This document shows, piece after piece, positions 1 through 64,000 of a DNA stretch of 64,000 nucleotides (position 1 is its first letter; each line of letters opens with the position of its first letter). Source of the stretch: an uncultured Alphaproteobacteria bacterium (GTDB taxonomy: Bacteria; Pseudomonadota; Alphaproteobacteria; Methylaequorales; Methylaequoraceae). The notes under the pieces were generated by a model. The model was given only the letters and a program-made list of their open reading frames with translations, was not told the origin of the DNA and ran no database searches. The position numbers were made by a program, and so were the translations under genes. The stretch is taken from NCBI GenBank assembly GCA_902524895.1, contig CABZFH010000002.1:74505-138504 (forward strand), given 5' to 3'.

Positions 1-746
1 TTTTCTTCATCATCACAAAAATTAGCTTCAACATTGTTTATAAATTTTGTCTTAAATTTATTAAAATTAACATTTTCTAACTCACTTTTCATAATATCAG
101 CGGCTGGTTGCATCAAACTAGAGTGAAAAGGTGCGCTCACGTTTAAATTTATAACTTTAGCACCTAAATCTCTTAATTTACCAGAAATATTTTTAAGCTT
201 TGATTTGTGACCAGAAAGTACAATTTGACCTGGACAGTTATCATTCGCAATATCACAAATCCCTGGGTCGGAATTCTTATTTATAAGTTCCTCAACTGTT
301 TGTATTTTAACACCTAAAACCGCAGTCATTTGAGTTTCTTCATTTTTCACAGCAGTTTGCATTGATTTACCTCTTATTTCTAATAATCTCGAAGCATCTT
401 CTAAGCTTAATACGTTTATCGAACACAATGCAGAGTACTCTCCAAGTGAATGACCAGAAACAATGGAAGCAATTTCATAAAAATTTTTCTTAAGTTCGTA
501 TTCTAAAACTCGAACTAGTGCTATACTAACAGCCATTAGTGCTGGCTGTGTATTGTATGTTTTTGTTAATTGCTCACTGTCTCCGTGAAAAATAATTTTT
601 GATAAATTCCTCTTTAAAATTTCATCTACTGACTGGAAAACTTCTTTTGCAGCTTTATGTTCTAAATATAGATCATATCCCATACCAACTTTTTGTGAAC
701 CTTGGCCAGGGAAAACAAACGCAATTTTTTTTTTTATTACATTCAT
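1..746 (-). CDS. fabD: Malonyl-CoA:ACP transacylase, truncated at the window edge
   Basis: Manual translation from ATG at 746: MNVIKKKIAFVFPGQGSQKVGMG...TQPALMAVS...SGHSLGEYSAL. Has the PGQGSQ and GHSLG motifs. Not in the ORF track because the stop lies outside the window. Confidence 0.95.
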   Translation of the reverse strand, partial: MNVIKKKIAFVFPGQGSQKVGMGYDLYLEHKAAKEVFQSVDEILKRNLSKIIFHGDSEQLTKTYNTQPALMAVSIALVRVLEYELKKNFYEIASIVSGHSLGEYSALCSINVLSLEDASRLLEIRGKSMQTAVKNEETQMTAVLGVKIQTVEELINKNSDPGICDIANDNCPGQIVLSGHKSKLKNISGKLRDLGAKVINLNVSAPFHSSLMQPAADIMKSELENVNFNKFKTKFINNVEANFCDDEE

Positions 747-883
747 AAAATTTATATTATTCATACAATAAAAGATTCTTTTTTTTTTGCAAGATTGATG
801 TTATAAAGACAAACACCTTGCTAATTATAATTAGCTAAATACAGATAACTTAATAATTGTATTTAACCGAAAGGAAATTAAAG

Positions 884-1219
884 ATGAATATTTACGAAAC
901 AGTCTTCGTTTTGAGTAATAATTTAACCAAAAAATCTGCTGAAGAGAAGATTTCTGAATACGAAGATATCATTAAAAAAGATGGTGGAAAAACACTTAAA
1001 AAAGAATATTGGGGAGTTAGAACCCTAGCATATAAAATCAAAAAAAATTTTAAAGGACATTATTTTCTTCTTAATTTAGAGACCTCATTTGATGCTATAT
1101 CAAAAATTGAGAATAAATTAAAAATTGACGAGGATAGCCTGAGATTCATGAATATTAGAATTAAAAAATTTGATAAGGAACCCTCGATGATGTATAAAAC
1201 CTTCAAAGAGGAAAATTAG
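884..1219 (+). CDS. rpsF: 30S ribosomal protein S6
   Basis: YETVFVL...EYWGVRTLAYKIKK...GHY...LRFM. ATG at 884 preferred over TTG at 857. Confidence 0.97.
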   Translation: MNIYETVFVLSNNLTKKSAEEKISEYEDIIKKDGGKTLKKEYWGVRTLAYKIKKNFKGHYFLLNLETSFDAISKIENKLKIDEDSLRFMNIRIKKFDKEPSMMYKTFKEEN

Positions 1220-1229
1220 GAGATAAATA

Positions 1230-1475
1230 ATGGCAATCAAAAATAAGCTTTTCGATAATAATAGATCAGTAATATCGAAAAAATGTCCACTTTCAGGGAA
1301 AAATGCACCAGAAATTGATTATAAAAATTTAGAACTCCTTAAAAGATATACGACTGAAAAAGGAAAAATATTACCAAGTAGAGTCACATCAGTTTCTACA
1401 AAAAAACAAAGACAATTATCTTTAGCAATTAAAAGGGCAAGATTCCTAGCTTTATTACCTTATGTTTCAAATTAA
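1230..1475 (+). CDS. rpsR: 30S ribosomal protein S18
   Basis: [25 protein letters not shown]...[19 protein letters not shown]; SD AGGAGA upstream. Confidence 0.98.
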
Positions 1476-2426
1476 ATGTTGTTATATGAAAAAGAAAAAA
1501 GATATCTCCCACTTTACTGCTCTCTTTTAATCTCGACTGTAACAATTATTTTTTTTAAACTTCCTTCACAATTTTTTTTTTTATTTAGTTTTCTACCTTG
1601 GCTATTGATAGGGCTTTCTACTTCTAATAAAAATACGATTATATCTTATTTAATTTCTCAAATTATAATCATAGCTTTTTTAAATTTTAATAATAATTCT
1701 GAAACTGTAAATGACATAATTATTTTAAATATAGTTTTAATTGGTTTCTTATCTTTTGTAATTACGACATCGTTAAAAACTCAAACAAATGGAAAGTATC
1801 TTAATATCGGAAATATTCTATCAATTTACTTAATTTTGATAACTTTTTTTCTTTTTATCTTTTTAATATTCTTTTATTTACAAATTGATTTTGACCCTAT
1901 TGTCCAAAAAATTCAGGATTTATTCTTAAAAGATATTCAAAAGCAAGATATTGGCTTATATAATAGTCTAATAAGTATTTTAGAATTTTCACTTAAAATA
2001 TTTCCAGCTATTAATTCTATAATTTTTTTTATTATAACGATTATAAATTTAAGTCTTTCAATCAAAATACTAAATAAATTGAATATTAAAGTAAATACTG
2101 AAGTTAATTACTCAATTTTTTTAGTACCAAAATATTGTTTTTACTTAATTTGTCCCCTTTTTTTTCTTGTTATATTTTCATCAGAAAATCAACAGATATT
2201 ATTTATTAATTTGTTAGTTACTTTTTCGACAATTTATGTGGTAAGTGGATACTTAATAATTTATAGAAAAATAAATAAATTAAATATTAATATTTTTATA
2301 AATTTTTTATTATTCTTTTTACTTTTTATTTTTTTCAGCTATCTTTTGTTAATATTTTTATTTTTGGTTGGTTTGATAGACCAGATCAAACTAATTCTTT
2401 ATAAAAATAAGTTTTCAGGAGAATAG
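1476..2426 (+). CDS. Polytopic membrane protein, probably DUF2232/YybS family
   Basis: Many hydrophobic segments; sits between rpsR and rplI, the usual position of this family. Confidence 0.65.
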   Translation: MLLYEKEKRYLPLYCSLLISTVTIIFFKLPSQFFFLFSFLPWLLIGLSTSNKNTIISYLISQIIIIAFLNFNNNSETVNDIIILNIVLIGFLSFVITTSLKTQTNGKYLNIGNILSIYLILITFFLFIFLIFFYLQIDFDPIVQKIQDLFLKDIQKQDIGLYNSLISILEFSLKIFPAINSIIFFIITIINLSLSIKILNKLNIKVNTEVNYSIFLVPKYCFYLICPLFFLVIFSSENQQILFINLLVTFSTIYVVSGYLIIYRKINKLNINIFINFLLFFLLFIFFSYLLLIFLFLVGLIDQIKLILYKNKFSGE

Positions 2427-2428
2427 AT

Positions 2429-3157
2429 ATGGAAATAATACTTTTAGAGAGTTTTGATAAGCTTGGAAAAATTGGTGATGTTGTAAAAGTTAAAGACGGG
2501 TTTGCAAGAAATTACCTACTTCCTCAAAAAAAAGCTCTAAGAGCAAATAAATCTAACAAAGAATACTACGAAAAAATTAAAAAAGACTTAGAAGAAAATA
2601 ATAAGAAATTAGTTGCAGACGCGAACTTATTATCTGAAAAGCTAAAAAAAGTAGATATGATTTTTTTAAGGCAAGCGAGTGAAACAGGTCAATTATACGG
2701 ATCTGTTTCTCCAAAAGATATTTCAAATTTTTTGCATGAAAAAAATATAAATGTTTTGCCTTCAAATATAAATCTGACAACGCCAATAAAAAATATAGGT
2801 ATTTTTGAAATTATAATCAAGTTACATGCCGATGTCATAGTTAACATAACAATTAATGTTGCAACATCTGAGGAAAGAGCACTAGAGCAAAAAAAAGGAA
2901 TGTTTGAAAAAGAAACGGCTTTAGAAAAAGTTAATTCTAAAGATCAATCTATTGAAGATTTAAAATCTCCTCAAAAGAATATTAATAAAGAATCGCAGAG
3001 GAATGAAGCCAAAATAGATGTTAAGTCTAATACCAAAATTACAGTTGATGATGAAAAGGAAATAGAAACAAAAAAAGATGTTAAATCTGATATAAGTGTA
3101 AAAAAAAAAGATGAGGAAGTAGTAAAAGCTAAAATTTTACCTGAAAAAACCAAATAA
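2429..3157 (+). CDS. rplI: 50S ribosomal protein L9 with a long charged C-terminal tail
   Basis: MEIILLE...LGKIGDVVKVKDGFARNYLLPQKKA...GQLYGSV; 242 aa. Confidence 0.97.
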   Translation: MEIILLESFDKLGKIGDVVKVKDGFARNYLLPQKKALRANKSNKEYYEKIKKDLEENNKKLVADANLLSEKLKKVDMIFLRQASETGQLYGSVSPKDISNFLHEKNINVLPSNINLTTPIKNIGIFEIIIKLHADVIVNITINVATSEERALEQKKGMFEKETALEKVNSKDQSIEDLKSPQKNINKESQRNEAKIDVKSNTKITVDDEKEIETKKDVKSDISVKKKDEEVVKAKILPEKTK

Positions 3158-3203
3158 GAAAAATGAAATTAGTTTCAATTTTTTAATTAATATTTATTAG
3201 GAA

Positions 3204-4163
3204 ATGGTTCTTTTAAAATTAGCCATAGGGATTTCACTGGTACTTTATGGAACTAGCCTTTTAATAAATACTGCAACAATTCTTGGGAAAAAGTTCAATA
3301 TCTCAGATTTCATTATTGGTATTGTTGTTATTGGCTTTGGAACTTCTCTTTGTGAACTAGTCGTCTCAATTGATGCAGTTTTGAAAAATGCAACAGAATT
3401 ATCTCTTGGGAACATTATAGGTTCAAACATAGCCAATATTTTTTTAGTTTTAGGTTTTTCAGGTTTAGTGCAAAAAATAGAAATACCTAAAATAAAAAAT
3501 TTTGATATTCTTTTTCATATTATTATAAGTTCTATATTTTTCCTTATCTTTTTATTTTTAAAAATTAATTTTTTAATTGGTATAATTTTTATTGGAACGT
3601 TTTTTTTATATATTTTTAAATCTTTTTATAAATCCGACACTAGTAATGATAATGAAGAAGTAAAATTAGTAAATAAATTATCAACTTTATCGTTTAACCA
3701 TCCTATTAAAATTGGTTTTCCAATTATATTCTTTTCAACAGTTCTAACAATTTATGGAGCTGATATGACAGTTATAAATGCAATTGAAATATCGAAGCAA
3801 CTTGGTATTTCAGAAGCAATAATTGGATTATCAATTGTTGCCGTCGGCACGTCACTTCCAGAAATTGCTGCAGGAATAGCTGCAGCTAAAAGAAAGAAAA
3901 TAGGATTAATTTTCGGAAATATTATTGGTTCAAACCTTTATAATATCTTACTAATTGTAGGAACATCTTCCCTGCTCAATCAATTTGATTATAACAATCA
4001 AAATTTGTTAATTGAAATTTGGTTGATGTTTATAAGTGTAGTTATATTTTCAATAGTCATAAAATATTTTAAAAAAATAGACAAGATGTTTTCAATCCTA
4101 TTATTAATTTTATATTTTATATTTATGTTAGTTCTTTATAGTAAAAATTTAACACCGTTATAA
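3204..4163 (+). CDS. Calcium/sodium antiporter (CaCA, YrbG-like)
   Basis: Two alpha repeats, GFGTSLCE...GNIIGSNIAN and AVGTSLPE...GNIIGSNLYN. Confidence 0.92.
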   Translation: MVLLKLAIGISLVLYGTSLLINTATILGKKFNISDFIIGIVVIGFGTSLCELVVSIDAVLKNATELSLGNIIGSNIANIFLVLGFSGLVQKIEIPKIKNFDILFHIIISSIFFLIFLFLKINFLIGIIFIGTFFLYIFKSFYKSDTSNDNEEVKLVNKLSTLSFNHPIKIGFPIIFFSTVLTIYGADMTVINAIEISKQLGISEAIIGLSIVAVGTSLPEIAAGIAAAKRKKIGLIFGNIIGSNLYNILLIVGTSSLLNQFDYNNQNLLIEIWLMFISVVIFSIVIKYFKKIDKMFSILLLILYFIFMLVLYSKNLTPL

Positions 4164-4174
4164 AGTTGTACCCA

Positions 4175-4183
4175 TTATCCACA
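4175..4183 (+). promoter_or_regulatory. Perfect DnaA box upstream of dnaB
   Basis: TTATCCACA in the 76-bp intergenic gap before dnaB. Confidence 0.55.
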
Positions 4184-4239
4184 TAATTAACATGTAAATT
4201 TATAATGCTAATTTTTTTTTTATGTTGTAATTTGTTAAC

Positions 4240-5724
4240 ATGAGTGATTCAGAAGATACCAGAAAAAAAGTAAATACTATTACTAATCTTCCAATCCAAA
4301 ACGAATTAAGACAAATTCCAACAAATCTAGAAGCTGAAAGGGCTTTGCTAGGTGCAATTCTTACTAACAATAGAGCATACGAACATATTGAAGAAATAGT
4401 CAATGCATCTGACTTTGCTGAACCTCTAAATAAAGAGATTTTTTCTCATACTAAATCACTCATTGACAAAGGTAAAATTGCTGATCTTAACACAATTAGA
4501 CTGTTCCTAGAGAATAATGAAAGATTTAAAGAATTAGGTGGAATTGAATATTTGCTCAAAATTACTGAAGATAGCGTAAGTATTATTAATGCTGCTCACT
4601 ATGGAAAGGTTATTAGCGATTTATCAAAGAGAAGAGAATTAATAATATTTGGAACTGATTTAGTTAATGATTCTTTTCTTCCCAAACCCGATAGAGATGC
4701 TTTGCAAATTATTGAAATGGCTGAACAACAACTTTATGATCTGACAACGGATGGCAAACTTGAAACTGGACCAAAAAACTTTGAAAATCTTATTAACGAA
4801 ACGATGGAATATATTGAAAAAGCTTACCAAAAAGATTCAAGCATAATTGGACTTAAAACCGGATTAAAAGATTTTGATAAGAAAATTAGTGGTCTTCATA
4901 ACTCTGATTTAATTATTCTTGCCGGAAGACCGTCTATGGGAAAAACAGCATTAGCGACAAATATTGCTTACAATATAACGAATACACACGAAAAACAAAA
5001 AATTGATAATCCTGCTTCAAAAGGAAAGGTCTTGTTTTTTTCACTAGAGATGTCATCCGAGCAATTAGTTACAAGATTGCTATCTGAATCTTCAAATATT
5101 TCTTCACAAAAAATAAGATCGGGTGAAATTTCTAAGGTTGAATTTAGTAAAATAGTAAAGTCAAGTGAAAAAATTTCAAATCTATCTATGTTTATTGATG
5201 ATTCTCCAGCTTTAACAATTTCATCAATTAGGACACGAGCTAGAAGAATAAAAAGAAAAGAAGGATTAGATTTAATAATTATAGATTATTTACAGTTAAT
5301 AGAAAGTCAAAATAAAAATGGTAATGATAATAGAGTGAAAGAAGTATCTGATATAACTAGAGGACTGAAAGCCCTAGCTAAGGAACTAAATATTCCAGTT
5401 ATTGCCTTGTCACAATTATCTAGAAAGGTTGAAGATAGAGAGGAAAAAAGACCACAATTAGCAGATCTAAGAGAATCAGGAGCAATTGAGCAAGACGCTG
5501 ATTTAGTAGTTTTTCTTTACAGAGAAGAATATTATCTTGAAAGATCTGAGCCAACTGAAGGTACCGAAAAGCATGCTATGTGGTTAAATAAGATGGATAA
5601 AATACATAATGTAGCCGAGGCAATAATTGCAAAAAATAGGCATGGTCCAGTATCTAAAGTTAAATTACACTTTAATCCATCATCTACAAAGTTTTCTGAT
5701 TTTATTGATAATAATAATTTCTAA
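4240..5724 (+). CDS. dnaB: Replicative DNA helicase
   Basis: AGRPSMGKT Walker A, FSLEM, IIDYLQL, LSQLSR, DLRESGAIEQDAD, KNRHGP. Confidence 0.98.
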   Translation: MSDSEDTRKKVNTITNLPIQNELRQIPTNLEAERALLGAILTNNRAYEHIEEIVNASDFAEPLNKEIFSHTKSLIDKGKIADLNTIRLFLENNERFKELGGIEYLLKITEDSVSIINAAHYGKVISDLSKRRELIIFGTDLVNDSFLPKPDRDALQIIEMAEQQLYDLTTDGKLETGPKNFENLINETMEYIEKAYQKDSSIIGLKTGLKDFDKKISGLHNSDLIILAGRPSMGKTALATNIAYNITNTHEKQKIDNPASKGKVLFFSLEMSSEQLVTRLLSESSNISSQKIRSGEISKVEFSKIVKSSEKISNLSMFIDDSPALTISSIRTRARRIKRKEGLDLIIIDYLQLIESQNKNGNDNRVKEVSDITRGLKALAKELNIPVIALSQLSRKVEDREEKRPQLADLRESGAIEQDADLVVFLYREEYYLERSEPTEGTEKHAMWLNKMDKIHNVAEAIIAKNRHGPVSKVKLHFNPSSTKFSDFIDNNNF

Positions 5725-5740
5725 AATAATATAGACTAAA

Positions 5741-6871
5741 ATGTTTAAGAACTCAGACAAAGAAAACGAATTGGGTAAAATAACCATTGATTTAAATTCA
5801 ATCGAGAAAAATTATAAATTAATTAAAAAAAAGATCGGAAAAGAATGTTCAATTGCGGCAGTTTTAAAAGCGAATGCATATGGTCTTGGAATAAAGGAAA
5901 TTTCTATAAAATTAAAAGAGTTAGGTTGTAAATTTTTCTTTGTTGCCACTTTAAAAGAAGGCATGGAACTTAGGAAAATTTTAAAAAATATAGAAATTTT
6001 TGTATTAAATGGTCCAATTTTTTTTGATGTGAAAATTTACAACTACTTTCTTGATTATAATCTAATACCAATTTTTAACTCTTTAAAAGAACTTAAATTA
6101 TGGATTAGACTAGAATCAAAAAATAAAAAAAAAATTAAAATTGGGTTACATTTTGATACTGGAATGAATAGGTTTGGGATACCTAATGTAGAAATTGATA
6201 AAGTAAAAAAATTATTTGAAAAGAAAACATTAAATTTATTTTGCATAATGAGTCACCTATCTAGTGCAGATGAAAAAAATAAAAAGATAAACCTTCTTCA
6301 AAAAAATCTTTTTAATAAGATTAACTCAGATTATAAAAATGTTCTATTGAGCATAGCTAATTCAAGTGCGATATTTAACCTGAAAGGTTTTAACTTCTCT
6401 TTTGTTAGATCTGGCGGAGCACTTTTTGGTATAAATCCCACTAAAAATAAAAATCCTATGAATAATGTAATTTCTTTGCATGCAAAAGTTTTACAGATAA
6501 AAAATCTTAAAACCGAAAGTAATAAAGTTGTTGGTTACAACTCAACGTATCAGGTAAATGGCGCTTTAAAAATCGCTGTTTTAGGAATTGGTTATGCAGA
6601 TGGTTATCCAAGAAATCTTAGTAATATTGGTTATGCTTCATTTAAAAATTCCAAATTACCAATTGTTGGTACAATCTCAATGGATTACATAACAGTAGAT
6701 TTATCAAGATTAAGAAAAAAAATTAAAGTCGGAGATTGGGTGGAACTAATTGGTAAAAATATAAGTATTCAGGATGTTGCGTTTTTATCTCAAACAATAG
6801 AATACGAAATTCTTAATAATCTTGGAAATAGGTTGCAAAAGTACTATATTGGGAAAAATGAATCTATATAA
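5741..6871 (+). CDS. alr: Alanine racemase
   Basis: AVLKANAYGLG (PLP lysine), DTGMNRFG, GYADGYPR, GTISMD. Confidence 0.96.
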   Translation: MFKNSDKENELGKITIDLNSIEKNYKLIKKKIGKECSIAAVLKANAYGLGIKEISIKLKELGCKFFFVATLKEGMELRKILKNIEIFVLNGPIFFDVKIYNYFLDYNLIPIFNSLKELKLWIRLESKNKKKIKIGLHFDTGMNRFGIPNVEIDKVKKLFEKKTLNLFCIMSHLSSADEKNKKINLLQKNLFNKINSDYKNVLLSIANSSAIFNLKGFNFSFVRSGGALFGINPTKNKNPMNNVISLHAKVLQIKNLKTESNKVVGYNSTYQVNGALKIAVLGIGYADGYPRNLSNIGYASFKNSKLPIVGTISMDYITVDLSRLRKKIKVGDWVELIGKNISIQDVAFLSQTIEYEILNNLGNRLQKYYIGKNESI

Positions 6872-7652
6872 AAATATTTTAATCTTTCTAGGATTAATTG
6901 GAAATTTTTTTTATTCTGTTATGGATTCTTTAGGTTATAAGCTATTTTTTTTTTTTAGCTGCATAAAAAGTTGCGTGACACCAAAATTTTATCCACAATT
7001 ATTACTAAACCAAATTTTTAAAATTGGTTTTAACTCATTACCTGTTGTTGGTCTTACTGCCTTATTTACAGGTATGGTTTTGGCACTGCAATCCTACACT
7101 GGTTTTTCAAGGTTTTCGGCAGAAAGCGCTATTCCAAATGTTGTAGTTTTATCAATTACAAGGGAACTATCTCCGGTTTTGGCTGGCCTTATGGTTGCAG
7201 GACGATCTGGTGCAGCTATTGCTGCTGAAATAGGTACAATGAAAGTCACTGAACAAATAGATGCTTTAAAAACATTATCAACTAACCCATATAACTATCT
7301 AATTGCGCCACGATTAATTGCAAGCGTACTTTCTCTTCCTTTTCTAGTTTTTATGGGGGACATTATTGGAGTTTTTGGTGGATATTCCATTTGCGTTCAC
7401 GTTTTAAACTTTAATCCAAATGTCTATTTGGTTAATACTTTTAACTTTTTACAATTCATGGACGTATTTTCAGGCTTAGTTAAAGCTTCTGTTTTTGGTC
7501 TTATAATTTCTTTTATGGGTTGTTATCATGGTTTTCATGCAAGTGGAGGAGCACAAGGTGTTGGGCTAGCAACAACTTATTCAGTAGTCTCTTCATCTAT
7601 ATTAATTTTATTTTTTAACTATTTAATTACCTCAATCTTTTTTTCATTATGA
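6858..7652 (+). CDS. mlaE: MlaE-family ABC transporter permease
   Basis: RELSPVLAGLMVAGRSGAAIAAEIGTMKVTEQIDAL; ATG at 6858 overlaps the alr stop. Confidence 0.93.
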   Translation: MNLYKNILIFLGLIGNFFYSVMDSLGYKLFFFFSCIKSCVTPKFYPQLLLNQIFKIGFNSLPVVGLTALFTGMVLALQSYTGFSRFSAESAIPNVVVLSITRELSPVLAGLMVAGRSGAAIAAEIGTMKVTEQIDALKTLSTNPYNYLIAPRLIASVLSLPFLVFMGDIIGVFGGYSICVHVLNFNPNVYLVNTFNFLQFMDVFSGLVKASVFGLIISFMGCYHGFHASGGAQGVGLATTYSVVSSSILILFFNYLITSIFFSL

Positions 7653-8365
7653 AACCAGTTGTAAAAATTTCAAATTTAAAAAAAAAATTTAGAAACAAAG
7701 AAATTCTAAACGATGTAAATTTAATGATTTATGAATCTCAGTCCTTGGCAATAATTGGAGAGTCGGGATCGGGCAAATCAGTTCTAACTAAATGTATTTC
7801 AGGACTATTAGATTTTGATTTTGGAAATATAAGATATAAAGATATATACAGTCTTAAAAATTCAAATGAAAAAGTAAAAAATCAACACATTTCTAAATTT
7901 GGAATACTTTTTCAGAATGCTGCATTATTTGATAGTATGAATATTTATCAAAATATTACGTTCGGAAATAAAAAAGCAAATATTTTGAAAATATTAGATG
8001 CGGTGGGTTTAAATAAAGATTGTTTAGATACTTATCCTGCAAACATATCAGCAGGTATGCAAAAAAGAGTAGGATTAGCTAGAGCAATAGTTACTGATCC
8101 AGAAATACTTATCTTAGACGAACCTACAACTGGACTGGATCCAATTATGTCGATCCAAATCAATAAACTCCTCAAGAAGTTGGTTGCGAAACAAAAACTT
8201 ACTACTATTACAATTACTCATGATATGAGTAGTGTATATGAGTATGCGGATAAGGTGGCTTTTATATGTGATGGTAATATAAATTGGTATGGAGATATTC
8301 AGGATTTGAAAAAAACAACAAATATAAAATTAAAAAATTTTATAAATGGAAAAATTGAAGATTAG
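7649..8365 (+). CDS. mlaF: MlaF-family ABC ATPase
   Basis: GESGSGKS, FQNAALFDSM, ISAGMQKRVGLARA, LDEPTTGLDP; coupled to mlaE. Confidence 0.9.
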   Translation: MKPVVKISNLKKKFRNKEILNDVNLMIYESQSLAIIGESGSGKSVLTKCISGLLDFDFGNIRYKDIYSLKNSNEKVKNQHISKFGILFQNAALFDSMNIYQNITFGNKKANILKILDAVGLNKDCLDTYPANISAGMQKRVGLARAIVTDPEILILDEPTTGLDPIMSIQINKLLKKLVAKQKLTTITITHDMSSVYEYADKVAFICDGNINWYGDIQDLKKTTNIKLKNFINGKIED

Positions 8366-8370
8366 GAAAT

Positions 8371-9027
8371 TTGAACTTGGAAAATAATTTAATATTTGAT
8401 GTCTCAATAATTTTTTTTATTATAGTCTCAGCATTATTTTCCTTTTCCAGAGGTTTTTCTCAAGAAGTCTTATCACTTTTTAGTTGGGTCTCCTCATTTT
8501 TTATTTCATTTTTTTGTTCTAAATTTTTGGTTAAATACGTCAACTATTTAATAAATAACTTTTTTATCTCAAAAGTTTCTTCTTACATTTTGGTTTTTAT
8601 TATAAGTCTGTTTATTTTATCGTATTTAACTAGTAAGTTCTCTTATAATGTTAAAAAAAGTTCAGTTGGAACTATAGATAGAAGCTTAGGTTTTTTATTT
8701 GGAATAGCTAGGGGATATATTTTGTTATGCTTGATATTATTTACAATTAGCAATTTCTATTTTGAAAAACTCCCTAAATGGTTAGATGAGTCAAAAATGA
8801 ATTATTTATTGATGTATGGGGCTGCTAAAATAGTATATCTTTTTGATAAAGATAATTATTCAGCAAAAGTTTTAGAGGATAAAATAAAAAGTAAATCTGA
8901 AAAACTTTTTGAAAAAAGTATAGATTCTCATTTAAGAAGAGAACAAAAATCAGATTTTAGAAATGATGGTTATAAAAAATCTGATAGAGAGAATCTAGAT
9001 TATCTGATAGAAAATTCTAATGATTAA
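8371..9027 (+). CDS. cvpA: CvpA (colicin V production) family membrane protein
   Basis: FSRGFSQEVLSL...DRSLGFLFGIARG; directly upstream of purF. Confidence 0.9.
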   Translation: MNLENNLIFDVSIIFFIIVSALFSFSRGFSQEVLSLFSWVSSFFISFFCSKFLVKYVNYLINNFFISKVSSYILVFIISLFILSYLTSKFSYNVKKSSVGTIDRSLGFLFGIARGYILLCLILFTISNFYFEKLPKWLDESKMNYLLMYGAAKIVYLFDKDNYSAKVLEDKIKSKSEKLFEKSIDSHLRREQKSDFRNDGYKKSDRENLDYLIENSND

Positions 9028-10486
9028 ATCTTTTTTAAATACAAAAAAACCCAGAGATGAGTGTGCCGTATTTGGGGTTTTCAATAATAAAGATGCTGCT
9101 GCATTGACCGCCCTGGGACTTCATGCATTACAACATAGAGGACAAGATTCAACAGGAATAGTTAGCTACTGCAAAAATCAATCTAATTTTTTTGGACATC
9201 GGGGTATCGGGCAGGTATCCGAGGTGTTTGGTGATTCAAATATTATTAAAAAATTAGAGGGTATGTCTTCAATAGGGCATAACAGGTATGGTACAACTGG
9301 GGAAACGGCTTTGAAAAATGTTCAACCATTGTTTTCAGAAATTTTAACTGGTGGAGTGGCGATAGCGCACAATGGTAATTTAACTAATACTAATGTTTTA
9401 AAAAAAGAACTAATTAATAATGGATCAATTTTTCAATCTACCTCAGATACAGAGGTTATTTTACATTTAATTTCTACTTCTAAAGGTGATCTTATTGAAA
9501 GATTAGTTTATGCTATACACAGTATTAATGGTGCCTATTCTCTAGTTATGTTAAGTAACGAATGTTTAATAGGATTAAGAGATCCACTTGGCATTCGTCC
9601 TTTGGTAATAGGAAAACTTAAAAATTCTTATATTCTCAGTTCTGAAAGTTGTGGTTTAGATATAATTGGTGCAGAATTAATTCGAGACGTTGAACCAGGA
9701 GAAATAGTAGTTATCAACAATAAAGGATTAAAATCAATCAAGCCATTTGCAAACGCTAAATTAAGACCTTGCTTGTTTGAATACATATATTTTTCTAGGC
9801 CTGACAGTATCCTTGAAGGAAAGAATGTGTACCAAGTAAGAAAAAATATTGGGAAAGAATTAGCTATCGAATCACAGGAAGACAAAATTAAATTTGACAA
9901 AGTAGTACCAATTCCTGATTCAGGAAATGCAGCCGCACTTGGGTTTGCAGAGCATATAAATAAACCTTTTGAGTTTGGCATCATTAGAAACCATTACACC
10001 GGCCGTACATTCATTGAGCCAACAAATACTATTAGACATTTGGGAGTAAAATTAAAACATAACCCAAATTTCGAATCCATTAGAGGATTAAAAATAGCTT
10101 TAATAGATGATTCAATTGTAAGAGGTACAACTTCTGTAAAAATTGTCGAGATGCTTCGAAACTGCGGAGTCAAAGAGATACACATGAGAATTGCTAGTCC
10201 GCCCGTTAAACACCCATGCTACTATGGCATTGATACACCCTCAGAAAAAGAATTGCTTGCATCAAAATATACCGTTGAAGAAATAGCAAAAATAATTGGT
10301 GTAGATTCCCTAAAATTTATTTCTCTTGATGGAGTCTATAGAGCTCTAGGATATAAAGATGGAAGAAACAATCAAAATCCAGAATTTACAGATCATTATT
10401 TTAGCGGTGATTATCCCGTCAAGCTAGTGGATAAAACAATTGGTATAAAACCATCACAATTATCTTTACTAATAGAAACTAAATAA
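9020..10486 (+). CDS. purF: Amidophosphoribosyltransferase
   Basis: ECAVFG (N-terminal nucleophile Cys), LQHRGQD, AHNGNLTN, DDSIVRGTT, YYGID. Confidence 0.98.
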   Translation: MIKSFLNTKKPRDECAVFGVFNNKDAAALTALGLHALQHRGQDSTGIVSYCKNQSNFFGHRGIGQVSEVFGDSNIIKKLEGMSSIGHNRYGTTGETALKNVQPLFSEILTGGVAIAHNGNLTNTNVLKKELINNGSIFQSTSDTEVILHLISTSKGDLIERLVYAIHSINGAYSLVMLSNECLIGLRDPLGIRPLVIGKLKNSYILSSESCGLDIIGAELIRDVEPGEIVVINNKGLKSIKPFANAKLRPCLFEYIYFSRPDSILEGKNVYQVRKNIGKELAIESQEDKIKFDKVVPIPDSGNAAALGFAEHINKPFEFGIIRNHYTGRTFIEPTNTIRHLGVKLKHNPNFESIRGLKIALIDDSIVRGTTSVKIVEMLRNCGVKEIHMRIASPPVKHPCYYGIDTPSEKELLASKYTVEEIAKIIGVDSLKFISLDGVYRALGYKDGRNNQNPEFTDHYFSGDYPVKLVDKTIGIKPSQLSLLIETK

Positions 10487-10487
10487 A

Positions 10488-11171
10488 TTGAATAAAAATC
10501 AAAATTTGACTGGTATAATTTTTGGAGCGACAGGTAATATTGGTGAGAAACTAACACTCAAACTGGCAAAAAAAAATTGTAATCTAATTATCCATGGGCG
10601 TACCAAAGAGAAATTGTTAATTTTAAACGATAAATTAAAAAAGATTAATCAAAATGTAACATTATTACAATGTGACTTATCAAAATTTAATGAAATACCA
10701 AAATTAGGTAGGGTAATTACTCAAAAATATGAAAAAATTGATTTTTTTGTGAGTTTAATAAGTGTGATAAAAAAATTGTGTCCATTAACAGATCTAGACT
10801 ACGAAGAATGGGATAAACTTATAAATTTAAATTTAAGTACTAACTGGAAAATTTTAAAAAGTATTGAACCACTTTTACTTAAGTCAAAAAAATCAAAAAT
10901 ATTTTTTTTGTCAAATGATCTTATTTCAAGGGGATATCCATATTTTCATGCATATTCTGTAGCGAAAGCGGGACTGCAAGCAATGACAAAAATTTATTCA
11001 AGAGAAAAAGAAAAATTTCAAGTGGAAATTAGAATGATAAATTTAAGTAGTATAAAAGTTGGTTTATTGGGAAAGTTTTTCTCAAATGTAACTTGTGAAG
11101 AAAAAAAAGATTTAGAAAAAAAGATCGATCTTATAGTTAATAATATTACTAACCAAAAACCTCTTTTGTAA
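10488..11171 (+). CDS. Short-chain dehydrogenase/reductase
   Basis: GATGNIG and AYSVAK (YxxxK); usual neighbour of purF in alphaproteobacteria. Confidence 0.85.
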   Translation: MNKNQNLTGIIFGATGNIGEKLTLKLAKKNCNLIIHGRTKEKLLILNDKLKKINQNVTLLQCDLSKFNEIPKLGRVITQKYEKIDFFVSLISVIKKLCPLTDLDYEEWDKLINLNLSTNWKILKSIEPLLLKSKKSKIFFLSNDLISRGYPYFHAYSVAKAGLQAMTKIYSREKEKFQVEIRMINLSSIKVGLLGKFFSNVTCEEKKDLEKKIDLIVNNITNQKPLL

Positions 11172-12423
11172 TTGTTTGATACCAACCTTTTGAATGTTCA
11201 ACTTCTATATTGCGTTGAAGTTTGTTATCATTAATATTACTCTCGGATGTTCCCAATGAAACTATCTTATCATCAAACTTATTTACTTTGTACCAAGATG
11301 AAATTGAAAATACATAATTAGGTGCTGCAAAACTATAACAGGTATTAAAAAAAACAGGATTTAAAATTTCCTTATCTAATATAATATTTTTAAGGTTTTC
11401 TGCACACACTTTGGCTTGGCTATTTGCTGAAAATGCAGATTTAGGCATATCTCCAGCATTAATACAATCACCGACAGCATGGACAGATTTGTGATTCCTT
11501 AATTCAAATGTTGAGGGGTTTACTTCTAACCAATCATTATCATTATCATTTAAAAATAGATTTTTTTTTTTTTGATTTGGAATGATATTAATAAATTCAC
11601 CTTTAAATTTTTGTCCTGTTTCTGTGATTAAGGATTTATTTTTATAATCTAGTTTTATGACCTTTCCTCCCTGACTTCGCGATATCCACTCAAAACTATC
11701 AGGATATAGTTCGTTCCATGCTTTAAAGAATAATTTTTTTTTTGTAAAAGAATCCTTACTATCTAGAATTATTATTTTAAAGCGCATACCTCTTTTTTTT
11801 AAATTATAAGCTATTAAGGATGCTCTTTCGTATGGTGCTGGTGGACATCTATAAGGGTAATCAGGTGCTGACAAAAGTATGGTTGAATTGTCTTCTAAGC
11901 TGTTAACTTTATCTAAAATTATTTTTGCATCAGCTCCATCCCAACCATGAGGTAAATTTTTATTGGTTTCAATATTATAACCTTCAATATCATCCCATTT
12001 AAAATCAATTCCTGGGGAAATAACTAACCAATCGTAGTTAAGAAATTCGTCATTAGAAAATTTTATAATTTTTTTTTCTGAGTCAATAAATTTAACTTCA
12101 TTATAAATTAACTTTACATCATTATATTTTAAATTATTCAAACTAAATTTATTATCTTTAAGTGACCTAAATCCTCCAACAACTGAATTTGAATAAGGAC
12201 AAGTGTAATAATATTTATTTTTTTCTACTAAAAAAATATCTAATTGGTTAGAAAACTTCTGCAAATAAGATAGACAACTTCCCCCTCCAAAACCACCACC
12301 AATTATCACTACTTTAGGTCTGTAATTAGCTCTAACTCCTTTTAAAAAGGGAAATGAAAGAAAACTTATGCCTAAAGTTTTAATGAATCTTCTTTTATTT
12401 AAATTTATTTTATTTTTTTTCAT
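11149..12423 (-). CDS. fccB: Flavocytochrome c sulfide dehydrogenase flavoprotein subunit (FccB/SoxF family)
   Basis: Tat motif KRRFIK, VVIIGGGFGG, YYTCPYSN, PYRCPPAPYERA, AVGD, MPKSAFSANSQAK, NTCYS. ATG at 12423. Confidence 0.88.
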   Translation of the reverse strand: MKKNKINLNKRRFIKTLGISFLSFPFLKGVRANYRPKVVIIGGGFGGGSCLSYLQKFSNQLDIFLVEKNKYYYTCPYSNSVVGGFRSLKDNKFSLNNLKYNDVKLIYNEVKFIDSEKKIIKFSNDEFLNYDWLVISPGIDFKWDDIEGYNIETNKNLPHGWDGADAKIILDKVNSLEDNSTILLSAPDYPYRCPPAPYERASLIAYNLKKRGMRFKIIILDSKDSFTKKKLFFKAWNELYPDSFEWISRSQGGKVIKLDYKNKSLITETGQKFKGEFINIIPNQKKKNLFLNDNDNDWLEVNPSTFELRNHKSVHAVGDCINAGDMPKSAFSANSQAKVCAENLKNIILDKEILNPVFFNTCYSFAAPNYVFSISSWYKVNKFDDKIVSLGTSESNINDNKLQRNIEVEHSKGWYQTITKEVFG

Positions 12424-12712
12424 AATAGTAATCTGCCAAAGCTCTAATATCGTCAAGATTAAGTACTTTTGTTATCCTGTGCATTATTGAATCATCGTTA
12501 ATTTTTTGAAAATCAATCATTTGTTTGATAAAAACTTCTCTCTCTTTTTCGAAAAATGAGGGAATTAGTTCGCTGTGATTATTTTCAAGATGACAACTAG
12601 CGCAATTATTCACAATCATTTTTATATTTATTTCATCTTTACTGTTCGATAGAACAGGTTTTTGAAAAAAAAGTAAACATAAAAATAAAGGTATAGTTAG
12701 TAAATTAATCAT
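12410..12712 (-). CDS. Monoheme c-type cytochrome, probable partner of FccB
   Basis: Signal peptide, CASCH, distal Met in SIMHRI; overlaps the fccB start. Confidence 0.85.
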   Translation of the reverse strand: MINLLTIPLFLCLLFFQKPVLSNSKDEINIKMIVNNCASCHLENNHSELIPSFFEKEREVFIKQMIDFQKINDDSIMHRITKVLNLDDIRALADYYYEKK

Positions 12713-14039
12713 ATGGATTATTAGATTTGATAAGTTTTAATGTGATAATTATACCCTCCAACTTAAATGTTTTTTTTAAATTATTAGTTAAAAATTTTTT
12801 ATAATTTTCTTTTATAGCTAAAGGATAATTTGTAAACAATAAAAATTTTGGCGGTCTAGTATTTACTTGAGTAATATATTTTAATTTTACTTCCTTACCA
12901 TGATTTAATGATGGTGGGTTAATTTTAGAGATTTTACTTAACCATTTGTTTAATTTATTCGTACTTATCCTTTTTTGCCAAATTGGCAAAAAGTTTATGA
13001 TGCCACCTATTAGTTGTTCTAAACCTTTTTTTTGTAAAGCTGAAATAAAAAAAATTGGACAATTTTTTATCTCAGGGAAAGAGTTGTAAATATTTTTTTT
13101 AATATAGTCTTTGGAAATATTTTCTATTTTATCTATTTTATTTATTACTATTATTAAGCATCTAGCTTCGTTTACTATTTGCCTTATGATTTGATAATTA
13201 AATTTTTCAAAATAGTTATTTATATCAATTAATAATATTATCACTTCAGATAACCTGATTTTTCTTTTTGTTTCATTGATTGATATTAAATTAATCGTTT
13301 CAGTTTTATTTTTTAAACGAGTCATACCAGCAGTATCAAAAAGTCTAAAATTTAGATTCTTCCAAACTAAATTTGCTTCAACGGGATCTCTTGTTACATG
13401 GGGAAGGTTACTTGTCACAGACAGTTTTTTTCCAACTAAAGAGTTTAAGAGTGTCGATTTTCCTGTATTAGTTTTTCCAACAATTGCAATAGAGTGATCT
13501 GGTAATTTTTTGTTGCTTTCAGGAATATTTTCAAACTTTTCAGGAATTTCTGAATCTATTTTTAATTTGAGATCTGTAATTCCAATTTTATGTTCGGCAG
13601 ATACAAATAGTGGTGCACCTAAGCCAATTTTTTTTATATCACTTTCGATTGAAGGAAATAATTTTCCCTCAGATTTATTTACAACAAGTAATTTTTTTGT
13701 TTTCAAACGTCTTAATAATTTGACAATTTCTAAATCCTCATAAGTAAATTGCTTATTGCCCTCCACAACAAAAAGAATTAAATTTGAATTATAAATTTCA
13801 GACATTGTGAGTTCTAAAATTTTTTGATTTAAATCAGAGTCTTTTAAAGAAGTTTTTTGAATTCCTGCAGAATCAATTAAGCTATAAGTTTTTCCTAAAA
13901 AATTAATTTTTATTCTCTTTAAATCTCTTGTTAAACCTGAATAATTTTTAACTAATGCAAGGTTTTTCTCTGAGATTGCATTAAACAAGCAAGATTTTCC
14001 AACATTTGGTTTTCCCAAAATTATCACTTTAAAACACAT
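12705..14039 (-). CDS. der: Ribosome biogenesis GTPase Der (EngA)
   Basis: Two G domains (GKPNVGKS/DSAG and GKTNTGKST/DTAG/NKID) and a KH-like C-terminus (KLKYITQV...PPKF). Confidence 0.95.
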   Translation of the reverse strand: MCFKVIILGKPNVGKSCLFNAISEKNLALVKNYSGLTRDLKRIKINFLGKTYSLIDSAGIQKTSLKDSDLNQKILELTMSEIYNSNLILFVVEGNKQFTYEDLEIVKLLRRLKTKKLLVVNKSEGKLFPSIESDIKKIGLGAPLFVSAEHKIGITDLKLKIDSEIPEKFENIPESNKKLPDHSIAIVGKTNTGKSTLLNSLVGKKLSVTSNLPHVTRDPVEANLVWKNLNFRLFDTAGMTRLKNKTETINLISINETKRKIRLSEVIILLIDINNYFEKFNYQIIRQIVNEARCLIIVINKIDKIENISKDYIKKNIYNSFPEIKNCPIFFISALQKKGLEQLIGGIINFLPIWQKRISTNKLNKWLSKISKINPPSLNHGKEVKLKYITQVNTRPPKFLLFTNYPLAIKENYKKFLTNNLKKTFKLEGIIITLKLIKSNNPYD

Positions 14040-14040
14040 T

Positions 14041-15330
14041 TCATTTGTATGATATTAGTTCACCATCTTCTGTTAGAAAATAAATAGAAGTACTAGAGTG
14101 AATTGGTGAAATTGTGATTGGTGCATTTTCATCAGATATACTGATAACTTTACCATCATAAGGAGATAATGATATTATTTTACCTTCTGAGCTAGCTAGT
14201 ATAAGTTTATAAGAAGAAAGAATTGGACCAACCCAACTCAAAACCTGTTTTTTAAAATTTTTTTTTAATTGAACAACCCATATTATCTCTCCTTTTTTTT
14301 TTTCTATGCAATATAATTTATTGTTCGTATCCACTAAAAAAATATAATCTCCTGAAATAACTATTGGATTAATTGTTGATAAATTTAATTCCCAACTTCT
14401 TTCCCCATCTATTAAGTTGAAAACAACAAATTTTCCTGAAAAACTTGAAACATACAACTTATCCTCAAAAATTACTGGAGGTGATTGTATATCAGTAATC
14501 AATCCGTCTCCAAATAAACCGGTATCTCCAAGATTTTCATACCATTGAATTGTACCATTATTTTCATTTAATGCATAAATTTCTCCAGTAGAGTATGTCA
14601 CATATACAATGCCATTTTTAATAGCTGGATTGACTCCACCAATTATTGAAACATTTTCAATATTACCACTATGATCCCAAATCTCATCTCCATTAGTTGC
14701 ATCAAAAACTATTAACTGATTATCATCAGTGGTAACAAATACTTTTTGTTTGTTAACAACTGGAGGTGCGGAAATCTGAGTAAGAATGTTTTCTTTCCAG
14801 ATTAAATTACCATCTAGATAATTCAACGCATAAATATTTCCAAGACCTGTTGTAATAAATAAAATATCATTATCTGCTGCCAATCCTCCCGTAAAATTAA
14901 TTTTTTCTTTTTTTTCCTCCGAAAGAAATTTGGTCCAAATCAAATCCCCTTTTTCTGAATTTCGAGCTTCAATTTTAGATTTGTTATCAATAGTGAATAT
15001 TTTGTTTTTATAAACAATAGGCTTAGCAATGTAAGGGCCTAGTTTGCTTTTACCTTTTCCAATTTTTTTTCTCCACTGCTTTTTGAGATTTTTTTTACTT
15101 AAGAAATGGAAATTATGATTAGCAACGTTTTGATTGCTTTGTGACCAATCTTTAATTAATTCTGGTTCTGGAAGAACTACTTTTGCAAGTGATTTAACTA
15201 ATCTTTTTTCTTCATTTTTGAAAACTTTTTCTCTTTTTCCACTAAGCTTTATTTCTTCTTCTTCAAAATAATCAAGAATTGAACATGAACTAAATGTCAT
15301 CAACGAAAACAATAATAATAGCTTTAACAA
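14041..15330 (-). CDS. bamB: PQQ-type beta-propeller lipoprotein, BamB-like
   Basis: Lipobox-like FSSC, repeated GxLIW blades, conserved yfgM-bamB-der order. Confidence 0.85.
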   Translation of the reverse strand: MLKLLLLFSLMTFSSCSILDYFEEEEIKLSGKREKVFKNEEKRLVKSLAKVVLPEPELIKDWSQSNQNVANHNFHFLSKKNLKKQWRKKIGKGKSKLGPYIAKPIVYKNKIFTIDNKSKIEARNSEKGDLIWTKFLSEEKKEKINFTGGLAADNDILFITTGLGNIYALNYLDGNLIWKENILTQISAPPVVNKQKVFVTTDDNQLIVFDATNGDEIWDHSGNIENVSIIGGVNPAIKNGIVYVTYSTGEIYALNENNGTIQWYENLGDTGLFGDGLITDIQSPPVIFEDKLYVSSFSGKFVVFNLIDGERSWELNLSTINPIVISGDYIFLVDTNNKLYCIEKKKGEIIWVVQLKKNFKKQVLSWVGPILSSYKLILASSEGKIISLSPYDGKVISISDENAPITISPIHSSTSIYFLTEDGELISYK

Positions 15331-15331
15331 G

Positions 15332-15976
15332 TTAGTTGCCTTCTAGAAAATCTACCATGTCTCGAGCTCTTGAAGCCAAAGTTGTAGGTGCATTTCCCAT
15401 TTCTATAATTGTGTTAAAAGTTTTTTTTGATTCAGCGAATTTCTTATCATTTAGTAAAATAAAACCTTTTAGTTCTAGTGCAGAATACTTCCAAGAACTG
15501 TTTTCTGTCAATCTTTCAATTTTATCTAACAAAATATCTGACGGTTTGTGGTCAATAGCGTTTAGTACAAATAGAATTGTTGACATGTCTTTGAAAGATT
15601 GGTCAAAAGCTGTTTTTTCTAAATCTTCATAAATCTCTAATCCTGCCATGATTTGTTTTTTTTGTATAAGAATTGAAGCTTTTTTCATTTTTGCAATAGT
15701 GACATATCCATCAGAAGCCTTATCAGTAATTCTCTCTAATGCAATTAATGCGGTGTCGAAATCCTCTTCTTTTATAAGTTCGACAGCAGCTGTAAAATCG
15801 TCTCCTAATTTTTGTTTTTTATCTTCAGTATAATTGTTCCAAAAGACAACGCCTGAGGTAAATAGTACTATTCCTATAGCTAAGCTTATAACATATGGCC
15901 CGATTTTCCTCCAAATTTTAGCGTACCTTTCTTCTTGCAATTCTTCATCAACTTCTCTAATAAATTCTTCACTCAT
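15332..15976 (-). CDS. YfgM-like TPR membrane protein
   Basis: EFIREVDEELQEERYAKIW, one TM, TPR-like helices; upstream of bamB. Confidence 0.82.
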   Translation of the reverse strand: MSEEFIREVDEELQEERYAKIWRKIGPYVISLAIGIVLFTSGVVFWNNYTEDKKQKLGDDFTAAVELIKEEDFDTALIALERITDKASDGYVTIAKMKKASILIQKKQIMAGLEIYEDLEKTAFDQSFKDMSTILFVLNAIDHKPSDILLDKIERLTENSSWKYSALELKGFILLNDKKFAESKKTFNTIIEMGNAPTTLASRARDMVDFLEGN

Positions 15977-16059
15977 TTTTCTCTAGCAATATAAAAAATT
16001 AATAATAAAATAATATTAGTTATATTTATATTATTTCATAAAAATTTCAAATTATTAAA

Positions 16060-16380
16060 ATGAGAATATTAAAACTAAAAACTAAGAAGAGGAAGCTTAT
16101 AAGATTTGATAAGCTTGAAATTAATAAAATTATGGAAATCTACAGTATAAAAATTTCTTCAGGTGAATGGAAAGATTATTCTATTTGTTTTAGAAGTAAT
16201 TATGCCCTTTTTTGTATCCATAAATCTGCTTTTACCGAACCGACATTCGAAATAATGAAAATTAAAAATAAAAATCCTATGTTCTCATTGTGGTCTAATT
16301 CAAAATTAATTAGAAAATCAGAGTCACTTTCTAAAATATTGATTTACTTTAAAAAGCCAAACCTTACTCTGATTAATTAG
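16060..16380 (+). CDS. DUF2794-family protein
   Basis: FDKLEINKIMEIYS...SGEWKDYSI...ALFCI...EPTFEIMK pattern. Confidence 0.7.
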   Translation: MRILKLKTKKRKLIRFDKLEINKIMEIYSIKISSGEWKDYSICFRSNYALFCIHKSAFTEPTFEIMKIKNKNPMFSLWSNSKLIRKSESLSKILIYFKKPNLTLIN

Positions 16381-16696
16381 TTTTTTTCATACCAGAAGTA
16401 TATTCTCTCTGCTTAGATTTATGTAATCTTTGAATTCCCATAACACCCATAAAAATAAAGTCTTCTTTACCAGAATCCCACTTTATCAACACGTTACCAT
16501 CAATAATTTCCCAAAATCCATGTTGGCCGTTTCCGTAATTTGATGTAGCAATTCCATTTTTTTTCAAAACTATATTAAACTCCGATTGCCATTGATCTAG
16601 AGCTAGCCATTCTCCAACCCATTTTTCGCTAACACTACTGTATGAATTTTCTGAAAATAAAATAGCAAAAAGGAAAAAAAAAAATTTAATTTTCAT
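16373..16696 (-). CDS. Hypothetical secreted protein
   Basis: Signal peptide, then a Trp/Gly-rich, probably beta-rich body. Confidence 0.6.
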   Translation of the reverse strand: MKIKFFFFLFAILFSENSYSSVSEKWVGEWLALDQWQSEFNIVLKKNGIATSNYGNGQHGFWEIIDGNVLIKWDSGKEDFIFMGVMGIQRLHKSKQREYTSGMKKTN

Positions 16697-16859
16697 TTTT
16701 TTCTTTCCTTCTTTTTAAATTTTTAATAATTTTTTTTTTTTGTTTACTTGAAAAATTTAACCAGTTTTCAATTTCATAAATAGTTCTGAAGCATGATGTA
16801 CAACTTTGTCGATTTGTATCAAGTTTACATATTCCTAAACATGGAGAATTAATATTCAT
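16686..16859 (-). CDS. DUF1289-family small Cys-rich protein, 57 aa, below the ORF-track cutoff
   Basis: Manual translation: MNINSPCLGICKLDTNRQSCTSCFRTIYEIENWLNFSSKQKKKIIKNLKRRKENEN*. Confidence 0.8.
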   Translation of the reverse strand: MNINSPCLGICKLDTNRQSCTSCFRTIYEIENWLNFSSKQKKKIIKNLKRRKEKNEN

Positions 16860-16955
16860 CTTATTTAACTAATATATTATATTTACTATTTAAATAAAAT
16901 TAATTAATTTAAAAGCAATATAAATAATTTTTTTAAATATCAAAATAAAATTATT

Positions 16956-17882
16956 ATGAAAAAAAAAATATATATTTTCACATTTTACAAGTTTATCACT
17001 ATTTCAGATAAGTCTACTTTACAAAGAAAAATATTAGACTTAATGAAAACTAATTCTATTTTTGGAACCATTCTAATTGCTAATGAAGGAATAAATGGAA
17101 CAGTTTCAAGTCATTTAGAAAATTTAAAAAAACTTAAAGTACTGATACTAAATAAAGTATCTATTGATATACGTTTTAAAAAATACTCTTGTTCAAATTA
17201 TCCTTTCATAAGGCAAAAAGTCAAAATTAAAAATGAAATTGTAAAAATGGGTGTAAATAATATAGATGTTCAAAAATTTACTGCCCAATTTCTTGAACCT
17301 AAGGAGTGGGAAAAGTTTTTGAAAAAAAAAGATACTGTTGTTGTAGACACACGAAACACATATGAATCAGAAATTGGAAATTTTAAAAACTCTATTTCTC
17401 CAAATACCTTATCCTTTAGTGAATTTCCAAAATGGATAGAAAAAAATAAAAAGAACTTTGAAAATAAAGTTGTTGCTATGTATTGCACGGGAGGTATTCG
17501 CTGTGAAAAAGCCTCATCTTACATGATAGAACAGGGTTTCAAAAATATTTATCAGCTTAAGGGGGGTATTCTAAACTATTTGAGAAAAACAGAAAAGAAA
17601 GATAGTTTATGGAATGGAGAGTGTTTTGTTTTTGATGATAGAGTGTCGGTAAATCATTCATTAAAAAAGGGAAAATTTATACAATGTTTTGCTTGTAAAT
17701 CTGCATTGACGAAAGAAGACACTCTTTCAAAATATTATAGAAAAGGAATTTCGTGTAAAAAATGTTTTAAAAAAACAACGCAGAAACAAAAAGAGGGTTT
17801 TAGGGAACGTGTAAGACAGATAAGCATAGCGAAAAAAAGAAGAATTTCACATTTAGGGAAAAAAAATATCAATTCTCAGTAA
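16956..17882 (+). CDS. trhO: Rhodanese-domain tRNA U34 hydroxylase (UPF0176)
   Basis: GTILIANEGINGT, DTRNTYESEIG, MYCTGGIRCEKA, QLKGGILNYL, GECFVFDDRV. Confidence 0.92.
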   Translation: MKKKIYIFTFYKFITISDKSTLQRKILDLMKTNSIFGTILIANEGINGTVSSHLENLKKLKVLILNKVSIDIRFKKYSCSNYPFIRQKVKIKNEIVKMGVNNIDVQKFTAQFLEPKEWEKFLKKKDTVVVDTRNTYESEIGNFKNSISPNTLSFSEFPKWIEKNKKNFENKVVAMYCTGGIRCEKASSYMIEQGFKNIYQLKGGILNYLRKTEKKDSLWNGECFVFDDRVSVNHSLKKGKFIQCFACKSALTKEDTLSKYYRKGISCKKCFKKTTQKQKEGFRERVRQISIAKKRRISHLGKKNINSQ

Positions 17883-18948
17883 CTTTTTGAATGGATAATT
17901 TTTTCATTTTTTCAATTAATGTAGTTCTGTTTATCTTTAAACATTCTGATGCTTTAGTCACAGATCCTTTGTTTTTTTCCAAAGCTGATTCTATTAATGT
18001 TATTTCAACCTCACTCAAGTATCTTCTTAAGTCGATCTTATCCATATACTCAAACCATTTTTTATAGTGACTAGGATGGGGTAATATGTGATCTGCAGTT
18101 TCTTGAGTATCATTTTTATTTAACTTTACTAAATCGGACGTTAAATTCCATAACTCTTCTTTTTCCTCCTCATCTTGAGGTAGGCTAATTCTTATTAAAT
18201 TATCTTTAATATTTTGTGAATCAATTAGTTTATTGGGAAATAAAATTGATGCTCTTTCTATCACATTCTTTAATTCTCTAACATTTCCTGGCCAAATATA
18301 TTCTTTTAATGCTCTAAGAGCAGAATTATCAAACTTGGGTATTTGAGCTCCATAGCTTTTCAATTCTTCAATCATATGTTCAACTAGAATAGGAATATCA
18401 TCATTTCTTTCTGCAAGAGTAGGTATCTCAATGGGAAAAACATTAATTCTATAAAACAAATCTGCTCTAAAACTTCCCTCCTCAATTTTTTGTTCTATAT
18501 TTTGATGGGTTGCGCAAACTAGACGTAAATCTAAGTTAATTTCTTTTTTTCCACCTACCCTTTGTATTTTTTTTGTTTCTATAGCTCTTAATAGTTTGGC
18601 TTGAAGAGTCATTGGCATATCGCCAATCTCGTCTAAAAATAATGTACCAAAATCAGAGAGTTCAAACCTCCCTTGTCTTTGAGAATCTGCACCAGTAAAA
18701 GCACCCTTTTCATGACCAAAAAGTTCGGATTCCAAAAGTTCAGACGGAATTGCAGCACAATTTACATTTACAAGTTGCCCTTTTCTTTTGGAACTGTAAT
18801 GGATTGCACGTGCTACAACGTCTTTTCCACAACCAGTTTCCCCTCTTAATAAAACTGTTGATGGTGACAAAGAAACCATTGAGACTAACTTTTTTAATTG
18901 TTTAGTTGCCTCACAATCTCCTTTTATAATATCTTCAATTTTATCCAT
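17869..18948 (-). CDS. fleQ: Sigma54 enhancer-binding protein, FleQ/FlrA-like, lacking an N-terminal sensory domain
   Basis: GETGCGKD, ESELFGHEKGAFTGA, LFLDEIGD, WPGNVREL; FleQ-type HTH (DLRRYLSEVE...INRTTLIEKMKK). ATG at 18948. Confidence 0.85.
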   Translation of the reverse strand: MDKIEDIIKGDCEATKQLKKLVSMVSLSPSTVLLRGETGCGKDVVARAIHYSSKRKGQLVNVNCAAIPSELLESELFGHEKGAFTGADSQRQGRFELSDFGTLFLDEIGDMPMTLQAKLLRAIETKKIQRVGGKKEINLDLRLVCATHQNIEQKIEEGSFRADLFYRINVFPIEIPTLAERNDDIPILVEHMIEELKSYGAQIPKFDNSALRALKEYIWPGNVRELKNVIERASILFPNKLIDSQNIKDNLIRISLPQDEEEKEELWNLTSDLVKLNKNDTQETADHILPHPSHYKKWFEYMDKIDLRRYLSEVEITLIESALEKNKGSVTKASECLKINRTTLIEKMKKLSIQKVTEN

Positions 18949-18984
18949 ACGTAGTGTCAAAAATTTGCTATATTCAGCTATTAA

Positions 18985-19006
18985 TATTGTCAGAATCCTG
19001 ACAATA
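18985..19006. promoter_or_regulatory. FleQ-type enhancer box (GTCA-N6-TGAC inside a perfect 9-bp inverted repeat)
   Basis: TATTGTCAG-AATC-CTGACAATA, about 80 bp upstream of the fleT sigma54 motif. Confidence 0.75.
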
Positions 19007-19033
19007 AGCAAATTTTAAAAAAAAATTTTACTC

Positions 19034-19046
19034 TAAGCTATTGTTT
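19034..19046 (-). promoter_or_regulatory. Possible IHF site
   Basis: AAACAA-TAGC-TTA, one mismatch to WATCAR-N4-TTR, between enhancer and promoter. Confidence 0.35.
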
Positions 19047-19086
19047 TTTAATATAAAAAAAAAAAAAATTTAAAAAAAAACTTATT

Positions 19087-19102
19087 TGGCCACGTTTTTG
19101 CT
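19087..19102 (+). promoter_or_regulatory. Sigma54 -24/-12 promoter of the fleT-fliEFGHIJ operon
   Basis: TGGCCACGTTTTTGCT (GG-N10-GC). Confidence 0.8.
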
Positions 19103-19136
19103 TTTGTATTTGTAACAACATTAACAGGGTCAAAGT

Positions 19137-20285
19137 ATGAAGGACATAATAATAATTGAAGAATCTTTCCAGAATGCAAAAAATTTAAATGATTTTTTAT
19201 GCAATAGAAAGATTAATAGTCAACTCCAAAAAATAAATGATTTAAAAAAAATCAACTTTCCAAAGTCTGTTTTAATAGGTTCTGAAGGATTAGAAACAAT
19301 GGTTGGTGGAAAAAATAATCTATTTAAACTTTCAAGATCTATAGGTAGTACTAAAATTATAATTCTGAAATCTAAATCTCGAGAGTATAAAATTGAATCG
19401 GAATTGGGTGGAGCCTATAGTAAATATTATTTCCCTAATTTTGATGAATCGATTTATGAATTGTTAATAAATAAAATCTCAGATCAAAAATTTTCATTCG
19501 CTGATCCTAAAACTCATCAATTAATTTATCTAGCAAAAAAAGTTGCTGAAACTGATGTAACTGTTTTTATTCATGGCCCTACAGGAACAGGTAAAGAAGT
19601 TGTATCAAGTTTTATTCATAAAGAATCTAAAAGAAATGAAAAACCCTTCGTTGCTGTAAATTGTGCGGCAATACCTGAGAATATGCTTGAAGCTATGCTT
19701 TTTGGACATGAAAAAGGAGCTTTTACTGGAGCCTCAACTGCTAATAAAGGTATTTTTCGTGCAGCAGATTCAGGAACTCTTCTACTTGATGAAATTTCTG
19801 AAATGCCTTTATCTCTGCAAGCTAAATTGTTGAGGGTTTTACAAGAAAAGAAAGTAACACCAATTGGTAGTCATAGGGATATTTCAGTTGACGTAAGAGT
19901 TATTGCAACAACAAATAGAGATATGGTTAATGAAGTTAAAGAAAAAAAATTTAGAGAAGATCTTTTTTACAGACTGAATGTATTCCCCATTGAGACAACC
20001 AACTTATTTGAAAGACCTGGTGATATAATTCCAATTAGTATTACACTTTTAAAAAGACATGTCGAAAATGGTCAGCAAATACCTTTTCTGACGAAAGAAA
20101 CTCAGGATCTAATAAGAAATTATACTTGGCCAGGAAATGTTAGAGAATTAGAAAATGTTCTTCAGAGAGCATTAGTCCTATCGAATAAAAAGGTTATAAA
20201 TAAAAATGATATTATGATAGACGATATGCTTTACAAAAGTAACACTGAATCAAATAAATTATATAAACAAGCAGCACAAGGATAA
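19137..20285 (+). CDS. fleT: Sigma54 activator without a C-terminal HTH, FleT-like
   Basis: HGPTGTGKE, GHEKGAFTGA, LLDEISE, WPGNVRELEN; ends soon after the AAA+ domain; first gene of the fliE operon. Confidence 0.75.
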   Translation: MKDIIIIEESFQNAKNLNDFLCNRKINSQLQKINDLKKINFPKSVLIGSEGLETMVGGKNNLFKLSRSIGSTKIIILKSKSREYKIESELGGAYSKYYFPNFDESIYELLINKISDQKFSFADPKTHQLIYLAKKVAETDVTVFIHGPTGTGKEVVSSFIHKESKRNEKPFVAVNCAAIPENMLEAMLFGHEKGAFTGASTANKGIFRAADSGTLLLDEISEMPLSLQAKLLRVLQEKKVTPIGSHRDISVDVRVIATTNRDMVNEVKEKKFREDLFYRLNVFPIETTNLFERPGDIIPISITLLKRHVENGQQIPFLTKETQDLIRNYTWPGNVRELENVLQRALVLSNKKVINKNDIMIDDMLYKSNTESNKLYKQAAQG

Positions 20286-20289
20286 AAAA

Positions 20290-20631
20290 ATGGTAAAACC
20301 AAGAATAACAAACCTAACACCAAAAATTGTAGATACACAAAACACAGTTAAAGATCTTCAACAAAAAATTCTTAAGCAGACAAAGGAAACACTTGGCAAC
20401 CAAAACGTTTCAGAGAGTTTTTTAAGAAATTTATCTGAGGCCATACAGAACGTTTCAGATACTCAAAAAAAAAGTGCAGAATTAACTAAAAATTTTGAAT
20501 TGGGTATTGAAAATGACTTAACAAAAGTAATGATACAAAAGCAACTATCAAGCTTAGGTTTTCAAATGACTCTGAATGTAAGAAATAAAGTATTAAGTGC
20601 ATATAAAGATATAATGAATATGCCTGTTTAA
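20290..20631 (+). CDS. fliE: Flagellar hook-basal body protein FliE
   Basis: C-terminal FQMTLNVRNKVLSAYKDIMNMPV. Confidence 0.95.
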   Translation: MVKPRITNLTPKIVDTQNTVKDLQQKILKQTKETLGNQNVSESFLRNLSEAIQNVSDTQKKSAELTKNFELGIENDLTKVMIQKQLSSLGFQMTLNVRNKVLSAYKDIMNMPV

Positions 20632-20651
20632 TTAATTAATGGAAATAAAAA

Positions 20652-22370
20652 ATGGCAGAACAAGTACAAACTACAGACATAAAATCAACAAATACAACAA
20701 CTGGCTCTGGAATGTTAGCTCGAGCTGGTAATGCAATTGAACAAGTCAGAAGATTCTCAAATGAACCAGCAATCCAAAGATCAATACCAGTAATGATTAC
20801 ACTTTTTGTAATTTTTATTGGTATCGTTTTCTTTTTAATGTTTAAAGAATCACCGAGAACAACTTTATTTTCCTCGCTACCAGAAAGTGAAAAGTCGAGA
20901 GTTGTAGAAGTTCTCAGAAATAATGGCATCGATGTTTCGATTGATCCCTCAACAGGAGAAGTTCTTGTTCCATCTCCAGAATATTATGAAGCAAAAATGA
21001 AACTTGCAGCCGAAGGTCTTCCTAGCTCAATTCCTCAGGGTTATGATTTGCTTGAAGAAATTCCAATGGGCACAAGCAGATCTGTTGAATTTATGAAAAT
21101 GAAACAAACACAAGAAATTGAATTATCTCGATCTATTAATCAGATATCAAATATTCTCGGGGCGAGAGTACATCTAGCTATTCCCGAAAAGTCCGTATTT
21201 GTCAGGGAAACGGCTCCTCCAACAGCTTCTGTTTTTGTAAAATTAGCAGAAGGGAGAGTTCTTTCAAAGGAACAAGTAAGATCAATAGTTCATATTGTTT
21301 CATCATCAATTCCATACATGTCGTCTGATAACGTTACCGTGGTAGATCAATACGGTGCTTTACTCTCAAAACCAGAGAATGATGTCGATTCAGCATTAAC
21401 TGAAAAACAACTGAATCATCGACTTAAAATAGAGTCTTTATACAGAGAGAGGATCCTATCGTTAGTGACGCCAATAGTAGGGCCTGGTAATATTACTGCG
21501 CAGGTTAATATTGAAATGGATTACACAAATACATCTACTACTGAAGAAATTGTTGATCCAGAAAGTATAGCTACTCGAAGTGAGCAAAACAGCACTGATG
21601 AATCCACTGATCGACCAGCCAGAGGTGTTCCGGGTGCTGTTGCAAACCAAGCTCCACTAGCAGCTGAACTAGGATTAGATTCTCCAGAACAAGGACAACC
21701 AGCAGAATTTAAGCAAAGATCAACAAGTAATGTTCGAAATTATGAGGTTAGCAAAAAGGTAAATACTACTATAAAAGCTATAGGAAATATTCAGAAAGTA
21801 AAAACTGCTGTCCTTGTAAAAAATAAAATTGTAGAAACACCTGAAGGATTAGTATCTCAACCCATAAGCGACGAAGACAAAGATAAAATTTCATCTTTAG
21901 TAAAAGAAGCAGTGGGATTTGATACTGATAGAGGTGATTCAATAGTAGTTACCAGTGGAGATTTTATTGACGAAATTGATGTTGTGACCACTAAATGGTA
22001 TGAGGAAGCTTGGTTTCAAAATATGGTCGGACAGTTATCAACAGTTTTAATACTTGCTATTATAACTTTTGGTGCACTTAAGCCTTTATTAAATAGAATT
22101 TTGGTTCCATCAGGAGGTCTTTCTGATGGTGTGGTTACAGATTCAGATTTAGAGAGTGATCAAGAAGAGGAGGTAGAAGTTCAAGAGGGTGAATCTTTAG
22201 AAGATATAAAGGCAAAATTAAAGCCTAAAAAGTCTTCAATTTCTCCTGAAATGCTAGATACCGCAAATACTTATGATGATAAAGTAGCAGTTGTTAGAAT
22301 GATTGTAGGAGACGAAGCTGGAAAAATTTCAAACGTTTTTAGACAATTACTTCAAAAAGATTCAGATTAA
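20652..22370 (+). CDS. fliF: Flagellar MS-ring protein FliF
   Basis: Two TMs, GYDLLE...GTS, EIELSRSI, ARVHLAIP, VPGAVANQ, RNYEV, GFDTDRGD. Confidence 0.97.
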   Translation: MAEQVQTTDIKSTNTTTGSGMLARAGNAIEQVRRFSNEPAIQRSIPVMITLFVIFIGIVFFLMFKESPRTTLFSSLPESEKSRVVEVLRNNGIDVSIDPSTGEVLVPSPEYYEAKMKLAAEGLPSSIPQGYDLLEEIPMGTSRSVEFMKMKQTQEIELSRSINQISNILGARVHLAIPEKSVFVRETAPPTASVFVKLAEGRVLSKEQVRSIVHIVSSSIPYMSSDNVTVVDQYGALLSKPENDVDSALTEKQLNHRLKIESLYRERILSLVTPIVGPGNITAQVNIEMDYTNTSTTEEIVDPESIATRSEQNSTDESTDRPARGVPGAVANQAPLAAELGLDSPEQGQPAEFKQRSTSNVRNYEVSKKVNTTIKAIGNIQKVKTAVLVKNKIVETPEGLVSQPISDEDKDKISSLVKEAVGFDTDRGDSIVVTSGDFIDEIDVVTTKWYEEAWFQNMVGQLSTVLILAIITFGALKPLLNRILVPSGGLSDGVVTDSDLESDQEEEVEVQEGESLEDIKAKLKPKKSSISPEMLDTANTYDDKVAVVRMIVGDEAGKISNVFRQLLQKDSD

Positions 22371-22390
22371 TGTAATATTAAGGAAAGAAT

Positions 22391-23431
22391 ATGGCAGAAC
22401 AAGTAGATCAAAATGAAGAAGAATTAACGGCTTACGAAAAGTTATCAAATACGCAAAAATGTGCAATTTTAATGATGCTTTTGGGTGAAGATGAAGCGGC
22501 AGAAATTTTAAAAAATTTAGGTCCTAAAGAAGTTCAACAATTAGGAAAAGAGATGTATACTGTCCAAGGATTAGATCAGGATACTGTTAACCAAGTTTTA
22601 GACGAATTTTTAGCTATTATCAAAACCCAAACAGACCTAGGAATGGGATCTTCGAATTATATCAGAAATGTTATGACAAAAGCACTGGGTGAGAATAAAG
22701 CTCAATCAGTTTTAGGAAGAATAACACCCACAGAAAGTGACAAACCAATTGAAATTTTGGATTGGATGGATGCTAGGTCTGTAGCAGAACTAATTTCAGA
22801 CGAACACCCTCAGATTATGTCTCTAATAATTTCTTACTTGGAAGCAGGAGTTGCTGCAGACGTTTTAGTTTTGCTGCCCGAAGAAATACAGGCTGACATA
22901 ATTCATAGAATAGCAACACTAGAAACTGTTCAACCTGACGCACTAGCAGAGCTAGAAAGGGTAATGCAGTTAAAATTTAAAACAAACACATCATTAAGGG
23001 CTTCATCCGTTGGAGGTGTGAAGGCTGCAGCTCAAATAATGAATTTCACTAAACAGAATATGGAACAAAGAATTGTGAAAAGTCTAGGTGAAAAAGATAG
23101 ACTTTTAGCTAAAGAAATTCAAGAGAGTATGTTTACATTTGATACTCTGATACTTATGGATGACCGAAGTATGCAAACATTATTAAGAAATGTTGATCAA
23201 GAAGTTTTAATTATTGCTTTAAAAGGAACAGAAGAAGACTTAAAAAAGAAGATTTTTTCATGTATGTCTCAAAGGGCTTCAGCTAATATACAGGACGAAA
23301 TGGAAGTCCTAGGTCCATTGAGACTAACAGAGGTTCAAGAGGCACAAAAAGCTATCATTAATACCGCTAGGACAATGTCTGACGAGGGATCAATCGTCTT
23401 AGCTGGAAGAGGTGGGGATGATTTTGTATGA
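22391..23431 (+). CDS. fliG: Flagellar motor switch protein FliG
   Basis: KCAILMMLLGED, EHPQ, GGVKAAA, MFTFD, GPLRLTEVQEAQ. Confidence 0.97.
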   Translation: MAEQVDQNEEELTAYEKLSNTQKCAILMMLLGEDEAAEILKNLGPKEVQQLGKEMYTVQGLDQDTVNQVLDEFLAIIKTQTDLGMGSSNYIRNVMTKALGENKAQSVLGRITPTESDKPIEILDWMDARSVAELISDEHPQIMSLIISYLEAGVAADVLVLLPEEIQADIIHRIATLETVQPDALAELERVMQLKFKTNTSLRASSVGGVKAAAQIMNFTKQNMEQRIVKSLGEKDRLLAKEIQESMFTFDTLILMDDRSMQTLLRNVDQEVLIIALKGTEEDLKKKIFSCMSQRASANIQDEMEVLGPLRLTEVQEAQKAIINTARTMSDEGSIVLAGRGGDDFV

Positions 23432-24642
23432 TACAACAACAAGAAAAAATCAAAGAAGATTCTGAGGCAAATGAATCTCCTCTTAACACTGAAGAAATTT
23501 TAAGTATTTTAAATAAAACAAAAGAATTAAATTTTCTAAAAGAAAATAAAATTTTTGAAAACTTTTCTTCAGAGTTTAGAAGCTTAAATTTAGAAGAAAT
23601 TGCAAAAAAAAATAATAGTGAATCAATCACAACTCAAAAAATTGAAAAAAATATTGATGAAAAAGTTCAAAAAGAACTTAATACATCGTTACAGGTAAAA
23701 AAGGAAAATAATTTAGAATCTGAGAAAATCATTATCGATGAAGAAGAACTAAAAAGACAAGAAAAAATTTATACACAAGAACAGCATGATAAACTAGTTA
23801 ATGATGCTAAAGAAAAAAGTTTTAAAGAAGGAATTCAACAAGGCTTTGAGCAAGGAGAAAAAAATATCAAAGATGAGTTACAAAAAGGAGAGGAAGCTCA
23901 GGCATTAGCACTTAAAAACACTATTGATAATTTGTTTTATGTGGCGCCGAAATTTTTAGAGAAATTAAATCTAACTATAAACGAATCTATCAGAGACATT
24001 TGCAATCAAATTTTAGGATATAAAATATCTGAAATGCCAAAACAATTTTTAGAAAAAATTAATAATTTAGTTTCATCAATAGAAAGTTCATCAAATAGAA
24101 TTGTAGTATTTTTAAATGTAGAAGACCAAAAAGTTCTCAACGAATTTTTGAAAAGTAATAAGACTCTTGCTGATGTCACTTTTAAAATTGATGAAACACT
24201 TCAAAGAGGAGATTTAATAATAAAATCAGGTGGTATTGAAATAAATGATATTTTATCAAAAAAGGTTGATTTAATATCTGACTCAAATATAGATAAAAAT
24301 CTTAAAGAGTTAGCAAATGAAAATTCTGCTAAAATAGAAAATGCTAAAATCAATAATGATGATCAGGATCTTGAAGTTAAAATTGAAGCTAAGAATGATA
24401 AAATTCAACAAAGAAAAGAAGATATCCAAAGTAAATTAAAAACTGAATTTATTGAAAATTCAAATATTCTTTCAGACCCCAAACATTCTGAAAAAACTAA
24501 TGAAGACAGTAATTTTAAGGAAAAACTTTCTGATAAAATTGATGAAATGGGCGAAAAGACACAAAAACAAGAATTAGAGGAAGAAAAGTCTCTGAACGAA
24601 ATTAATGCATCACAAAAAAATGATGATAAATTAACCAATTAA
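23428..24642 (+). CDS. fliH: FliH with long N- and C-terminal charged extensions
   Basis: GxxxG repeats (KEGIQQGFEQGE), DETLQRGDLII; lies between fliG and fliI. Confidence 0.82.
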   Translation: MIQQQEKIKEDSEANESPLNTEEILSILNKTKELNFLKENKIFENFSSEFRSLNLEEIAKKNNSESITTQKIEKNIDEKVQKELNTSLQVKKENNLESEKIIIDEEELKRQEKIYTQEQHDKLVNDAKEKSFKEGIQQGFEQGEKNIKDELQKGEEAQALALKNTIDNLFYVAPKFLEKLNLTINESIRDICNQILGYKISEMPKQFLEKINNLVSSIESSSNRIVVFLNVEDQKVLNEFLKSNKTLADVTFKIDETLQRGDLIIKSGGIEINDILSKKVDLISDSNIDKNLKELANENSAKIENAKINNDDQDLEVKIEAKNDKIQQRKEDIQSKLKTEFIENSNILSDPKHSEKTNEDSNFKEKLSDKIDEMGEKTQKQELEEEKSLNEINASQKNDDKLTN

Positions 24643-24646
24643 TAAA

Positions 24647-25966
24647 ATGTCTTTAATTATACAAAAAATACAACACAATATTCAGAATTACAAAACTAAT
24701 GATGACGTAATTTACAAAGGAAAAGTATCGAAATTTGACGGAAAAATTGTCGAATGTGATGGTTTTCCAGTTCCTATTGGTACGATCTGTAAGATTGAAA
24801 GTAACGATGACAAAACTGTTACTGGTGAGATTATTGGTTTTAGAGATAACAAAAACCTTTTGGCCGTTCATAATCAAAATGCAAACATTATAGCAGGAGC
24901 AATTGTTGAAGTTATTGATTCAGGCGTAAATATAGAAGTTGGAGAAAATTTATTAGGAAGAGTAATTGATGCCTTCGGAAACCAAATAGATGGGAAAGAT
25001 TTGATAGTTGGAAACTCAAAATGGCCTATTAATGGAAAAAATATTAATCCTATGAATAGAAAGCCTATAAATGAACCAATAGATGTAGGGATTAAAGCAA
25101 TAAATTCTTTATTAACAGTTGGAAGAGGACAAAGAATTGGTATTATTGCTGGTTCTGGAGTCGGTAAATCAGTACTTTTGGGAATGATGAGTAGATTTAC
25201 AAATGCTGACATAGTTGTTGTAGCTTTAATTGGTGAAAGAGGTAGAGAAGTAGGGAGTTTTGTTAATCAAATTTTTAATGATAGTGCCAAAAAAAAAACT
25301 TCAATAGTTGCTGTTCCAGCAGACATGTCTCCCCTACTAAGAATTAGAGGAGCACAAAGAGCTACCTCGATAGCAGAGTATTTTAGATCAAAAGGTAAGA
25401 ATGTACTTTTAATAATGGATTCTTTGACGAGAATTGCACACGCAAAAAGAGAGGTGGGTCTGGCTCTGGGAGAACAACCTACATCAAAAGGTTATCCACC
25501 TTCAGTTATCTCAATGCTACCAAATTTAATTGAAAGAACTGGGGCTGGCAGCAAAAATGAAGGTTCTGTTACCGCTTTTTATACTATACTAGCTGATTCA
25601 GATGATACTAACGATCCGGTTGTTGATACTGCGCGTGCTATTCTTGATGGACATATAGTATTATCAAGAGAACATGCGCAAATGGGAATTTTCCCAGCAA
25701 TTGATATCAATCAGTCATTAAGTAGAGTTATGAATTCAATTGTAGACAAGAAACATAAAGACAAGGCAAATTTCATTAAAAAGCTTTATTCATTATATAT
25801 GGAAAATAGAGAACTAATTCTGATGGGTGGATATACATCAGGTCAGAATGAGGATATTGACAAAGCGCTCAATAATTGGCCTAAGATTTGCAATTTAATA
25901 AAGCAAGCAGAGGACGAACGAACAAATTTCAATGACAGTCTTAACAGTATGAATAATATAAATTAA
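24647..25966 (+). CDS. fliI: Flagellar export ATPase FliI
   Basis: AGSGVGKS, LIGERGREV, MDSLTR, KGYPPSV, ILDGHIVLSR. Confidence 0.97.
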   Translation: MSLIIQKIQHNIQNYKTNDDVIYKGKVSKFDGKIVECDGFPVPIGTICKIESNDDKTVTGEIIGFRDNKNLLAVHNQNANIIAGAIVEVIDSGVNIEVGENLLGRVIDAFGNQIDGKDLIVGNSKWPINGKNINPMNRKPINEPIDVGIKAINSLLTVGRGQRIGIIAGSGVGKSVLLGMMSRFTNADIVVVALIGERGREVGSFVNQIFNDSAKKKTSIVAVPADMSPLLRIRGAQRATSIAEYFRSKGKNVLLIMDSLTRIAHAKREVGLALGEQPTSKGYPPSVISMLPNLIERTGAGSKNEGSVTAFYTILADSDDTNDPVVDTARAILDGHIVLSREHAQMGIFPAIDINQSLSRVMNSIVDKKHKDKANFIKKLYSLYMENRELILMGGYTSGQNEDIDKALNNWPKICNLIKQAEDERTNFNDSLNSMNNIN

Positions 25967-26374
25967 ATGAACAGCAAAAAATTTAATATTTTATTAAAAC
26001 TTAAAAAACTTAAAAAAAACAAATCCCTCAGTAGTCTCACTTTCTTAATTAAAGAAAAAAAAAAACTCTCAAAAATTAGTGAAACATTAGAAGAAATGCT
26101 AAAAATTTCAAATTATCCAAAAAACGAGATTTTGAGTACAGGTTTGTTGAAACAAATTTCAAATTATCAAGAAAAATTACAAAAAAAATTGGAAACTTCA
26201 AATAATAGAAAAAAATATCTTTCATCTGAAATTTCAACAAATCTTAAACATATTTCTGAATTAAATAAGCAGACAGAGATAATTAAAGAAAAAATTTTTG
26301 AGCTTGAAAAAGAGCAAGCTAATTTAAAAGAAAAAAATGCTGAAATAAATATTTTTAATAAATCATCGATTTAA
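25967..26374 (+). CDS. fliJ: Putative FliJ (coiled coil)
   Basis: 135-aa predicted coiled coil directly after fliI; assigned mainly by position. Confidence 0.65.
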   Translation: MNSKKFNILLKLKKLKKNKSLSSLTFLIKEKKKLSKISETLEEMLKISNYPKNEILSTGLLKQISNYQEKLQKKLETSNNRKKYLSSEISTNLKHISELNKQTEIIKEKIFELEKEQANLKEKNAEINIFNKSSI

Positions 26375-26386
26375 TATATACAAAAA

Positions 26387-26402
26387 TGGCATTGGATTTG
26401 CA
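26387..26402 (+). promoter_or_regulatory. Sigma54 promoter of fliKLMN
   Basis: TGGCATTGGATTTGCA (GG-N10-GC). Confidence 0.8.
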
Positions 26403-26414
26403 GATTTAAGCTAA

Positions 26415-27746
26415 ATGGTAACAGTTAATAAAAATAATATCTTAAATTCAGAGAATATTACTCTAAAAAAAAATAAAGTTTTCAGAGAAAACTTAGATGG
26501 TGTTTTTGCTGAATTATTTAGCCTGGTTAATATGAATGATATCGAGAATGGCGATATAACAAAAAAGAATTTATTAGATTCAAGTTTAAAAAATAAAGAG
26601 TTTATTGAATTTGAAAAAAATAATTTTTCAAGCTCTGAAAATTCTGAAGAAAATATTTTAGCAACAGCTAGATCGTTGGTATCAGTTTTTTATAAAGAAT
26701 TAAATCTTGATAATCCCAATGAAGGGTTAAAAGAAAATAAATATATTAATCCGGCAAAGGTTCGATTTGAAAACCAAAAAAATTCCAATGATCAAAAATT
26801 AGTTAATAAAGTTGAAACAAAGGAATCAGAACTAAAAGTTCCAAACTCTGAGTTAAAAAAAGATGAGAACCTTTTAGTAAATAAAAAAATTTCACTAACC
26901 CCATCTATTATAAAAAAAGTTTCTGAAAAAAATCAAAAAAATTTTCAGAGTATTAATAACAATTTCAATGAAAATGAAAATCAGTTAAAAAAGGCTTCTA
27001 CTCAACAAATCTTTAATGATGATGAAAAATTAATTGGTAATAGAGAAACATTAGCAAAAAAAGTTAAAAACAAAATATCAAAAAAAAAAATTAATAAAAA
27101 TAAAATTAATAGTGACAGCTACAAAATTGATGTAAAGTTTGAAAATAAAGAAATAAAATCTTCAAAAGATTTTACTATGAATTTCCAAAATACGTTTCAG
27201 CAATATAAAGATCAAAAAAACCAGATCAACCTGATTGAAAGATCAAACACTAATAAAAATCATAATTCCAAAACATTAGTTAATAATCTCGAGAATCAAA
27301 AAGATCTAGCTAATAAAGATGAAATTTTAGATTTGATGGAAAGTGCATGGGGTGAAAAGTTTGTTAAGATTGTTAAAAGTAAAATATCTCGAGGAGCCAA
27401 TAGAATTAATTTATCTTTAGAACCAAAAAATCTTGGAAAATTGAAGGTTGAGGTTGAAATAACAGGAAAAGAAACTGAGCTTAAAATTTTAAGTGATAAT
27501 AAACAAACAATAACAATTTTAAATGAAAATTCACAAAGATTAAATGAAATGTTTAAGGAGGATAATCTTAAATTGTCAAACTTTTCCACTATGTTTAATC
27601 AAAATAACGATAACTCAAAAAATCGAAATTCTGAAAAAAAGGCTGATAATTTCAATAAAAAAATTGAAGACAAAGTACAAATACATAAAAATAATAAAAT
27701 TATTAATACCAAAAAATCTAATCATAAAGTTGATAAAATTGCGTAA
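26415..27746 (+). CDS. fliK: Hook-length control protein FliK
   Basis: Low-complexity N-terminus; C-terminal domain with LSLEPKNLGKLKVEV; upstream of fliL. Confidence 0.85.
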   Translation: MVTVNKNNILNSENITLKKNKVFRENLDGVFAELFSLVNMNDIENGDITKKNLLDSSLKNKEFIEFEKNNFSSSENSEENILATARSLVSVFYKELNLDNPNEGLKENKYINPAKVRFENQKNSNDQKLVNKVETKESELKVPNSELKKDENLLVNKKISLTPSIIKKVSEKNQKNFQSINNNFNENENQLKKASTQQIFNDDEKLIGNRETLAKKVKNKISKKKINKNKINSDSYKIDVKFENKEIKSSKDFTMNFQNTFQQYKDQKNQINLIERSNTNKNHNSKTLVNNLENQKDLANKDEILDLMESAWGEKFVKIVKSKISRGANRINLSLEPKNLGKLKVEVEITGKETELKILSDNKQTITILNENSQRLNEMFKEDNLKLSNFSTMFNQNNDNSKNRNSEKKADNFNKKIEDKVQIHKNNKIINTKKSNHKVDKIA

Positions 27747-27773
27747 ATTTATAGAATAAACTAAGGAGATAAG

Positions 27774-28400
27774 ATGGCTGAAGAAAATAAAAATAATGAA
27801 GATAAAAAAGGAGGTATTGTTAAATATATCCTTTTTGGCTTTGGAGGTTTAGCTCTTCTTGGGGTTGGATTGGGAATTGGTATGTTTATGGGAGGAGATG
27901 ACACCGATCCATCTAGTGAAATATCTCAGATAATTGAAAAAAAAGATAATCCTGAAAAAGAAGAAGATGAAATTGAGAATGATTTAGCAGTTGAGGACTG
28001 TGCTGATGATGAAAAAGATGAGGAAGGAAATTGTCCAGTTGGTCCAAAGAAAATTCCTAAACTTGTTCCTGAGGAGGAGATTTTTGCAACTACATATTAT
28101 GAGTTTCCTGGAAACTTTACTACAAACCTTAAGGACTCAAAAAAATTTCTTCAAATTTCACTGGGCGTTTCAACCCAATATGATGAACAAGTAATGGTCA
28201 ATGTGGAAAGTCACCAACTAGCCTTGAGATCAGAAATTTTAGGAACTATGTCTGATTTTACTGCTGAAGCAATTTCATCTCGCGAAGGCAAAGCAGAATT
28301 AGCAGAATCTCTTAAAAATGGAATTAACAAAATTCTTGAAGATGTAGAAGGATTTGGTGGTGTTGAAAACGTACACTTTACTTCATTTGTATTACAATAA
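27774..28400 (+). CDS. fliL: Flagellar basal-body protein FliL
   Basis: One N-terminal TM, FTTNLKDSKKFLQI, LRSEIL, VHFTSFVLQ; SD AAGGAG. Confidence 0.92.
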   Translation: MAEENKNNEDKKGGIVKYILFGFGGLALLGVGLGIGMFMGGDDTDPSSEISQIIEKKDNPEKEEDEIENDLAVEDCADDEKDEEGNCPVGPKKIPKLVPEEEIFATTYYEFPGNFTTNLKDSKKFLQISLGVSTQYDEQVMVNVESHQLALRSEILGTMSDFTAEAISSREGKAELAESLKNGINKILEDVEGFGGVENVHFTSFVLQ

Positions 28401-28442
28401 ACTTTGAGCTAAAATAAAAAAAATGTAAGATAAAAGATTATT

Positions 28443-29417
28443 ATGAGCGAACCATCAAGAAAATTATCAACAGAAGAAGTATCTGCACTAATGGACGGTT
28501 TAAAAACTGGTGATCTTAGTAGCTCTACAATTAAGGATTCAAAAGACGTGGAAGTAAAAGTCTTCTCCTTTGGATCTGATGACCTTACTCTACTCGGAGA
28601 CTACTATGCTTTGAGGTTAATAAATGAGAGATTTGCAAGACAGGTTAGGACTGTTTTTTTACCATTACTTAGAGTACAGCCAAGAATTAGCTCATTTCCC
28701 CCAGAAGTAAAAACATTCGAAGAATATAGCTCTGGCTTGGATGCTTTTATGAGTTTAACCAATAATAGAATTGAGGAATTGAGAGGTTCATTATTAACTG
28801 TTTTGCCACCCTCTTTTGTAAGTTTATGTACTAGTAGTAGATATGGTGGAAAACTTGAAGTTGCAGAAACCTCTCGAACCGAATTTACTTCCACTGAAGA
28901 AAAAATAATTGAAGTAGTTAATGAAGGAATCTGTAGAGTTCTAGAGAACTCTTGGAAAGATCTTACTCCGATAACACTCAAGTTTCAAAGCCGAGAACAA
29001 AACCCGCAATTTGCTGCTTTTGTTGAATCTACCGATCTTGTTATTGTATGTTCTTTTGTAATGCAGTTACCAAAAATTGATTCAATGTCTTTTGATCTTG
29101 TTTATCCACTTCAAACTCTTAAGCCGGTTTCATCTTTATTAAGATCAAGAGTTCAGTCAGATGTCATAGAAACAAATCTGAATTGGAAAGATAGATTGCA
29201 GAATGCTGTTTTGGAAGTTCCATTAAAAGTGACCAGTAAATTAGCCGAACCCGTTATATCCATGTCTAAACTTCTAAAATGTAAAAAAGATGACGTTATT
29301 GACATAAATGTTGAGGATTCTGTAAATTTTTATGTTGAGAATCAACTTTATTTCTCAGCTGAAATGGGAGAATTAAAAGGAAATGCAGCAGTAAACTTAA
29401 AGAAAAGACTTGTTTAA
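28443..29417 (+). CDS. fliM: Flagellar motor switch protein FliM
   Basis: N-terminal LSTEEVSALM, INERFAR, RTEFTSTE, SpoA-like C-terminus. Confidence 0.9.
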   Translation: MSEPSRKLSTEEVSALMDGLKTGDLSSSTIKDSKDVEVKVFSFGSDDLTLLGDYYALRLINERFARQVRTVFLPLLRVQPRISSFPPEVKTFEEYSSGLDAFMSLTNNRIEELRGSLLTVLPPSFVSLCTSSRYGGKLEVAETSRTEFTSTEEKIIEVVNEGICRVLENSWKDLTPITLKFQSREQNPQFAAFVESTDLVIVCSFVMQLPKIDSMSFDLVYPLQTLKPVSSLLRSRVQSDVIETNLNWKDRLQNAVLEVPLKVTSKLAEPVISMSKLLKCKKDDVIDINVEDSVNFYVENQLYFSAEMGELKGNAAVNLKKRLV

Positions 29418-29431
29418 ACTAGGAGAGAAAA

Positions 29432-29797
29432 ATGAATGCCGAAACTGAAAAAAATGTAGAAGAAAAAAAAGCGAACGAAAATACAGAAGTTAAAAGTAAA
29501 GAAAATGAACCAAATCTAGAAAAAAGTAATTCAACAGGTGCAAACAATCTAAGGGTACTTGAAAATATTGATGTAAAGCTAACTGTTGAGGTTGGAAACA
29601 CAGAAATTAAAATTAGAGATTTGTTGAGGCTCAACGAAGGTTCTGTTGTAGAACTTGACAGATTAGCAGGTGAACCGCTAGATATTTTAGCAAATGGTAC
29701 GATGATAGCAAAAGGTGAAGTTGTTATGGTTGGAGAGAGATTTGGTATACGTTTAACAGAAGTTGTAGATCCCGAGGAAAGGGTTCAAAATCTTTAA
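29432..29797 (+). CDS. fliN: Flagellar motor switch protein FliN
   Basis: LTVEVG...LLRLNEGSVVELDRLAGEPLDILANG...GEVVMVGERFGIR. Confidence 0.97.
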   Translation: MNAETEKNVEEKKANENTEVKSKENEPNLEKSNSTGANNLRVLENIDVKLTVEVGNTEIKIRDLLRLNEGSVVELDRLAGEPLDILANGTMIAKGEVVMVGERFGIRLTEVVDPEERVQNL

Positions 29798-29801
29798 AAT
29801 A

Positions 29802-29815
29802 GTCAAATACTTGAC
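29802..29815. promoter_or_regulatory. FleQ-type enhancer box upstream of fliO
   Basis: GTCA-AATACT-TGAC, about 76 bp upstream of the fliO sigma54 motif. Confidence 0.7.
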
Positions 29816-29849
29816 ATTTCTGTTTTAAAAAAAAATATATATCTATTAA

Positions 29850-29862
29850 AATCAGTATCTTA
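29850..29862 (+). promoter_or_regulatory. IHF site between enhancer and fliO promoter
   Basis: AATCAG-TATC-TTA matches WATCAR-N4-TTR, preceded by an A-tract. Confidence 0.5.
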
Positions 29863-29890
29863 TAAAAATAAATAAAAAATTACTGAAGTA

Positions 29891-29906
29891 TGGCCATGTT
29901 CTTGCA
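29891..29906 (+). promoter_or_regulatory. Sigma54 promoter of fliOPQR-flhB
   Basis: TGGCCATGTTCTTGCA (GG-N10-GC); SD AAGGAG follows. Confidence 0.82.
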
Positions 29907-29938
29907 TCTTTTTAATTACTAAAAGGAGCAAAAAATAA

Positions 29939-30307
29939 ATGACATCTTACAACGGACCTACATTTGAACATTATCTAATTGTTTTAGGATTTTTGACAAT
30001 CCTCTTTATTGCTTTTTATTTTTTTAAAAAAAACAAACATATTATTTCTAATAAATTTAACAATCAAAAAAGAATGAAAGTTTCAGAGGTTACAGTTTTA
30101 GGGCACGGCGATAGAGCTCTTATTCTTAACTTAGATGACAAAGACTATTTATTTATTTCAGGAAAAAATTCTGGTGCTTTATTAACTGAAATAAAATCAC
30201 AAAAAAAACTTCAAACAGAAAATTTATCTGATCAAAAAGAGAATTTAAAAACCAACGAAATTAAAAGCCTCATTGAAAAAAGAATACGAGATGATCAAAA
30301 AGTTTAA
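29939..30307 (+). CDS. fliO: FliO
   Basis: One TM, then MKVSEVTVLGHGDRALIL; directly before fliP. Confidence 0.8.
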   Translation: MTSYNGPTFEHYLIVLGFLTILFIAFYFFKKNKHIISNKFNNQKRMKVSEVTVLGHGDRALILNLDDKDYLFISGKNSGALLTEIKSQKKLQTENLSDQKENLKTNEIKSLIEKRIRDDQKV

Positions 30308-31043
30308 ATTATTATTTATTTTAATATTCTTAATTTATCCTAACCTTGTTTCTGCCCAAGAAATATCAACTGGTTTTGATGCAATAACTGTATCTGAATC
30401 CGCAAATGGTGATAAAACATATTCACTCTCTTTGAAAATACTAGCTTTAATGACAGCTTTGACAATTTTACCTTCATTGGTATTGGGTATGACAGCATTC
30501 ACTAGAATCATTATAGTTATGTCGATTTTAAGACAAGCGCTTGGAACTCAACAAACACCTCCCAACCAAATTTTAGTTGCTATCTCTTTGTTTTTAACAT
30601 TTTTTGTTATGGCACCAACGTTTAACAAAATTATGGATGATGTTTCAGAACCTTATAAATCAGGTGAAATTTCTCTAAATGAGGCCGTATTGAATGGTAG
30701 CGGAGAACTAAAAAAGTTTATGATCAAAAATACGAGAAAGCAAGATTTAAATATGTTCTCATCGATGGCTAATATGGATCAGTTTGAAAGTACAGATGAT
30801 GTTCCTTTTTATATAGTTTTACCAGCATATATGACAAGTGAATTAAAAACAGCGTTCCAAATAGGTTTTCTTCTTTTTTTACCATTTTTAGTCATTGATA
30901 TGGTAATTGCCTCAATTTTGATGTCATTAGGTATGATGATGTTATCCCCAATGCTGATTGCATTACCCTTTAAATTATTACTATTTGTTCTTGTAGATGG
31001 TTGGACTATGACTGTTGGATCTTTAGTAGGAACTTTTAACTAG
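30291..31043 (+). CDS. fliP: Export gate protein FliP
   Basis: MTAFTRIIIVMSILRQALGTQQTPPNQ, SELKTAFQIGF, LPFKLLLFVLVDGW. Confidence 0.98.
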   Translation: MIKKFKLLFILIFLIYPNLVSAQEISTGFDAITVSESANGDKTYSLSLKILALMTALTILPSLVLGMTAFTRIIIVMSILRQALGTQQTPPNQILVAISLFLTFFVMAPTFNKIMDDVSEPYKSGEISLNEAVLNGSGELKKFMIKNTRKQDLNMFSSMANMDQFESTDDVPFYIVLPAYMTSELKTAFQIGFLLFLPFLVIDMVIASILMSLGMMMLSPMLIALPFKLLLFVLVDGWTMTVGSLVGTFN

Positions 31044-31051
31044 AGGTAGAA

Positions 31052-31318
31052 ATGGGTTTTGATGAAAATATAGAAATGGTAAGACTTGCATTTTATCAAG
31101 TATTAATGTCAAGTGGACCTTTTCTTGGAACTGCCTTGGCTATTGGTTTAATAATTGGAATTATTCAAGCAGCTACATCTATTCAGGAAATGACTTTGAG
31201 TTTTGTTCCAAAACTTGTGCTTGTCATCTTTGCTATGGGTTTTTTTGCAAGTTTTTTTATAGTTACACTCACAGATTATTTTGCATTTATTTTTGACACA
31301 ATTTCTGGGATAGACTAA
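31052..31318 (+). CDS. fliQ: Export gate protein FliQ
   Basis: IGIIQAATSIQEMTLSFVPK. Confidence 0.97.
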   Translation: MGFDENIEMVRLAFYQVLMSSGPFLGTALAIGLIIGIIQAATSIQEMTLSFVPKLVLVIFAMGFFASFFIVTLTDYFAFIFDTISGID

Positions 31319-32136
31319 TGCAAATTCCTTTGCCTTTTTATGCACCATTAGATGCTCTTCCAGGATTACAATTAAATGAATTAATTGAATACTTGTTCAT
31401 TTTCTTTCTAAGCTCTGTAAGATTATCTTCATTTCTTCTTTCAAGTCCTTTTTTAGGATCAAGAAATATACCATTATCTGTAAAGATTGTTTTTGCGATG
31501 GTATTAAGTTTTTTTAATTTTGGTTATGTCAGTGATTTAGAGATCAACAATAATTTACTGGATAATATTCTAACAATAGTTTTTGTTGAAATATTGATTG
31601 GCGTTGCATCAGGATTAACTTTAACAATCTGGTTTAGTGCTGCCTCAATGGCAGGAGAAAAAATAGCAGCATCTACTGGACTTGGGTTTTCGGCCCTAGT
31701 AGATCCTGAAACAGGAGGTCAAACTCCAGTTTTGAGTGTTGTTATGGACTTATTTCTTCTTACAATTTTTGTATCCCTTAATGGACATTTATTAGCTATT
31801 GATTTCATAATGAAAAGTAATGAAATACTAGAATTAGGATCAAGGTTACCAAGTATGGCCCTGATTGGTGCCGGCATTGAGGCTGCTGGTGCGATGTTTT
31901 ATGCAGCCGGACTAATAATGTTACCTGTAGTTGGTGCTTTAATGCTTTCAAATGTAGCTGTAGGGGTAATTACAAAATCTGCACCACAATTGAATTTGTT
32001 TTCTTTCGGGTTTCCAATTTCATTAATTTTAGCATTTTTAATTCTTTTTTTATCGGCCAGATCAATTGGAGGAACTTTTGCAGAATTAACCAATAATGCA
32101 CTTTCAACCTTAGAATCAATATTGGAGATTATATAA
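31318..32136 (+). CDS. fliR: Export gate protein FliR
   Basis: SPFLG, GLGFSALVDP, SAPQLNLFSFGFP. Confidence 0.96.
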   Translation: MQIPLPFYAPLDALPGLQLNELIEYLFIFFLSSVRLSSFLLSSPFLGSRNIPLSVKIVFAMVLSFFNFGYVSDLEINNNLLDNILTIVFVEILIGVASGLTLTIWFSAASMAGEKIAASTGLGFSALVDPETGGQTPVLSVVMDLFLLTIFVSLNGHLLAIDFIMKSNEILELGSRLPSMALIGAGIEAAGAMFYAAGLIMLPVVGALMLSNVAVGVITKSAPQLNLFSFGFPISLILAFLILFLSARSIGGTFAELTNNALSTLESILEII

Positions 32137-33291
32137 ATGGCAGAAGATAAAGATGAAAGTCAGGAAAAATCCCAAGCACCTAGTTCACGTAAATTAGAAA
32201 AGGCTGCTGAAGAAGGAAGGGTTGTTCAATCTAAAGAAATGTATGTTTTTACTATTCTTTTTGCAGGAGTATTCCTAATGTACTCGTTACCTTTGGTAGT
32301 AAATGACTTTTTGATGAGTTTAAAATCATTTTTACAATTTGGACCAGAATTGAGAAATGGGCACTCTCCTTTGAAATCAATTGAAACAGCAATTAAAATG
32401 GTTGTAAAAATAACCATCATATTTGGTCTGCCATTATGTGTGGTTTGCATTTTAACTCAATATGCTGTTGGTGGTGGTATAAGATTTTCCTTTAAACCAA
32501 TGGAACCTAAATTAAGCAAGATTAATCCAATAAGTGGTTTAAAAAAAATTTTTTCAATTAAAGGACTAATAGAGTTATTTAAAGCTTTAATTAAAGTTTT
32601 CTTCCTTGGAGGAATAACAATTTTTGTTTTTAGTGAATATCTTCCAGAAATAACGCACCTTTCTCATCCAAATCTTTTTTCTGCTTTAAAAAAGCTATTA
32701 TCTTTTTTTCCAATACTTCTAGCTGCTCTACTAGTGGGCTTAGCAGTTATTGGTGCGATAGATTTTGCTTGGCAAAAATATGATTTTATAAAACAACTAA
32801 GAATGTCTCATCAGGATATTAAAGATGAGTATAAAGAAACAGACGGTCAACCAGAAGTTAAACAAAAAATTAGAAAACTTCAAATGCAAGCAGCTAATAA
32901 AAATAATAGAGAAAATGCTTCAATTGAAAATATGGATAAGGCCACTGCTATCATAACCAATCCAACTCATTTTGCAGTTGCTTTACAATATGAGGTTGGA
33001 GAATCTGATGCTCCCAAAATCATAGCAAAAGGACGTGGAAAAATTGCTGAAAGAATCATAGATGAGGCAAAGCTAAGAAATATTGGAAAATTGGAAAGTC
33101 CAGACTTAGCAAGAGCACTGTATTACACAACAGAAATTGGAGAAGAAGTTATGAGTAAACTATATAATGCAGTAGCAATAGCCTTGGCTTATATTTATAA
33201 AATTAATAGTGGAGAATCAATTGAAAAACCATTAATTAATATACCTGAAGAACTAATATTTGATGAATTTGGAAATCAAAATGATAAATAG
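32137..33291 (+). CDS. flhB: Export switch protein FlhB
   Basis: RMSHQDIKDEYKETDGQPEVK, NPTH cleavage motif, PDLARALY. Confidence 0.98.
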   Translation: MAEDKDESQEKSQAPSSRKLEKAAEEGRVVQSKEMYVFTILFAGVFLMYSLPLVVNDFLMSLKSFLQFGPELRNGHSPLKSIETAIKMVVKITIIFGLPLCVVCILTQYAVGGGIRFSFKPMEPKLSKINPISGLKKIFSIKGLIELFKALIKVFFLGGITIFVFSEYLPEITHLSHPNLFSALKKLLSFFPILLAALLVGLAVIGAIDFAWQKYDFIKQLRMSHQDIKDEYKETDGQPEVKQKIRKLQMQAANKNNRENASIENMDKATAIITNPTHFAVALQYEVGESDAPKIIAKGRGKIAERIIDEAKLRNIGKLESPDLARALYYTTEIGEEVMSKLYNAVAIALAYIYKINSGESIEKPLINIPEELIFDEFGNQNDK

Positions 33292-33493
33292 AAATATAAG
33301 TCAATTAATTATAACTTTTGCATTTTTTTACAGCTTCATTGTTTGCCATCTTGAAGCATTGGAAAAATACCAAAGAGGAGATTTTGTTATGAGTTATATC
33401 TTGTGGATATGCGCTTTATTTTCTTTTTTAGGTGCTTTGAGATTTAGGATAGCAAAAATAATTAATAGTTTAATAAAAAAAAAAGATGAATAA
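33281..33493 (+). CDS. Small hypothetical two-TM protein
   Basis: ATG overlaps the flhB stop; two hydrophobic stretches; overlaps the next ORF. Confidence 0.55.
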   Translation: MINRNISQLIITFAFFYSFIVCHLEALEKYQRGDFVMSYILWICALFSFLGALRFRIAKIINSLIKKKDE

Positions 33494-33704
33494 ATTCTCA
33501 GAAGATTGTAAAATATGCAAACATTTGTATGTGACTTATAAACCAAATTTTCCTTGGGGTTGTCGTGCATTTGGATTTATTTCAAAAAATTACCCTTATT
33601 CTCTTGTTTATAAGACTTCTGGCATGAAATGTGCGTTATTTTCAATGAACATTAAAAATAATAATAATGAACGAAAAGATAAAAAAAAAGGGAGACTTGC
33701 ATGA
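33486..33704 (+). CDS. Small four-cysteine protein of unknown function
   Basis: CKICKH...FPWGCRAFGF...SGMKC pattern; translationally coupled on both sides. Confidence 0.7.
   Translation: MNKFSEDCKICKHLYVTYKPNFPWGCRAFGFISKNYPYSLVYKTSGMKCALFSMNIKNNNNERKDKKKGRLA
33620..33635 (+). promoter_or_regulatory. Candidate internal sigma54 promoter for the MotF-like, hypothetical and RRF-like genes
   Basis: TGGCATGAAATGTGCG (GG-N10-GC), 66 bp before ATG 33701. It lies inside coding sequence and could be coincidental. Confidence 0.45.
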
Positions 33705-34426
33705 ATAATGATTTGAATACAATGCAGGAAAGTATTAAAATAGCCTTGGATGCTGCAGATGCTGCAACTGACGTTACTTCAGAATATAAAAGAATGAAAA
33801 ATGAATATATTAAAGCGGAGCAAAAAGTGAAAGAAATTCATAAATATACGACTATTATCTTCTCGGCTTCTATTGGTACAGCAATTGTGGCTATTTTACT
33901 AACAGGAGTTTTATATTTCAAATCTTTATCAGAATTGGAGGAAATGACAAATACCAGCCGTGAAGCACTTGTAGTATTTGCGGAAAACGTTGAATCTGTA
34001 AATAGTGCAGTTGACAATATGAATAGAAGTCTTGAAAAACACTCAGATTTAGTTAACGCAAATGCAGAAATAAAGAACAAGCTCTCAGAACTTACCTCTG
34101 CTATTGCGCAGAATGATAAAAATCTAATGGTAAGTTTGTCGAAAGAGATATCAAATCTATCAAAGTCTGTTTCAACTTCAATCAAAGTAGAAGCAGGTAA
34201 GTTGAGTTCTAATATTCAAGAAGGTGACATATTGACATCTGCTAAAATTAGTAAAGCAATAGATAAATTGATTTCTGATAATAAGAAAAATTCAAATGTA
34301 AAAATGTTAAAAGAATTGTCAAATTCTACTTCAAGTTTAACAACAGCCTTAAAAGCCATTTCCTCTCAAAATAAATTGCTTGTTAAAGAAATAACTGAGC
34401 AAAAAGAAAGTATAACTTTTCCTTAG
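33701..34426 (+). CDS. Single-TM coiled-coil protein, probable MotF-like fla1 motor accessory
   Basis: 241 aa, one TM at about residues 51-73, downstream of flhB. Size, topology and position fit my recollection of R. sphaeroides MotF; not verified by search. Confidence 0.55.
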   Translation: MNNDLNTMQESIKIALDAADAATDVTSEYKRMKNEYIKAEQKVKEIHKYTTIIFSASIGTAIVAILLTGVLYFKSLSELEEMTNTSREALVVFAENVESVNSAVDNMNRSLEKHSDLVNANAEIKNKLSELTSAIAQNDKNLMVSLSKEISNLSKSVSTSIKVEAGKLSSNIQEGDILTSAKISKAIDKLISDNKKNSNVKMLKELSNSTSSLTTALKAISSQNKLLVKEITEQKESITFP

Positions 34427-34434
34427 ATATTTCG

Positions 34435-35241
34435 ATGAATAATGAGTCTATAGAAGTAACCGATCAAAAAAAGTTACAAGAAAATCAAGGTTTTCTTCTT
34501 AAAATTGAAAGTATTAGAAGGAAAACTCATTCTTTTTCTCTTATGCTAAAAGAAGACGATATCATCGTCGCACTTAACAATCAATTTTATGTGACTGGGG
34601 AGAATCAATTGATCGATGAGTTAATTGAACTTCGGAAAAATAATGATAAAGCAATACTGACTATTAAAAGAGATGAATATTTTTTTGATATAATTGTAAG
34701 AAATAGTCTTGGTTGTAAATTTTCAAGTTTATCTTTAGAAGAAACAAAAAATATTCAAACGCAATTTGCCACTAAGAAAGTTTTTGATATTGAAGAAATG
34801 AGAGAATTCAATATTTTTAGAGATTTGAAAAATAACTTTGAATGTATAGAAGATACCTTTTCAATAGTTGCAGGGTTATTTCCTCCAGCTTGGTTAGCAT
34901 ATGAACAAAAATGGTGGGTACTTAGTTTTTTCTCAATTTTCAGTTTGCTTTTACTGTCTATAAACCCATGGATTTTTGCAATTGGTTGGATAATAGTTTC
35001 AATTTATTGTTATAAAGCTCAAAAAAATCTGATCTTTGGATTTACATTGCTATCAGGCAAAGCTCTGTCAATGAAAATCGCTGCAACTAGCATTCACGAA
35101 GCTCATAAAATTATTAGATACTTTTATCCAAAGTCCAAATTTAAATATTCTAGATTAGATAGTCCTCAAATGGTTGAGGGAGAAGATAATTTTAGTAAAG
35201 ATAAAAAAAATATTTCTGAAACTGAAAATGCTTTGATATAA
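34435..35241 (+). CDS. Hypothetical membrane protein, possible PDZ-like N-terminus and DUF2628-like TM region
   Basis: LKEDDIIVALN...LTIKRD resembles PDZ; LFPPAWLAYEQKWW precedes TM helices. Confidence 0.5.
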   Translation: MNNESIEVTDQKKLQENQGFLLKIESIRRKTHSFSLMLKEDDIIVALNNQFYVTGENQLIDELIELRKNNDKAILTIKRDEYFFDIIVRNSLGCKFSSLSLEETKNIQTQFATKKVFDIEEMREFNIFRDLKNNFECIEDTFSIVAGLFPPAWLAYEQKWWVLSFFSIFSLLLLSINPWIFAIGWIIVSIYCYKAQKNLIFGFTLLSGKALSMKIAATSIHEAHKIIRYFYPKSKFKYSRLDSPQMVEGEDNFSKDKKNISETENALI

Positions 35242-35247
35242 TAAGTT

Positions 35248-35844
35248 ATGGCCGAACAATACTCTATTCAAGCTGAAACTCTAATGAAAGCTGCTGTTGA
35301 AGATTACTTAGAAATCATAAAAACAGTCCAGTCTTCCAATGCAAATATGGCTGTTATTAAATCTGTCAAGGTTACAATTAATGGAAAACCAAGAAGATTA
35401 GTAGATATTGGAGACCTAAGAACAGGAGAAAATGATAATAAACTTCAGGTCTTAGTTTTTAATACAGATCATATTGAATTGCTTGTTGATCAAATTAATG
35501 AAGCGGGTTTTGAGACTAATGTTGATGGTCAATTTGTTAATATTGATGTGCCTGATCCAACTTTTAAACAACTTATGGAGGTAGTTGACGATCTTCAAAG
35601 GAAAAAAAACTCCGCACTTGGAAGACTTACAAAAGCCAAATCAGAAGCCACAACCAGGGCTCGAACCGCTGTTGAAAATGAGTTTATTGAGCAAGCAGTA
35701 GCGAGTCAGGCCTCTAAAAAATGTGATGTTTTTTTTGGACAGTATTCTGACGAAATTAATTTACATACAACGACAAAAATTAAAGAAATACTCGGAGATG
35801 AATTTTACGCAAAGTTCGAAGAAGAACAAGCTATGTTTGATTAA
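35248..35844 (+). CDS. Divergent ribosome-recycling-factor (RRF) fold protein, not the housekeeping Frr
   Basis: Manual alignment to E. coli Frr holds along the whole length, but the IRTGRA, TEERR and RNVRR motifs are replaced. Confidence 0.75.
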   Translation: MAEQYSIQAETLMKAAVEDYLEIIKTVQSSNANMAVIKSVKVTINGKPRRLVDIGDLRTGENDNKLQVLVFNTDHIELLVDQINEAGFETNVDGQFVNIDVPDPTFKQLMEVVDDLQRKKNSALGRLTKAKSEATTRARTAVENEFIEQAVASQASKKCDVFFGQYSDEINLHTTTKIKEILGDEFYAKFEEEQAMFD

Positions 35845-35846
35845 GT

Positions 35847-36542
35847 TTATGCCTTAATACTTAAAGAATTTTTAACTTTTGCTGTATCTTTGTTTGTATT
35901 GTAAAAACTTCGTATTTGAGAAAAATTAAACATTTCTAATCTTCTCACTTTATCTGAATCTTCTTCAAAGTTTTTCTTTGGGTAGTTGAATTCCAATATA
36001 CGACCATTTTTCTTAAAAACTTTTGAATTTTGATGATTACTTTCAAAGCTTTTCGTTTCGGGAAAAATATTTCTTAACTCTTCTTTACTATTATTTTCTT
36101 GAACTTCTTGGGTAGACAATTTATTAGTTTGAGTGATTTTTTTTTTATCATTTAAATTTGCAACTTCTGTATTTTCTTTTTCTTTCCAAATTTTACTAAT
36201 TCCAGTAAACTCTAAAAATAATTCTGTCGGTGTACTGTCAAATAATTTATTAAAAATCCAGTTACCAACCCCAGCTATTGCACCTATTGGCCCTCCATAG
36301 AGAAAGCCTCCTAACCCGTTTTGAACCATATCTCTATCTGAATCCTTGTTTTCAGAATTAATGCTGGAATATATACCGCTAATTAATGGCAAATTTTGCA
36401 AAGGATTGATTGCCCCTTTAATCCATTTCAAAAAACTAAAGGTTGAGTCTTCATTATTTTCTTTTAAATTTTTTTTGCTTAATGAAATTTTTTCATTATC
36501 AAGTTTTTTAGAATGGTAAAATGGACTCTTTTCTATAAACAT
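35847..36542 (-). CDS. Conserved-looking alphaproteobacterial hypothetical protein
   Basis: INPLQNLPLISGIY...GGFLYGGPIGAIAG motif; starts 6 bp downstream of motB. Confidence 0.65.
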   Translation of the reverse strand: MFIEKSPFYHSKKLDNEKISLSKKNLKENNEDSTFSFLKWIKGAINPLQNLPLISGIYSSINSENKDSDRDMVQNGLGGFLYGGPIGAIAGVGNWIFNKLFDSTPTELFLEFTGISKIWKEKENTEVANLNDKKKITQTNKLSTQEVQENNSKEELRNIFPETKSFESNHQNSKVFKKNGRILEFNYPKKNFEEDSDKVRRLEMFNFSQIRSFYNTNKDTAKVKNSLSIKA

Positions 36543-36548
36543 TTTTCT

Positions 36549-37727
36549 TTAATAATTTATTTCAATTTCTATTCTTCTGTTTTTTTCTCTACCTTCTGAA
36601 GTGTCATTTGAACCTAATGGTTGCGTTTCACCATAGCTAATTGCCTTCATTCTTTTTGGTTGAAGTTTACCTGTAGATGATAATTCCTGAACAACAGATG
36701 AAGATCTAGCCGCTGCTAAATCCCAGTTATCTCTATATATTGATCCAAATATTAATGGTGTATCATCAGTATGACCTGACACTAAAATTTCACTTTTACC
36801 TTTTTTATTGAGGTCGGCAATTTTTGCCATAATTTTCTTAGCTTTAGATGTTAATTCGGCAGAGCCAGATTTAAACGCACCACCTGAACCCACTGTTATG
36901 ATTACTTTATCTTCATCTCTGTCAACATTAATCAAGCCTTCTCCAATTTCTTTTCTAAGAGCTATTTTAAATTTATCTTCTGCTATTTGAGCTTTTTTTT
37001 CTTCTTCTTTAGAAATGTCTGGAGATTCTCCAATATTGTTTCCATCTGAAGATTCAGATTCTAGCTTTCCTTTACTGGCTGCAGCTGTCGCTAATTGAGC
37101 AAGTTTCTGTTCTAAGCCACCAAACAAAACTTCTGATTCTGATTTTCCAGACGCAGACTTTACTGTTTCTATTGAGTTAAGAGTTTCTTGCAGTAAATTT
37201 GGTAAATCTTTTTCCTCAGCTTCAAGCGGAGTGAAATTTACAATTACTTTATCTGCTAATACCTCAACCTCAATATCACCCCTAGCAATAGCATCTTTTA
37301 TATTTTGTGCTAATTCTGTGGCATCCTCGTTTTGTCCATCATCTTTGGTATTATCTTGAGTTTTAGTTTTAAGCTCAACATTCTTTTGATCAGTTTCAGT
37401 GGTCTGCTGTTTTAAGTTTTCTTGCACGGCCGGCGTTGGATTAGGACTAAAACTTAACGATAATAATGTTGTCCCTTTAGGTTGTTCAACAACTGGAATT
37501 ATCCTTTGAATACCAAATGCATTTTTCATGCTTCCACTAATTTGCTTGAATTTAGGAACATTAAATTCTGCGAAAGAAAGAATTAAGACGAAAAATGCCA
37601 TCAACAATGTTGCCATATCTGCAAAAGTTGCCATCCACGCAGGGGCACCTTTTGGAGGACATTCTGGGCATTCGTGTTCCTCTTCATCTTTAGTTTCTTT
37701 TTTTTTTTCTTCTTTTTCCTCAGCCAT
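36549..37727 (-). CDS. motB: Flagellar stator B subunit (PomB/MotB-like)
   Basis: WMATFADMATLLMAFFVLILSF TM with the conserved Asp; OmpA-like domain GHTD...NWDLAAARS...NRRIEI. Confidence 0.95.
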   Translation of the reverse strand: MAEEKEEKKKETKDEEEHECPECPPKGAPAWMATFADMATLLMAFFVLILSFAEFNVPKFKQISGSMKNAFGIQRIIPVVEQPKGTTLLSLSFSPNPTPAVQENLKQQTTETDQKNVELKTKTQDNTKDDGQNEDATELAQNIKDAIARGDIEVEVLADKVIVNFTPLEAEEKDLPNLLQETLNSIETVKSASGKSESEVLFGGLEQKLAQLATAAASKGKLESESSDGNNIGESPDISKEEEKKAQIAEDKFKIALRKEIGEGLINVDRDEDKVIITVGSGGAFKSGSAELTSKAKKIMAKIADLNKKGKSEILVSGHTDDTPLIFGSIYRDNWDLAAARSSSVVQELSSTGKLQPKRMKAISYGETQPLGSNDTSEGREKNRRIEIEINY

Positions 37728-37750
37728 TTATCTTTTATCTTTCCTGTAAT

Positions 37751-38518
37751 TTATGCCGCAGCCTCTATTAGTTTTTGTTTTTCTTTTGGAGGAAGATTAG
37801 CAACAAGTTGATCTTGAATGTTTCTTCCACTTTCTCCTCGAGAAATTAACTGTAAGCCGGTAATTATCATTTCTCTATAAGTCACTTCATAAGTTGTGTA
37901 GCCTTTCATTTTCACAACAATTGGCATAAAAATAGTGTTTGCAATCATAGCTCCATATAGAGTGGTCAAAAGGGCAACGGCCATTGCAGGCCCAATAGCC
38001 TTTGGGTCAGCCATGTTACCTAACATTGCTACTAATCCAACTAAAGTTCCAATCATGCCCATTGCTGGCGCAATATCAACCCAAGCTTGAGCAACTCCAG
38101 TTGATTTTGCATGTCTACCTTGCATCGCTTTTAATTCTTTTTTTAATTGTATGGTTAATTTCTCTTCATCAGCACCATCTACAAGCATCTGCAAACCACT
38201 ATCAAAAAATGGATCTGGGGTTTCTTGACCTTCAAGAGCCATCATTCCATCTTTTCTGGCTATTCCAGCGAGCTCAACTATTCTGGTGATTAATTCGTCC
38301 ATTTTTTTAATAGGCGGTTTAAAGGCTTTAGCCATAGCCCCGAATGACCCTAAGAAAAGTGGTAATGGCGCAGTATACATTACAGCGAAAAATGTTCCAC
38401 CAAAAACAATTAAAATTGAAGGTATGTCAACGTACATACCTATTCCGCCTGCAGAAACCATTGCACCTGCGATCATACCTATAGTTCCTAAAAGTCCAAT
38501 GAGTGATGCTATATCCAT
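37751..38518 (-). CDS. motA: Flagellar stator A subunit, short PomA-like type
   Basis: ARKDGMMALE, APAMGMIGTLVGLV, IGPAMAVALLTTLYG; 255 aa. Confidence 0.96.
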   Translation of the reverse strand: MDIASLIGLLGTIGMIAGAMVSAGGIGMYVDIPSILIVFGGTFFAVMYTAPLPLFLGSFGAMAKAFKPPIKKMDELITRIVELAGIARKDGMMALEGQETPDPFFDSGLQMLVDGADEEKLTIQLKKELKAMQGRHAKSTGVAQAWVDIAPAMGMIGTLVGLVAMLGNMADPKAIGPAMAVALLTTLYGAMIANTIFMPIVVKMKGYTTYEVTYREMIITGLQLISRGESGRNIQDQLVANLPPKEKQKLIEAAA

Positions 38519-38569
38519 AATTTATTTTCCATTAATTATTTTTAATTTATATATATATTTATAATATCT

Positions 38570-38585
38570 TGGTATAAAAACTGCA
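38570..38585 (+). promoter_or_regulatory. Sigma54 promoter facing the DUF1566 gene
   Basis: TGGTATAAAAACTGCA (GG-N10-GC); shares its -12 GC with the motA promoter. Confidence 0.55.
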
Positions 38586-38597
38586 ACTTTGATACCA
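38582..38597 (-). promoter_or_regulatory. Sigma54 promoter of motAB
   Basis: Minus strand TGGTATCAAAGTTGCA (GG-N10-GC). Confidence 0.75.
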
Positions 38598-38655
38598 AAG
38601 TAGTAAAAATTTATTATTTAGTAATTCAAATATATTTATCGTATTATTAAATTCT

Positions 38656-39165
38656 ATGAAAAAAAAACAAAATCATATCATTAATAAAATTAAAATACTT
38701 TGTATTTTTTCTATTATTACAACACTCAATTTTTTGTTTAGTCATAATCTTAAAGCCAGAGATTACATTGATAAGGGACATATTGTTATTGATCTAAAAA
38801 ATAAAGTTGAATGGCTTAAATGTTCAGTAGGACAAGTTTGGGATACTGAAAAATGTACTGGTGATTCAATAAAAGTTTCCTTAAAAGAAGCTGAAGATTT
38901 GTTACCACAAGTAAATCAAGAACTTGGAGGTGAATGGAGACTACCTAATAAAAAAGAATTAGTAAGTATTATTTGTAAAATATGTTCCGGTGCGAAAATA
39001 AATGAAACTTATTTTCCTAACTCTCAAGCTGATATTTATTGGACATCACAAAGAAATTGGTGGTCTCCTCAATTTTTCTGGTCAGTTAATTTTATGACTG
39101 GTCATGCTTATGGTAGATTCGTTCCAGAAAAAAAATTATTCGTCAGATTTCTCAGAGACAGATGA
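38656..39165 (+). CDS. DUF1566 (Lcl C-terminal domain) exported protein
   Basis: DLKNKVEWLKCSVGQVW...WRLPNKKELVSII...FP...YWTS...WSVNF...G...VR. Confidence 0.85.
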   Translation: MKKKQNHIINKIKILCIFSIITTLNFLFSHNLKARDYIDKGHIVIDLKNKVEWLKCSVGQVWDTEKCTGDSIKVSLKEAEDLLPQVNQELGGEWRLPNKKELVSIICKICSGAKINETYFPNSQADIYWTSQRNWWSPQFFWSVNFMTGHAYGRFVPEKKLFVRFLRDR

Positions 39166-39381
39166 TTTTTGTTTTGTAAAATATTGAAAAATTTTTCCGA
39201 TAAAAACTAAAATTCCAACAGATAAAATTGCTATAGCTACATTCCATGAATTAATGTATGCTAAAAGATGGAGTTTATCTGTGAGCGTAAATGAAACAAT
39301 TATTAAAAATAAAACTGAAATCAAAAAAACTCTCAGAAAAAAACACAATCTACAGTTGTTTTCTTTATCTTTGTATGACAT
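39136..39381 (-). CDS. Small two-TM hypothetical protein
   Basis: Two hydrophobic helices; overlaps the end of the SPOR gene. Confidence 0.5.
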   Translation of the reverse strand: MSYKDKENNCRLCFFLRVFLISVLFLIIVSFTLTDKLHLLAYINSWNVAIAILSVGILVFIGKIFQYFTKQKSSVSEKSDE

Positions 39382-39907
39382 AGCAATCTATCTCTTTTGA
39401 TCTTGAAAATTTACACGTCTGATTAACATTTTCTTCGGAATCGGAATCAAACTTAAGAAAATAAATTTTTTTTTTTTCACTATATTGTATTTTTGATTCA
39501 AAAAAATCAAATTTTGGTTTAATAATCATATCAACTTTATTTTTTAATGTTTTAGCACCAATTTCTTTTGAAAAAGCTCCAAATTGGACAGAAAATTTCT
39601 TAGTAAAAATTTTATCATTTAGTTTTTTTTTTTGTGATAATTTACCATCAAAATTATTGTTTTCAGTACTAAGATTCTCTTTAATATCTCCTTCAACTTT
39701 TTTTTCAATACCAACTTCCTGTGACTTCTCTTCAAAAATAATACCTTTCTTGGAGTAAATATTAATTTTATCTTGATTTTTAGAATTTAAGTCTGGTTCT
39801 AAAGTTAAAGATGAATTTAAATCTTTTTTTTGTGTCAAATTATCAACTTGCAATAAAAAAAACCCTGTTAAAAAAAAAATTGCAAATATTGGTAATATCT
39901 TTAGCAT
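39365..39907 (-). CDS. SPOR-domain protein
   Basis: N-terminal anchor, linker, then FSVQFGAFS...AKTL...C..C-type SPOR domain. Confidence 0.75.
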   Translation of the reverse strand: MLKILPIFAIFFLTGFFLLQVDNLTQKKDLNSSLTLEPDLNSKNQDKINIYSKKGIIFEEKSQEVGIEKKVEGDIKENLSTENNNFDGKLSQKKKLNDKIFTKKFSVQFGAFSKEIGAKTLKNKVDMIIKPKFDFFESKIQYSEKKKIYFLKFDSDSEENVNQTCKFSRSKEIDCYVIQR

Positions 39908-40008
39908 TACTTAATAATAACATTAAAAAATATTTAAAAGTAGTTTTTTTCCTAGAAATCTGGCTTTTTTTATTTTCAATTTTTTAAAGATATAATTTAT
40001 AAAAGTTA

Positions 40009-40022
40009 GTCATTTTTTTGAC
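40009..40022. promoter_or_regulatory. FleQ-type box upstream of rpoN, overlapping a possible sigma70 -35
   Basis: GTCA-TTTTTT-TGAC; TTGACG at 40018-40023 then TAGTTT after 18 bp. Confidence 0.55.
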
Positions 40023-40099
40023 GTAACCTAAATGTCAAATTTAGTTTTTGCAATTTGTAAGAAAAAAGTGTGAAATTATAAAATAGAAAGGAATAAGTT

Positions 40100-41551
40100 A
40101 TGCAGATTTCACAAAATCTTAAACTAAAGCAAAGTCAATCGTTAGTTATGACACCTCAATTGCAACAAGCGATAAAATTACTACAATTGAATAATGTAGA
40201 ACTTTGTGAGTTAGTAGAAAAAGAATTAGAAGAAAATCCATTTTTAGAAAAAGATAACGAAACTGATCTTATCGAACAAAGAAATAACGAATATACTGAA
40301 AATGTTGATGAGGCATTTCAAAATGGTGAGTCACAATATGAAGATCCATCAAAAGGAGATTATGAGAACAGATGGGATCAAGATAACAATCTTTCTTCTA
40401 AATCCAATAACTTTGATACTATCGACCCAGGTTCAATTGCTGAACAAACTATCTCAGAGAAAGTTACTCTTAAATCCGTTTTGATGGAACAAGCAAATAT
40501 TGCATTCAAGACATCAAAAGAAAAAATAGTCTCTGAACTCTTGATAGATTACATTCAACCTTCAGGTTGGCTAACAACAGATTTAATTGAACTTCAGAAT
40601 ACTATAGGCTGTGATGAACAAACTTTAAATAATGTTTTATTTAAAATGCAAAATTTTGAACCAACGGGTGTATTTGCAAGGAACCTTACAGAGTGTTTAA
40701 GAATTCAATTGAAAAACAAAGATCTTTTGACAGATGGTATAAGTTTATTAATCGAAAACTTTGATTTATTAGCAAAAGGAGAAATTAAAAATCTCTGCAA
40801 AATTTGTAGTATGTCAGAGAATGAATTAACAAAAAGTATAAAAATAATAAAAACACTTAATCCTAAACCTGGTTCTTTATATTCAGAAGATAATGATCAA
40901 ATATTTCATCCTGACGTTATCGTTACCCAAAAAAACAATCAATGGGAGGTTGAGTTAAATAACGGAACGCTTCCAAAGATTATTGTTAATGAAAATTACA
41001 TAAAAGAATTAGAGAAATTAGGTGGAAATGATGCTGACAAAAAATTCATTTCTGAGTCAGTTAATTCTGCAAAGTGGTTAATGAAGGCAATTGAACAAAG
41101 AAATTTAACCACATTGAAAATTAGTTCGGAAATAGTTGAACAACAAAAATTATTTTTTGAAAAAGGTGTTTCTTACTTAAAACCCATGATTTTAAAAGAT
41201 GTAGCAAAGAAAATAAAAATGCACGAAAGTACTGTTAGTAGAGTTACAACTGGAAAATTAATGTTAACACCTAGGGGTATTTTTGAAATGAAGCATTTTT
41301 TTAGTGCCACCATCAATGGTACTATTGAAGGAGAAAGCCACTCAGCTGCTTCAGTGAGAGAAACTCTCAAAAATTTAATAAGTAATGAACCGCTTCATAA
41401 TCCCTTATCTGATGAGCTTTTAGTGTTAAAACTACAAAATGAAGGGATAAATCTAGCTAGAAGAACTGTTGCAAAATATAGAGAATTACTCAATATACCA
41501 TCATCATCCGAAAGAAGAAAAATGATGAAAATTCAAAGCATACATATTTAG
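40100..41551 (+). CDS. rpoN: RNA polymerase sigma-54 factor
   Basis: MTPQLQQAIKLLQL, ENPFLE, HESTVSRV, RpoN box ARRTVAKYRE. Confidence 0.98.
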   Translation: MQISQNLKLKQSQSLVMTPQLQQAIKLLQLNNVELCELVEKELEENPFLEKDNETDLIEQRNNEYTENVDEAFQNGESQYEDPSKGDYENRWDQDNNLSSKSNNFDTIDPGSIAEQTISEKVTLKSVLMEQANIAFKTSKEKIVSELLIDYIQPSGWLTTDLIELQNTIGCDEQTLNNVLFKMQNFEPTGVFARNLTECLRIQLKNKDLLTDGISLLIENFDLLAKGEIKNLCKICSMSENELTKSIKIIKTLNPKPGSLYSEDNDQIFHPDVIVTQKNNQWEVELNNGTLPKIIVNENYIKELEKLGGNDADKKFISESVNSAKWLMKAIEQRNLTTLKISSEIVEQQKLFFEKGVSYLKPMILKDVAKKIKMHESTVSRVTTGKLMLTPRGIFEMKHFFSATINGTIEGESHSAASVRETLKNLISNEPLHNPLSDELLVLKLQNEGINLARRTVAKYRELLNIPSSSERRKMMKIQSIHI

Positions 41552-41733
41552 TTTAAAACAGAATTTAGTATTTTTAGTTTATGGCACTCTGAATCTAAAA
41601 AATAAGACAATGGATGCCTTTCTTTTGATTTTTCTTTATCATTAGAGTCAAATTTTACGATCTCTACAATAGGAGAAAGAGTTGTCTTATAATTATCGAT
41701 GTTGTTAGTCAAAGATTTATTTTTTTCTAACAT
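41548..41733 (-). CDS. 61-aa orphan protein with its own sigma54 promoter
   Basis: SD GGAGG at 41740-41744 and a sigma54 motif at 41762-41777; stop overlaps the rpoN stop. Confidence 0.65.
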   Translation of the reverse strand: MLEKNKSLTNNIDNYKTTLSPIVEIVKFDSNDKEKSKERHPLSYFLDSECHKLKILNSVLN

Positions 41734-41761
41734 TTTATACCTCCATTATCTTATTAGATGG

Positions 41762-41777
41762 TGCATTTTACGTGCCA
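41762..41777 (-). promoter_or_regulatory. Sigma54 promoter of the 61-aa ORF
   Basis: Minus strand TGGCACGTAAAATGCA; near-consensus -24 element TGGCACG. Confidence 0.78.
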
Positions 41778-41780
41778 AGC

Positions 41781-42428
41781 TTAATTGAAATTTTTCTTCA
41801 AGTCTTGACTAAGTTGTTCTTTAAAGAACTGTATTTTCTCTTTGTTTTCTCGAAAAAATAATTTTTGGGACTGATTATAGGATTTAAGATTTATTTCACT
41901 TTTCTTTTTATTCTGTCGAACATATCTCCAATTTTTATGAACTTTAGTTAAATAATTTTTCATCCTTTTTGGATTTGATGAGTGATATTTAGCAATTGCT
42001 TTATTCCAACTATTATGTTTATTAAAAAGTTTCTTTAAATATAAAGCTGCCCATTCAATGTTTTTTTTTGGGTCTGAGATTTCCTCAATATTTTTAAAAT
42101 TTTTTTTATGGTATTTATAACTAATTTGCATGCAACCAATATCTATATTTTTTTGAGACTTAATTTTCTTTTCTAAAAGAACCAATAAATCTTTTTCATT
42201 TTTAAAAAAAAATGATTCGCCTGAAATATTTAGCGACCAAGGCCAGGCCACATACTTTCCACCAACTGTTCTTCCTGTCTCAGTTAAAGAAATAGCCTCT
42301 AAAAGTTTATTTGGAATTTTATGTTTTTTTTCAATATTATTAATTAATTTAGTGCAATCATAAATTGGTGAAGAATATAAAAAGCTTGTATTAAAAATTA
42401 ACAATAACAAAATAACTGTCTTAATCAT
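41781..42428 (-). CDS. Lytic transglycosylase (SLT domain), exported
   Basis: Signal peptide; AISLTETG (catalytic Glu), WPWSLN, IDIGCMQISYKYH, AIAKYHS. Confidence 0.88.
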   Translation of the reverse strand: MIKTVILLLLIFNTSFLYSSPIYDCTKLINNIEKKHKIPNKLLEAISLTETGRTVGGKYVAWPWSLNISGESFFFKNEKDLLVLLEKKIKSQKNIDIGCMQISYKYHKKNFKNIEEISDPKKNIEWAALYLKKLFNKHNSWNKAIAKYHSSNPKRMKNYLTKVHKNWRYVRQNKKKSEINLKSYNQSQKLFFRENKEKIQFFKEQLSQDLKKNFN

Positions 42429-42439
42429 CACACATTAAT

Positions 42440-42455
42440 TGCAATTCAAATGCCA
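42440..42455 (-). promoter_or_regulatory. Sigma54 promoter of the lytic transglycosylase gene
   Basis: Minus strand TGGCATTTGAATTGCA (GG-N10-GC). Confidence 0.78.
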
Positions 42456-42462
42456 GCTAAAT

Positions 42463-43773
42463 TTATTTTATGATTGAGCTACTTACTAGATTTCTTCCAA
42501 TAGAAATGAAATTGTAAGGATTTACAGATTTATTATTAACCTTTATTTCATAATGAAGATGTGCCCCTGCAACTCTTCCTGTAGCACCCATTTTTCCAAT
42601 GATATATCCTTCCTCAACATAATCACCTTTTTTGACCATCAGTTTATGCAAATGTCCGTATAAAGTAACCACACCATGTTTGTGTTTTAATTTTATAACG
42701 TTTCCAAAAGATCCATATCTTCCAGAAAATAAAACTACACCATTGGCTGATGCCCTGACTTCTTCTTGCCATGTTCCAGCCATATCTATGCCTTTGTGCA
42801 TTTGCTTTTTTTTTGTTTTAGGATGAATTCTCATACCAAAAGGGCTTGATACATAGTAATATTGCATCGGAGGTTTTAATGGAAGAAAAATCATTGCTTC
42901 TTTAAGTTTATCTAATAAGTTGAACCTGTAGGAAATCTCTTCAATTAACTCTGAATCTTTAGACTCGAATAAGTTAGAGTTTTCTAACAATTCAATGTTA
43001 GATAAATCTAAGTTGTCAGGTTTTAACTTTAGTGTTTTGAAGACATTAACTAGTTCCAAAATTTCTAGGTCAATCGTCTTGCTGAATTGAATCATCTTGG
43101 TTTTATTATTACGTGGGGCAGCAAATGGTAAAACAGGAAGATTATTATATGCATATATTTCTTCCAAACTATCATTTTTTTCTTTTATTTCTAATTTTAA
43201 AGCATTGGATTTTTTTAAAGTCTCTTCGATTGGAACCATATGAGGGTTAGCCAAACCTGAAAATTGATCAAAAATTAATTCGTCTGAAAGTTTCGATTCA
43301 TCAACAATTGAAAATTCAAAACTTTTAAAATATGATCCAACTTTTTTAAAACTATCTCTCAATCTATCGTTTAAACTATTTTTTTCTGTTTCAATGGATT
43401 CAATTTCAATAATTGAAATATTTTCATTAGTTTTTGACTCAATAACGCTTCCTGCTATGTCTTTTAAAGCCTCTACTTCAGATTCAGTGAATTGTTGTTT
43501 TTGAGTAAAATTTCCGTGTAATACTACTGCTGTATAAATATTAAGTGCACCAAAAAAGACAAATTGCATTACCTTAAAAGCTACTAAAAGTGATAATAAA
43601 AAAGCTGAAATATAGTGCTTTATATTAAAAACAATTTCTATAGGACCTCTTTTCGTAAAAAAAAGAAACCTTCTTTCTTTTAATAATTCTTGCCAATTTT
43701 TTTGTACGAATAAGTCACCGAATCTTTTACTTGATTTTAGTTTATTTTCTATATTGTCTTTTAAGGTAGTCAT
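42463..43773 (-). CDS. M23-family zinc metallopeptidase with an N-terminal TM
   Basis: SSPFGMRIHP, HKGID (HxxxD), YGHL and HLHYE (HxH). Confidence 0.92.
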   Translation of the reverse strand: MTTLKDNIENKLKSSKRFGDLFVQKNWQELLKERRFLFFTKRGPIEIVFNIKHYISAFLLSLLVAFKVMQFVFFGALNIYTAVVLHGNFTQKQQFTESEVEALKDIAGSVIESKTNENISIIEIESIETEKNSLNDRLRDSFKKVGSYFKSFEFSIVDESKLSDELIFDQFSGLANPHMVPIEETLKKSNALKLEIKEKNDSLEEIYAYNNLPVLPFAAPRNNKTKMIQFSKTIDLEILELVNVFKTLKLKPDNLDLSNIELLENSNLFESKDSELIEEISYRFNLLDKLKEAMIFLPLKPPMQYYYVSSPFGMRIHPKTKKKQMHKGIDMAGTWQEEVRASANGVVLFSGRYGSFGNVIKLKHKHGVVTLYGHLHKLMVKKGDYVEEGYIIGKMGATGRVAGAHLHYEIKVNNKSVNPYNFISIGRNLVSSSIIK

Positions 43774-44367
43774 TTATTTAAGATACAATACCACGACCAG
43801 CATAATATTTGTCATAAGTTGCATAAGCATTATAAGCAACATAAGTTTCCAAGAAATTGGATTATTTACATTTAAACTAAACTGTGGAAATGGCTGGTTC
43901 TTATTTTCTAAGTTAATATTCTTTTTATTTTCATCTACCAAATTATTAACGTGATAATCTTTGAATGTTTTACTATGGTCCTCCTTTTTTTTTGTATTAT
44001 ACTTTGATGAAAAATCTTGAGTAACATCTTCGAAAGGAGATGAAGTTGATAAAGGTTGTTTTTCAATAGTTTTTTTAAAGTTTTTTTCTTCTGAAACTTC
44101 AGTTGTATTTTTTAAATTTCTTTCTGCTGAAATTACCGTTGTATTTTTTAATCTTTCATTGCTACCTTCTACAAATAAATCATTTCGTTGTCTAGGTTGG
44201 TTACTTTCAGTTCCTAAATCTTTTTCATTATTAGTTTTTTTGATATTAGTTTTTTTTTCCGAACTTTTGATTACATTTTTATTTAAATTATCCTGATTAG
44301 GTTTATCAGTGATTTGAGTTCGCATTCTCTCAATTCGTTCTCTAATATCTACAACTTGCTCAGCCAT
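43774..44367 (-). CDS. Hypothetical low-complexity protein with a C-terminal TM anchor
   Basis: Charged, disordered-looking body; ends ISWKLMLLIMLMQLMTNIMLVVVLYLK; abuts the M23 gene. Confidence 0.7.
   Translation of the reverse strand: MAEQVVDIRERIERMRTQITDKPNQDNLNKNVIKSSEKKTNIKKTNNEKDLGTESNQPRQRNDLFVEGSNERLKNTTVISAERNLKNTTEVSEEKNFKKTIEKQPLSTSSPFEDVTQDFSSKYNTKKKEDHSKTFKDYHVNNLVDENKKNINLENKNQPFPQFSLNVNNPISWKLMLLIMLMQLMTNIMLVVVLYLK
44080..44151. repeat. Imperfect 36-bp tandem duplication in frame
   Basis: GTTGTATTTTTTAA at 44102 and 44138; encodes LKNTTVISAERN / LKNTTEVSEEKN. Confidence 0.6.
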
Positions 44368-44406
44368 TATAATCTTTCAAATATTATTCTTATTAGTTAT
44401 TAAATA

Positions 44407-44422
44407 TGCACATGTTACGCCA
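44407..44422 (-). promoter_or_regulatory. Sigma54 promoter of the hypothetical-M23 operon
   Basis: Minus strand TGGCGTAACATGTGCA (GG-N10-GC). Confidence 0.65.
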
Positions 44423-44510
44423 AAAATAAAAAAAACTAAAAAAAATTTTTTAACTTTTTTTTTTTGTCTATATGTGCTAGCAATTATAATTCAAATAATT
44501 AATTAATTCA

Positions 44511-44942
44511 ATGTTTTCAAGAGACTCCAATAGCAACAATAACGAAACTAGAAGTAGACCCATTAGCTCTGATGCTAGTGTTATTGGTACTGAAATGCAA
44601 ATTAATGGCAATATAAAATGTCAAGGAAGTCTCATTTTAAAAGGAACAGTTAAAGGGAATATTGAATGCGATGAAATAAGCGTAACTAATGAAGGCGTCT
44701 TAAAAGGATCAGTCAAAGCTCAAGATACAATTATTTCAGGAAAATTTGAGGGTAATATCTACTCCGATTCTATTTCAATAGAATCTACCGCAAAAATCAA
44801 AGGTGGTATACATTATAATAAATTTCAAGCTGAACCTGGTGCTAAGTTGGAGGTGGATTTAAATGTTGGATTAGAGAAAAACAATGCTAAGCCTGTCAAA
44901 AAGACAAATTTAGCTAAATCATTAAAATCATTGAAGGGATAG
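44511..44942 (+). CDS. Bactofilin (polymer-forming cytoskeletal protein) 1
   Basis: SVIGTEMQINGNIKCQGSLILKGTVKGNI...A.IKG.IHY...EPGA beta-helix repeats. Confidence 0.92.
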   Translation: MFSRDSNSNNNETRSRPISSDASVIGTEMQINGNIKCQGSLILKGTVKGNIECDEISVTNEGVLKGSVKAQDTIISGKFEGNIYSDSISIESTAKIKGGIHYNKFQAEPGAKLEVDLNVGLEKNNAKPVKKTNLAKSLKSLKG

Positions 44943-44946
44943 TATC

Positions 44947-45327
44947 GTGGCAGACAACCAATCAATAATAGGAACAGACGTAATATTTAAGGGAAAAATC
45001 ACTAACTCTAAAACCATTGAAATTAATGGTAGGGTTGAAGCTGATATTAAATCTGAAAAAATAACGTTAGGTAAAACCGCAAGTTTTGAAGGTGGTATCC
45101 AAGCTGATCTAGTAGTGATTTCTGGTAAATATCAAGGAAAACTTAAAGCTGATTCGGTGTGGCTAACAGATTCGTCCATTATAACCGGTGAAATAAATTA
45201 TAAATCCCTACAAATGGATCGCGGTGCAGCATTAAATTGTAGAGTCGTTCACAATTGGGATGAAAAAAAAATGCGGAATAAAAAAAATGATGAAGATCTA
45301 GAAGAAGACTTAAACGAAAATAATTAG
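44947..45327 (+). CDS. Bactofilin 2
   Basis: SIIGTDVIFKGKI...IEINGRVEADI...ITGEINYKSLQMDRGA. Confidence 0.9.
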   Translation: MADNQSIIGTDVIFKGKITNSKTIEINGRVEADIKSEKITLGKTASFEGGIQADLVVISGKYQGKLKADSVWLTDSSIITGEINYKSLQMDRGAALNCRVVHNWDEKKMRNKKNDEDLEEDLNENN

Positions 45328-45335
45328 AGGCAGAT

Positions 45336-45653
45336 ATGAGTGATCTAACATACATAAATAAAGATTTGAATATGGAGGGCACACTTCAAGCCAAAGAAAG
45401 TCAGGTTGTAATTGCAGGGAAATACAAAGGTACAATTGAAGCTAAAACTGTAATTCTTGAGTCCACAAGTATATTTGACGGAACCTTAAATGCAGAACAT
45501 TTAAAGATTGAAGGCCAGGCTTCTGGGGATATTACCGCTGAATTTCTTGAAATAACGGGTTCTGGGAACTTTGATGGTAAACTTAAGACTAATTCACTTT
45601 CCGTTGATATGGGTGCAAAAGTTTCTGGAAATGTAGGCAGAATTACAGGTTAA
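45336..45653 (+). CDS. Bactofilin 3, minimal with no tails
   Basis: TYINKDLNMEGTL...GKYKGTI...FDGKLKTNSLSVDMGAKVSG. Confidence 0.88.
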   Translation: MSDLTYINKDLNMEGTLQAKESQVVIAGKYKGTIEAKTVILESTSIFDGTLNAEHLKIEGQASGDITAEFLEITGSGNFDGKLKTNSLSVDMGAKVSGNVGRITG

Positions 45654-45909
45654 GATTTTTATTTTCCTGTGTTTCAATACATTTTTTAAAAAAATCAATA
45701 CTGCTATCTGTGCCTTCAATCTGTTGAAGTTTCATTGACGAGTATCTTCCTGCGGCTAAAACAACTGCCCACTCATCATTGTAATACCTAGAATATTTAT
45801 TTAATACTGATTCTATCTCATCTCTGATTGACGAATAAATCTTTGCTTTTTCATCTCTTCGTTGTTTAATACGATCCGGAAAATTTATCACGTTTACTTT
45901 AGATTTCAT
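45643..45909 (-). CDS. Hypothetical protein, 88 aa
   Basis: Natural-looking composition (VNVINFPDR..., EWAVVLAAGR); no competing ORF. Confidence 0.65.
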   Translation of the reverse strand: MKSKVNVINFPDRIKQRRDEKAKIYSSIRDEIESVLNKYSRYYNDEWAVVLAAGRYSSMKLQQIEGTDSSIDFFKKCIETQENKNLNL

Positions 45910-46001
45910 AATTAATTAAACGACTTTTTTAAAAAAAATTTAGTAAAAAACATTTATTTAATACAAAATAGTCGATATATAGTAATATGAACAGGTAAAC
46001 T

Positions 46002-46391
46002 ATGACTCAAGATAAACAATCTAAATCTTTAATACCAATAAAAAATAATGAAGTAGCTGTAGTAAAAGCAGGGAATAATAAAGATCCATTAAATATATCA
46101 GAAAAATTACAACACTTTAAAAATAGAGATGAGGTAAAAAAGTTTTTACCAGATATACTTGGAAGAGTTCTTGCGAGAATATGGATTGATTCAGAGTTTA
46201 GAGAAGAATTTTCTGTTGATCCACAAAAAACTTTAGAATTTAATGGAGTGTATTTACCTGAAGATATGTATATAGAATTCCAAAAGCCCAATTCAGATAG
46301 GCCGAAAATTGTTGTCTATCAACAGAGACCTAAGTCAAAGTTTAAGTTAAGAGTTCTTTACCTACAATTAGTTATGATGGCTGGACGGTGA
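46002..46391 (+). CDS. Protein with a nitrile-hydratase-alpha/NHLP-leader-like motif
   Basis: VLARIWIDSEFREEFSVDPQKTLEFNGVYLPE resembles the A.AW.D..F+..L..DP...L...G..LP motif. Confidence 0.6.
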   Translation: MTQDKQSKSLIPIKNNEVAVVKAGNNKDPLNISEKLQHFKNRDEVKKFLPDILGRVLARIWIDSEFREEFSVDPQKTLEFNGVYLPEDMYIEFQKPNSDRPKIVVYQQRPKSKFKLRVLYLQLVMMAGR

Positions 46392-47020
46392 TCTTTAAGA
46401 AAATTAAATTATTATTTTTTGTTTTTCCCTTTTTTCTATTAGCAGATGAATATCTCTCAGACGAAAAATATTATGATAAAGGTATAGAATTATATAAAAG
46501 TGCAAAATTTTCTGAGGCATTCATAATTTTTTATAACCTGTCAATTAAGGGAGATAGAAATTCTCAATTTAATTTGTCAAATATGTACTCCGGTGGAATT
46601 GGTACTACTCAAGATTTCAGTGAGGCACTTAAATGGAGTTGGTTATGCTCATTAGGTGGTGAAAAGAAATGTTTTGAAAACTTAGAGTCATTAAAATCTG
46701 AAGTTGACGAAAAAACCCTAGAAAAAATTTCAAAAAATGTTGAAAAACTTCTCGAAAAAGAACTTTATAAATCACAAGATATTCAATATGCATTAAAATT
46801 AGGTTTTTGGTTTGAAAAATTTTCTCCAAATATAGATTTTGAAAAATCATATATGTGGTACTCTGTAGCAGTTACTGGGGGACTTTACAAGGCGATGAAA
46901 GTAAGAGATAAAGTAAGAAAAAAAATTGAAAATGAAGCTGTTATAAAACTTCAAAAAGAAGCAAATAAAATTTATACCAATATCAAGTATTTTGTAAATA
47001 AAAATGGAGATCAAAAATGA
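46388..47020 (+). CDS. Sel1-like repeat exported protein
   Basis: SQFNLSNMYSGGIGTTQDFSEALKW; DFEKSYMWYSVA. Confidence 0.85.
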   Translation: MIFKKIKLLFFVFPFFLLADEYLSDEKYYDKGIELYKSAKFSEAFIIFYNLSIKGDRNSQFNLSNMYSGGIGTTQDFSEALKWSWLCSLGGEKKCFENLESLKSEVDEKTLEKISKNVEKLLEKELYKSQDIQYALKLGFWFEKFSPNIDFEKSYMWYSVAVTGGLYKAMKVRDKVRKKIENEAVIKLQKEANKIYTNIKYFVNKNGDQK

Positions 47021-47238
47021 AATACAAAGTTCACTGGATAATAGATGGATTAATTGATGTTGATGCGGAATCAAAGGAAGAAGCCGAGAAAAAAGTTCAA
47101 GAAGAGCTTGAAACATATGTGAAAAATTCAGAAAAACTGATGAATGTATTTATAGCTAAATCTATTCAAGGTTCGGCATATTTACCAGGTGCTGAGCAAA
47201 AGGATGAAAATAAAAATGAAGATAATAATAATTCTTAA
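47017..47238 (+). CDS. Small acidic hypothetical protein
   Basis: YKVHW...IDVDAESKEEAEKKV beta-beta-alpha pattern; SD GGAG; coupled to the upstream gene. Confidence 0.65.
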   Translation: MKYKVHWIIDGLIDVDAESKEEAEKKVQEELETYVKNSEKLMNVFIAKSIQGSAYLPGAEQKDENKNEDNNNS

Positions 47239-47527
47239 AATATTTTTAATATTCTTCACGCCCTATTCAATTTCAAGTAAAGAAGAAGAGACAACCAAAA
47301 AAAAATATATTTCTAAAGGAAGAACTTACGCACCCGAGGAAGGTACATTTGACCGAAGAAAAAGGATCGTTATTCAACCAATATGTAGACTAGTAAAACA
47401 AACTATTGTGCCAGGGGATGTTGTTTGTGAATATGTTTCTCAAAAAAAAGATCAAAAAAATAAACAGATCTATTTAGGAGCTCCTGGGGAGCGTTGTCAA
47501 AGAGAAATTACTTGTCCAGTCAAATAA
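47216..47527 (+). CDS. Small exported four-Cys protein
   Basis: Signal peptide from ATG 47216; C-terminal ICRL...VCEY...ERCQREITCP. Confidence 0.6.
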   Translation: MKIIIILKIFLIFFTPYSISSKEEETTKKKYISKGRTYAPEEGTFDRRKRIVIQPICRLVKQTIVPGDVVCEYVSQKKDQKNKQIYLGAPGERCQREITCPVK

Positions 47528-47546
47528 GGAGTTAGATATTAGTTAT

Positions 47547-48446
47547 TTGAAAATAAGACAAAGATGTTGGGAACTCCTAGAACCTGGTGAAGAAAATGAT
47601 AGTAATAGTAAAAAAGTAGATATTTTTTTATTAGGTTTAATTTCTTTAAATATTTTATCAGTGATATTGGAAACTGTTGATAGTTTATTTAATCAGTACA
47701 AAGTTACATTTCAATATTTTGAATTTTTTTCAGTTTTAGTCTTTACAATCGAGTACATGGCTAGGCTATGGTCTTGTGTTACAGAGAAATTTAATAATGA
47801 AACCAACCTTAAGAGAAGAATTAAATACTTTTTTAGCTTTTCTGCAATTATTGATTTAATTGCAATATTACCGAGTATTATCGCTTTGATATATCCAACC
47901 ATTGATTTAAGATTTATAAGAGCATTGAGAATAATAAGACTGCTTAAATTTTCTCGTTACTCAAGCTCAATTAATAACTTACTTTCAGTAATTTGGAATC
48001 AAAGAAGATCATTTGGTGCAGCATATTTCATTTTATTTATCGCTTTAATAATTTCATCTAGTGGTATGTATTTGGTTGAAAAAGATGTTCAACCAGAAAA
48101 ATTTGGGAGTATTCCTCACGCAATGTGGTGGGCAATTGTTACACTGACAAGTGTAGGATATGGTGATGTAACGCCAATAACATCAATGGGTAAGTTTTTT
48201 GGATCTGTGATTATTATTTTAGGTATTTTAACAGTGGCATTGCCATCAGGAATTTTAGCTGCAGCATTTACTGATTTTACAAGGAAAAGCCAAAAAAAAT
48301 ATGAAGATAAACTTAAAGGAATGTTATCAGATAATTTTATTGATGCAGATGAAAGAAAAGAACTTATAAAATTATCTGAAAAATTAAACCTTTCTGAAGA
48401 TGACATTATTTCAATAGAAAACGACAGTAAAATCAATAAAAGTTAA
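47547..48446 (+). CDS. Six-TM voltage-gated-type potassium channel
   Basis: S4 RFIRALRIIRLLK, pore WWAIVTLTSVGYGD. Confidence 0.92.
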   Translation: MKIRQRCWELLEPGEENDSNSKKVDIFLLGLISLNILSVILETVDSLFNQYKVTFQYFEFFSVLVFTIEYMARLWSCVTEKFNNETNLKRRIKYFFSFSAIIDLIAILPSIIALIYPTIDLRFIRALRIIRLLKFSRYSSSINNLLSVIWNQRRSFGAAYFILFIALIISSSGMYLVEKDVQPEKFGSIPHAMWWAIVTLTSVGYGDVTPITSMGKFFGSVIIILGILTVALPSGILAAAFTDFTRKSQKKYEDKLKGMLSDNFIDADERKELIKLSEKLNLSEDDIISIENDSKINKS

Positions 48447-51400
48447 CCCACTGCACCAATAAAGTGTGTTATTCCACTACTTACTCTACGAGCACATTCA
48501 TGAAGTGCTTCGAGTTGTCTAAAAATATTTTTTTCCTCCTTTTTATAATCAATATCTTTATCGCTAACATAATTTGAAATTTCACCATAGTCTGAGTAAT
48601 CACTCTTTTGCTGTCCAACTGGAAAAATTTTCCTTAATATTGAAACTGCGTTTGGAACATCAAACCTTATTAATTTTGCAATAACTTCATCTCGCGAAAC
48701 ACCAGCCTGATCACTAAATTGAGGAATTTGAACCGATAAAAGAAAAATTTCGTGAAATATAGCTACTCTTACCCCGTGCATAAGCAATAATTCATCCCTT
48801 ATTTCTTTTTCGATGACCCTCCCTCTTCCTACAGCAACTCTTCCTCTGGACTTTCTTCCAAGAACCCAATTTCTTATTCCCATATACTCTTGATGTAAAT
48901 TTCTATAAACTTTATTTAGTCTCCAGTGTATATCAAAAGATTCTAATAAATTGGCAACAGATTTCATATTTTCACTTCGAGTTTTATCTGCAGTTCGTGT
49001 GGCCCATGACAACCACATTCCAGGATCAAAACAATCAATGTATGCTTTAAGAACTTCTATATCACTAAAAGCAAATGCATATTTTACGCTGTCAATTATC
49101 CGTCTAAATCTATCTGAATATTTGTAGTACTCATTAAATATTTTTGGATCTTTATCAATAAATTTCCCAATACCTCCTAGTGAATTTGCGAGCATACCCA
49201 ATTGCTGCAAAATGCAATTTTGCGGTATTGCTCGAGTTTGGCTTGGATGGTAGACTAAGGTTTTTATTCCACTATCTGTTTGACGTTTTACAGCTCTTGA
49301 ACCAGTAGAGTGTATAAGATTGGTACCAAATATATTTAATAATGCAGCATAATTTGGATCATCCATTATTTTTGTATTAAATTGCTTAATAGTATTTACA
49401 AATTCAATACCAAAATCTTGTGATTCATAAAAAGGATCAAGGTCTGTGAATGTATCCCTATTAATACAAAATTCTGATACTCTTGTTAGAGCTGCAAAAG
49501 CTAAATCCTTATTTAGAAAATATTGATATCCGTCTCCACCTTGAAAACTTATTTCTTGAATATAATCAATTTTCCATTCGTTAAATTTCTTTTTTGTATA
49601 TGAACAATTAACATACTTTAATCTTTCCAATAATGAAACAGGGTGTCCTCCTCTTCCTATCGATTCCCCGTGAGTATCAAATATTAGTAATTTAATATGC
49701 GATAAATTATTTTCAGCGAGAACTTTAGCTATTTTTCTTTGAAGATTTTCTATAGATAAAACAGCTGCTGGTTGACCTAAATATCTTCCAGCATCTGAAA
49801 AACCTGTTTGAATACATATTTTACCCCTTGCTATAATATACTTTCTATAGTGATTATTTTTCACCAGTGTTTCAATTACTCTGTGCCCATTCGCAAGAGC
49901 TTTCTCAGTTTCAAAAAGAGGAGAAATATCAATCTTTTTGTCTAAGTTAAACAGTTTTGAATAATAAAGCGCAGTAAGAGCAGTCAAGGCATAATCGCAT
50001 TCTGCTATTAAAAATCTTATTGGTTGATTATGATCAATATACTTAAAAATCTGGGTTATCAACATAAAATATCTTTTAGCATTCATATTTTCATCCATTA
50101 AAGTTCCAAAGTTGATATCCACTGCTTTGACATTTTCAATTAGCTTTGAAACTGCATTGAGGTATGTACTTTTATTCGATGGATCATCTGGATTTCCAGA
50201 TAAATTTATTTCCTTAGAAATAGCATTATTCAGTTGATTAGCATTCAATCTCACTTGAGTTCTAGCTAGACTTAAACCCAAATTTTTAATCTCAGACTTT
50301 AAAATCTGTAATTCAACAATGAAGTTATCATTATTTTTTTTTGCTAACTTTGATGAATCTATAATTATATTATCAAGCTGCTTAATTAAATCATTAATAT
50401 CAGTTAAAAGATGCTTTTTATTGTTAAATATAAATTTAGATGCTTTTTTCACTTTCTCAGTATTGGTTTTAAATCCTGAAACATCAAAATAATCAAATAT
50501 TTTTTTATTAATACTTAAACTTTTTGAAAAAAGATTTTTTAAATTTTCAAGTTTATTTGAAGTTTCATTTTCTAATTTATAATCTTTTTGAATACTATTT
50601 ATTCTATTAACATAGTTTTCTAATTGGTTTAATTTTACCTGCAATCTTTTATTAAAAGTATCTACCCAAGAAATATCACCTCTACCATCAACGTCATATC
50701 CAACCCAAGTGTGAAGAGAAAATATTAACGGAGAGATCTTATAGTAGTCATTTGGGTAAATTGATTTAATCACTGACAATGCTTTAAAGTAAAAATCTCT
50801 AATCGCCTGTTGCAAATTTTTAAGTGCTTTTATTGACAAATTGTGCTCATAATCAAGAGTTATATTTTTGTCAGGTCTTTGCTCGGTTTTAAAAATTTTT
50901 TTAATTATTTTTTTTAGGTCTGAAACTTTTAGTTTTTTTCCATCCGTTTTTGTCATAGTTGCCATGTTTGCTAAATCTTCATACATTTCAGCAGACATAC
51001 CAAAAGTTGGATGCGCGGTTAAAACAATCCCAAAAAGATCTTTTTCAACAATTTTTTTAAACTCTTCAAATGGTAGTAATTTGTTATTTTTAGTTTTTGA
51101 GAGATTTTTAATAAGAACTTCGATTGATTTGTTATTTTTTTCCCTATTTAGTTCTCCTATGTATGTTTTAAGTCTATCTGCTCTTAGACCAACAGAACCA
51201 ACGGCAAGTCTCTGAATTAAAGCCTCAAGAGCAGAATAATTTAACTTTTTTTTTTCTATTCTTCTAGATATATCAAGTGCAAGCATTGTTATTGAGTTGC
51301 TAAAAGGATCTTTTTCTGCACCAGCTCTAATCTTATCTAGATCTTTTTGTAAAATCTTTCTTAACAGTTGTGTATCTATATCTTTATCAACAGGAAAGCT

Positions 51401-51475
51401 ACTCCAAGTAGCTGGAAGCAGGGGTTTTCTGTATAAATCCATTTCTGAATGAGCAAGTTTTCTAATATTAAGCAT
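48443..51475 (-). CDS. ppc: Phosphoenolpyruvate carboxylase, atypical form
   Basis: VLTAHPT, WVGYDVDGR, PLFETE, QTGFSDAG, IGRGG, RAIP. Confidence 0.85.
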   Translation of the reverse strand: MLNIRKLAHSEMDLYRKPLLPATWSSFPVDKDIDTQLLRKILQKDLDKIRAGAEKDPFSNSITMLALDISRRIEKKKLNYSALEALIQRLAVGSVGLRADRLKTYIGELNREKNNKSIEVLIKNLSKTKNNKLLPFEEFKKIVEKDLFGIVLTAHPTFGMSAEMYEDLANMATMTKTDGKKLKVSDLKKIIKKIFKTEQRPDKNITLDYEHNLSIKALKNLQQAIRDFYFKALSVIKSIYPNDYYKISPLIFSLHTWVGYDVDGRGDISWVDTFNKRLQVKLNQLENYVNRINSIQKDYKLENETSNKLENLKNLFSKSLSINKKIFDYFDVSGFKTNTEKVKKASKFIFNNKKHLLTDINDLIKQLDNIIIDSSKLAKKNNDNFIVELQILKSEIKNLGLSLARTQVRLNANQLNNAISKEINLSGNPDDPSNKSTYLNAVSKLIENVKAVDINFGTLMDENMNAKRYFMLITQIFKYIDHNQPIRFLIAECDYALTALTALYYSKLFNLDKKIDISPLFETEKALANGHRVIETLVKNNHYRKYIIARGKICIQTGFSDAGRYLGQPAAVLSIENLQRKIAKVLAENNLSHIKLLIFDTHGESIGRGGHPVSLLERLKYVNCSYTKKKFNEWKIDYIQEISFQGGDGYQYFLNKDLAFAALTRVSEFCINRDTFTDLDPFYESQDFGIEFVNTIKQFNTKIMDDPNYAALLNIFGTNLIHSTGSRAVKRQTDSGIKTLVYHPSQTRAIPQNCILQQLGMLANSLGGIGKFIDKDPKIFNEYYKYSDRFRRIIDSVKYAFAFSDIEVLKAYIDCFDPGMWLSWATRTADKTRSENMKSVANLLESFDIHWRLNKVYRNLHQEYMGIRNWVLGRKSRGRVAVGRGRVIEKEIRDELLLMHGVRVAIFHEIFLLSVQIPQFSDQAGVSRDEVIAKLIRFDVPNAVSILRKIFPVGQQKSDYSDYGEISNYVSDKDIDYKKEEKNIFRQLEALHECARRVSSGITHFIGAVG

Positions 51476-51599
51476 AATTATTTATAATTTTAATTGAAAA
51501 AAATATTATACTTCAATTTTTAATTTTGGTATAAATTTTTGGTATTATTTTCAGTTTAATTATATTTATAATTAAATAAACAAAAAAATGTTTAATTAA

Positions 51600-52367
51600 A
51601 TGGCTCTTTTAGAAGAAAAAGTAATCAGTGTACACCATTGGACAAACAGGACCTTTAGCTTTAAGACTACAAGAAATCAAACTTTCAGATTTAAAAATGG
51701 TGAATTTGCAATGATAGGTTTAAAAATAGACAATAAACCTTTATTAAGAGCTTATTCAGTAGCAAGTGCTAATCATGAGAACTTTTTAGAATTCCTTTCC
51801 ATAAAAGTACCAAATGGTCCTTTGACTAGCAAACTTCAGTATATTAAAGAGAATGATACAATTATTGTAAATTCAAAATCTACAGGCACACTTGTATGCG
51901 ACTATTTACTTCCCGGAAAAAATCTATATCTTTTTTCGACTGGTACCGGCTTGGCCCCTTTCATGAGCATAATTCGAGACCCAGAAACTTATGAAAAATT
52001 TGAAAAGATAGTTTTAACTCATACTGTCAGAATTCCAGAAGAACTAGCATACAGAACATTGTTAGAAAATTTGAATAATGATGAAATTTATAAAGAAATT
52101 ACTAACAATAATTTTATATATTTTAACTCAGTTACCAGAGCAGAATGGCCAAGAAAAGGAAGAATTACAGAATGGATAAAAAATGACAAGTTATGGGAAG
52201 AAGTAGGTCTAGAGAAATTTGATCCAATAAATGATAGAGTCATGATTTGTGGTTCAGAAGAAATGACTGCCGAGATTAAAAATATTTTCATAGAAAAAGG
52301 CTGTGAGGAAGGATCTACAAAAGCACAAGGTAATTTTGTAATTGAAAAGGCATTTGCAGAAAAGTAA
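51600..52367 (+). CDS. fpr: Ferredoxin-NADP+ reductase
   Basis: RAYSVAS, GPLTSKL, STGTGLAPF, MICGS, FVIEKAF. Confidence 0.95.
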   Translation: MALLEEKVISVHHWTNRTFSFKTTRNQTFRFKNGEFAMIGLKIDNKPLLRAYSVASANHENFLEFLSIKVPNGPLTSKLQYIKENDTIIVNSKSTGTLVCDYLLPGKNLYLFSTGTGLAPFMSIIRDPETYEKFEKIVLTHTVRIPEELAYRTLLENLNNDEIYKEITNNNFIYFNSVTRAEWPRKGRITEWIKNDKLWEEVGLEKFDPINDRVMICGSEEMTAEIKNIFIEKGCEEGSTKAQGNFVIEKAFAEK

Positions 52368-53013
52368 TAACATTAAATTAGTATATTTTGACTTTCCATT
52401 TTGGCGAGTTGACATATGTCGTCTAACTCTTGAATTGGCAAAAATAAAATATAAAAATGTTGTCTTATCTAAAAAATATTTTTTAAAAAATAAAAAAACC
52501 AAAGAGTTTCCTTTTGGTCAATTACCAATTCTTATTGTAAATAATAAGACTATAGCTCAAACTTCAGCTATGATTAGATATTGTGGAAGATTGGCCAATT
52601 TGTATCCAAATGATCCAATGGAATGCGCCTTAGTTGATCAGATAATTGATTTTGCAAATGATATAACGTATTTGATTTCTCCGTCAATTAGAGAAAAAGA
52701 TGAAGTGAAAAAAAAAGCTAAAAGAAAAAAACTCAATGATAACATCCTACCTAGATGGATCAGTTATTTAGAAAGATTTTTTATTATTAATAATGTTAAT
52801 AATTACTTTGTTACAGAAAAATTCACAGTTTCTGATTTAGTTGTTTGGAGAATTTTACTTTGGTTAACCTCAGGAAAACTTGAAAATATAGATTTAAAGC
52901 TCAAAGATAAATTTCCGAAACTTGATGAATATTTTAACTTTATGTCAAATAATTCTAGTGTGACCAATCTAAATGAATATTCAAAAATAATGAAAAATCA
53001 AATTAATCTTTAG
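52342..53013 (+). CDS. Glutathione S-transferase, sigma-class-like; start uncertain
   Basis: LVYFD...R...RL, PFGQLPIL, IAQTSAMIRY, ALVDQIID. Confidence 0.88.
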   Translation: MKRHLQKSNNIKLVYFDFPFWRVDICRLTLELAKIKYKNVVLSKKYFLKNKKTKEFPFGQLPILIVNNKTIAQTSAMIRYCGRLANLYPNDPMECALVDQIIDFANDITYLISPSIREKDEVKKKAKRKKLNDNILPRWISYLERFFIINNVNNYFVTEKFTVSDLVVWRILLWLTSGKLENIDLKLKDKFPKLDEYFNFMSNNSSVTNLNEYSKIMKNQINL

Positions 53014-54289
53014 AAATTTGATTTACTAGAGGGAATTTTCTTTTCATCCAAAACAAAATTAATAGTGCTGGAATACCAAAAACTGTTGAAATTAAAAAGA
53101 AATAAGTCCATCCAACTAAACCAACTAAATAACCGGAAGGTGAAGATAAAATTGTTCTAGCAACACCCATAATTGAACTGAGAAGTGCATATTGAGTAGC
53201 AGTATATTTTTTATTACATAAAACTGAAAGATATGCTACAAAACCCGCCGAACCCAGACCACCTGAAAAGTTCTCGCCAGCAACTGTCAAAATAAGGTAA
53301 ATGAATTCTGGTCCAATAATAGATAAAAAAACAAAAAGTAAATTTGAAATTATTTGTAACATAGAACCAACGATCAATATATTTAAAATCCCATAGGATT
53401 TTATTAAGTAGCCACCAACGAATACTCCAACTAGAGTGGCAACAACACCAAAAAGTTTACTTGCATTAGCAATCTCAATATTTGAAAAGCCAATTTTAAC
53501 GTAAAAAGGATTTGCCATTACCCCCGCAACCACATCGCCTAACTTGAAGAAAAGAATAAATAGTAAAATAATAATTAAATATAATTTTTGTGATCTTAAA
53601 AAAAATTCTTTAATTGGTTTTATAAAAATCAAATAAAACCTATTTTTATCTTTATTACTTTTGTGAAGTTTGTAATTTAATTCTTCTGGAGCAAAGAAAT
53701 TTAAGAACATAAAAATAAAAATTAAGATACCTAAGAATAGAAAAACAGTCTTCCATTCTACAATTTCTCTAAAGTATAGGGCGCCAGCTCCTGAAATAAT
53801 ACCCCCTATCCTATAGCCTGCTTGTGTCATTGCCGCTCCGGCACCTTGCTCAGATTCTTTTAGGATTTCAATTCTGTAAGCATCAATAATAATGTCTTGA
53901 GTTGCAGAAAAAAAAGCAATAACCATTGCCAACAAAGCACAAAAAAATAAATTCTCGTTTGGGTCATTCATTCCTAACAATATAATGGAACAACCCAAAA
54001 GGAATTGAGTCAACACTAACCAAGTTCTTCTATTTCCTAAAAATTTTCCAAAGATTGGAATTGTGAAACTATCAATTAATGGGGCCCAAATAAACTTTAG
54101 ACTCCATGGTAGTTGCGTTAAACTAAAAAGACCTATAGTAGCAATATCAATATTCTCTCTTGTTAACCATATCATTAAAGTTGAAAGAATTAGATACAAA
54201 GGTATACCACTGACGATCCCCATTAAAAATATAAATACTAGTTTCTTTGAGAAATAAAGACTCTTTATTTCGTAAATTTTTTTAAACAT
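53003..54289 (-). CDS. ampG: AmpG muropeptide MFS permease
   Basis: SGIPLYL, LPWSLKFIWAPLID, SATQDIIIDAYRIE, TATQYALLSS. Confidence 0.92.
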   Translation of the reverse strand: MFKKIYEIKSLYFSKKLVFIFLMGIVSGIPLYLILSTLMIWLTRENIDIATIGLFSLTQLPWSLKFIWAPLIDSFTIPIFGKFLGNRRTWLVLTQFLLGCSIILLGMNDPNENLFFCALLAMVIAFFSATQDIIIDAYRIEILKESEQGAGAAMTQAGYRIGGIISGAGALYFREIVEWKTVFLFLGILIFIFMFLNFFAPEELNYKLHKSNKDKNRFYLIFIKPIKEFFLRSQKLYLIIILLFILFFKLGDVVAGVMANPFYVKIGFSNIEIANASKLFGVVATLVGVFVGGYLIKSYGILNILIVGSMLQIISNLLFVFLSIIGPEFIYLILTVAGENFSGGLGSAGFVAYLSVLCNKKYTATQYALLSSIMGVARTILSSPSGYLVGLVGWTYFFLISTVFGIPALLILFWMKRKFPLVNQISKD

Positions 54290-54351
54290 TTTTTATTGAA
54301 ATTTTCTTTTCATTTTTTATAATTATATATAAATTATTGAAATCGTGCGTT

Positions 54352-54726
54352 ATGAATATTTTTTATTTGATATTAATATTTTTTTTAAGTAACAATGTTA
54401 TTGCTGATACCATACCTGATCTTATTGGTGAGTGGTATGGAAAAAACAACACATATTCTGAACTCAAAGGTTTAAAAACGTGGGAAAAAACAATAAATAT
54501 AACACAACAAAACGATAGAAGGTTCAAAGGTAATTTTACTTACTCAGATGGGACGAAAAATTTTTACGGAATTATTCATCCCGACAATATTACTATCACA
54601 TGGGTTGCATCTAATAGCCGAGGTTATAATCTTGGAAAGATTCTTGAAAAAAATAAAATTAGTGCATGTTATGTTGAATCTGGAATTGATGCAACTGTAG
54701 GTTGTTCAGAACTGACTAGAAAATGA
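54352..54726 (+). CDS. Hypothetical exported protein
   Basis: Signal peptide, PDLIGEWYG, beta-rich body, LEKNKISACY. Confidence 0.65.
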   Translation: MNIFYLILIFFLSNNVIADTIPDLIGEWYGKNNTYSELKGLKTWEKTINITQQNDRRFKGNFTYSDGTKNFYGIIHPDNITITWVASNSRGYNLGKILEKNKISACYVESGIDATVGCSELTRK

Positions 54727-55461
54727 TTAAGCCCTTTTTAGGATTTCTTTAAGAGACAAGTTTTTTGATTTTTTCGCTTCTTTTGCTTTTCCCAACCACT
54801 CTATTTTGTTTGATTTTAAAAACAACAGCTGGTCGAAATATTTTAGTGCAGATTTAACATCTGAGGTTATAGCAAAAATTGATACATCTGAATTATTAGA
54901 TAATTCTTTAATGATTTTAAAAATCTTGTTGGTTTTTACAGGATCTAAACCAGCTGTTGGCTCGTCTAGAATTAGATAATTCGGTGCGTCACTAAAAGCT
55001 CTGCTAATTGCAACTCTTTTTTTCATACCTCCTGATAATTCTGAAGGATACATGTGACTTACTGATGAATCTAAACCTACTTTTTCTAGTAATTTGTTTG
55101 ATTGATATATTAATTCTTTTTTTGAAATTCCTAAATTTAACTTTTTAAACATTATATTTTGCCACACAGTTAAACTATCGAATAGAGCATCTTTCTGAAA
55201 CACAACACCAAACTTGTTCAAATGAGGAAAAACTTTTGTACAATTAAATTTATCAATTTTACAACCGTTAATTTTTATTTCACCTTTATATATTGGAACA
55301 AGTCCAATTAAACTTTTTAAAATCGTTGTTTTACCAGACGATCCTTCTCCTATAACGCATACTGAACTGGAGGAATTAAAAGAAAAATTTAATTTATTTA
55401 AAATTATTTTTTGCCCAAACTTTACAGTAAGATTTCTAAATATAACGGTATTTTTTTTCAT
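54727..55461 (-). CDS. Second MlaF-like ABC ATPase, stand-alone
   Basis: GEGSSGKT, FQKDALFDSLTV, LSGGMKKRVAISRA, LDEPTAGLDP. Confidence 0.85.
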   Translation of the reverse strand: MKKNTVIFRNLTVKFGQKIILNKLNFSFNSSSSVCVIGEGSSGKTTILKSLIGLVPIYKGEIKINGCKIDKFNCTKVFPHLNKFGVVFQKDALFDSLTVWQNIMFKKLNLGISKKELIYQSNKLLEKVGLDSSVSHMYPSELSGGMKKRVAISRAFSDAPNYLILDEPTAGLDPVKTNKIFKIIKELSNNSDVSIFAITSDVKSALKYFDQLLFLKSNKIEWLGKAKEAKKSKNLSLKEILKRA

Positions 55462-55497
55462 TATTAAGATAAATAATGTATAATCTTAAATAACATA

Positions 55498-56232
55498 ATG
55501 CTAGAAAAAATAATTAAACCAAATCAACTTTTTAATGACGTTTCTGTTATCCTTGCTGGAGCAGGACCGGGTAATGTTAATTATTTAACAATAAATGTTT
55601 TCTATGCAATTCAGGAAGCAGATGTCATTATATACGATGGTTTGGTTGGTAAAAAAATTATTGAATGGGCTAAAAAAGATTGTAATTTAATTTTAGCAAG
55701 TAAGTCATTACAAAACAAAGCTTGTACCCAAGAGCAAATTATTAATTGGATGATAAAATTTTCTAAAGAGAAAAAAAAGGTTTTAAGACTTAAGGGAGGA
55801 GATCCCTCAATTTTTGGAAGAGGTGCAGAAGAAATTGAAGCACTTCAAATGAATAAAATTCCTTTTAAAATTTTTTCAGGAATTACTGCATCTCAAGGTG
55901 CAATAAATATCTTAAAAAATAATTTTGAAAATTTCAAAGGTAACTTTTGTTTTATTACTGGTCATAAAGCAATAAATTCCTCAACTCCTGAGATGAACTT
56001 TTCTTCGTTGTCAAGATTTAATGGTAAAATTATTATTTATATGGGACTTTCGCAACTGAGCTATATAGCAAAAAATCTTATAAAATTTGGCAAACAGAAG
56101 GAAGAAATGGTTCAAATAGTAAAAGATATTTCTTTAAGCACCCAAAAAACTTTAACAACTAATCTAGATCAATGTGTGAAATCTCGAAATAACTTTAATC
56201 TTAAACCTCCCGTAATAATAATTATTAATTGA
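55498..56232 (+). CDS. cobA: Uroporphyrinogen-III C-methyltransferase
   Basis: GAGPG, IIYDGLV, VLRLKGGDPSIFGRGAEE, FITGH, IYMG. Confidence 0.92.
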   Translation: MLEKIIKPNQLFNDVSVILAGAGPGNVNYLTINVFYAIQEADVIIYDGLVGKKIIEWAKKDCNLILASKSLQNKACTQEQIINWMIKFSKEKKKVLRLKGGDPSIFGRGAEEIEALQMNKIPFKIFSGITASQGAINILKNNFENFKGNFCFITGHKAINSSTPEMNFSSLSRFNGKIIIYMGLSQLSYIAKNLIKFGKQKEEMVQIVKDISLSTQKTLTTNLDQCVKSRNNFNLKPPVIIIIN

Positions 56233-56254
56233 ATAATTGTCTAATTACATTATA

Positions 56255-56420
56255 CTCATTATTATATTGGTGCTCTTTAAAAAGAGTTAAAAGGGAAACT
56301 AGTGAAAATCTAGTACAGCCCCCGCTACTGTGTTTTGGAGACTTACATAAAACGTCACTGAAGAAATTTGGGAAGACATGTAATGTTTTTGATAATGAGT
56401 CAGGAAACCTGCCAATTGAA
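56255..56420 (+). ncRNA. Cobalamin (B12) riboswitch aptamer
   Basis: GGTGC...AAAGGGAA.CTAGTGAAAATCTAG.ACAGCCCCCGCTACTGT...CACTG...GGGAAG...GAGTCAGGAAACCTGCC, directly upstream of cobW. Confidence 0.95.
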
Positions 56421-56460
56421 CGTCATTCAATCAGACTACGGGAAGGTCTTCTGATGTGGA

Positions 56461-56518
56461 TACTCCATAGTAATGACGAGTTAATTTGGAGTTTTTTTAA
56501 CTCCTAAACTTGGAGTTA
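56461..56518 (+). promoter_or_regulatory. Riboswitch expression platform, SD-sequestering alternative hairpins
   Basis: TAACTCC (56498-56504) can pair with the SD GGAGTTA (56512-56518) or with GGAGTT (56488-56493); ACTCCA (56462-56467) can pair with TGGAGT (56487-56492). Confidence 0.65.
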
Positions 56519-56522
56519 TAAT

Positions 56523-57563
56523 ATGGAAAATATAACAAAAATTCCTGTCACCATCGTTACTGGATTTTTGGGTACAGGTAAAACAACATTAATCAAAAAC
56601 ATTATACAGAACAATTCAGAAAAAAAAATTGCTATTATTGTAAATGAATTTGGTGATATTGGAGTAGATGGAGAAATACTAAAATCTTGTTCGATACCTA
56701 ATTGTCCAGCAGAAAATATAATAGAATTATCTAATGGTTGCATATGTTGTACAGTAGCAGATGATTTTATTCCAACTGTTAGCGCTTTAGTTGATATGAA
56801 CCCTCAGCCTTGTCATATAATTATAGAAACATCAGGGTTAGCACTTCCAAAACCATTACTTAAAGCCTTCAATTGGCCAGAGATTTCATCTAAAATTACA
56901 GTTGACAGTGTTCTCACATTGTCTGATGCGGAGGCTGTGAGTTCAATGAGATTTGCACCGTCACCTGAAGCTATAGAGTTACAAAGATTAGAAGATAATA
57001 GCCTTGATCATGAAACACCTTTGTCTGAAGTATTTGAGGATCAAGTGAATTGTGCTGATATAATACTTTTAACAAAATCTGACCTTGTTGACGAAATAGA
57101 ATTGAAAAAGGCCAAAGATTATATACTTAAAATTTCTCATAGAAATGTGCCTATTATACCAAATACAAATGGGGATATCGATTCTTCACTTATCTTAGAT
57201 TTAGAAATGCAATCTGAAAAGGATATGTCCTCAAGAAAATCTCATCATGACAGATTACATAATGAACATAATCACAATGATTTCAAAAATTTTGTTCTTG
57301 TTTTAGATCAAATAGATGATTTAGAAGTCTTCACTAATAAGTTAAAGAAATTACTTGATAAAAATCAAATTTTACGAACTAAGGGATATCTAGCGGTTAA
57401 AAACAAGCCTATGAGACTTTTAGTACAAGCGGTCGGTTCTAGGTTGAGAACACAGTATGACAAAATGTGGGAAAGAAACGACACTAGAGAAAGTAAGTTG
57501 GTTTTCATAATGGAAAAAAACTCATTAAATAATCAGGAAATTAAAAATTTATTTAAAAATTAA
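56523..57563 (+). CDS. cobW: Cobalamin biosynthesis GTPase CobW
   Basis: TGFLGTGKTT, NEFGDIG, GCICCTVADDF, IETSGLA, His-rich linker. Confidence 0.95.
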   Translation: MENITKIPVTIVTGFLGTGKTTLIKNIIQNNSEKKIAIIVNEFGDIGVDGEILKSCSIPNCPAENIIELSNGCICCTVADDFIPTVSALVDMNPQPCHIIIETSGLALPKPLLKAFNWPEISSKITVDSVLTLSDAEAVSSMRFAPSPEAIELQRLEDNSLDHETPLSEVFEDQVNCADIILLTKSDLVDEIELKKAKDYILKISHRNVPIIPNTNGDIDSSLILDLEMQSEKDMSSRKSHHDRLHNEHNHNDFKNFVLVLDQIDDLEVFTNKLKKLLDKNQILRTKGYLAVKNKPMRLLVQAVGSRLRTQYDKMWERNDTRESKLVFIMEKNSLNNQEIKNLFKN

Positions 57564-57565
57564 TA

Positions 57566-60500
57566 ATGCATATAGTTTATCGTGAAAAAAGAAACATAGA
57601 AGAATCTGCAATACCAACTGACCTTAATCAGTCTCCGGCAGACATAATTGTTCTCTCATTTTCTGACAGTGATCTTACGGCTTTCTCTGATGGATGGGAG
57701 AGAGCAAACAAGTATTCTAAGGGAAAATTTCCTAACTTACGGCTAGCCAATCTTCAAGATTTAAAACATCCTTTATCCGTGGATACATATATTGAAAAAA
57801 CCCTTTCAAGAGCAAAAGCAGTTATAATAAGAGTAATTGGAGGGGTGCCTTATTGGGAGTATGGTTTAAATCAGGTAAAAAAAATTTCAAAAGAAAAAAA
57901 TATTGCTCTTGCTGTTTTACCTGCTGACGGAAGGGAAGATAAAAAACTCGCAAGTTATTCTAATATTCCAGAGTCAACATTAAAAATATTAAATGATTTT
58001 TGTAATACTGGAGGTTCAATTGCAACCCATGCTGCATTGGCTCAAATTTCACTTACTGCGGGAATTTATTCTTCAAAAGTTGTTGGAGAAAAGTTTATGC
58101 CTATTTTTGGTTACTGGTCTCCTAAAAAAGGAATTTATTCAAAAATTGATCCTAAGGATTTTAAAGGAAATTCATTTGTGTTAATAACATTTTATAGATC
58201 GTTTATTACTGCATCTGACCTAAATCCAATTAAAGTATTAATTAATACTCTTGAAAAAAATAATTTACCCGTTGTTGCTATATTTATTCCTTCTTTAAAA
58301 GAACCCAAAAGCTCTAAATGGATACAAAAGGAAATTAAAAATATCAGACCTCTTGCAATCATAAACGCAACTTCTTTCTCAAGTAAAATTAAAGATGGTT
58401 CATCTCCACTTGATTTTGAAGATGTTCCTGTTTTTCAAGTCTCACTTTCAACTAATAAGAGGAAATCATGGATTAAAGAAAATAGAGGGCTGTCTCCGAC
58501 AGATATGATTATGCATGTAGCACTTCCTGAAATAGATGGAAGACTTTTTGCAGGGGTAGCCTCATTTAAAGAAAAATTAAAAAAAAATAATAAATTAGAA
58601 TTCTTCCCTATCAAACATATCGCTAATAAAGAAAGAATTGAAGCAATCGTAAAAAAAGTTAATGGTTGGATAAAATTAAAAAAAATTAGTAATTCCAAAA
58701 AGAAAATAGCCTTCATTGTTTCTACATATCCAGGAAAACCATGGTTAATAGGTCATGCGGTAGGGTTAGACGTATTTAAATCAGTTGAATCTATAATGCA
58801 AGATATTGGTATTTTAGATAAAAAAGAAAAAATAAATTTTATAAAAGAAATTGAATCAAATAAAATATACATTCCAATTGACGATTACAAAAACTTTTTA
58901 TCTACCATAAACAAAAAATTAGTTAAAAGTATTAATAAGGTTTGGGGTTCGCCAGAAAAAGACAAAGATTTTATTGATGGTAAGTTCCTGCTAAAAGCAT
59001 TTTATTATAAAAATTGTTTAATAGCTCTCCAGCCTGAGCGCGGGGATATAATAGATAGAGAACATCAATATCATGACCTAGATTCAGTTCCAAAACATAG
59101 TTATGTAGCATTCTATTTTTGGATTAAACATAAATTTAAAACTGATGTCATTATTCATGTTGGCGCTCATGGCACTTTAGAATGGCTACCTGGAAAAACT
59201 GTTGGTTTATCAAAGACTTGTTGGCCAGAGATATTGACTGACAATACTCCAGTAATTTACCCCTTTATTATAAATGATCCTGGTGAGTCGTCTCAAGCAA
59301 AACGAAGAATAAATGCCCTAACAATTGGTCATATTCCACCAAGATTGAAAAGAGCCGGAAAGATTAAAAAACTTTCATATTTGGAGACTCTTTTAGATGA
59401 ATTTTCAAATGCTGATGGATTAGACCCTGATAGGAGAGAAAGGTTAAAAATAAAAATTAGAGAAGAATCCAAAAAATTAGGTTTAGATAATGACCTTAGT
59501 ATTAGAGAAAAAGATAATAATGACCTTACATTAACAAAAATTGATAAATTTGTTTGTGACATCAAAGATAGTCAATTCGGGAGTGGGTTACATATCTTTG
59601 GAAGAATTTCGGATAAAAAATATTCATTTGATATAAAAAAATCGATAAAAAAAGAGAAAGAAAATATTATTAAAAGTATTAGTGGATGCAGAATTGAACC
59701 CGGACCATCTGGTTCACCATTTAAGGGAAGATTAGATGTTCTACCCTCCGGTAGAAATTTATATTCTAACGATCCTTCGTCTATACCATCTAAAGCAGCA
59801 TATGAACAAGGTTCTAAATTAGCCTCAGAATTTCTCAAGCGACATCTTCAAGATAAAGGTGATCATGCAAGAACATTGTTAATTGATCTTTGGGGATCAG
59901 CAACAATGCGAACCGCTGGAGAAGAATTTTCAATGGCATTATGTCTAATGGGGGTATCACCTACATGGGTTGATAATTCAGATAAAGTTTCTGGAATTGA
60001 GGTAATAACAATACCTGAATTAAATAGGCCTAGAGTTGATGTAACACTTCGTATATCTGGACTATTCAGGGATATTTTTCCCTCTTTGACTCAACTTTAT
60101 GATCAAGTGATAAATGTTTTATCTGAAAGATATGAATATCCGGAAGACAACCCTTTTGTGAATAACACAGATATAGCTCGTATTTATGGACCAAAGTCAG
60201 GTAATTATGGTCTAAGAATGAGTTCAAATATTAAAGAGTATACAGAAGATAACCGTGAAAATTATGGAGAAGATTGGATAGAGTCTAGTGCATGGTCAAT
60301 TGTTGGAAATAAAAGTACATACAATAGAAAAGGAATTGAAAATAGAATAAAAGAAATCGAATCTTACGTTCATGTTCAAGATTTAAAGGAAACTGATATA
60401 TTACTATCATCAGACTATGCTAAACATCAAGGGGGGTTTATTGCAGCTAAAAATAAAATTGGCGGAAATTTAGATGCTTACAATATGGATAATACAGAGA

Positions 60501-60865
60501 ATAATAAATCAAGAATTAGATCTTTAAAAGAAGAATTAGCTCGAGTAATTTACGCACGAGCAAGTAATACTAGATGGATTAAAAGTATGTTTAAGCATAG
60601 GCACAGAGGGGCATCTGAAATAGCCAATACATTCGAAAATATTTGTATGTATGCACATTTAACTGATAATATATCGGACCAACTTTTAGATTTATTCTTT
60701 GAGGCTACTTTTGGTGACCAAGAAGTATTATCTTTTATAAAGCAAAATAATTTAGAAGCATATGAGTCTATGAAATCAAATTTTAAAAAAATACATGAAT
60801 CTGGCATTTGGGTATCTAAAAGAAACTCAGTAATTGAAAAGTTGTACGGCTCAAGTGAAAACTAA
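57566..60865 (+). CDS. cobN: Cobaltochelatase large subunit
   Basis: LSFSDSDL, HVGAHGTLEWLPGK, DPGESSQAKRR, LPSGRNLY, DLWGSATMRT, RISGLFRD. Confidence 0.95.
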   Translation: MHIVYREKRNIEESAIPTDLNQSPADIIVLSFSDSDLTAFSDGWERANKYSKGKFPNLRLANLQDLKHPLSVDTYIEKTLSRAKAVIIRVIGGVPYWEYGLNQVKKISKEKNIALAVLPADGREDKKLASYSNIPESTLKILNDFCNTGGSIATHAALAQISLTAGIYSSKVVGEKFMPIFGYWSPKKGIYSKIDPKDFKGNSFVLITFYRSFITASDLNPIKVLINTLEKNNLPVVAIFIPSLKEPKSSKWIQKEIKNIRPLAIINATSFSSKIKDGSSPLDFEDVPVFQVSLSTNKRKSWIKENRGLSPTDMIMHVALPEIDGRLFAGVASFKEKLKKNNKLEFFPIKHIANKERIEAIVKKVNGWIKLKKISNSKKKIAFIVSTYPGKPWLIGHAVGLDVFKSVESIMQDIGILDKKEKINFIKEIESNKIYIPIDDYKNFLSTINKKLVKSINKVWGSPEKDKDFIDGKFLLKAFYYKNCLIALQPERGDIIDREHQYHDLDSVPKHSYVAFYFWIKHKFKTDVIIHVGAHGTLEWLPGKTVGLSKTCWPEILTDNTPVIYPFIINDPGESSQAKRRINALTIGHIPPRLKRAGKIKKLSYLETLLDEFSNADGLDPDRRERLKIKIREESKKLGLDNDLSIREKDNNDLTLTKIDKFVCDIKDSQFGSGLHIFGRISDKKYSFDIKKSIKKEKENIIKSISGCRIEPGPSGSPFKGRLDVLPSGRNLYSNDPSSIPSKAAYEQGSKLASEFLKRHLQDKGDHARTLLIDLWGSATMRTAGEEFSMALCLMGVSPTWVDNSDKVSGIEVITIPELNRPRVDVTLRISGLFRDIFPSLTQLYDQVINVLSERYEYPEDNPFVNNTDIARIYGPKSGNYGLRMSSNIKEYTEDNRENYGEDWIESSAWSIVGNKSTYNRKGIENRIKEIESYVHVQDLKETDILLSSDYAKHQGGFIAAKNKIGGNLDAYNMDNTENNKSRIRSLKEELARVIYARASNTRWIKSMFKHRHRGASEIANTFENICMYAHLTDNISDQLLDLFFEATFGDQEVLSFIKQNNLEAYESMKSNFKKIHESGIWVSKRNSVIEKLYGSSEN

Positions 60866-61982
60866 ACTTATAAAAGGGTTTTGTCCATCTCTAAACGAAC
60901 CAATAAAAGCTGAGGATGGTTTACTATTTAGACTGAGACCTTATATGGATTATCTTCATTGTGATAAGTTAGTCAGTCTTTGTAATTTGTCAATGAAGTA
61001 TGGCAATGGTATAATAGAATTAACTAACAGAGGCTCCATTCAAATAAGAGGTATTAAAAAAGATAATCATAAGGTTTTTTTAAGTAAAATATTTAAAAAT
61101 AAAATCGTTAAAAAAGAAACTTTTAGTAACAATACTAATATAATCATCAATCCACTTTGGGAATTCGGAGATCAGAATTTTGAAGTTTATGAAAAACTTG
61201 TAAAATTACAGAAGAAACTCCCAAACTTACCGGATAAATTTGGTTTTATTATTGATCTTGGAAATAAATTATCTTTAAAAAATATAAGTGCAGATATAAG
61301 AGTCGAAAGTGCACCCAATAAAAAAATTTTAATCAGGGCTGATGGGGCAACAAAGGGAAAAATAGTAGAAAAAAAAAATATTGGAAGTTTTATACTAAAA
61401 CTAACTAACTGGTTTATTGATAACAGGGATAAAAATATTAATAGAATGTCAGAACTTCTATTTAAAAAAAAAATTCCTCACAAATGGACAATAGATAAGC
61501 CAATATATTCATATAATAAATTCTTCCCAAAAAATACAAAAATTGGACAAATCCTTGGTATAAAACTTGGAAGGGTTGATGCTAATATTCTTAAAAAATT
61601 AATTCTCAAGTCTAGGTCACCTTTAATAAGATTTACACCCTTTAAAATGATTCTTATGGAAGGAGTAATTAATATTAAAGATAAAAACTTCATCTATAAA
61701 ATTGATGAACCTCTTCTGAATATCAGTGCATGCTCGGGTAAAAGTTTTTGCTCATCTGCAAGTATTGATTCTCACATGTTAGCTAAGAGTATTAAAAATC
61801 CACTTAAAAAAAAAATTCACGTTGCTGCTTGTAAAAAAAATTGTGGTATCAACAAAAACACTCAAATTATCTTGTCGGGTGATAATGGTTTTGTAAACAT
61901 TTATGATAATTTAAAAAAAGAAATGATCTTAAAAAAATTATCGCCTGACAAAATTTTAAAAAAAAATTTCAGAGATATATAA
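60855..61982 (+). CDS. cobG: CobG-like precorrin-3B synthase
   Basis: GFCP...EDGLLFRLRP, ELTNRGSIQIRG, ACSG...C and HVAACKKNC Fe-S ligands; lies between cobN and cobH. Confidence 0.8.
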   Translation: MKTKLIKGFCPSLNEPIKAEDGLLFRLRPYMDYLHCDKLVSLCNLSMKYGNGIIELTNRGSIQIRGIKKDNHKVFLSKIFKNKIVKKETFSNNTNIIINPLWEFGDQNFEVYEKLVKLQKKLPNLPDKFGFIIDLGNKLSLKNISADIRVESAPNKKILIRADGATKGKIVEKKNIGSFILKLTNWFIDNRDKNINRMSELLFKKKIPHKWTIDKPIYSYNKFFPKNTKIGQILGIKLGRVDANILKKLILKSRSPLIRFTPFKMILMEGVINIKDKNFIYKIDEPLLNISACSGKSFCSSASIDSHMLAKSIKNPLKKKIHVAACKKNCGINKNTQIILSGDNGFVNIYDNLKKEMILKKLSPDKILKKNFRDI

Positions 61983-61986
61983 AATT

Positions 61987-62616
61987 ATGAATTATAAGTA
62001 TGAAAAAAAAGGAAGTGAAATTTATAAAAAATCTTTTTCAATAATTAGATCTGAAACTAATCTTGATTCATTTTCAAAAGAAGAAGAAAAAATTGTTGTG
62101 AGAATGATTCATTCTTCTGGATTAACATCTATAAATAATAAAGTAAAGTTTTCAAAAAGTTTTGCTAAAGTGGCAAAAGAAGCCGTAATCAACGGAGGAA
62201 ATATAATCTGTGATACAAACATGGTTAAATACGGTATAACGCAAAATAGATTACCATCAAAAAATAAAATTATATGTACTCTCAATAATCAAAGGGTACC
62301 TGACATTTCTAAAAGAATTCAAAATACCCGAACTGCTGCTGCTGTAGAATTATGGGAGCCATATCTTAAAGGTTCATTAGTCGCTATAGGTAATGCACCA
62401 ACATGCTTATTTTATTTTCTTGAAATGCTAGAGAGAAAAAAACTTCCTCTACCAAGCGCCATTATTGCATTTCCTGTTGGTTTTGTAGGAGCATTAGAAA
62501 GTAAAGAGATATTATTCAATAAACAGCCATGTGAATGCTGTATTATTGATGGAAGGTTAGGTGGAAGTGCCATGACTGTGGCTGCTATTAATGCTATAGC
62601 TTCAGATAAAGAATGA
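61987..62616 (+). CDS. cobH: Precorrin-8X methylmutase
   Basis: IYKKSFSII, RMIHS, AIGNAPT, PVGFVGALESK, GRLGGSAMTVAAIN. Confidence 0.96.
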   Translation: MNYKYEKKGSEIYKKSFSIIRSETNLDSFSKEEEKIVVRMIHSSGLTSINNKVKFSKSFAKVAKEAVINGGNIICDTNMVKYGITQNRLPSKNKIICTLNNQRVPDISKRIQNTRTAAAVELWEPYLKGSLVAIGNAPTCLFYFLEMLERKKLPLPSAIIAFPVGFVGALESKEILFNKQPCECCIIDGRLGGSAMTVAAINAIASDKE

Positions 62617-63341
62617 AAAAAGGAAAAATATATGGAGTTGGTTTAGGTCCTGGAGATTCAGAACTCATAACTGTTAAAGCTGAAAAAATAATTCGAAAAT
62701 CGGAATATTTCTTTTTTTTTAAAAAAAAAGGAAATAAAGGTAGAGCTTTTGAAATTGTAGAGAATATTATTAGAAAAGACGCAATAAAGGTTTCATTAGA
62801 GTATCCTGTAACCACTGAAGTACATTTTTCTAGCAAAGAATATAAAGTATTGCTTAATGAGTTTTACGGAAAATGTGTTAAAAAGATACAAATTATATTA
62901 AATAAAAATATAGATATTTGTATTCTTTGTGAGGGCGACCCACTGTTTTATGGTTCATTTATTCATTTGTATGAAAAATTAAGAAATAATTTTGAAATTG
63001 ATATAGTTCCAGGAATAACAGGAATGTCAGGTGCTTGGACAGCTACAAAAATTCCAATGATTTGGGGAAAGCAAATTTTAACAGTACTGATGGGTACACT
63101 AGATGAAGAAACATTAAGAAAACATATCAAAATTACTGACGGTTTAGTTATTATGAAAATAGGAAAGAACTTTAAAAAAATTTGTAAAATACTAAAAGAT
63201 GAAGGAGCTTTCAATAATGCGTATTTGATCTCCAATGCAACAACTTCACTAGAAAAAGTTACAAAATTAAACGAAAATGTTCATAGTTCAGTGCCATATT
63301 TTTCAATCATTTTAATTAATAAATTCATGGAAAAAATGTGA
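62613..63341 (+). CDS. cobI: Precorrin-2 C20-methyltransferase
   Basis: YGVGLGPGDSELIT, EGDPLFYGS, VPGITG, IMKIG, PYFS. Confidence 0.94.
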   Translation: MKKGKIYGVGLGPGDSELITVKAEKIIRKSEYFFFFKKKGNKGRAFEIVENIIRKDAIKVSLEYPVTTEVHFSSKEYKVLLNEFYGKCVKKIQIILNKNIDICILCEGDPLFYGSFIHLYEKLRNNFEIDIVPGITGMSGAWTATKIPMIWGKQILTVLMGTLDEETLRKHIKITDGLVIMKIGKNFKKICKILKDEGAFNNAYLISNATTSLEKVTKLNENVHSSVPYFSIILINKFMEKM

Positions 63342-64000
63342 AAGGTTCAATAACCATTGTTGGTCTGGGACCAGGGTCAGAAAAATTAATATCTTCCGAA
63401 GTTCAAGATGCTATATCAAATGCTTCAGATATTGTTGGTTACAAAAATTACGTTAACCGAATTGCACCAAGAACAGAGCAAAATATTCATTCAAGTGATA
63501 ATAAGTTTGAGATTTCAAGAGCAGAACTAGCGGTAAAACTTGCACTTGATGGTAAAAGAGTAGTTGTTGTTTCTTCAGGAGATCCAGGTATTTTTGCTAT
63601 GTCATCAGCATTTTTTGAATATATAGATAAAACAGAAGAAAACGTTGACGATATAGAAATTAATGTGTTGCCTGGTATTAGTTCATTATTAGCTGCATCA
63701 TCAAGAATAGGTGCTCCTCTGGGTCATGACTTTTGCGTGATAAATCTCAGTGATAACCTTAAACCCTGGAAAATATTGGAAAAAAGGATAATACTAGCTA
63801 TTCAATCTGATTTTGTAGTAGTTTTCTTTAATCCTCGTTCAAAAGCAAGACCGGATACGTTAAAAAATGCTTTCAAAATTTTTAAAAAGTATAGCCATTG
63901 TGACAGGCTTGTTTTTTTTGCTAGATCTGTTTATAGAAAAAATGAAGATCTAAAAATCGTAAAGTTAAGTGAAGCTTCTCATGAAATGGCAGATATGAAT
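63338..64000 (+). CDS. cobJ: Precorrin-3B C17-methyltransferase, truncated at the window edge
   Basis: Manual translation from GTG 63338: MKGSITIVGLGPG...VVSSGDPGIFAM...APLGHDFCVINLSDNLKPW...FFNPRS. Confidence 0.93.
   Translation, partial: MKGSITIVGLGPGSEKLISSEVQDAISNASDIVGYKNYVNRIAPRTEQNIHSSDNKFEISRAELAVKLALDGKRVVVVSSGDPGIFAMSSAFFEYIDKTEENVDDIEINVLPGISSLLAASSRIGAPLGHDFCVINLSDNLKPWKILEKRIILAIQSDFVVVFFNPRSKARPDTLKNAFKIFKKYSHCDRLVFFARSVYRKNEDLKIVKLSEASHEMADMN

Follow-up and report, generated by a model that had tools for sequence, protein, structure and literature searches.

Results of our analysis indicate that the last gene of the flagellar gene run in the window (the whole 64-kb stretch of DNA analysed here) encodes a divergent paralog of ribosome recycling factor (RRF, the product of frr), designated by us RRFL1, which is not itself the ribosome recycling factor of the cell. 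It is a member of RRFL, a small and old paralog family that has kept the two-domain shape of RRF and lost most of the residues that define Frr. In the most likely reading, to which we give a probability of somewhat under one half (about 0.45), RRFL proteins have been repurposed as soluble cytoplasmic accessory or regulatory proteins associated with the flagellum. In bacteria, RRF is considered to be a translation factor with one purpose and encoded by one gene copy. In the literature that we searched (RRF paralogs, RRF-like, RRF-BLUF) no bacterial RRF paralog with another role is described and nothing relevant was found, which agrees with the earlier reading of the sequence alone (the sequence-only reading), where no described system of this kind was known.

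Fold, hallmark residues and copy number of RRFL

The ORF had been called correctly (ATG at 35248, stop codon at 35842-35844), and both searches that had been proposed for checking the RRF-like fold of its 198 aa product, Pfam and Foldseek, found RRF. RRFL1 matches Pfam PF01765 with 42.7 bits, above the cut-off of 29.7, over model positions 5-164 of 164, while many other members of the family score 20-28 bits and stay below this cut-off. A phmmer search of PDB sequences with RRFL1 found the Aquifex RRF (1ge9, E 4.6e-7), and the hhalign comparison of 15 canonical Frr sequences with 20 RRFL-family members gave a probability of 98.5% and E 3e-15 over 178 columns with 17% identity. As judged from these sequence comparisons, the homology of RRFL to RRF is well above the chance level. 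The AF2 model of RRFL1 (pLDDT 91, pTM 0.77) is RRF-like as well; its best 27 Foldseek matches in the PDB, with E down to 3.5e-13 and TM 0.5-0.65, are RRFs without exception.

Canonical Frr (PF01765, TIGR00496; PDB 1ek8, 1eh1, 1ge9, 6vud) and RRFL are of equal length class and share a two-domain fold, in which an alpha/beta domain is inserted into a three-helix bundle. In RRFL1, helix 1 comprises residues 2-24, the alpha/beta domain II residues 25-105 (with the modelled beta/alpha elements at 31-100) and helix 3 residues 106-143, while residues 149-198 form helix 4, modelled up to residue 197, and the acidic tail. Core motifs of Frr, namely the YG..PL-like strand, LxVxVF/WD and DGQxI, are kept. 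The alignment to Frr had been described as almost gapless, which is accurate except for a 2-residue gap, a 10-residue insertion past the helix3-helix4 loop and an extension at the C-terminus; this insertion and the acidic tail, together with an identity of only 17-21% (21% to the Frr of the same genome), set RRFL apart from Frr. Mitochondrial and chloroplast RRFs (PDB 6nu2, 7nsi, 6eri) are likewise extra members of the RRF family, extended at the N- or C-terminus, and Foldseek matched them too; unlike RRFL, they have retained the canonical motifs and the ability to recycle ribosomes.

Eight positions are invariant or nearly so in the 15 canonical Frr sequences used by us: R27, G29, R30, E107, R109, R128, R131, and R132. 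Seven of them (R27, G29, R30, E107, R109, R128, and R132) are replaced in RRFL; the losses comprise R109 of TEERR and the two arginines of the RTGRA loop. The sole survivor, R131 (R132 in E. coli), is present as Lys. The basic and Gly residues among the eight belong to three motifs, namely the RTGRA loop, TEERR, and VRNxRRD in helix 3 (E. coli R28, G30, R31, R110, R129, R132, R133). The replacement of the basic motifs, reported in the sequence-only reading, is confirmed by comparison with the Frr of the same genome (LRTGRA to VQSSNA, TEERRK to TFKQLM, VRNVRRD to TKAKSEA), but was slightly overstated, as an invariant Lys stands at the position of E. coli R132 and the net charge of helix 3 is still +3. 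In RRFL1 this helix, the one that binds rRNA in Frr, is conserved better than any other part; K131 and R137 are invariant in it, and K131 aligns with the Arg that is mutated in PDB 1ise (E. coli R132G). The acidic tail noticed earlier is also real: the last helix and the tail of RRFL1 have a net charge of -6, and the whole protein is acidic (pI of about 4.8, net charge -10). The alignment of about 120 RRFL1 orthologs reveals near-invariant blocks, and a tail motif, EEL[DE][FP], is conserved in RRFL1 and absent from RRFL2, the second paralog that is present in sibling genomes. The near-invariant blocks and the presence of an RRFL copy in 37 of the 42 genomes of the window's taxonomic family indicate, on sequence grounds, that RRFL is under purifying selection.

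The genome also encodes a canonical Frr (G000:C4:9970-10461; 212 bits on Pfam RRF) in the usual tsf-pyrH-frr-uppS-cdsA context, so that RRFL1 is an extra, degenerate paralog, as had been claimed, and not the only frr of the genome. The same is true of all 16 RRFL-bearing genomes tested, which represent three lineages: each has retained a canonical frr (200-220 bits in 15 genomes, and one gene cut by a contig end) and carries RRFL as an additional copy outside this locus. The RRFL copies score 22-50 bits with nothing intermediate, i.e., the distribution of scores is bimodal. Public pipelines label RRFL proteins as 'ribosome recycling factor' or 'hypothetical'. The former name, as well as the passing of the Pfam gathering threshold by RRFL1, would fit a second working recycling factor, such as a backup or condition-specific Frr isoform. 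We consider this highly improbable in view of the score of RRFL1 on the frr equivalog model TIGR00496 (25.6 bits, cut-off 149.1), the low identity to the Frr of the same genome, the lost invariant residues, the bimodal scores, and the limitation of the family to a few marine lineages. The public labels are probably wrong as functional statements.

A different question is whether RRFL could still bind at the RRF site of the ribosome, with a specialised task in translation or its regulation. In favour of it, RRFL has the RRF fold at full length, both domains and the tRNA-like architecture included, and a conserved helix 3; with the net positive charge of this helix and the retention of the E. 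coli R132 equivalent as Lys, ribosome binding is conceivable. Such a protein might, for example, retain ribosomes on flagellar mRNAs, split them or direct them elsewhere, and in this way couple synthesis to export or assembly checkpoints, and the proximity of RRFL in Rhodobacteraceae to fliS, the gene of the flagellin chaperone, would be in line with it. The loss of seven of the eight invariants and the acidity of RRFL1 argue against this role. Moreover, EF-G is encoded by a single gene in each of nine sibling genomes (which were used for this count because fusA and tuf are missing from the window's own, 84% complete MAG), so no translation partner appears to be dedicated to RRFL. The operon partners of RRFL1 are membrane proteins rather than translation components, and the BLUF fusion and cNMP-binding neighbours of its relatives, described below, better suit a signalling effector. 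Altogether, we regard a role at the ribosome as unlikely.

The flagellar locus of RRFL1

The flagellar genes of the window encode FliEFGHI, FliLMNOPQR, FlhB, MotAB, RpoN, and two sigma-54 activators, of which only one has an HTH, a difference also known between FleQ and FleT. With its two sigma-54 activators, RpoN and FliL, the cluster is of the same type as the Fla1 cluster of Cereibacter (Rhodobacter) sphaeroides. As the sequence-only reading had it, RRFL1 closes a same-strand run, fliL-fliM-fliN-fliO-fliP-fliQ-fliR-flhB-o77-o72-o241-o268-RRFL (Table 1). Six nucleotides separate the o268 stop from the RRFL start, and the RRFL stop lies 2 nt from that of o231, the last gene of the convergent operon. 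The flhB tail facing motAB is kept in 11/11 loci of the window's taxonomic family; within the family this synteny may be simply inherited and has little weight alone.

Table 1. Features of the flhB tail and of the facing motAB operon, in window coordinates
Feature	Position	Strand	Description
flhB	32137..33291	+	export-gate component, head of five-gene tail; Pfam Bac_export_2, 335.7 bits
o77	33260..33493	+	small protein, two TM; overlaps flhB stop
o72Cys	33486..33704	+	72 aa, four Cys; overlaps neighbours on both sides
sigma-54-type -24/-12 element TGGCATGAAATGTGC	33620..33634	+	within o72Cys coding sequence
o241	33701..34426	+	bitopic, one TM at about residues 49-73, long coiled-coil C-terminal part
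o268	34435..35241	+	membrane protein; PDZ-like domain at N-terminus, two TM helices (predicted), cytoplasmic part at C-terminus
RRFL1	35248..35844	+	198 aa, divergent paralog of ribosome recycling factor; ORF, Pfam RRF, AF2, Foldseek
convergent o231-motB-motA operon	35847..38518	-	Pfam MotA_ExbB, MotB_plug, OmpA
o231	35847-36542	-	
motB	36549-37727	-	
motA	37751-38518	-	

The promoter that had been proposed at 33620 coincides with a sigma-54-type element, TGGCATGAAATGTGC, which starts 81 nt upstream of the o241 start. An element of this type is present in 11/11 orthologous loci, at -69 to -81, and the window has only five such motifs, both strands counted; its conservation is partly confounded by overlapping G-x-x-C-A codons. 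A scan of positions 33200-36700 for sigma-70 promoters and terminators revealed no excess over chance, and no terminator-like site was found between o241 and RRFL. The genes o241, o268, and RRFL may form a three-gene unit that follows flhB, faces motAB, and has RRFL as its last gene. Transcription of this putative unit from the sigma-54-type element would mean that the cell produces RRFL1 along with its flagellum, which is Fla1-type and sigma-54-dependent.

The 241 aa product of o241 has no Pfam family match; its homolog in Marinovum is 33% identical and encoded at the same position, and all 120 relatives of the latter are unnamed marine proteins, without a named protein among them. The PDZ part of o268 was modelled with pLDDT of 81-88, and its top Foldseek matches are almost all PDZ domains (Nas2, RseP, GRASP, DegP), with marginal E values of 7e-4 to 1e-2. 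It also gave weak matches to the HtrA/DegP PDZ region, and a profile search against PDB sequences returned no match. Homologs of o268 and o72Cys are present in Marinovum, in the flhB tail and after flhB, respectively.

In the Fla1 system of C. sphaeroides, MotF and FliL are accessory proteins governing stator activation. The gene of MotF (RSP_0067) reportedly heads a unit with two hypothetical genes in the original motF study, and o241 likewise heads a unit with two further genes. MotF is a bitopic protein of about 24 kDa with a TM near residues 54-74 and with a C-terminal part that is large and periplasmic, and its gene is in the Fla1 cluster (PMC7277832). The architecture of o241 is alike, as judged by this published description of MotF. 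The likeness does not extend to RRFL: MotF faces the periplasm and activates the stator plug, while RRFL is a soluble, cytoplasmic protein.

Distribution of RRFL and its association with flagella

The RRFL family accounts for 115 matches at E<=1e-3 among 1.84 billion representatives and forms a single clade on a long branch, apart from canonical Frr. Its hosts are uncultured marine Alphaproteobacteria, SAR116, and Rhodobacteraceae, and no Cereibacter was seen among them; RRFL1 orthologs within the window's taxonomic family are 49-78% identical. The loci of the family were gathered by a degenerate motif scan, in which 2 of 52 matches were due to chance. Two borderline candidates (G067 and G084, 61-71 bits) were rejected as canonical Frr with all motifs present, and P0225 (266 aa, 142 bits on Pfam RRF), which is extended at the N-terminus, looks by its sequence like an RRF of organelle type. 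Contigs of P0146, P0171, P0189, P0190, and P0217 (0.9-3.4 kb) are too short for neighbourhood calls.

Of about 12 RRFL subclades, four are adjacent to flagellar genes, and their positions in the flagellar clusters differ. Apart from the flhB tail of the window and its relatives, RRFL of Rhodobacteraceae adjoins the genes of a sigma-54 activator, FliS and FliL (fleQ-fliS-fliL), i.e., it lies at the opposite end of the same type of cluster. This is the case in Marinovum, whose Fla1-type cluster is like that of the window. RRFL of the P0137 type is located 430 bp downstream of fliG. In the fourth subclade, the RRFL domain of one member is fused to BLUF, and the gene lies 3-9 kb from genes of a rod protein, FliA-like sigma factor, FlhG-like ATPase, and FlhA. 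The linkage to Fla1-type clusters (with sigma-54 activators and RpoN), whose co-occurrence with RRFL had been suggested as a check, exists in more than one lineage. A rough estimate, which assumes that about 4% of a genome is within 10 kb of flagellar genes and ignores shared ancestry, gives a probability of about 1e-3 for 4/12 flagellar-adjacent subclades arising by chance.

The association is also visible where the genes are not neighbours. In the family f121, where RRFL is patchy and unlinked to flagellar genes, 11 of the 57 genomes have RRFL, 16 have FlhA and eight have both (Fisher p 8e-4); at the genus level, all four genera with RRFL are among the five flagellated of 13 (p 0.007). The 7/7 RRFL carriers of other lineages that were tested also encode FlhA. 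RRFL is absent from eight flagellated genomes of f121, which indicates that it is dispensable for a flagellum as such.

The motility link drawn in the sequence-only reading gains support from the four flagellar-adjacent subclades and from the co-occurrence in f121, but it is not exclusive. No flagellar gene is present in the DNA seen for the remaining eight subclades. RRFL2 adjoins genes of DUF2798, DnaJ-domain, and TerB proteins, and RRFL of the G430 type those of a cNMP-binding protein and metabolic genes. Most SAR116 copies are found by metabolic or stress genes: the neighbours of RRFL in the SAR116 groups include genes of a TPP enzyme, a PNPOx-like protein, Ala dehydrogenase, Hsp20, YccV, and Suf proteins, with Hsp20 and the YccV/HspQ-like gene adjoining RRFL in group C. 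A homolog of MotA or MotB was found in none of the SAR116 loci collected here. Possibly, the role of RRFL is unrelated to flagella, e.g., in stress response or proteostasis, and its flagellar position is a neutral accident kept by synteny.

Damaged genes in two genomes are in line with such a role. In G001, a genome of the same genus, RRFL1 alone carries an out-of-frame deletion of 146 bp and the flagellar genes are intact, which hints that RRFL1 is dispensable for flagellum assembly or rotation. Conversely, in the Rhodobacteraceae strain IMCC1909 the RRFL ORF is intact, flhA has two in-frame stops and appears damaged, and flhB was not found. Two other apparent losses of RRFL1 were rejected, since in G020 the contig stops about 600 bp past flhB, and in G057 motB, fliP, fliM, and o241 are frameshifted as well, which points to a poor assembly.

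The stress-type neighbours, the lack of flagellar neighbours in most subclades, and these two genomes are weighed against the recurrence of RRFL at differing positions of flagellar clusters, its restriction to flagellated genera in f121 despite being unlinked there, the FlhA found in the other carriers tested, and the conserved sigma-54-like promoter upstream. On balance, a role entirely unrelated to flagella seems to us improbable.

Possible mode of action and implications

If RRFL is indeed a flagellum-associated accessory protein, its site of action would be the flagellar base, at the stator/rotor or at the export gate. It could be anchored there by the distal tip of the bundle, where the N-terminal Y5-S6 and the E145-x-I147 loop form a conserved surface specific to the family, and by the face of helix 3 with the invariant K131 and R137. 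A further surface would exist in RRFL1 alone, where the C-terminal tail, acidic-aromatic and conserved, might plausibly serve as a ligand of the PDZ domain of the neighbouring o268.

The recruitment of other folds for such tasks is known. The PilZ brakes YcgR and MotI and the clutch EpsE are soluble motor effectors, the last one being an unrelated enzyme fold recruited for this function. They are, like RRFL, small cytoplasmic proteins encoded with motility or signalling genes. Pfam searches revealed no PilZ, glycosyltransferase or other signalling domain in RRFL1. By analogy to these effectors, one may speculate that RRFL docks on FliG or MotA upon a signal and thereby alters the output of the motor. 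In view of the BLUF fusion and of the cNMP-binding genes next to RRFL in relatives, the family may be an output module that conveys signals to motility. The resulting, more specific proposal is that the RRF fold has moved out of translation to become a signal-responsive cytoplasmic effector of the flagellar motor or export gate in abundant marine Alphaproteobacteria, tethered by a PDZ membrane protein in the lineage of the window, and regulated by blue light or cNMP in relatives; we put it forward tentatively, as considerably less probable than the general flagellar role and only slightly more so than either a role at the ribosome or one unrelated to flagella.

Should RRFL work on ribosomes after all, it would be a rare pathway-dedicated homolog of a recycling factor. 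As a signal-responsive effector, RRFL would put a tRNA-shaped scaffold to use as a flagellar brake, a clutch or a regulator of assembly, and thereby found a new class of such proteins. If the flagellar link is true, RRFL would be an unexpected component added to the Fla1-type flagellum, with a possible light or cyclic-nucleotide control of swimming in bacteria that are very abundant in the ocean, namely SAR116, the Roseobacter group, and relatives of the MAG studied here.

An additional, diverged copy of the ribosome recycling factor

The window's assembly (1.43 Mb, 28.9% G+C, 84% complete) encodes a canonical ribosome recycling factor (Frr) at C4:9970-10461, which scores 212 bits, is placed between tsf/pyrH and uppS/cdsA and contains every classic motif, so that the RRF-like gene of the window is an additional copy, as the sequence-only reading had taken it to be. 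We refer to the paralog family as RRFL, to the protein of the window (P0001) and its orthologs as RRFL1, and to a second paralog as RRFL2. A canonical frr accompanies RRFL in 16 of 16 RRFL-bearing genomes from three lineages; it scores 200-220 bits in 15 of them, the remaining one being truncated at a contig end, while the range for RRFL copies is 22-50 bits, and no score falls between the two groups. Sibling genomes contain at most one copy of the EF-G gene. The str operon genes fusA and tuf are absent from the window's assembly, in which a search of all frames for the EF-G/EF-Tu G1 motif found none, presumably owing to a gap in this incomplete metagenome assembly.

RRFL1 matches the Pfam RRF model with 42.7 bits (gathering cut-off 29.7) over model positions 5-164 of 164, and the NCBIfam frr equivalog model with 25.6 bits, below its cut-off of 149.1. 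Its top match among sequences of solved structures is Aquifex RRF (1ge9, E 4.6e-7). The residue replacements described in the sequence-only reading are borne out both by the alignment to the genome's own Frr and by a profile-profile comparison of RRFL with 15 canonical alphaproteobacterial Frr proteins (98.5% probability, E 3e-15, 178 columns, 17% identity). The replaced canonical invariants are R27, G29 and R30 of the RTGRA motif, E107 and R109 of TEERR, and R128 and R132 of VRNVRRD. RRFL proteins also have a 10-residue insertion after the helix 3-helix 4 loop and a C-terminal acidic extension, and for the RRFL1 proteins the median pI is about 4.8 and the net charge -10. It is very improbable that RRFL is a plain backup recycling factor.

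The AlphaFold2 model of RRFL1, built with 16 homologs, is confident (pLDDT 91, pTM 0.77) and comprises a helix (2-24), an alpha/beta domain (31-100) and two further helices (106-143 and 149-197). The top 27 Foldseek matches of this model in the PDB are without exception ribosome recycling factors (best E 3.5e-13), which agrees with the RRF-like fold proposed earlier; the TM-scores of 0.5-0.65 are to be expected, since RRF is a hinged two-domain protein. The retention of the entire predicted fold is consistent with a ribosome-directed regulatory role, as are the basic character of helix 3 (+3 when taken alone) and the presence of Lys131, the sole conservative retention among the checked invariants, in place of canonical R131, the counterpart of the E. 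coli R132 that is mutated in PDB 1ise. We nevertheless consider such a role unlikely.

Distribution and signature of the RRFL family

RRFL1 orthologs of 49-78% identity occur across the taxonomic family of the window, where 37 of 42 genomes, including all nine of high quality, have an RRFL copy, and the absences are accounted for by contig ends or incompleteness. Many sibling genomes encode also RRFL2, which is 32-39% identical to RRFL1, basic (pI ~8.7) and devoid of the acidic tail; the genome of the window yielded none.

When 1.84 billion representatives were searched exhaustively with a profile, 115 matched at E<=1e-3, a number which indicates that canonical RRFs were almost wholly excluded. 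The wider family among these matches comprises proteins of 212-233 aa with family-specific motifs in common: N-terminal [DE]-x-Y-S-x-x-A, G-[KR]-x-R-R-[LI]-x-D within domain II, and K-x-K...R.+A..E.E-[FY]-I-[DE] spanning the last part of helix 3 and the loop after it. Residues Y5, S6, R49, D53, K131, R137, E145, I147 and A152 (P0001 numbering) are nearly invariant throughout the family. Judged from bundle topology rather than from coordinates, helix 1 begins at the distal tip that also holds the helix 3-helix 4 loop, so that the signature would mark this tip together with a single face of helix 3.

A scan for motifs, run on a single genome of each prokaryote species, identified 50 true members in SAR116/Puniceispirillum, Rhodobacteraceae (Planktomarina, Marinovum, Ascidiaceihabitans and strain IMCC1909) and unnamed marine Alphaproteobacteria. 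In a 401-genome sample of the class, RRFL was present only in the window's taxonomic family and in one further genome, G430; the other scoring proteins were rejected as canonical Frr. RRFL proteins of Rhodobacteraceae type, with the same neighbours, are encoded also by short contigs binned as Flavobacteriaceae, Crocinitomicaceae or Bacteroidetes (L090, L095, L109, L113, L122, L123), which probably reflects mis-binning rather than transfer to Bacteroidota. In the maximum-likelihood tree, RRFL is a single clade that a very long branch separates from canonical Frr, and RRFL1 is nearest to the canonical root. Evidence on RRFL is computational throughout; the data show a diverged paralog family of RRF fold that is under purifying selection and is not the housekeeping factor.

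Flagellar neighbourhood and unlinked copies

Within the taxonomic family of the window, 11 of 11 loci, drawn from ten genera, share one gene order, fliLMNOPQR-flhB-o77-o72Cys-o241-o268-RRFL, which converges on o231-motB-motA; taken alone, this could be inherited synteny. In Rhodobacteraceae, RRFL adjoins genes of a sigma-54 activator (Pfam, 226 bits), FliS (44.8 bits) and a FliL-family protein (28.9 bits), with fliE/fliF at most 4 kb away in one Planktomarina locus. The Marinovum MED682 contig has a cluster of the same type and order as the window (two sigma-54 activators, fliEFGHI, fliLMNPQR, flhB, then o77/o72Cys/o241/o268 homologs), with RRFL at its opposite end, about 20 kb off; RRFL has been relocated yet remained with the flagellar cluster. 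In another type (P0137), RRFL lies 430 bp downstream of fliG, whose product is 62% identical to the window's FliG, and is followed by a convergent cNMP-binding gene. Finally, P0188 (L126:936-2165, Logan DRR337518 contig) is a 409-aa fusion of an RRF-like part with a BLUF blue-light sensor domain (83.7 bits), encoded 3-9 kb from genes of a rod protein (flgF/G-like), a FliA-like sigma factor, an FlhG-like ATPase and FlhA.

Genes of cNMP-binding proteins adjoin RRFL directly in two different subclades, as a downstream tandem protein in G430 (L071:2567-3922) and a convergent single-domain one (L130:1448-1879). The second recurring neighbour is an Ion_trans-family channel gene (window 47547-48446), whose homologs of ~40-42% identity lie a few genes from RRFL in Rhodobacteraceae, adjoining a ClC-type channel gene (cluster c10: L083, L087, L092, L094, L120, L122). 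Homologs of window genes 46002-47238 are present on the L126 contig. In L096:1-5300, an RRF-like copy is separated by ~2 kb from homologs of the bactofilin genes at window 44947-45653, and homologs of the 42463-43773 gene and the channel are also close to it; in the window, these genes make up the module flanking rpoN.

The linkage of homologs to flagellar genes, presumed in the sequence-only reading, thus holds for four subclades, and is accompanied by phyletic co-occurrence, but is not exclusive. RRFL2 genes (L027:9738-10328, L029:9700-10302; genomes G013 and G018) have DUF2798/cupredoxin-like genes on one side and DnaJ-domain/TerB-domain genes on the other. Of three SAR116 synteny groups, one has RRFL next to genes of a TPP enzyme and a PNPOx-like protein, another next to those of alanine dehydrogenase, Hsp20, YccV and Suf, and the third next to that of an EamA transporter. 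In none of the SAR116 loci retrieved does motAB adjoin RRFL. In G430, RRFL precedes the tandem cNMP-binding gene among metabolic genes, and in the family of this genome it is patchy and physically unlinked to flagellar genes. Among the 57 genomes of that family, RRFL is present in 11, FlhA in 16 and both in eight (Fisher one-sided p = 8e-4). The three genomes with RRFL and no FlhA are from flagellated genera and 56-93% complete; five of the 13 genera are flagellated, and these include all four with RRFL (p = 0.007); eight flagellated genomes are without RRFL. FlhA is present in 7 of 7 SAR116 and Rhodobacteraceae carriers tested.

The unlinked copies lend some support to a function unrelated to flagella, and so do two further cases. 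In G001, of the same genus as the window, RRFL1 (L037:5196-5646, G001:C28; window 35248-35847) has an out-of-frame deletion of 146 bp with a 5-bp CAAAT microhomology at its flanks, whereas the neighbouring flagellar genes are all intact and 90-100% identical to those of the window; this is either a true loss or an assembly error. In IMCC1909 (G439:C1:358492-366064), an intact RRFL of 248 aa lies 5 kb from an flhA match with two in-frame TAA codons, flhB was not found in the genome, and the flagellar cluster may be decaying. We regard an unrelated function as improbable. Three kinds of support favour a flagellum-associated role: RRFL adjoins flagellar genes in four subclades, and does so at differing places in the cluster; it has stayed within the same cluster type although it was relocated; and there is the independent phyletic pattern. 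Our leading reading, with a probability of roughly 0.45, is that RRFL acts as an accessory or regulatory protein on the cytoplasmic side of the basal body.

The local operon and a possible function of RRFL

Features of the operon segment that ends with RRFL1
Feature	Position	Strand	Description
o72Cys	33486-33704		four-Cys microprotein; coding sequence contains the sigma-54-type element
sigma-54-type -24/-12 element TGGCATGAAATGTGC	33620-33634		begins 81 nt upstream of o241 start
o268	34435-35241		N-terminal PDZ-like domain, then two TM helices
RRFL1	35248-35844	+	open frame, 198 codons

The sigma-54-type element, one of five such motifs in the window (two are in the motA/o169 divergent region), occurs at -69 to -81 in 11 of 11 orthologous loci, a conservation partly confounded by its overlap with the G-x-x-C-A codons of o72Cys; the same bases may serve as promoter and codons at once. 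No terminator-like site was found between o241, o268 and RRFL, and 6 nt separate the o268 stop from the RRFL start. The o241 product is bitopic and agrees in architecture, size and TM position with MotF, as judged by the published description only (PMC7277832). MotF is a Fla1 component that, with FliL, is needed for MotB plug release (PMC7277832).

The N-terminal domain of o268 has a predicted PDZ fold (pLDDT 81-88), with nearly all top Foldseek matches being PDZ domains (E 7e-4 to 1e-2), and should face the cytoplasm, since o268 is without a signal peptide. This fold, and the C-terminal tail [FY]xK[YF]xxEE[LQ]x[FP], which is common to RRFL1 proteins and absent from RRFL2, make the binding of the tail by the PDZ domain a concrete idea. 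The o268 orthologs themselves end in a conserved hydrophobic, PDZ-ligand-like motif (E-A-L-V / N-A-L-I).

Public sources name RRFL proteins 'ribosome recycling factor' or 'hypothetical', and no published account of them was found in the literature searched. They form a paralog family of a well-known factor, undescribed in that literature and probably acting in a new role; that they are a truly new type of flagellar effector is rather unlikely. A function of the family as an output module for signals is suggested by the BLUF fusion and by the cNMP-binding proteins encoded next to RRFL in two cases.

Follow-up and report, generated by a model that had tools for sequence, protein, structure and literature searches.

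The intergenic region between motA and a diverging DUF1566 gene carries two sigma54 -24/-12 matches on opposite strands that have one and the same GC as their -12 element, and comparison with related genomes indicates, at a probability of roughly two in three, that this dyad is a compact bidirectional sigma54 promoter of which both orientations are used. The geometry, its conservation, its complementary distribution with separate promoters and a further locus of like design are computational results; firing in both directions, dependence on sigma54 and mutually exclusive occupancy are what we infer. The stretch analysed, hereafter the window, comprises 64,000 nucleotides (C2:74505-138504) of a genome of 1.43 Mb with 29% GC and 84.5% completeness, with relatives among marine metagenome-derived and single-cell genomes that bear the labels Rickettsiales or Alphaproteobacteria. 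The features concerned are collected in Table 1.

Table 1. Genes, promoter matches and related sites discussed in the text; positions are those of the window.
Feature	Position	Strand	Remarks
Dyad core, two sigma54 -24/-12 matches on opposite strands	38569..38598		GC 38583-38584 common to both; central palindrome TGCA
motAB-directed sigma54 promoter TGGTATCAAAGTTGCA	38582..38597	-	-24 GG pairs with plus-strand CC 38595-96; predicted start ~38571
DUF1566-directed sigma54 promoter match TGGTATAAAAACTGCA	38570..38585	+	GG 38571-72; predicted start ~38596
motA (MotA_ExbB)	37751..38518	-	domain match
motB (MotB_plug + OmpA)	36549..37727	-	domain match
DUF1566 gene	38656..39165	+	169-aa exported protein, Lcl_C (DUF1566) domain
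rpoN (sigma54)	40100..41551	+	AID, CBD and DBD complete; 1.5 kb from dyad
Enhancer-binding protein, FleQ-like	17869..19011	-	AAA+ sigma54-interaction domain, C-terminal HTH_8
Enhancer-binding protein, FleT-like	19137..20285	+	AAA+ sigma54-interaction domain, without HTH
Separate DUF1566-facing site AGGCATTAAAATTGCA			41 nt from motA core
Separate DUF1566-facing site TGGTCTAAAAGTTGCA			50-53 nt from motA core
Separate DUF1566-facing site CGGCACGTTTTATGCA			61 nt from motA core
Separate DUF1566-facing sites TGGCGCAATATATGCT, TGGCGTAAGATGTGCT			~100 nt from motA core
Separate DUF1566-facing site TGGCGCGAATCTTGCA			124 nt from motA core

Geometry of the dyad

The 30 nt at 38569-38598 read TTGGTATAAAAACTGCAACTTTGATACCAA. 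The central GC at 38583-84 is separated by exactly 10 nt from GG at 38571-72 on one side and from CC at 38595-96 on the other. Placed in the palindromic TGCA, this GC is the -12 of both matches, so that the two strands share a single core element. A perfect inverted repeat is formed by the arms TTGGTAT and ATACCAA (TTGGTAT-N16-ATACCAA), and around it a looser one extends with arms of up to 27 nt and 78% complementarity. The first-pass annotation had described overlapping opposite-strand sigma54 matches with a common -12 GC at this place, and the sequence, the spacing and the flanking genes all proved to be as it described them. The pattern TGG-N9-TGCA-N9-CCA had a single match in the 64-kb window and no match in 100 dinucleotide-preserving shuffles; genome-wide (1.43 Mb), four matches were found against ~0.64 expected from word frequencies. 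The geometry of the motA-DUF1566 dyad is thus exact and above chance expectation. Neither a structured RNA element nor a terminator accounts for the repeat, since an Rfam search of the dyad returned no family at E<=1, the hairpin (-7.6 kcal/mol, z = -1.4) was not significant as a fold, and a scan of the dyad for a terminator-like site, a stem followed by a T-run, found none.

Sigma54 and at least one enhancer-binding protein are encoded in the window, by rpoN and by the genes of two AAA+ activators. The motif TGG-N9-TGCW matched 27 times in the window against 8.5 expected. Genome-wide, we assigned 13 sigma54 promoters, all intergenic and correctly oriented, to flagellar and nitrogen genes; the set includes those of an ammonium transporter, PII, a DctM-like transporter, FlgF/G, FlhA, an FlgP-like lipoprotein, an FliK-like protein and flagellin.

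The motA-directed half

The leftward match TGGTATCAAAGTTGCA lies 79 nt ahead of the motA ATG, with GG and GC 10 nt apart in a TGG...TGC context. The block consisting of TTTGGTAT, then T or C, then AAAGTTGCA was invariant in 19/19 family genomes, in which MotA itself is only 79-98% identical. Farther afield, 78 of 80 loci carry TGGTMT-N5-TTGC at 52-78 nt ahead of motA; the loci represent SAR116, PS1, Rhodobiaceae-labelled and other marine Alphaproteobacteria. Judged by this conservation, the predicted motA-directed sigma54 promoter is secure.

The DUF1566-directed half

The rightward match TGGTATAAAAACTGCA stands 86 nt ahead of the DUF1566 ATG, again with GG and GC 10 nt apart in a TGG...TGC context, and the leader to the ATG at 38656 is 60 nt long, AT-rich and without an obvious Shine-Dalgarno sequence. 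This half-site reads CTGCA, not TTGCA. A weight matrix derived from the 13 independent sigma54 promoters gave it 13.5 bits versus 11.9 for the motA half; among 2.86 million positions, both halves rank within the top ~100.

The first-pass annotation had named conservation in relatives among its checks, and we found this second GG kept in 19 of 27 distinct family sequences, representing 8 of 11 genera. In the other eight it was lost (TTGCTAT, TTGTTAA, TCCGTAT, or replaced outright) while the DUF1566 gene was kept, and the plus-strand site is therefore dispensable in those lineages. Across the 27 distinct sequences, the 5-6 nt past the GC are ~50% conserved and the next positions, aTaccAaaaT, 70-90%; such a variable-then-conserved bipartite pattern would be that expected of a -24 element. 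A CC at the opposite -24 position occurred in 0/13 one-way sigma54 promoters and only in the two that have a diverging gene close by, which ruled out the CC as a general start-site preference of the sigma54 promoters of this organism. Of the two sigma54 promoters that had been proposed, the motA half stands (19/19 and 78/80), and the DUF1566-directed site is probably real, as judged by its score, by the GG kept in 19/27, by the separate sites of other lineages and by a second dyad at flgB; a pair of overlapping promoters with a common -12 GC is the reading with the best support.

The main competing explanation, which we regard as unlikely, is that only the motA promoter works; the plus-strand match would then be an inactive by-product or relic of the TGCA palindrome, and the DUF1566 promoter would lie elsewhere, for example as a sigma70-type promoter in the 70 nt before the ATG. 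The eight of 27 sequences that lack the reverse GG and retain the gene speak for it, as does a sigma70-like TTGATA-17-TATTAT on the plus strand at 38589-38617, but this match is within chance (one found versus 3.0 expected in shuffles), as such a scan says little in DNA so rich in AT, and shows no conservation in relatives. The CC, moreover, is kept in this 29% GC genome, in 8/11 genera and in SAR116, and two comparisons set out below also argue against it, namely the complementary distribution of the dyad and of separate DUF1566-facing sigma54 sites, and a dyad at flgB without space for any other promoter.

Transcription data bear on both readings. In favour of the bidirectional one, motA and the DUF1566 gene were both detected at similar contig depth in one metatranscriptome, in assembled contigs that carry neither strand nor 5' ends. 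Low-depth contigs (2-10x) span the 25-bp core uninterrupted in several metatranscriptomes (38314-38609 and 38559-38732), which fits a working motA promoter with a DUF1566 promoter elsewhere, and the flgB dyad is likewise spanned by low-depth metatranscriptome contigs (L111:1150-1553). Such core-crossing contigs are not predicted by a purely bidirectional promoter, which would need DNA carry-over or read-through to accommodate them; their cause could be either of these or an additional upstream start.

A second dyad at flgB

A second dyad of the same geometry was found outside the window, at C2:27456-27483 of this genome (L111:1451-1478; TTTGGCATTCAATTTGCAATTTCTAAACCAAA), between flgBCDE and a diverging gene for a 309-aa protein (C2:26509-27438). 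Its -12 is a perfect palindrome, TTGCAA, which gives the full TTGCA consensus both ways. The block cctttcttttGGCAtttaatttGCaaattccaaaCCaaaa showed little or no variation in 15/15 family genomes from 14 genera, with both flanks variable. Beyond the family, the dyad was found in 7/10 genomes from other marine alphaproteobacterial lineages, some of them GC-rich and with spacers that differ, as in TTGGCATCCTACTTGCAAATTCCGGACCAA; Puniceispirillaceae MAGs carry a dyad of this flgB type. The Shine-Dalgarno sequence and ATG of the diverging gene begin 17-27 nt from the forward TGG, so that the reverse sigma54 site occupies the only room for a promoter of this gene; the predicted start would give it a leader of 20-32 nt with a well-placed ribosome-binding site. 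The flgB dyad is, on these comparisons, the stronger case of the two. Because a second conserved dyad exists at flgB, the architecture with a shared core would be recurrent and old, not a one-off coincidence, and since the flgB dyad is found in larger genomes too, it looks ancestral.

The pattern TGG-N8-TTGCAA-N8-CCA was also present in 61 of 251 alphaproteobacterial genomes against ~19 for a reversed control; this class-wide excess was set aside as evidence, because ordinary sigma54 promoters with a chance CCA could produce an excess of this order. The 309-aa protein has a conserved N-terminus of ~70 aa with the motif P-E/D-V/I-x3-R-D-x-I and a long Lys/Glu-rich tail, and, though conserved across orders, it gave no match in Pfam, NCBIfam or PDB sequences.

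Distribution across lineages

In almost all of 94 scorable loci (family, SAR116, PS1 and others), the gene that diverges from motA is the DUF1566 gene, and in the SAR116 locus examined (L053) rpoN is near motA-DUF1566. Low-GC SAR116 genomes carry AGGCAC/T-N5-CTGCA toward the DUF1566 orthologue at the identical position, with TTGGTCT as the forward half. In lineages that have no dyad, separate sigma54-like sites face the DUF1566 gene at varied offsets from the motA core (Table 1). Altogether, a DUF1566-facing sigma54 site was present in 66 of the 94 loci versus 1 of 94 in the control orientation, many of the loci being closely related, so that the independent count is ~8 configurations and not 66. 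The dyad and a separate DUF1566-facing site never occurred together in one locus.

The motA/DUF1566 dyad belongs to small AT-rich genomes with intergenic regions of 90-140 nt, and larger, GC-richer relatives have 200-380 nt and separate promoters. This suggests, as far as genome comparison can tell, that the fusion of the two promoters accompanied genome streamlining. In three loci of related lineages (L099, L103 and L104), a sigma54-like candidate site, TTTGGCAT-N5-TTGT, faces DUF1566 ~60-75 nt upstream of the ATG; it has GT where the -12 GC would stand.

Proposed mechanism and alternatives

As a bidirectional promoter, the dyad would be bound either way round by RNA polymerase-sigma54, which would take one of the two GGs, 38571-72 on the left or CC 38595-96 on the right, as its -24 element and GC 38583-84 as the -12 in both cases. 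In one orientation motAB would be transcribed leftwards from ~38571, and in the other the DUF1566 gene rightwards from ~38596, the two predicted starts being ~25 bp apart. Transcription both ways would form part of the late, class III-like sigma54 regulon of the flagellum, and the window itself encodes the FleQ/FleT-type activators that would drive it. Since neither orientation can do without this GC and the footprints would overlap by >20 bp, we infer that one holoenzyme would occupy the dyad at a time, which is sound in view of the established binding of sigma54 at -24 and -12. The motAB and DUF1566 units would thus be induced together and compete for initiation events, and the ratio of their outputs would depend on the half-sites, TTGCA on the motA side and CTGCA on the DUF1566 side.

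The first-pass annotation had gone further and suggested a regulated either-or switch between the two genes. This found no support, since both directions appear to lie in the same flagellar sigma54 regulon, our search for an orientation-specific factor or site for the dyad returned none, and the plus-strand site has decayed in several relatives that retain the gene; rather than switched, the two genes are more probably co-regulated, with initiation split between them by competition.

It is also conceivable, but improbable in our view, that the plus-strand half-site binds the holoenzyme unproductively and acts as a decoy that throttles motAB, sigma54 closed complexes being stable. The common -12 would force competition by geometry alone, and for sigma54 sites that overlap another promoter a repressing or activating role has been suggested (PMC3844500; PMC4591121). 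Against a decoy, this site always faces a gene at a sensible distance, the DUF1566 gene has its own separate sigma54 promoter in other lineages, and the reverse site at flgB leads into a proper Shine-Dalgarno sequence and ATG.

Very improbable, finally, is that a dimeric transcription factor has TTGGTAT-N16-ATACCAA as its operator, overlapping the motA promoter. The perfect 7-nt arms and the looser 27-nt symmetry around them speak for it, but in SAR116 and at flgB symmetry is confined to the sigma54-critical GG, TGCA and CC (SAR116 arms TTGGTCT versus TTAGGCAC; flgB arms TTGGCAT versus TTGGTTT or TTGGTCC), and the nearest FleQ-box-like GTCA-N6-TGAC is 1.4 kb off. The window holds three such boxes, at 18989-19002, 29802-29815 and 40009-40022, against 0.33 expected. 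Their location away from the dyad is consistent with a class III-type promoter and with two promoter tiers.

Relation to known promoter arrangements

Divergent sigma54 pairs of the zraP-zraSR type stand back-to-back, with separate -24/-12 cores and activator sites in between. Like them, the dyad would serve two diverging operons, depend on sigma54 and, as we predict, be co-activated by one enhancer-binding protein. Unlike them, its cores interpenetrate and share the -12 dinucleotide with zero DNA between, so that it has neither separate cores nor an activator site between them, its nearest GTCA-N6-TGAC being the distant one mentioned above. Reports on zraP-zraSR and hyc-hyp of E. coli/Salmonella and on the VnfA1 targets of Azotobacter vinelandii describe these pairs as 'divergent' (PMC4987338, PMC9542535).

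The closest analogue of the dyad is the sigma70 bidirectional promoter, in which the -10 elements overlap and the starts are mostly 18 bp apart, and for which mutually exclusive polymerase binding is under study (Warman et al., bioRxiv 10.1101/2020.01.31.928960; NAR 2026, PMC12825309); neither paper mentions sigma54. The two have in common a pseudo-symmetric core read both ways, divergent starts at a fixed short distance and exclusive binding, the last two being predictions for the dyad. In contrast to the AT-rich -10 hexamer of the activator-free sigma70 type, the dyad shares a sigma54 -12 GC (TGCA or TTGCAA), its predicted starts are ~25 bp apart, and its firing would need an ATP-dependent enhancer-binding protein. 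At glmY, a sigma54 and a sigma70 promoter overlap, and both are reportedly read in the same direction. The dyad resembles glmY (PMC3045617) in having two promoter cores on the same DNA, for which they would compete, and differs from it in that it would use one sigma factor.

A review of Rhodobacter sphaeroides Fla1 describes motAB as class III sigma54 genes within a FleQ/FleT hierarchy (PMC7277832). As there, rpoN lies in the flagellar region, two activators are present, one with and one without an HTH, and motAB would be under sigma54; the lack of a FleQ box near the promoter likewise recalls class III of Fla1. In the passages of that review that we searched, neither overlapping opposite-strand promoters nor a DUF1566 partner is described. 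Genome-wide sigma54 maps of E. coli and Salmonella (PMC3844500; PMC4591121) make no mention of opposite-strand sites with a common -12, and a search of the open-access literature found no description of opposite-strand sigma54 promoters so arranged, an absence that is no proof. The initial impression that this geometry is undescribed for sigma54 agrees with that open-access search. The dyad would accordingly be the sigma54 form of a bidirectional promoter, a kind established for sigma70, with its function deduced from comparison alone.

Implications

Bidirectional promoters have lately been recognised as common for sigma70, where they are explained by the symmetry of the -10 element. Sigma54 forms a stable closed complex and fires only after remodelling by an AAA+ activator. 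A core that could be bound in either orientation by such a polymerase raises the questions of what sets the orientation, whether one activator serves both directions and whether competition couples the two operons. Given the long life of sigma54 closed complexes and their dependence on an activator for firing, a further step can be entertained, although we consider it doubtful: that sigma54 dyads with a shared palindromic -12 (TGCA/TTGCAA) are a conserved, selected architecture of flagellar regulons in marine Alphaproteobacteria (flgB; motAB-DUF1566), in which holoenzyme orientation is a regulated or tuned decision. If so, orientation would fix the stoichiometry of the diverging operons or make the two anticorrelated in single cells, and the dyad would stand as the first equivalent, among activator-dependent promoters, of the bidirectional type known from sigma70.

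The arrangement would also place the periplasmic DUF1566 protein and the gene beside flgB in the flagellar regulon, and the DUF1566 protein is a candidate for an accessory role in the periplasm at the stator or motor; no relative of it was found among PDB sequences, nor any link to motility in the open-access literature searched. As a piece of DNA, the dyad illustrates the compression of regulatory sequence in streamlined marine genomes, and, at ~30 bp, it could offer synthetic biology an activator-gated part with two outputs.

Other sigma54 promoters of the genome

An ordinary back-to-back sigma54 pair lies at C2:22465-22532, where flhA is read leftwards and the gene of an FlgP/LPP20-like lipoprotein rightwards; its two TGGs are 37 nt apart (22480/22517). 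With this pair and the dyads, the genome appears to use both separate and fused divergent designs. Several other predicted sigma54 promoters sit close to a start codon, namely that at 26387-26417 of the window and those at C6:91982, C2:16356 and C13:2961 of this genome (G000), which serve, among others, the PII gene, flgF/G, a DegT-type aminotransferase gene and a fliK-like gene. At these promoters the start codon is at, or 1-3 nt from, the predicted start, 12-14 nt past the -12 C, which implies that this streamlined genome would produce leaderless or nearly leaderless sigma54 transcripts.
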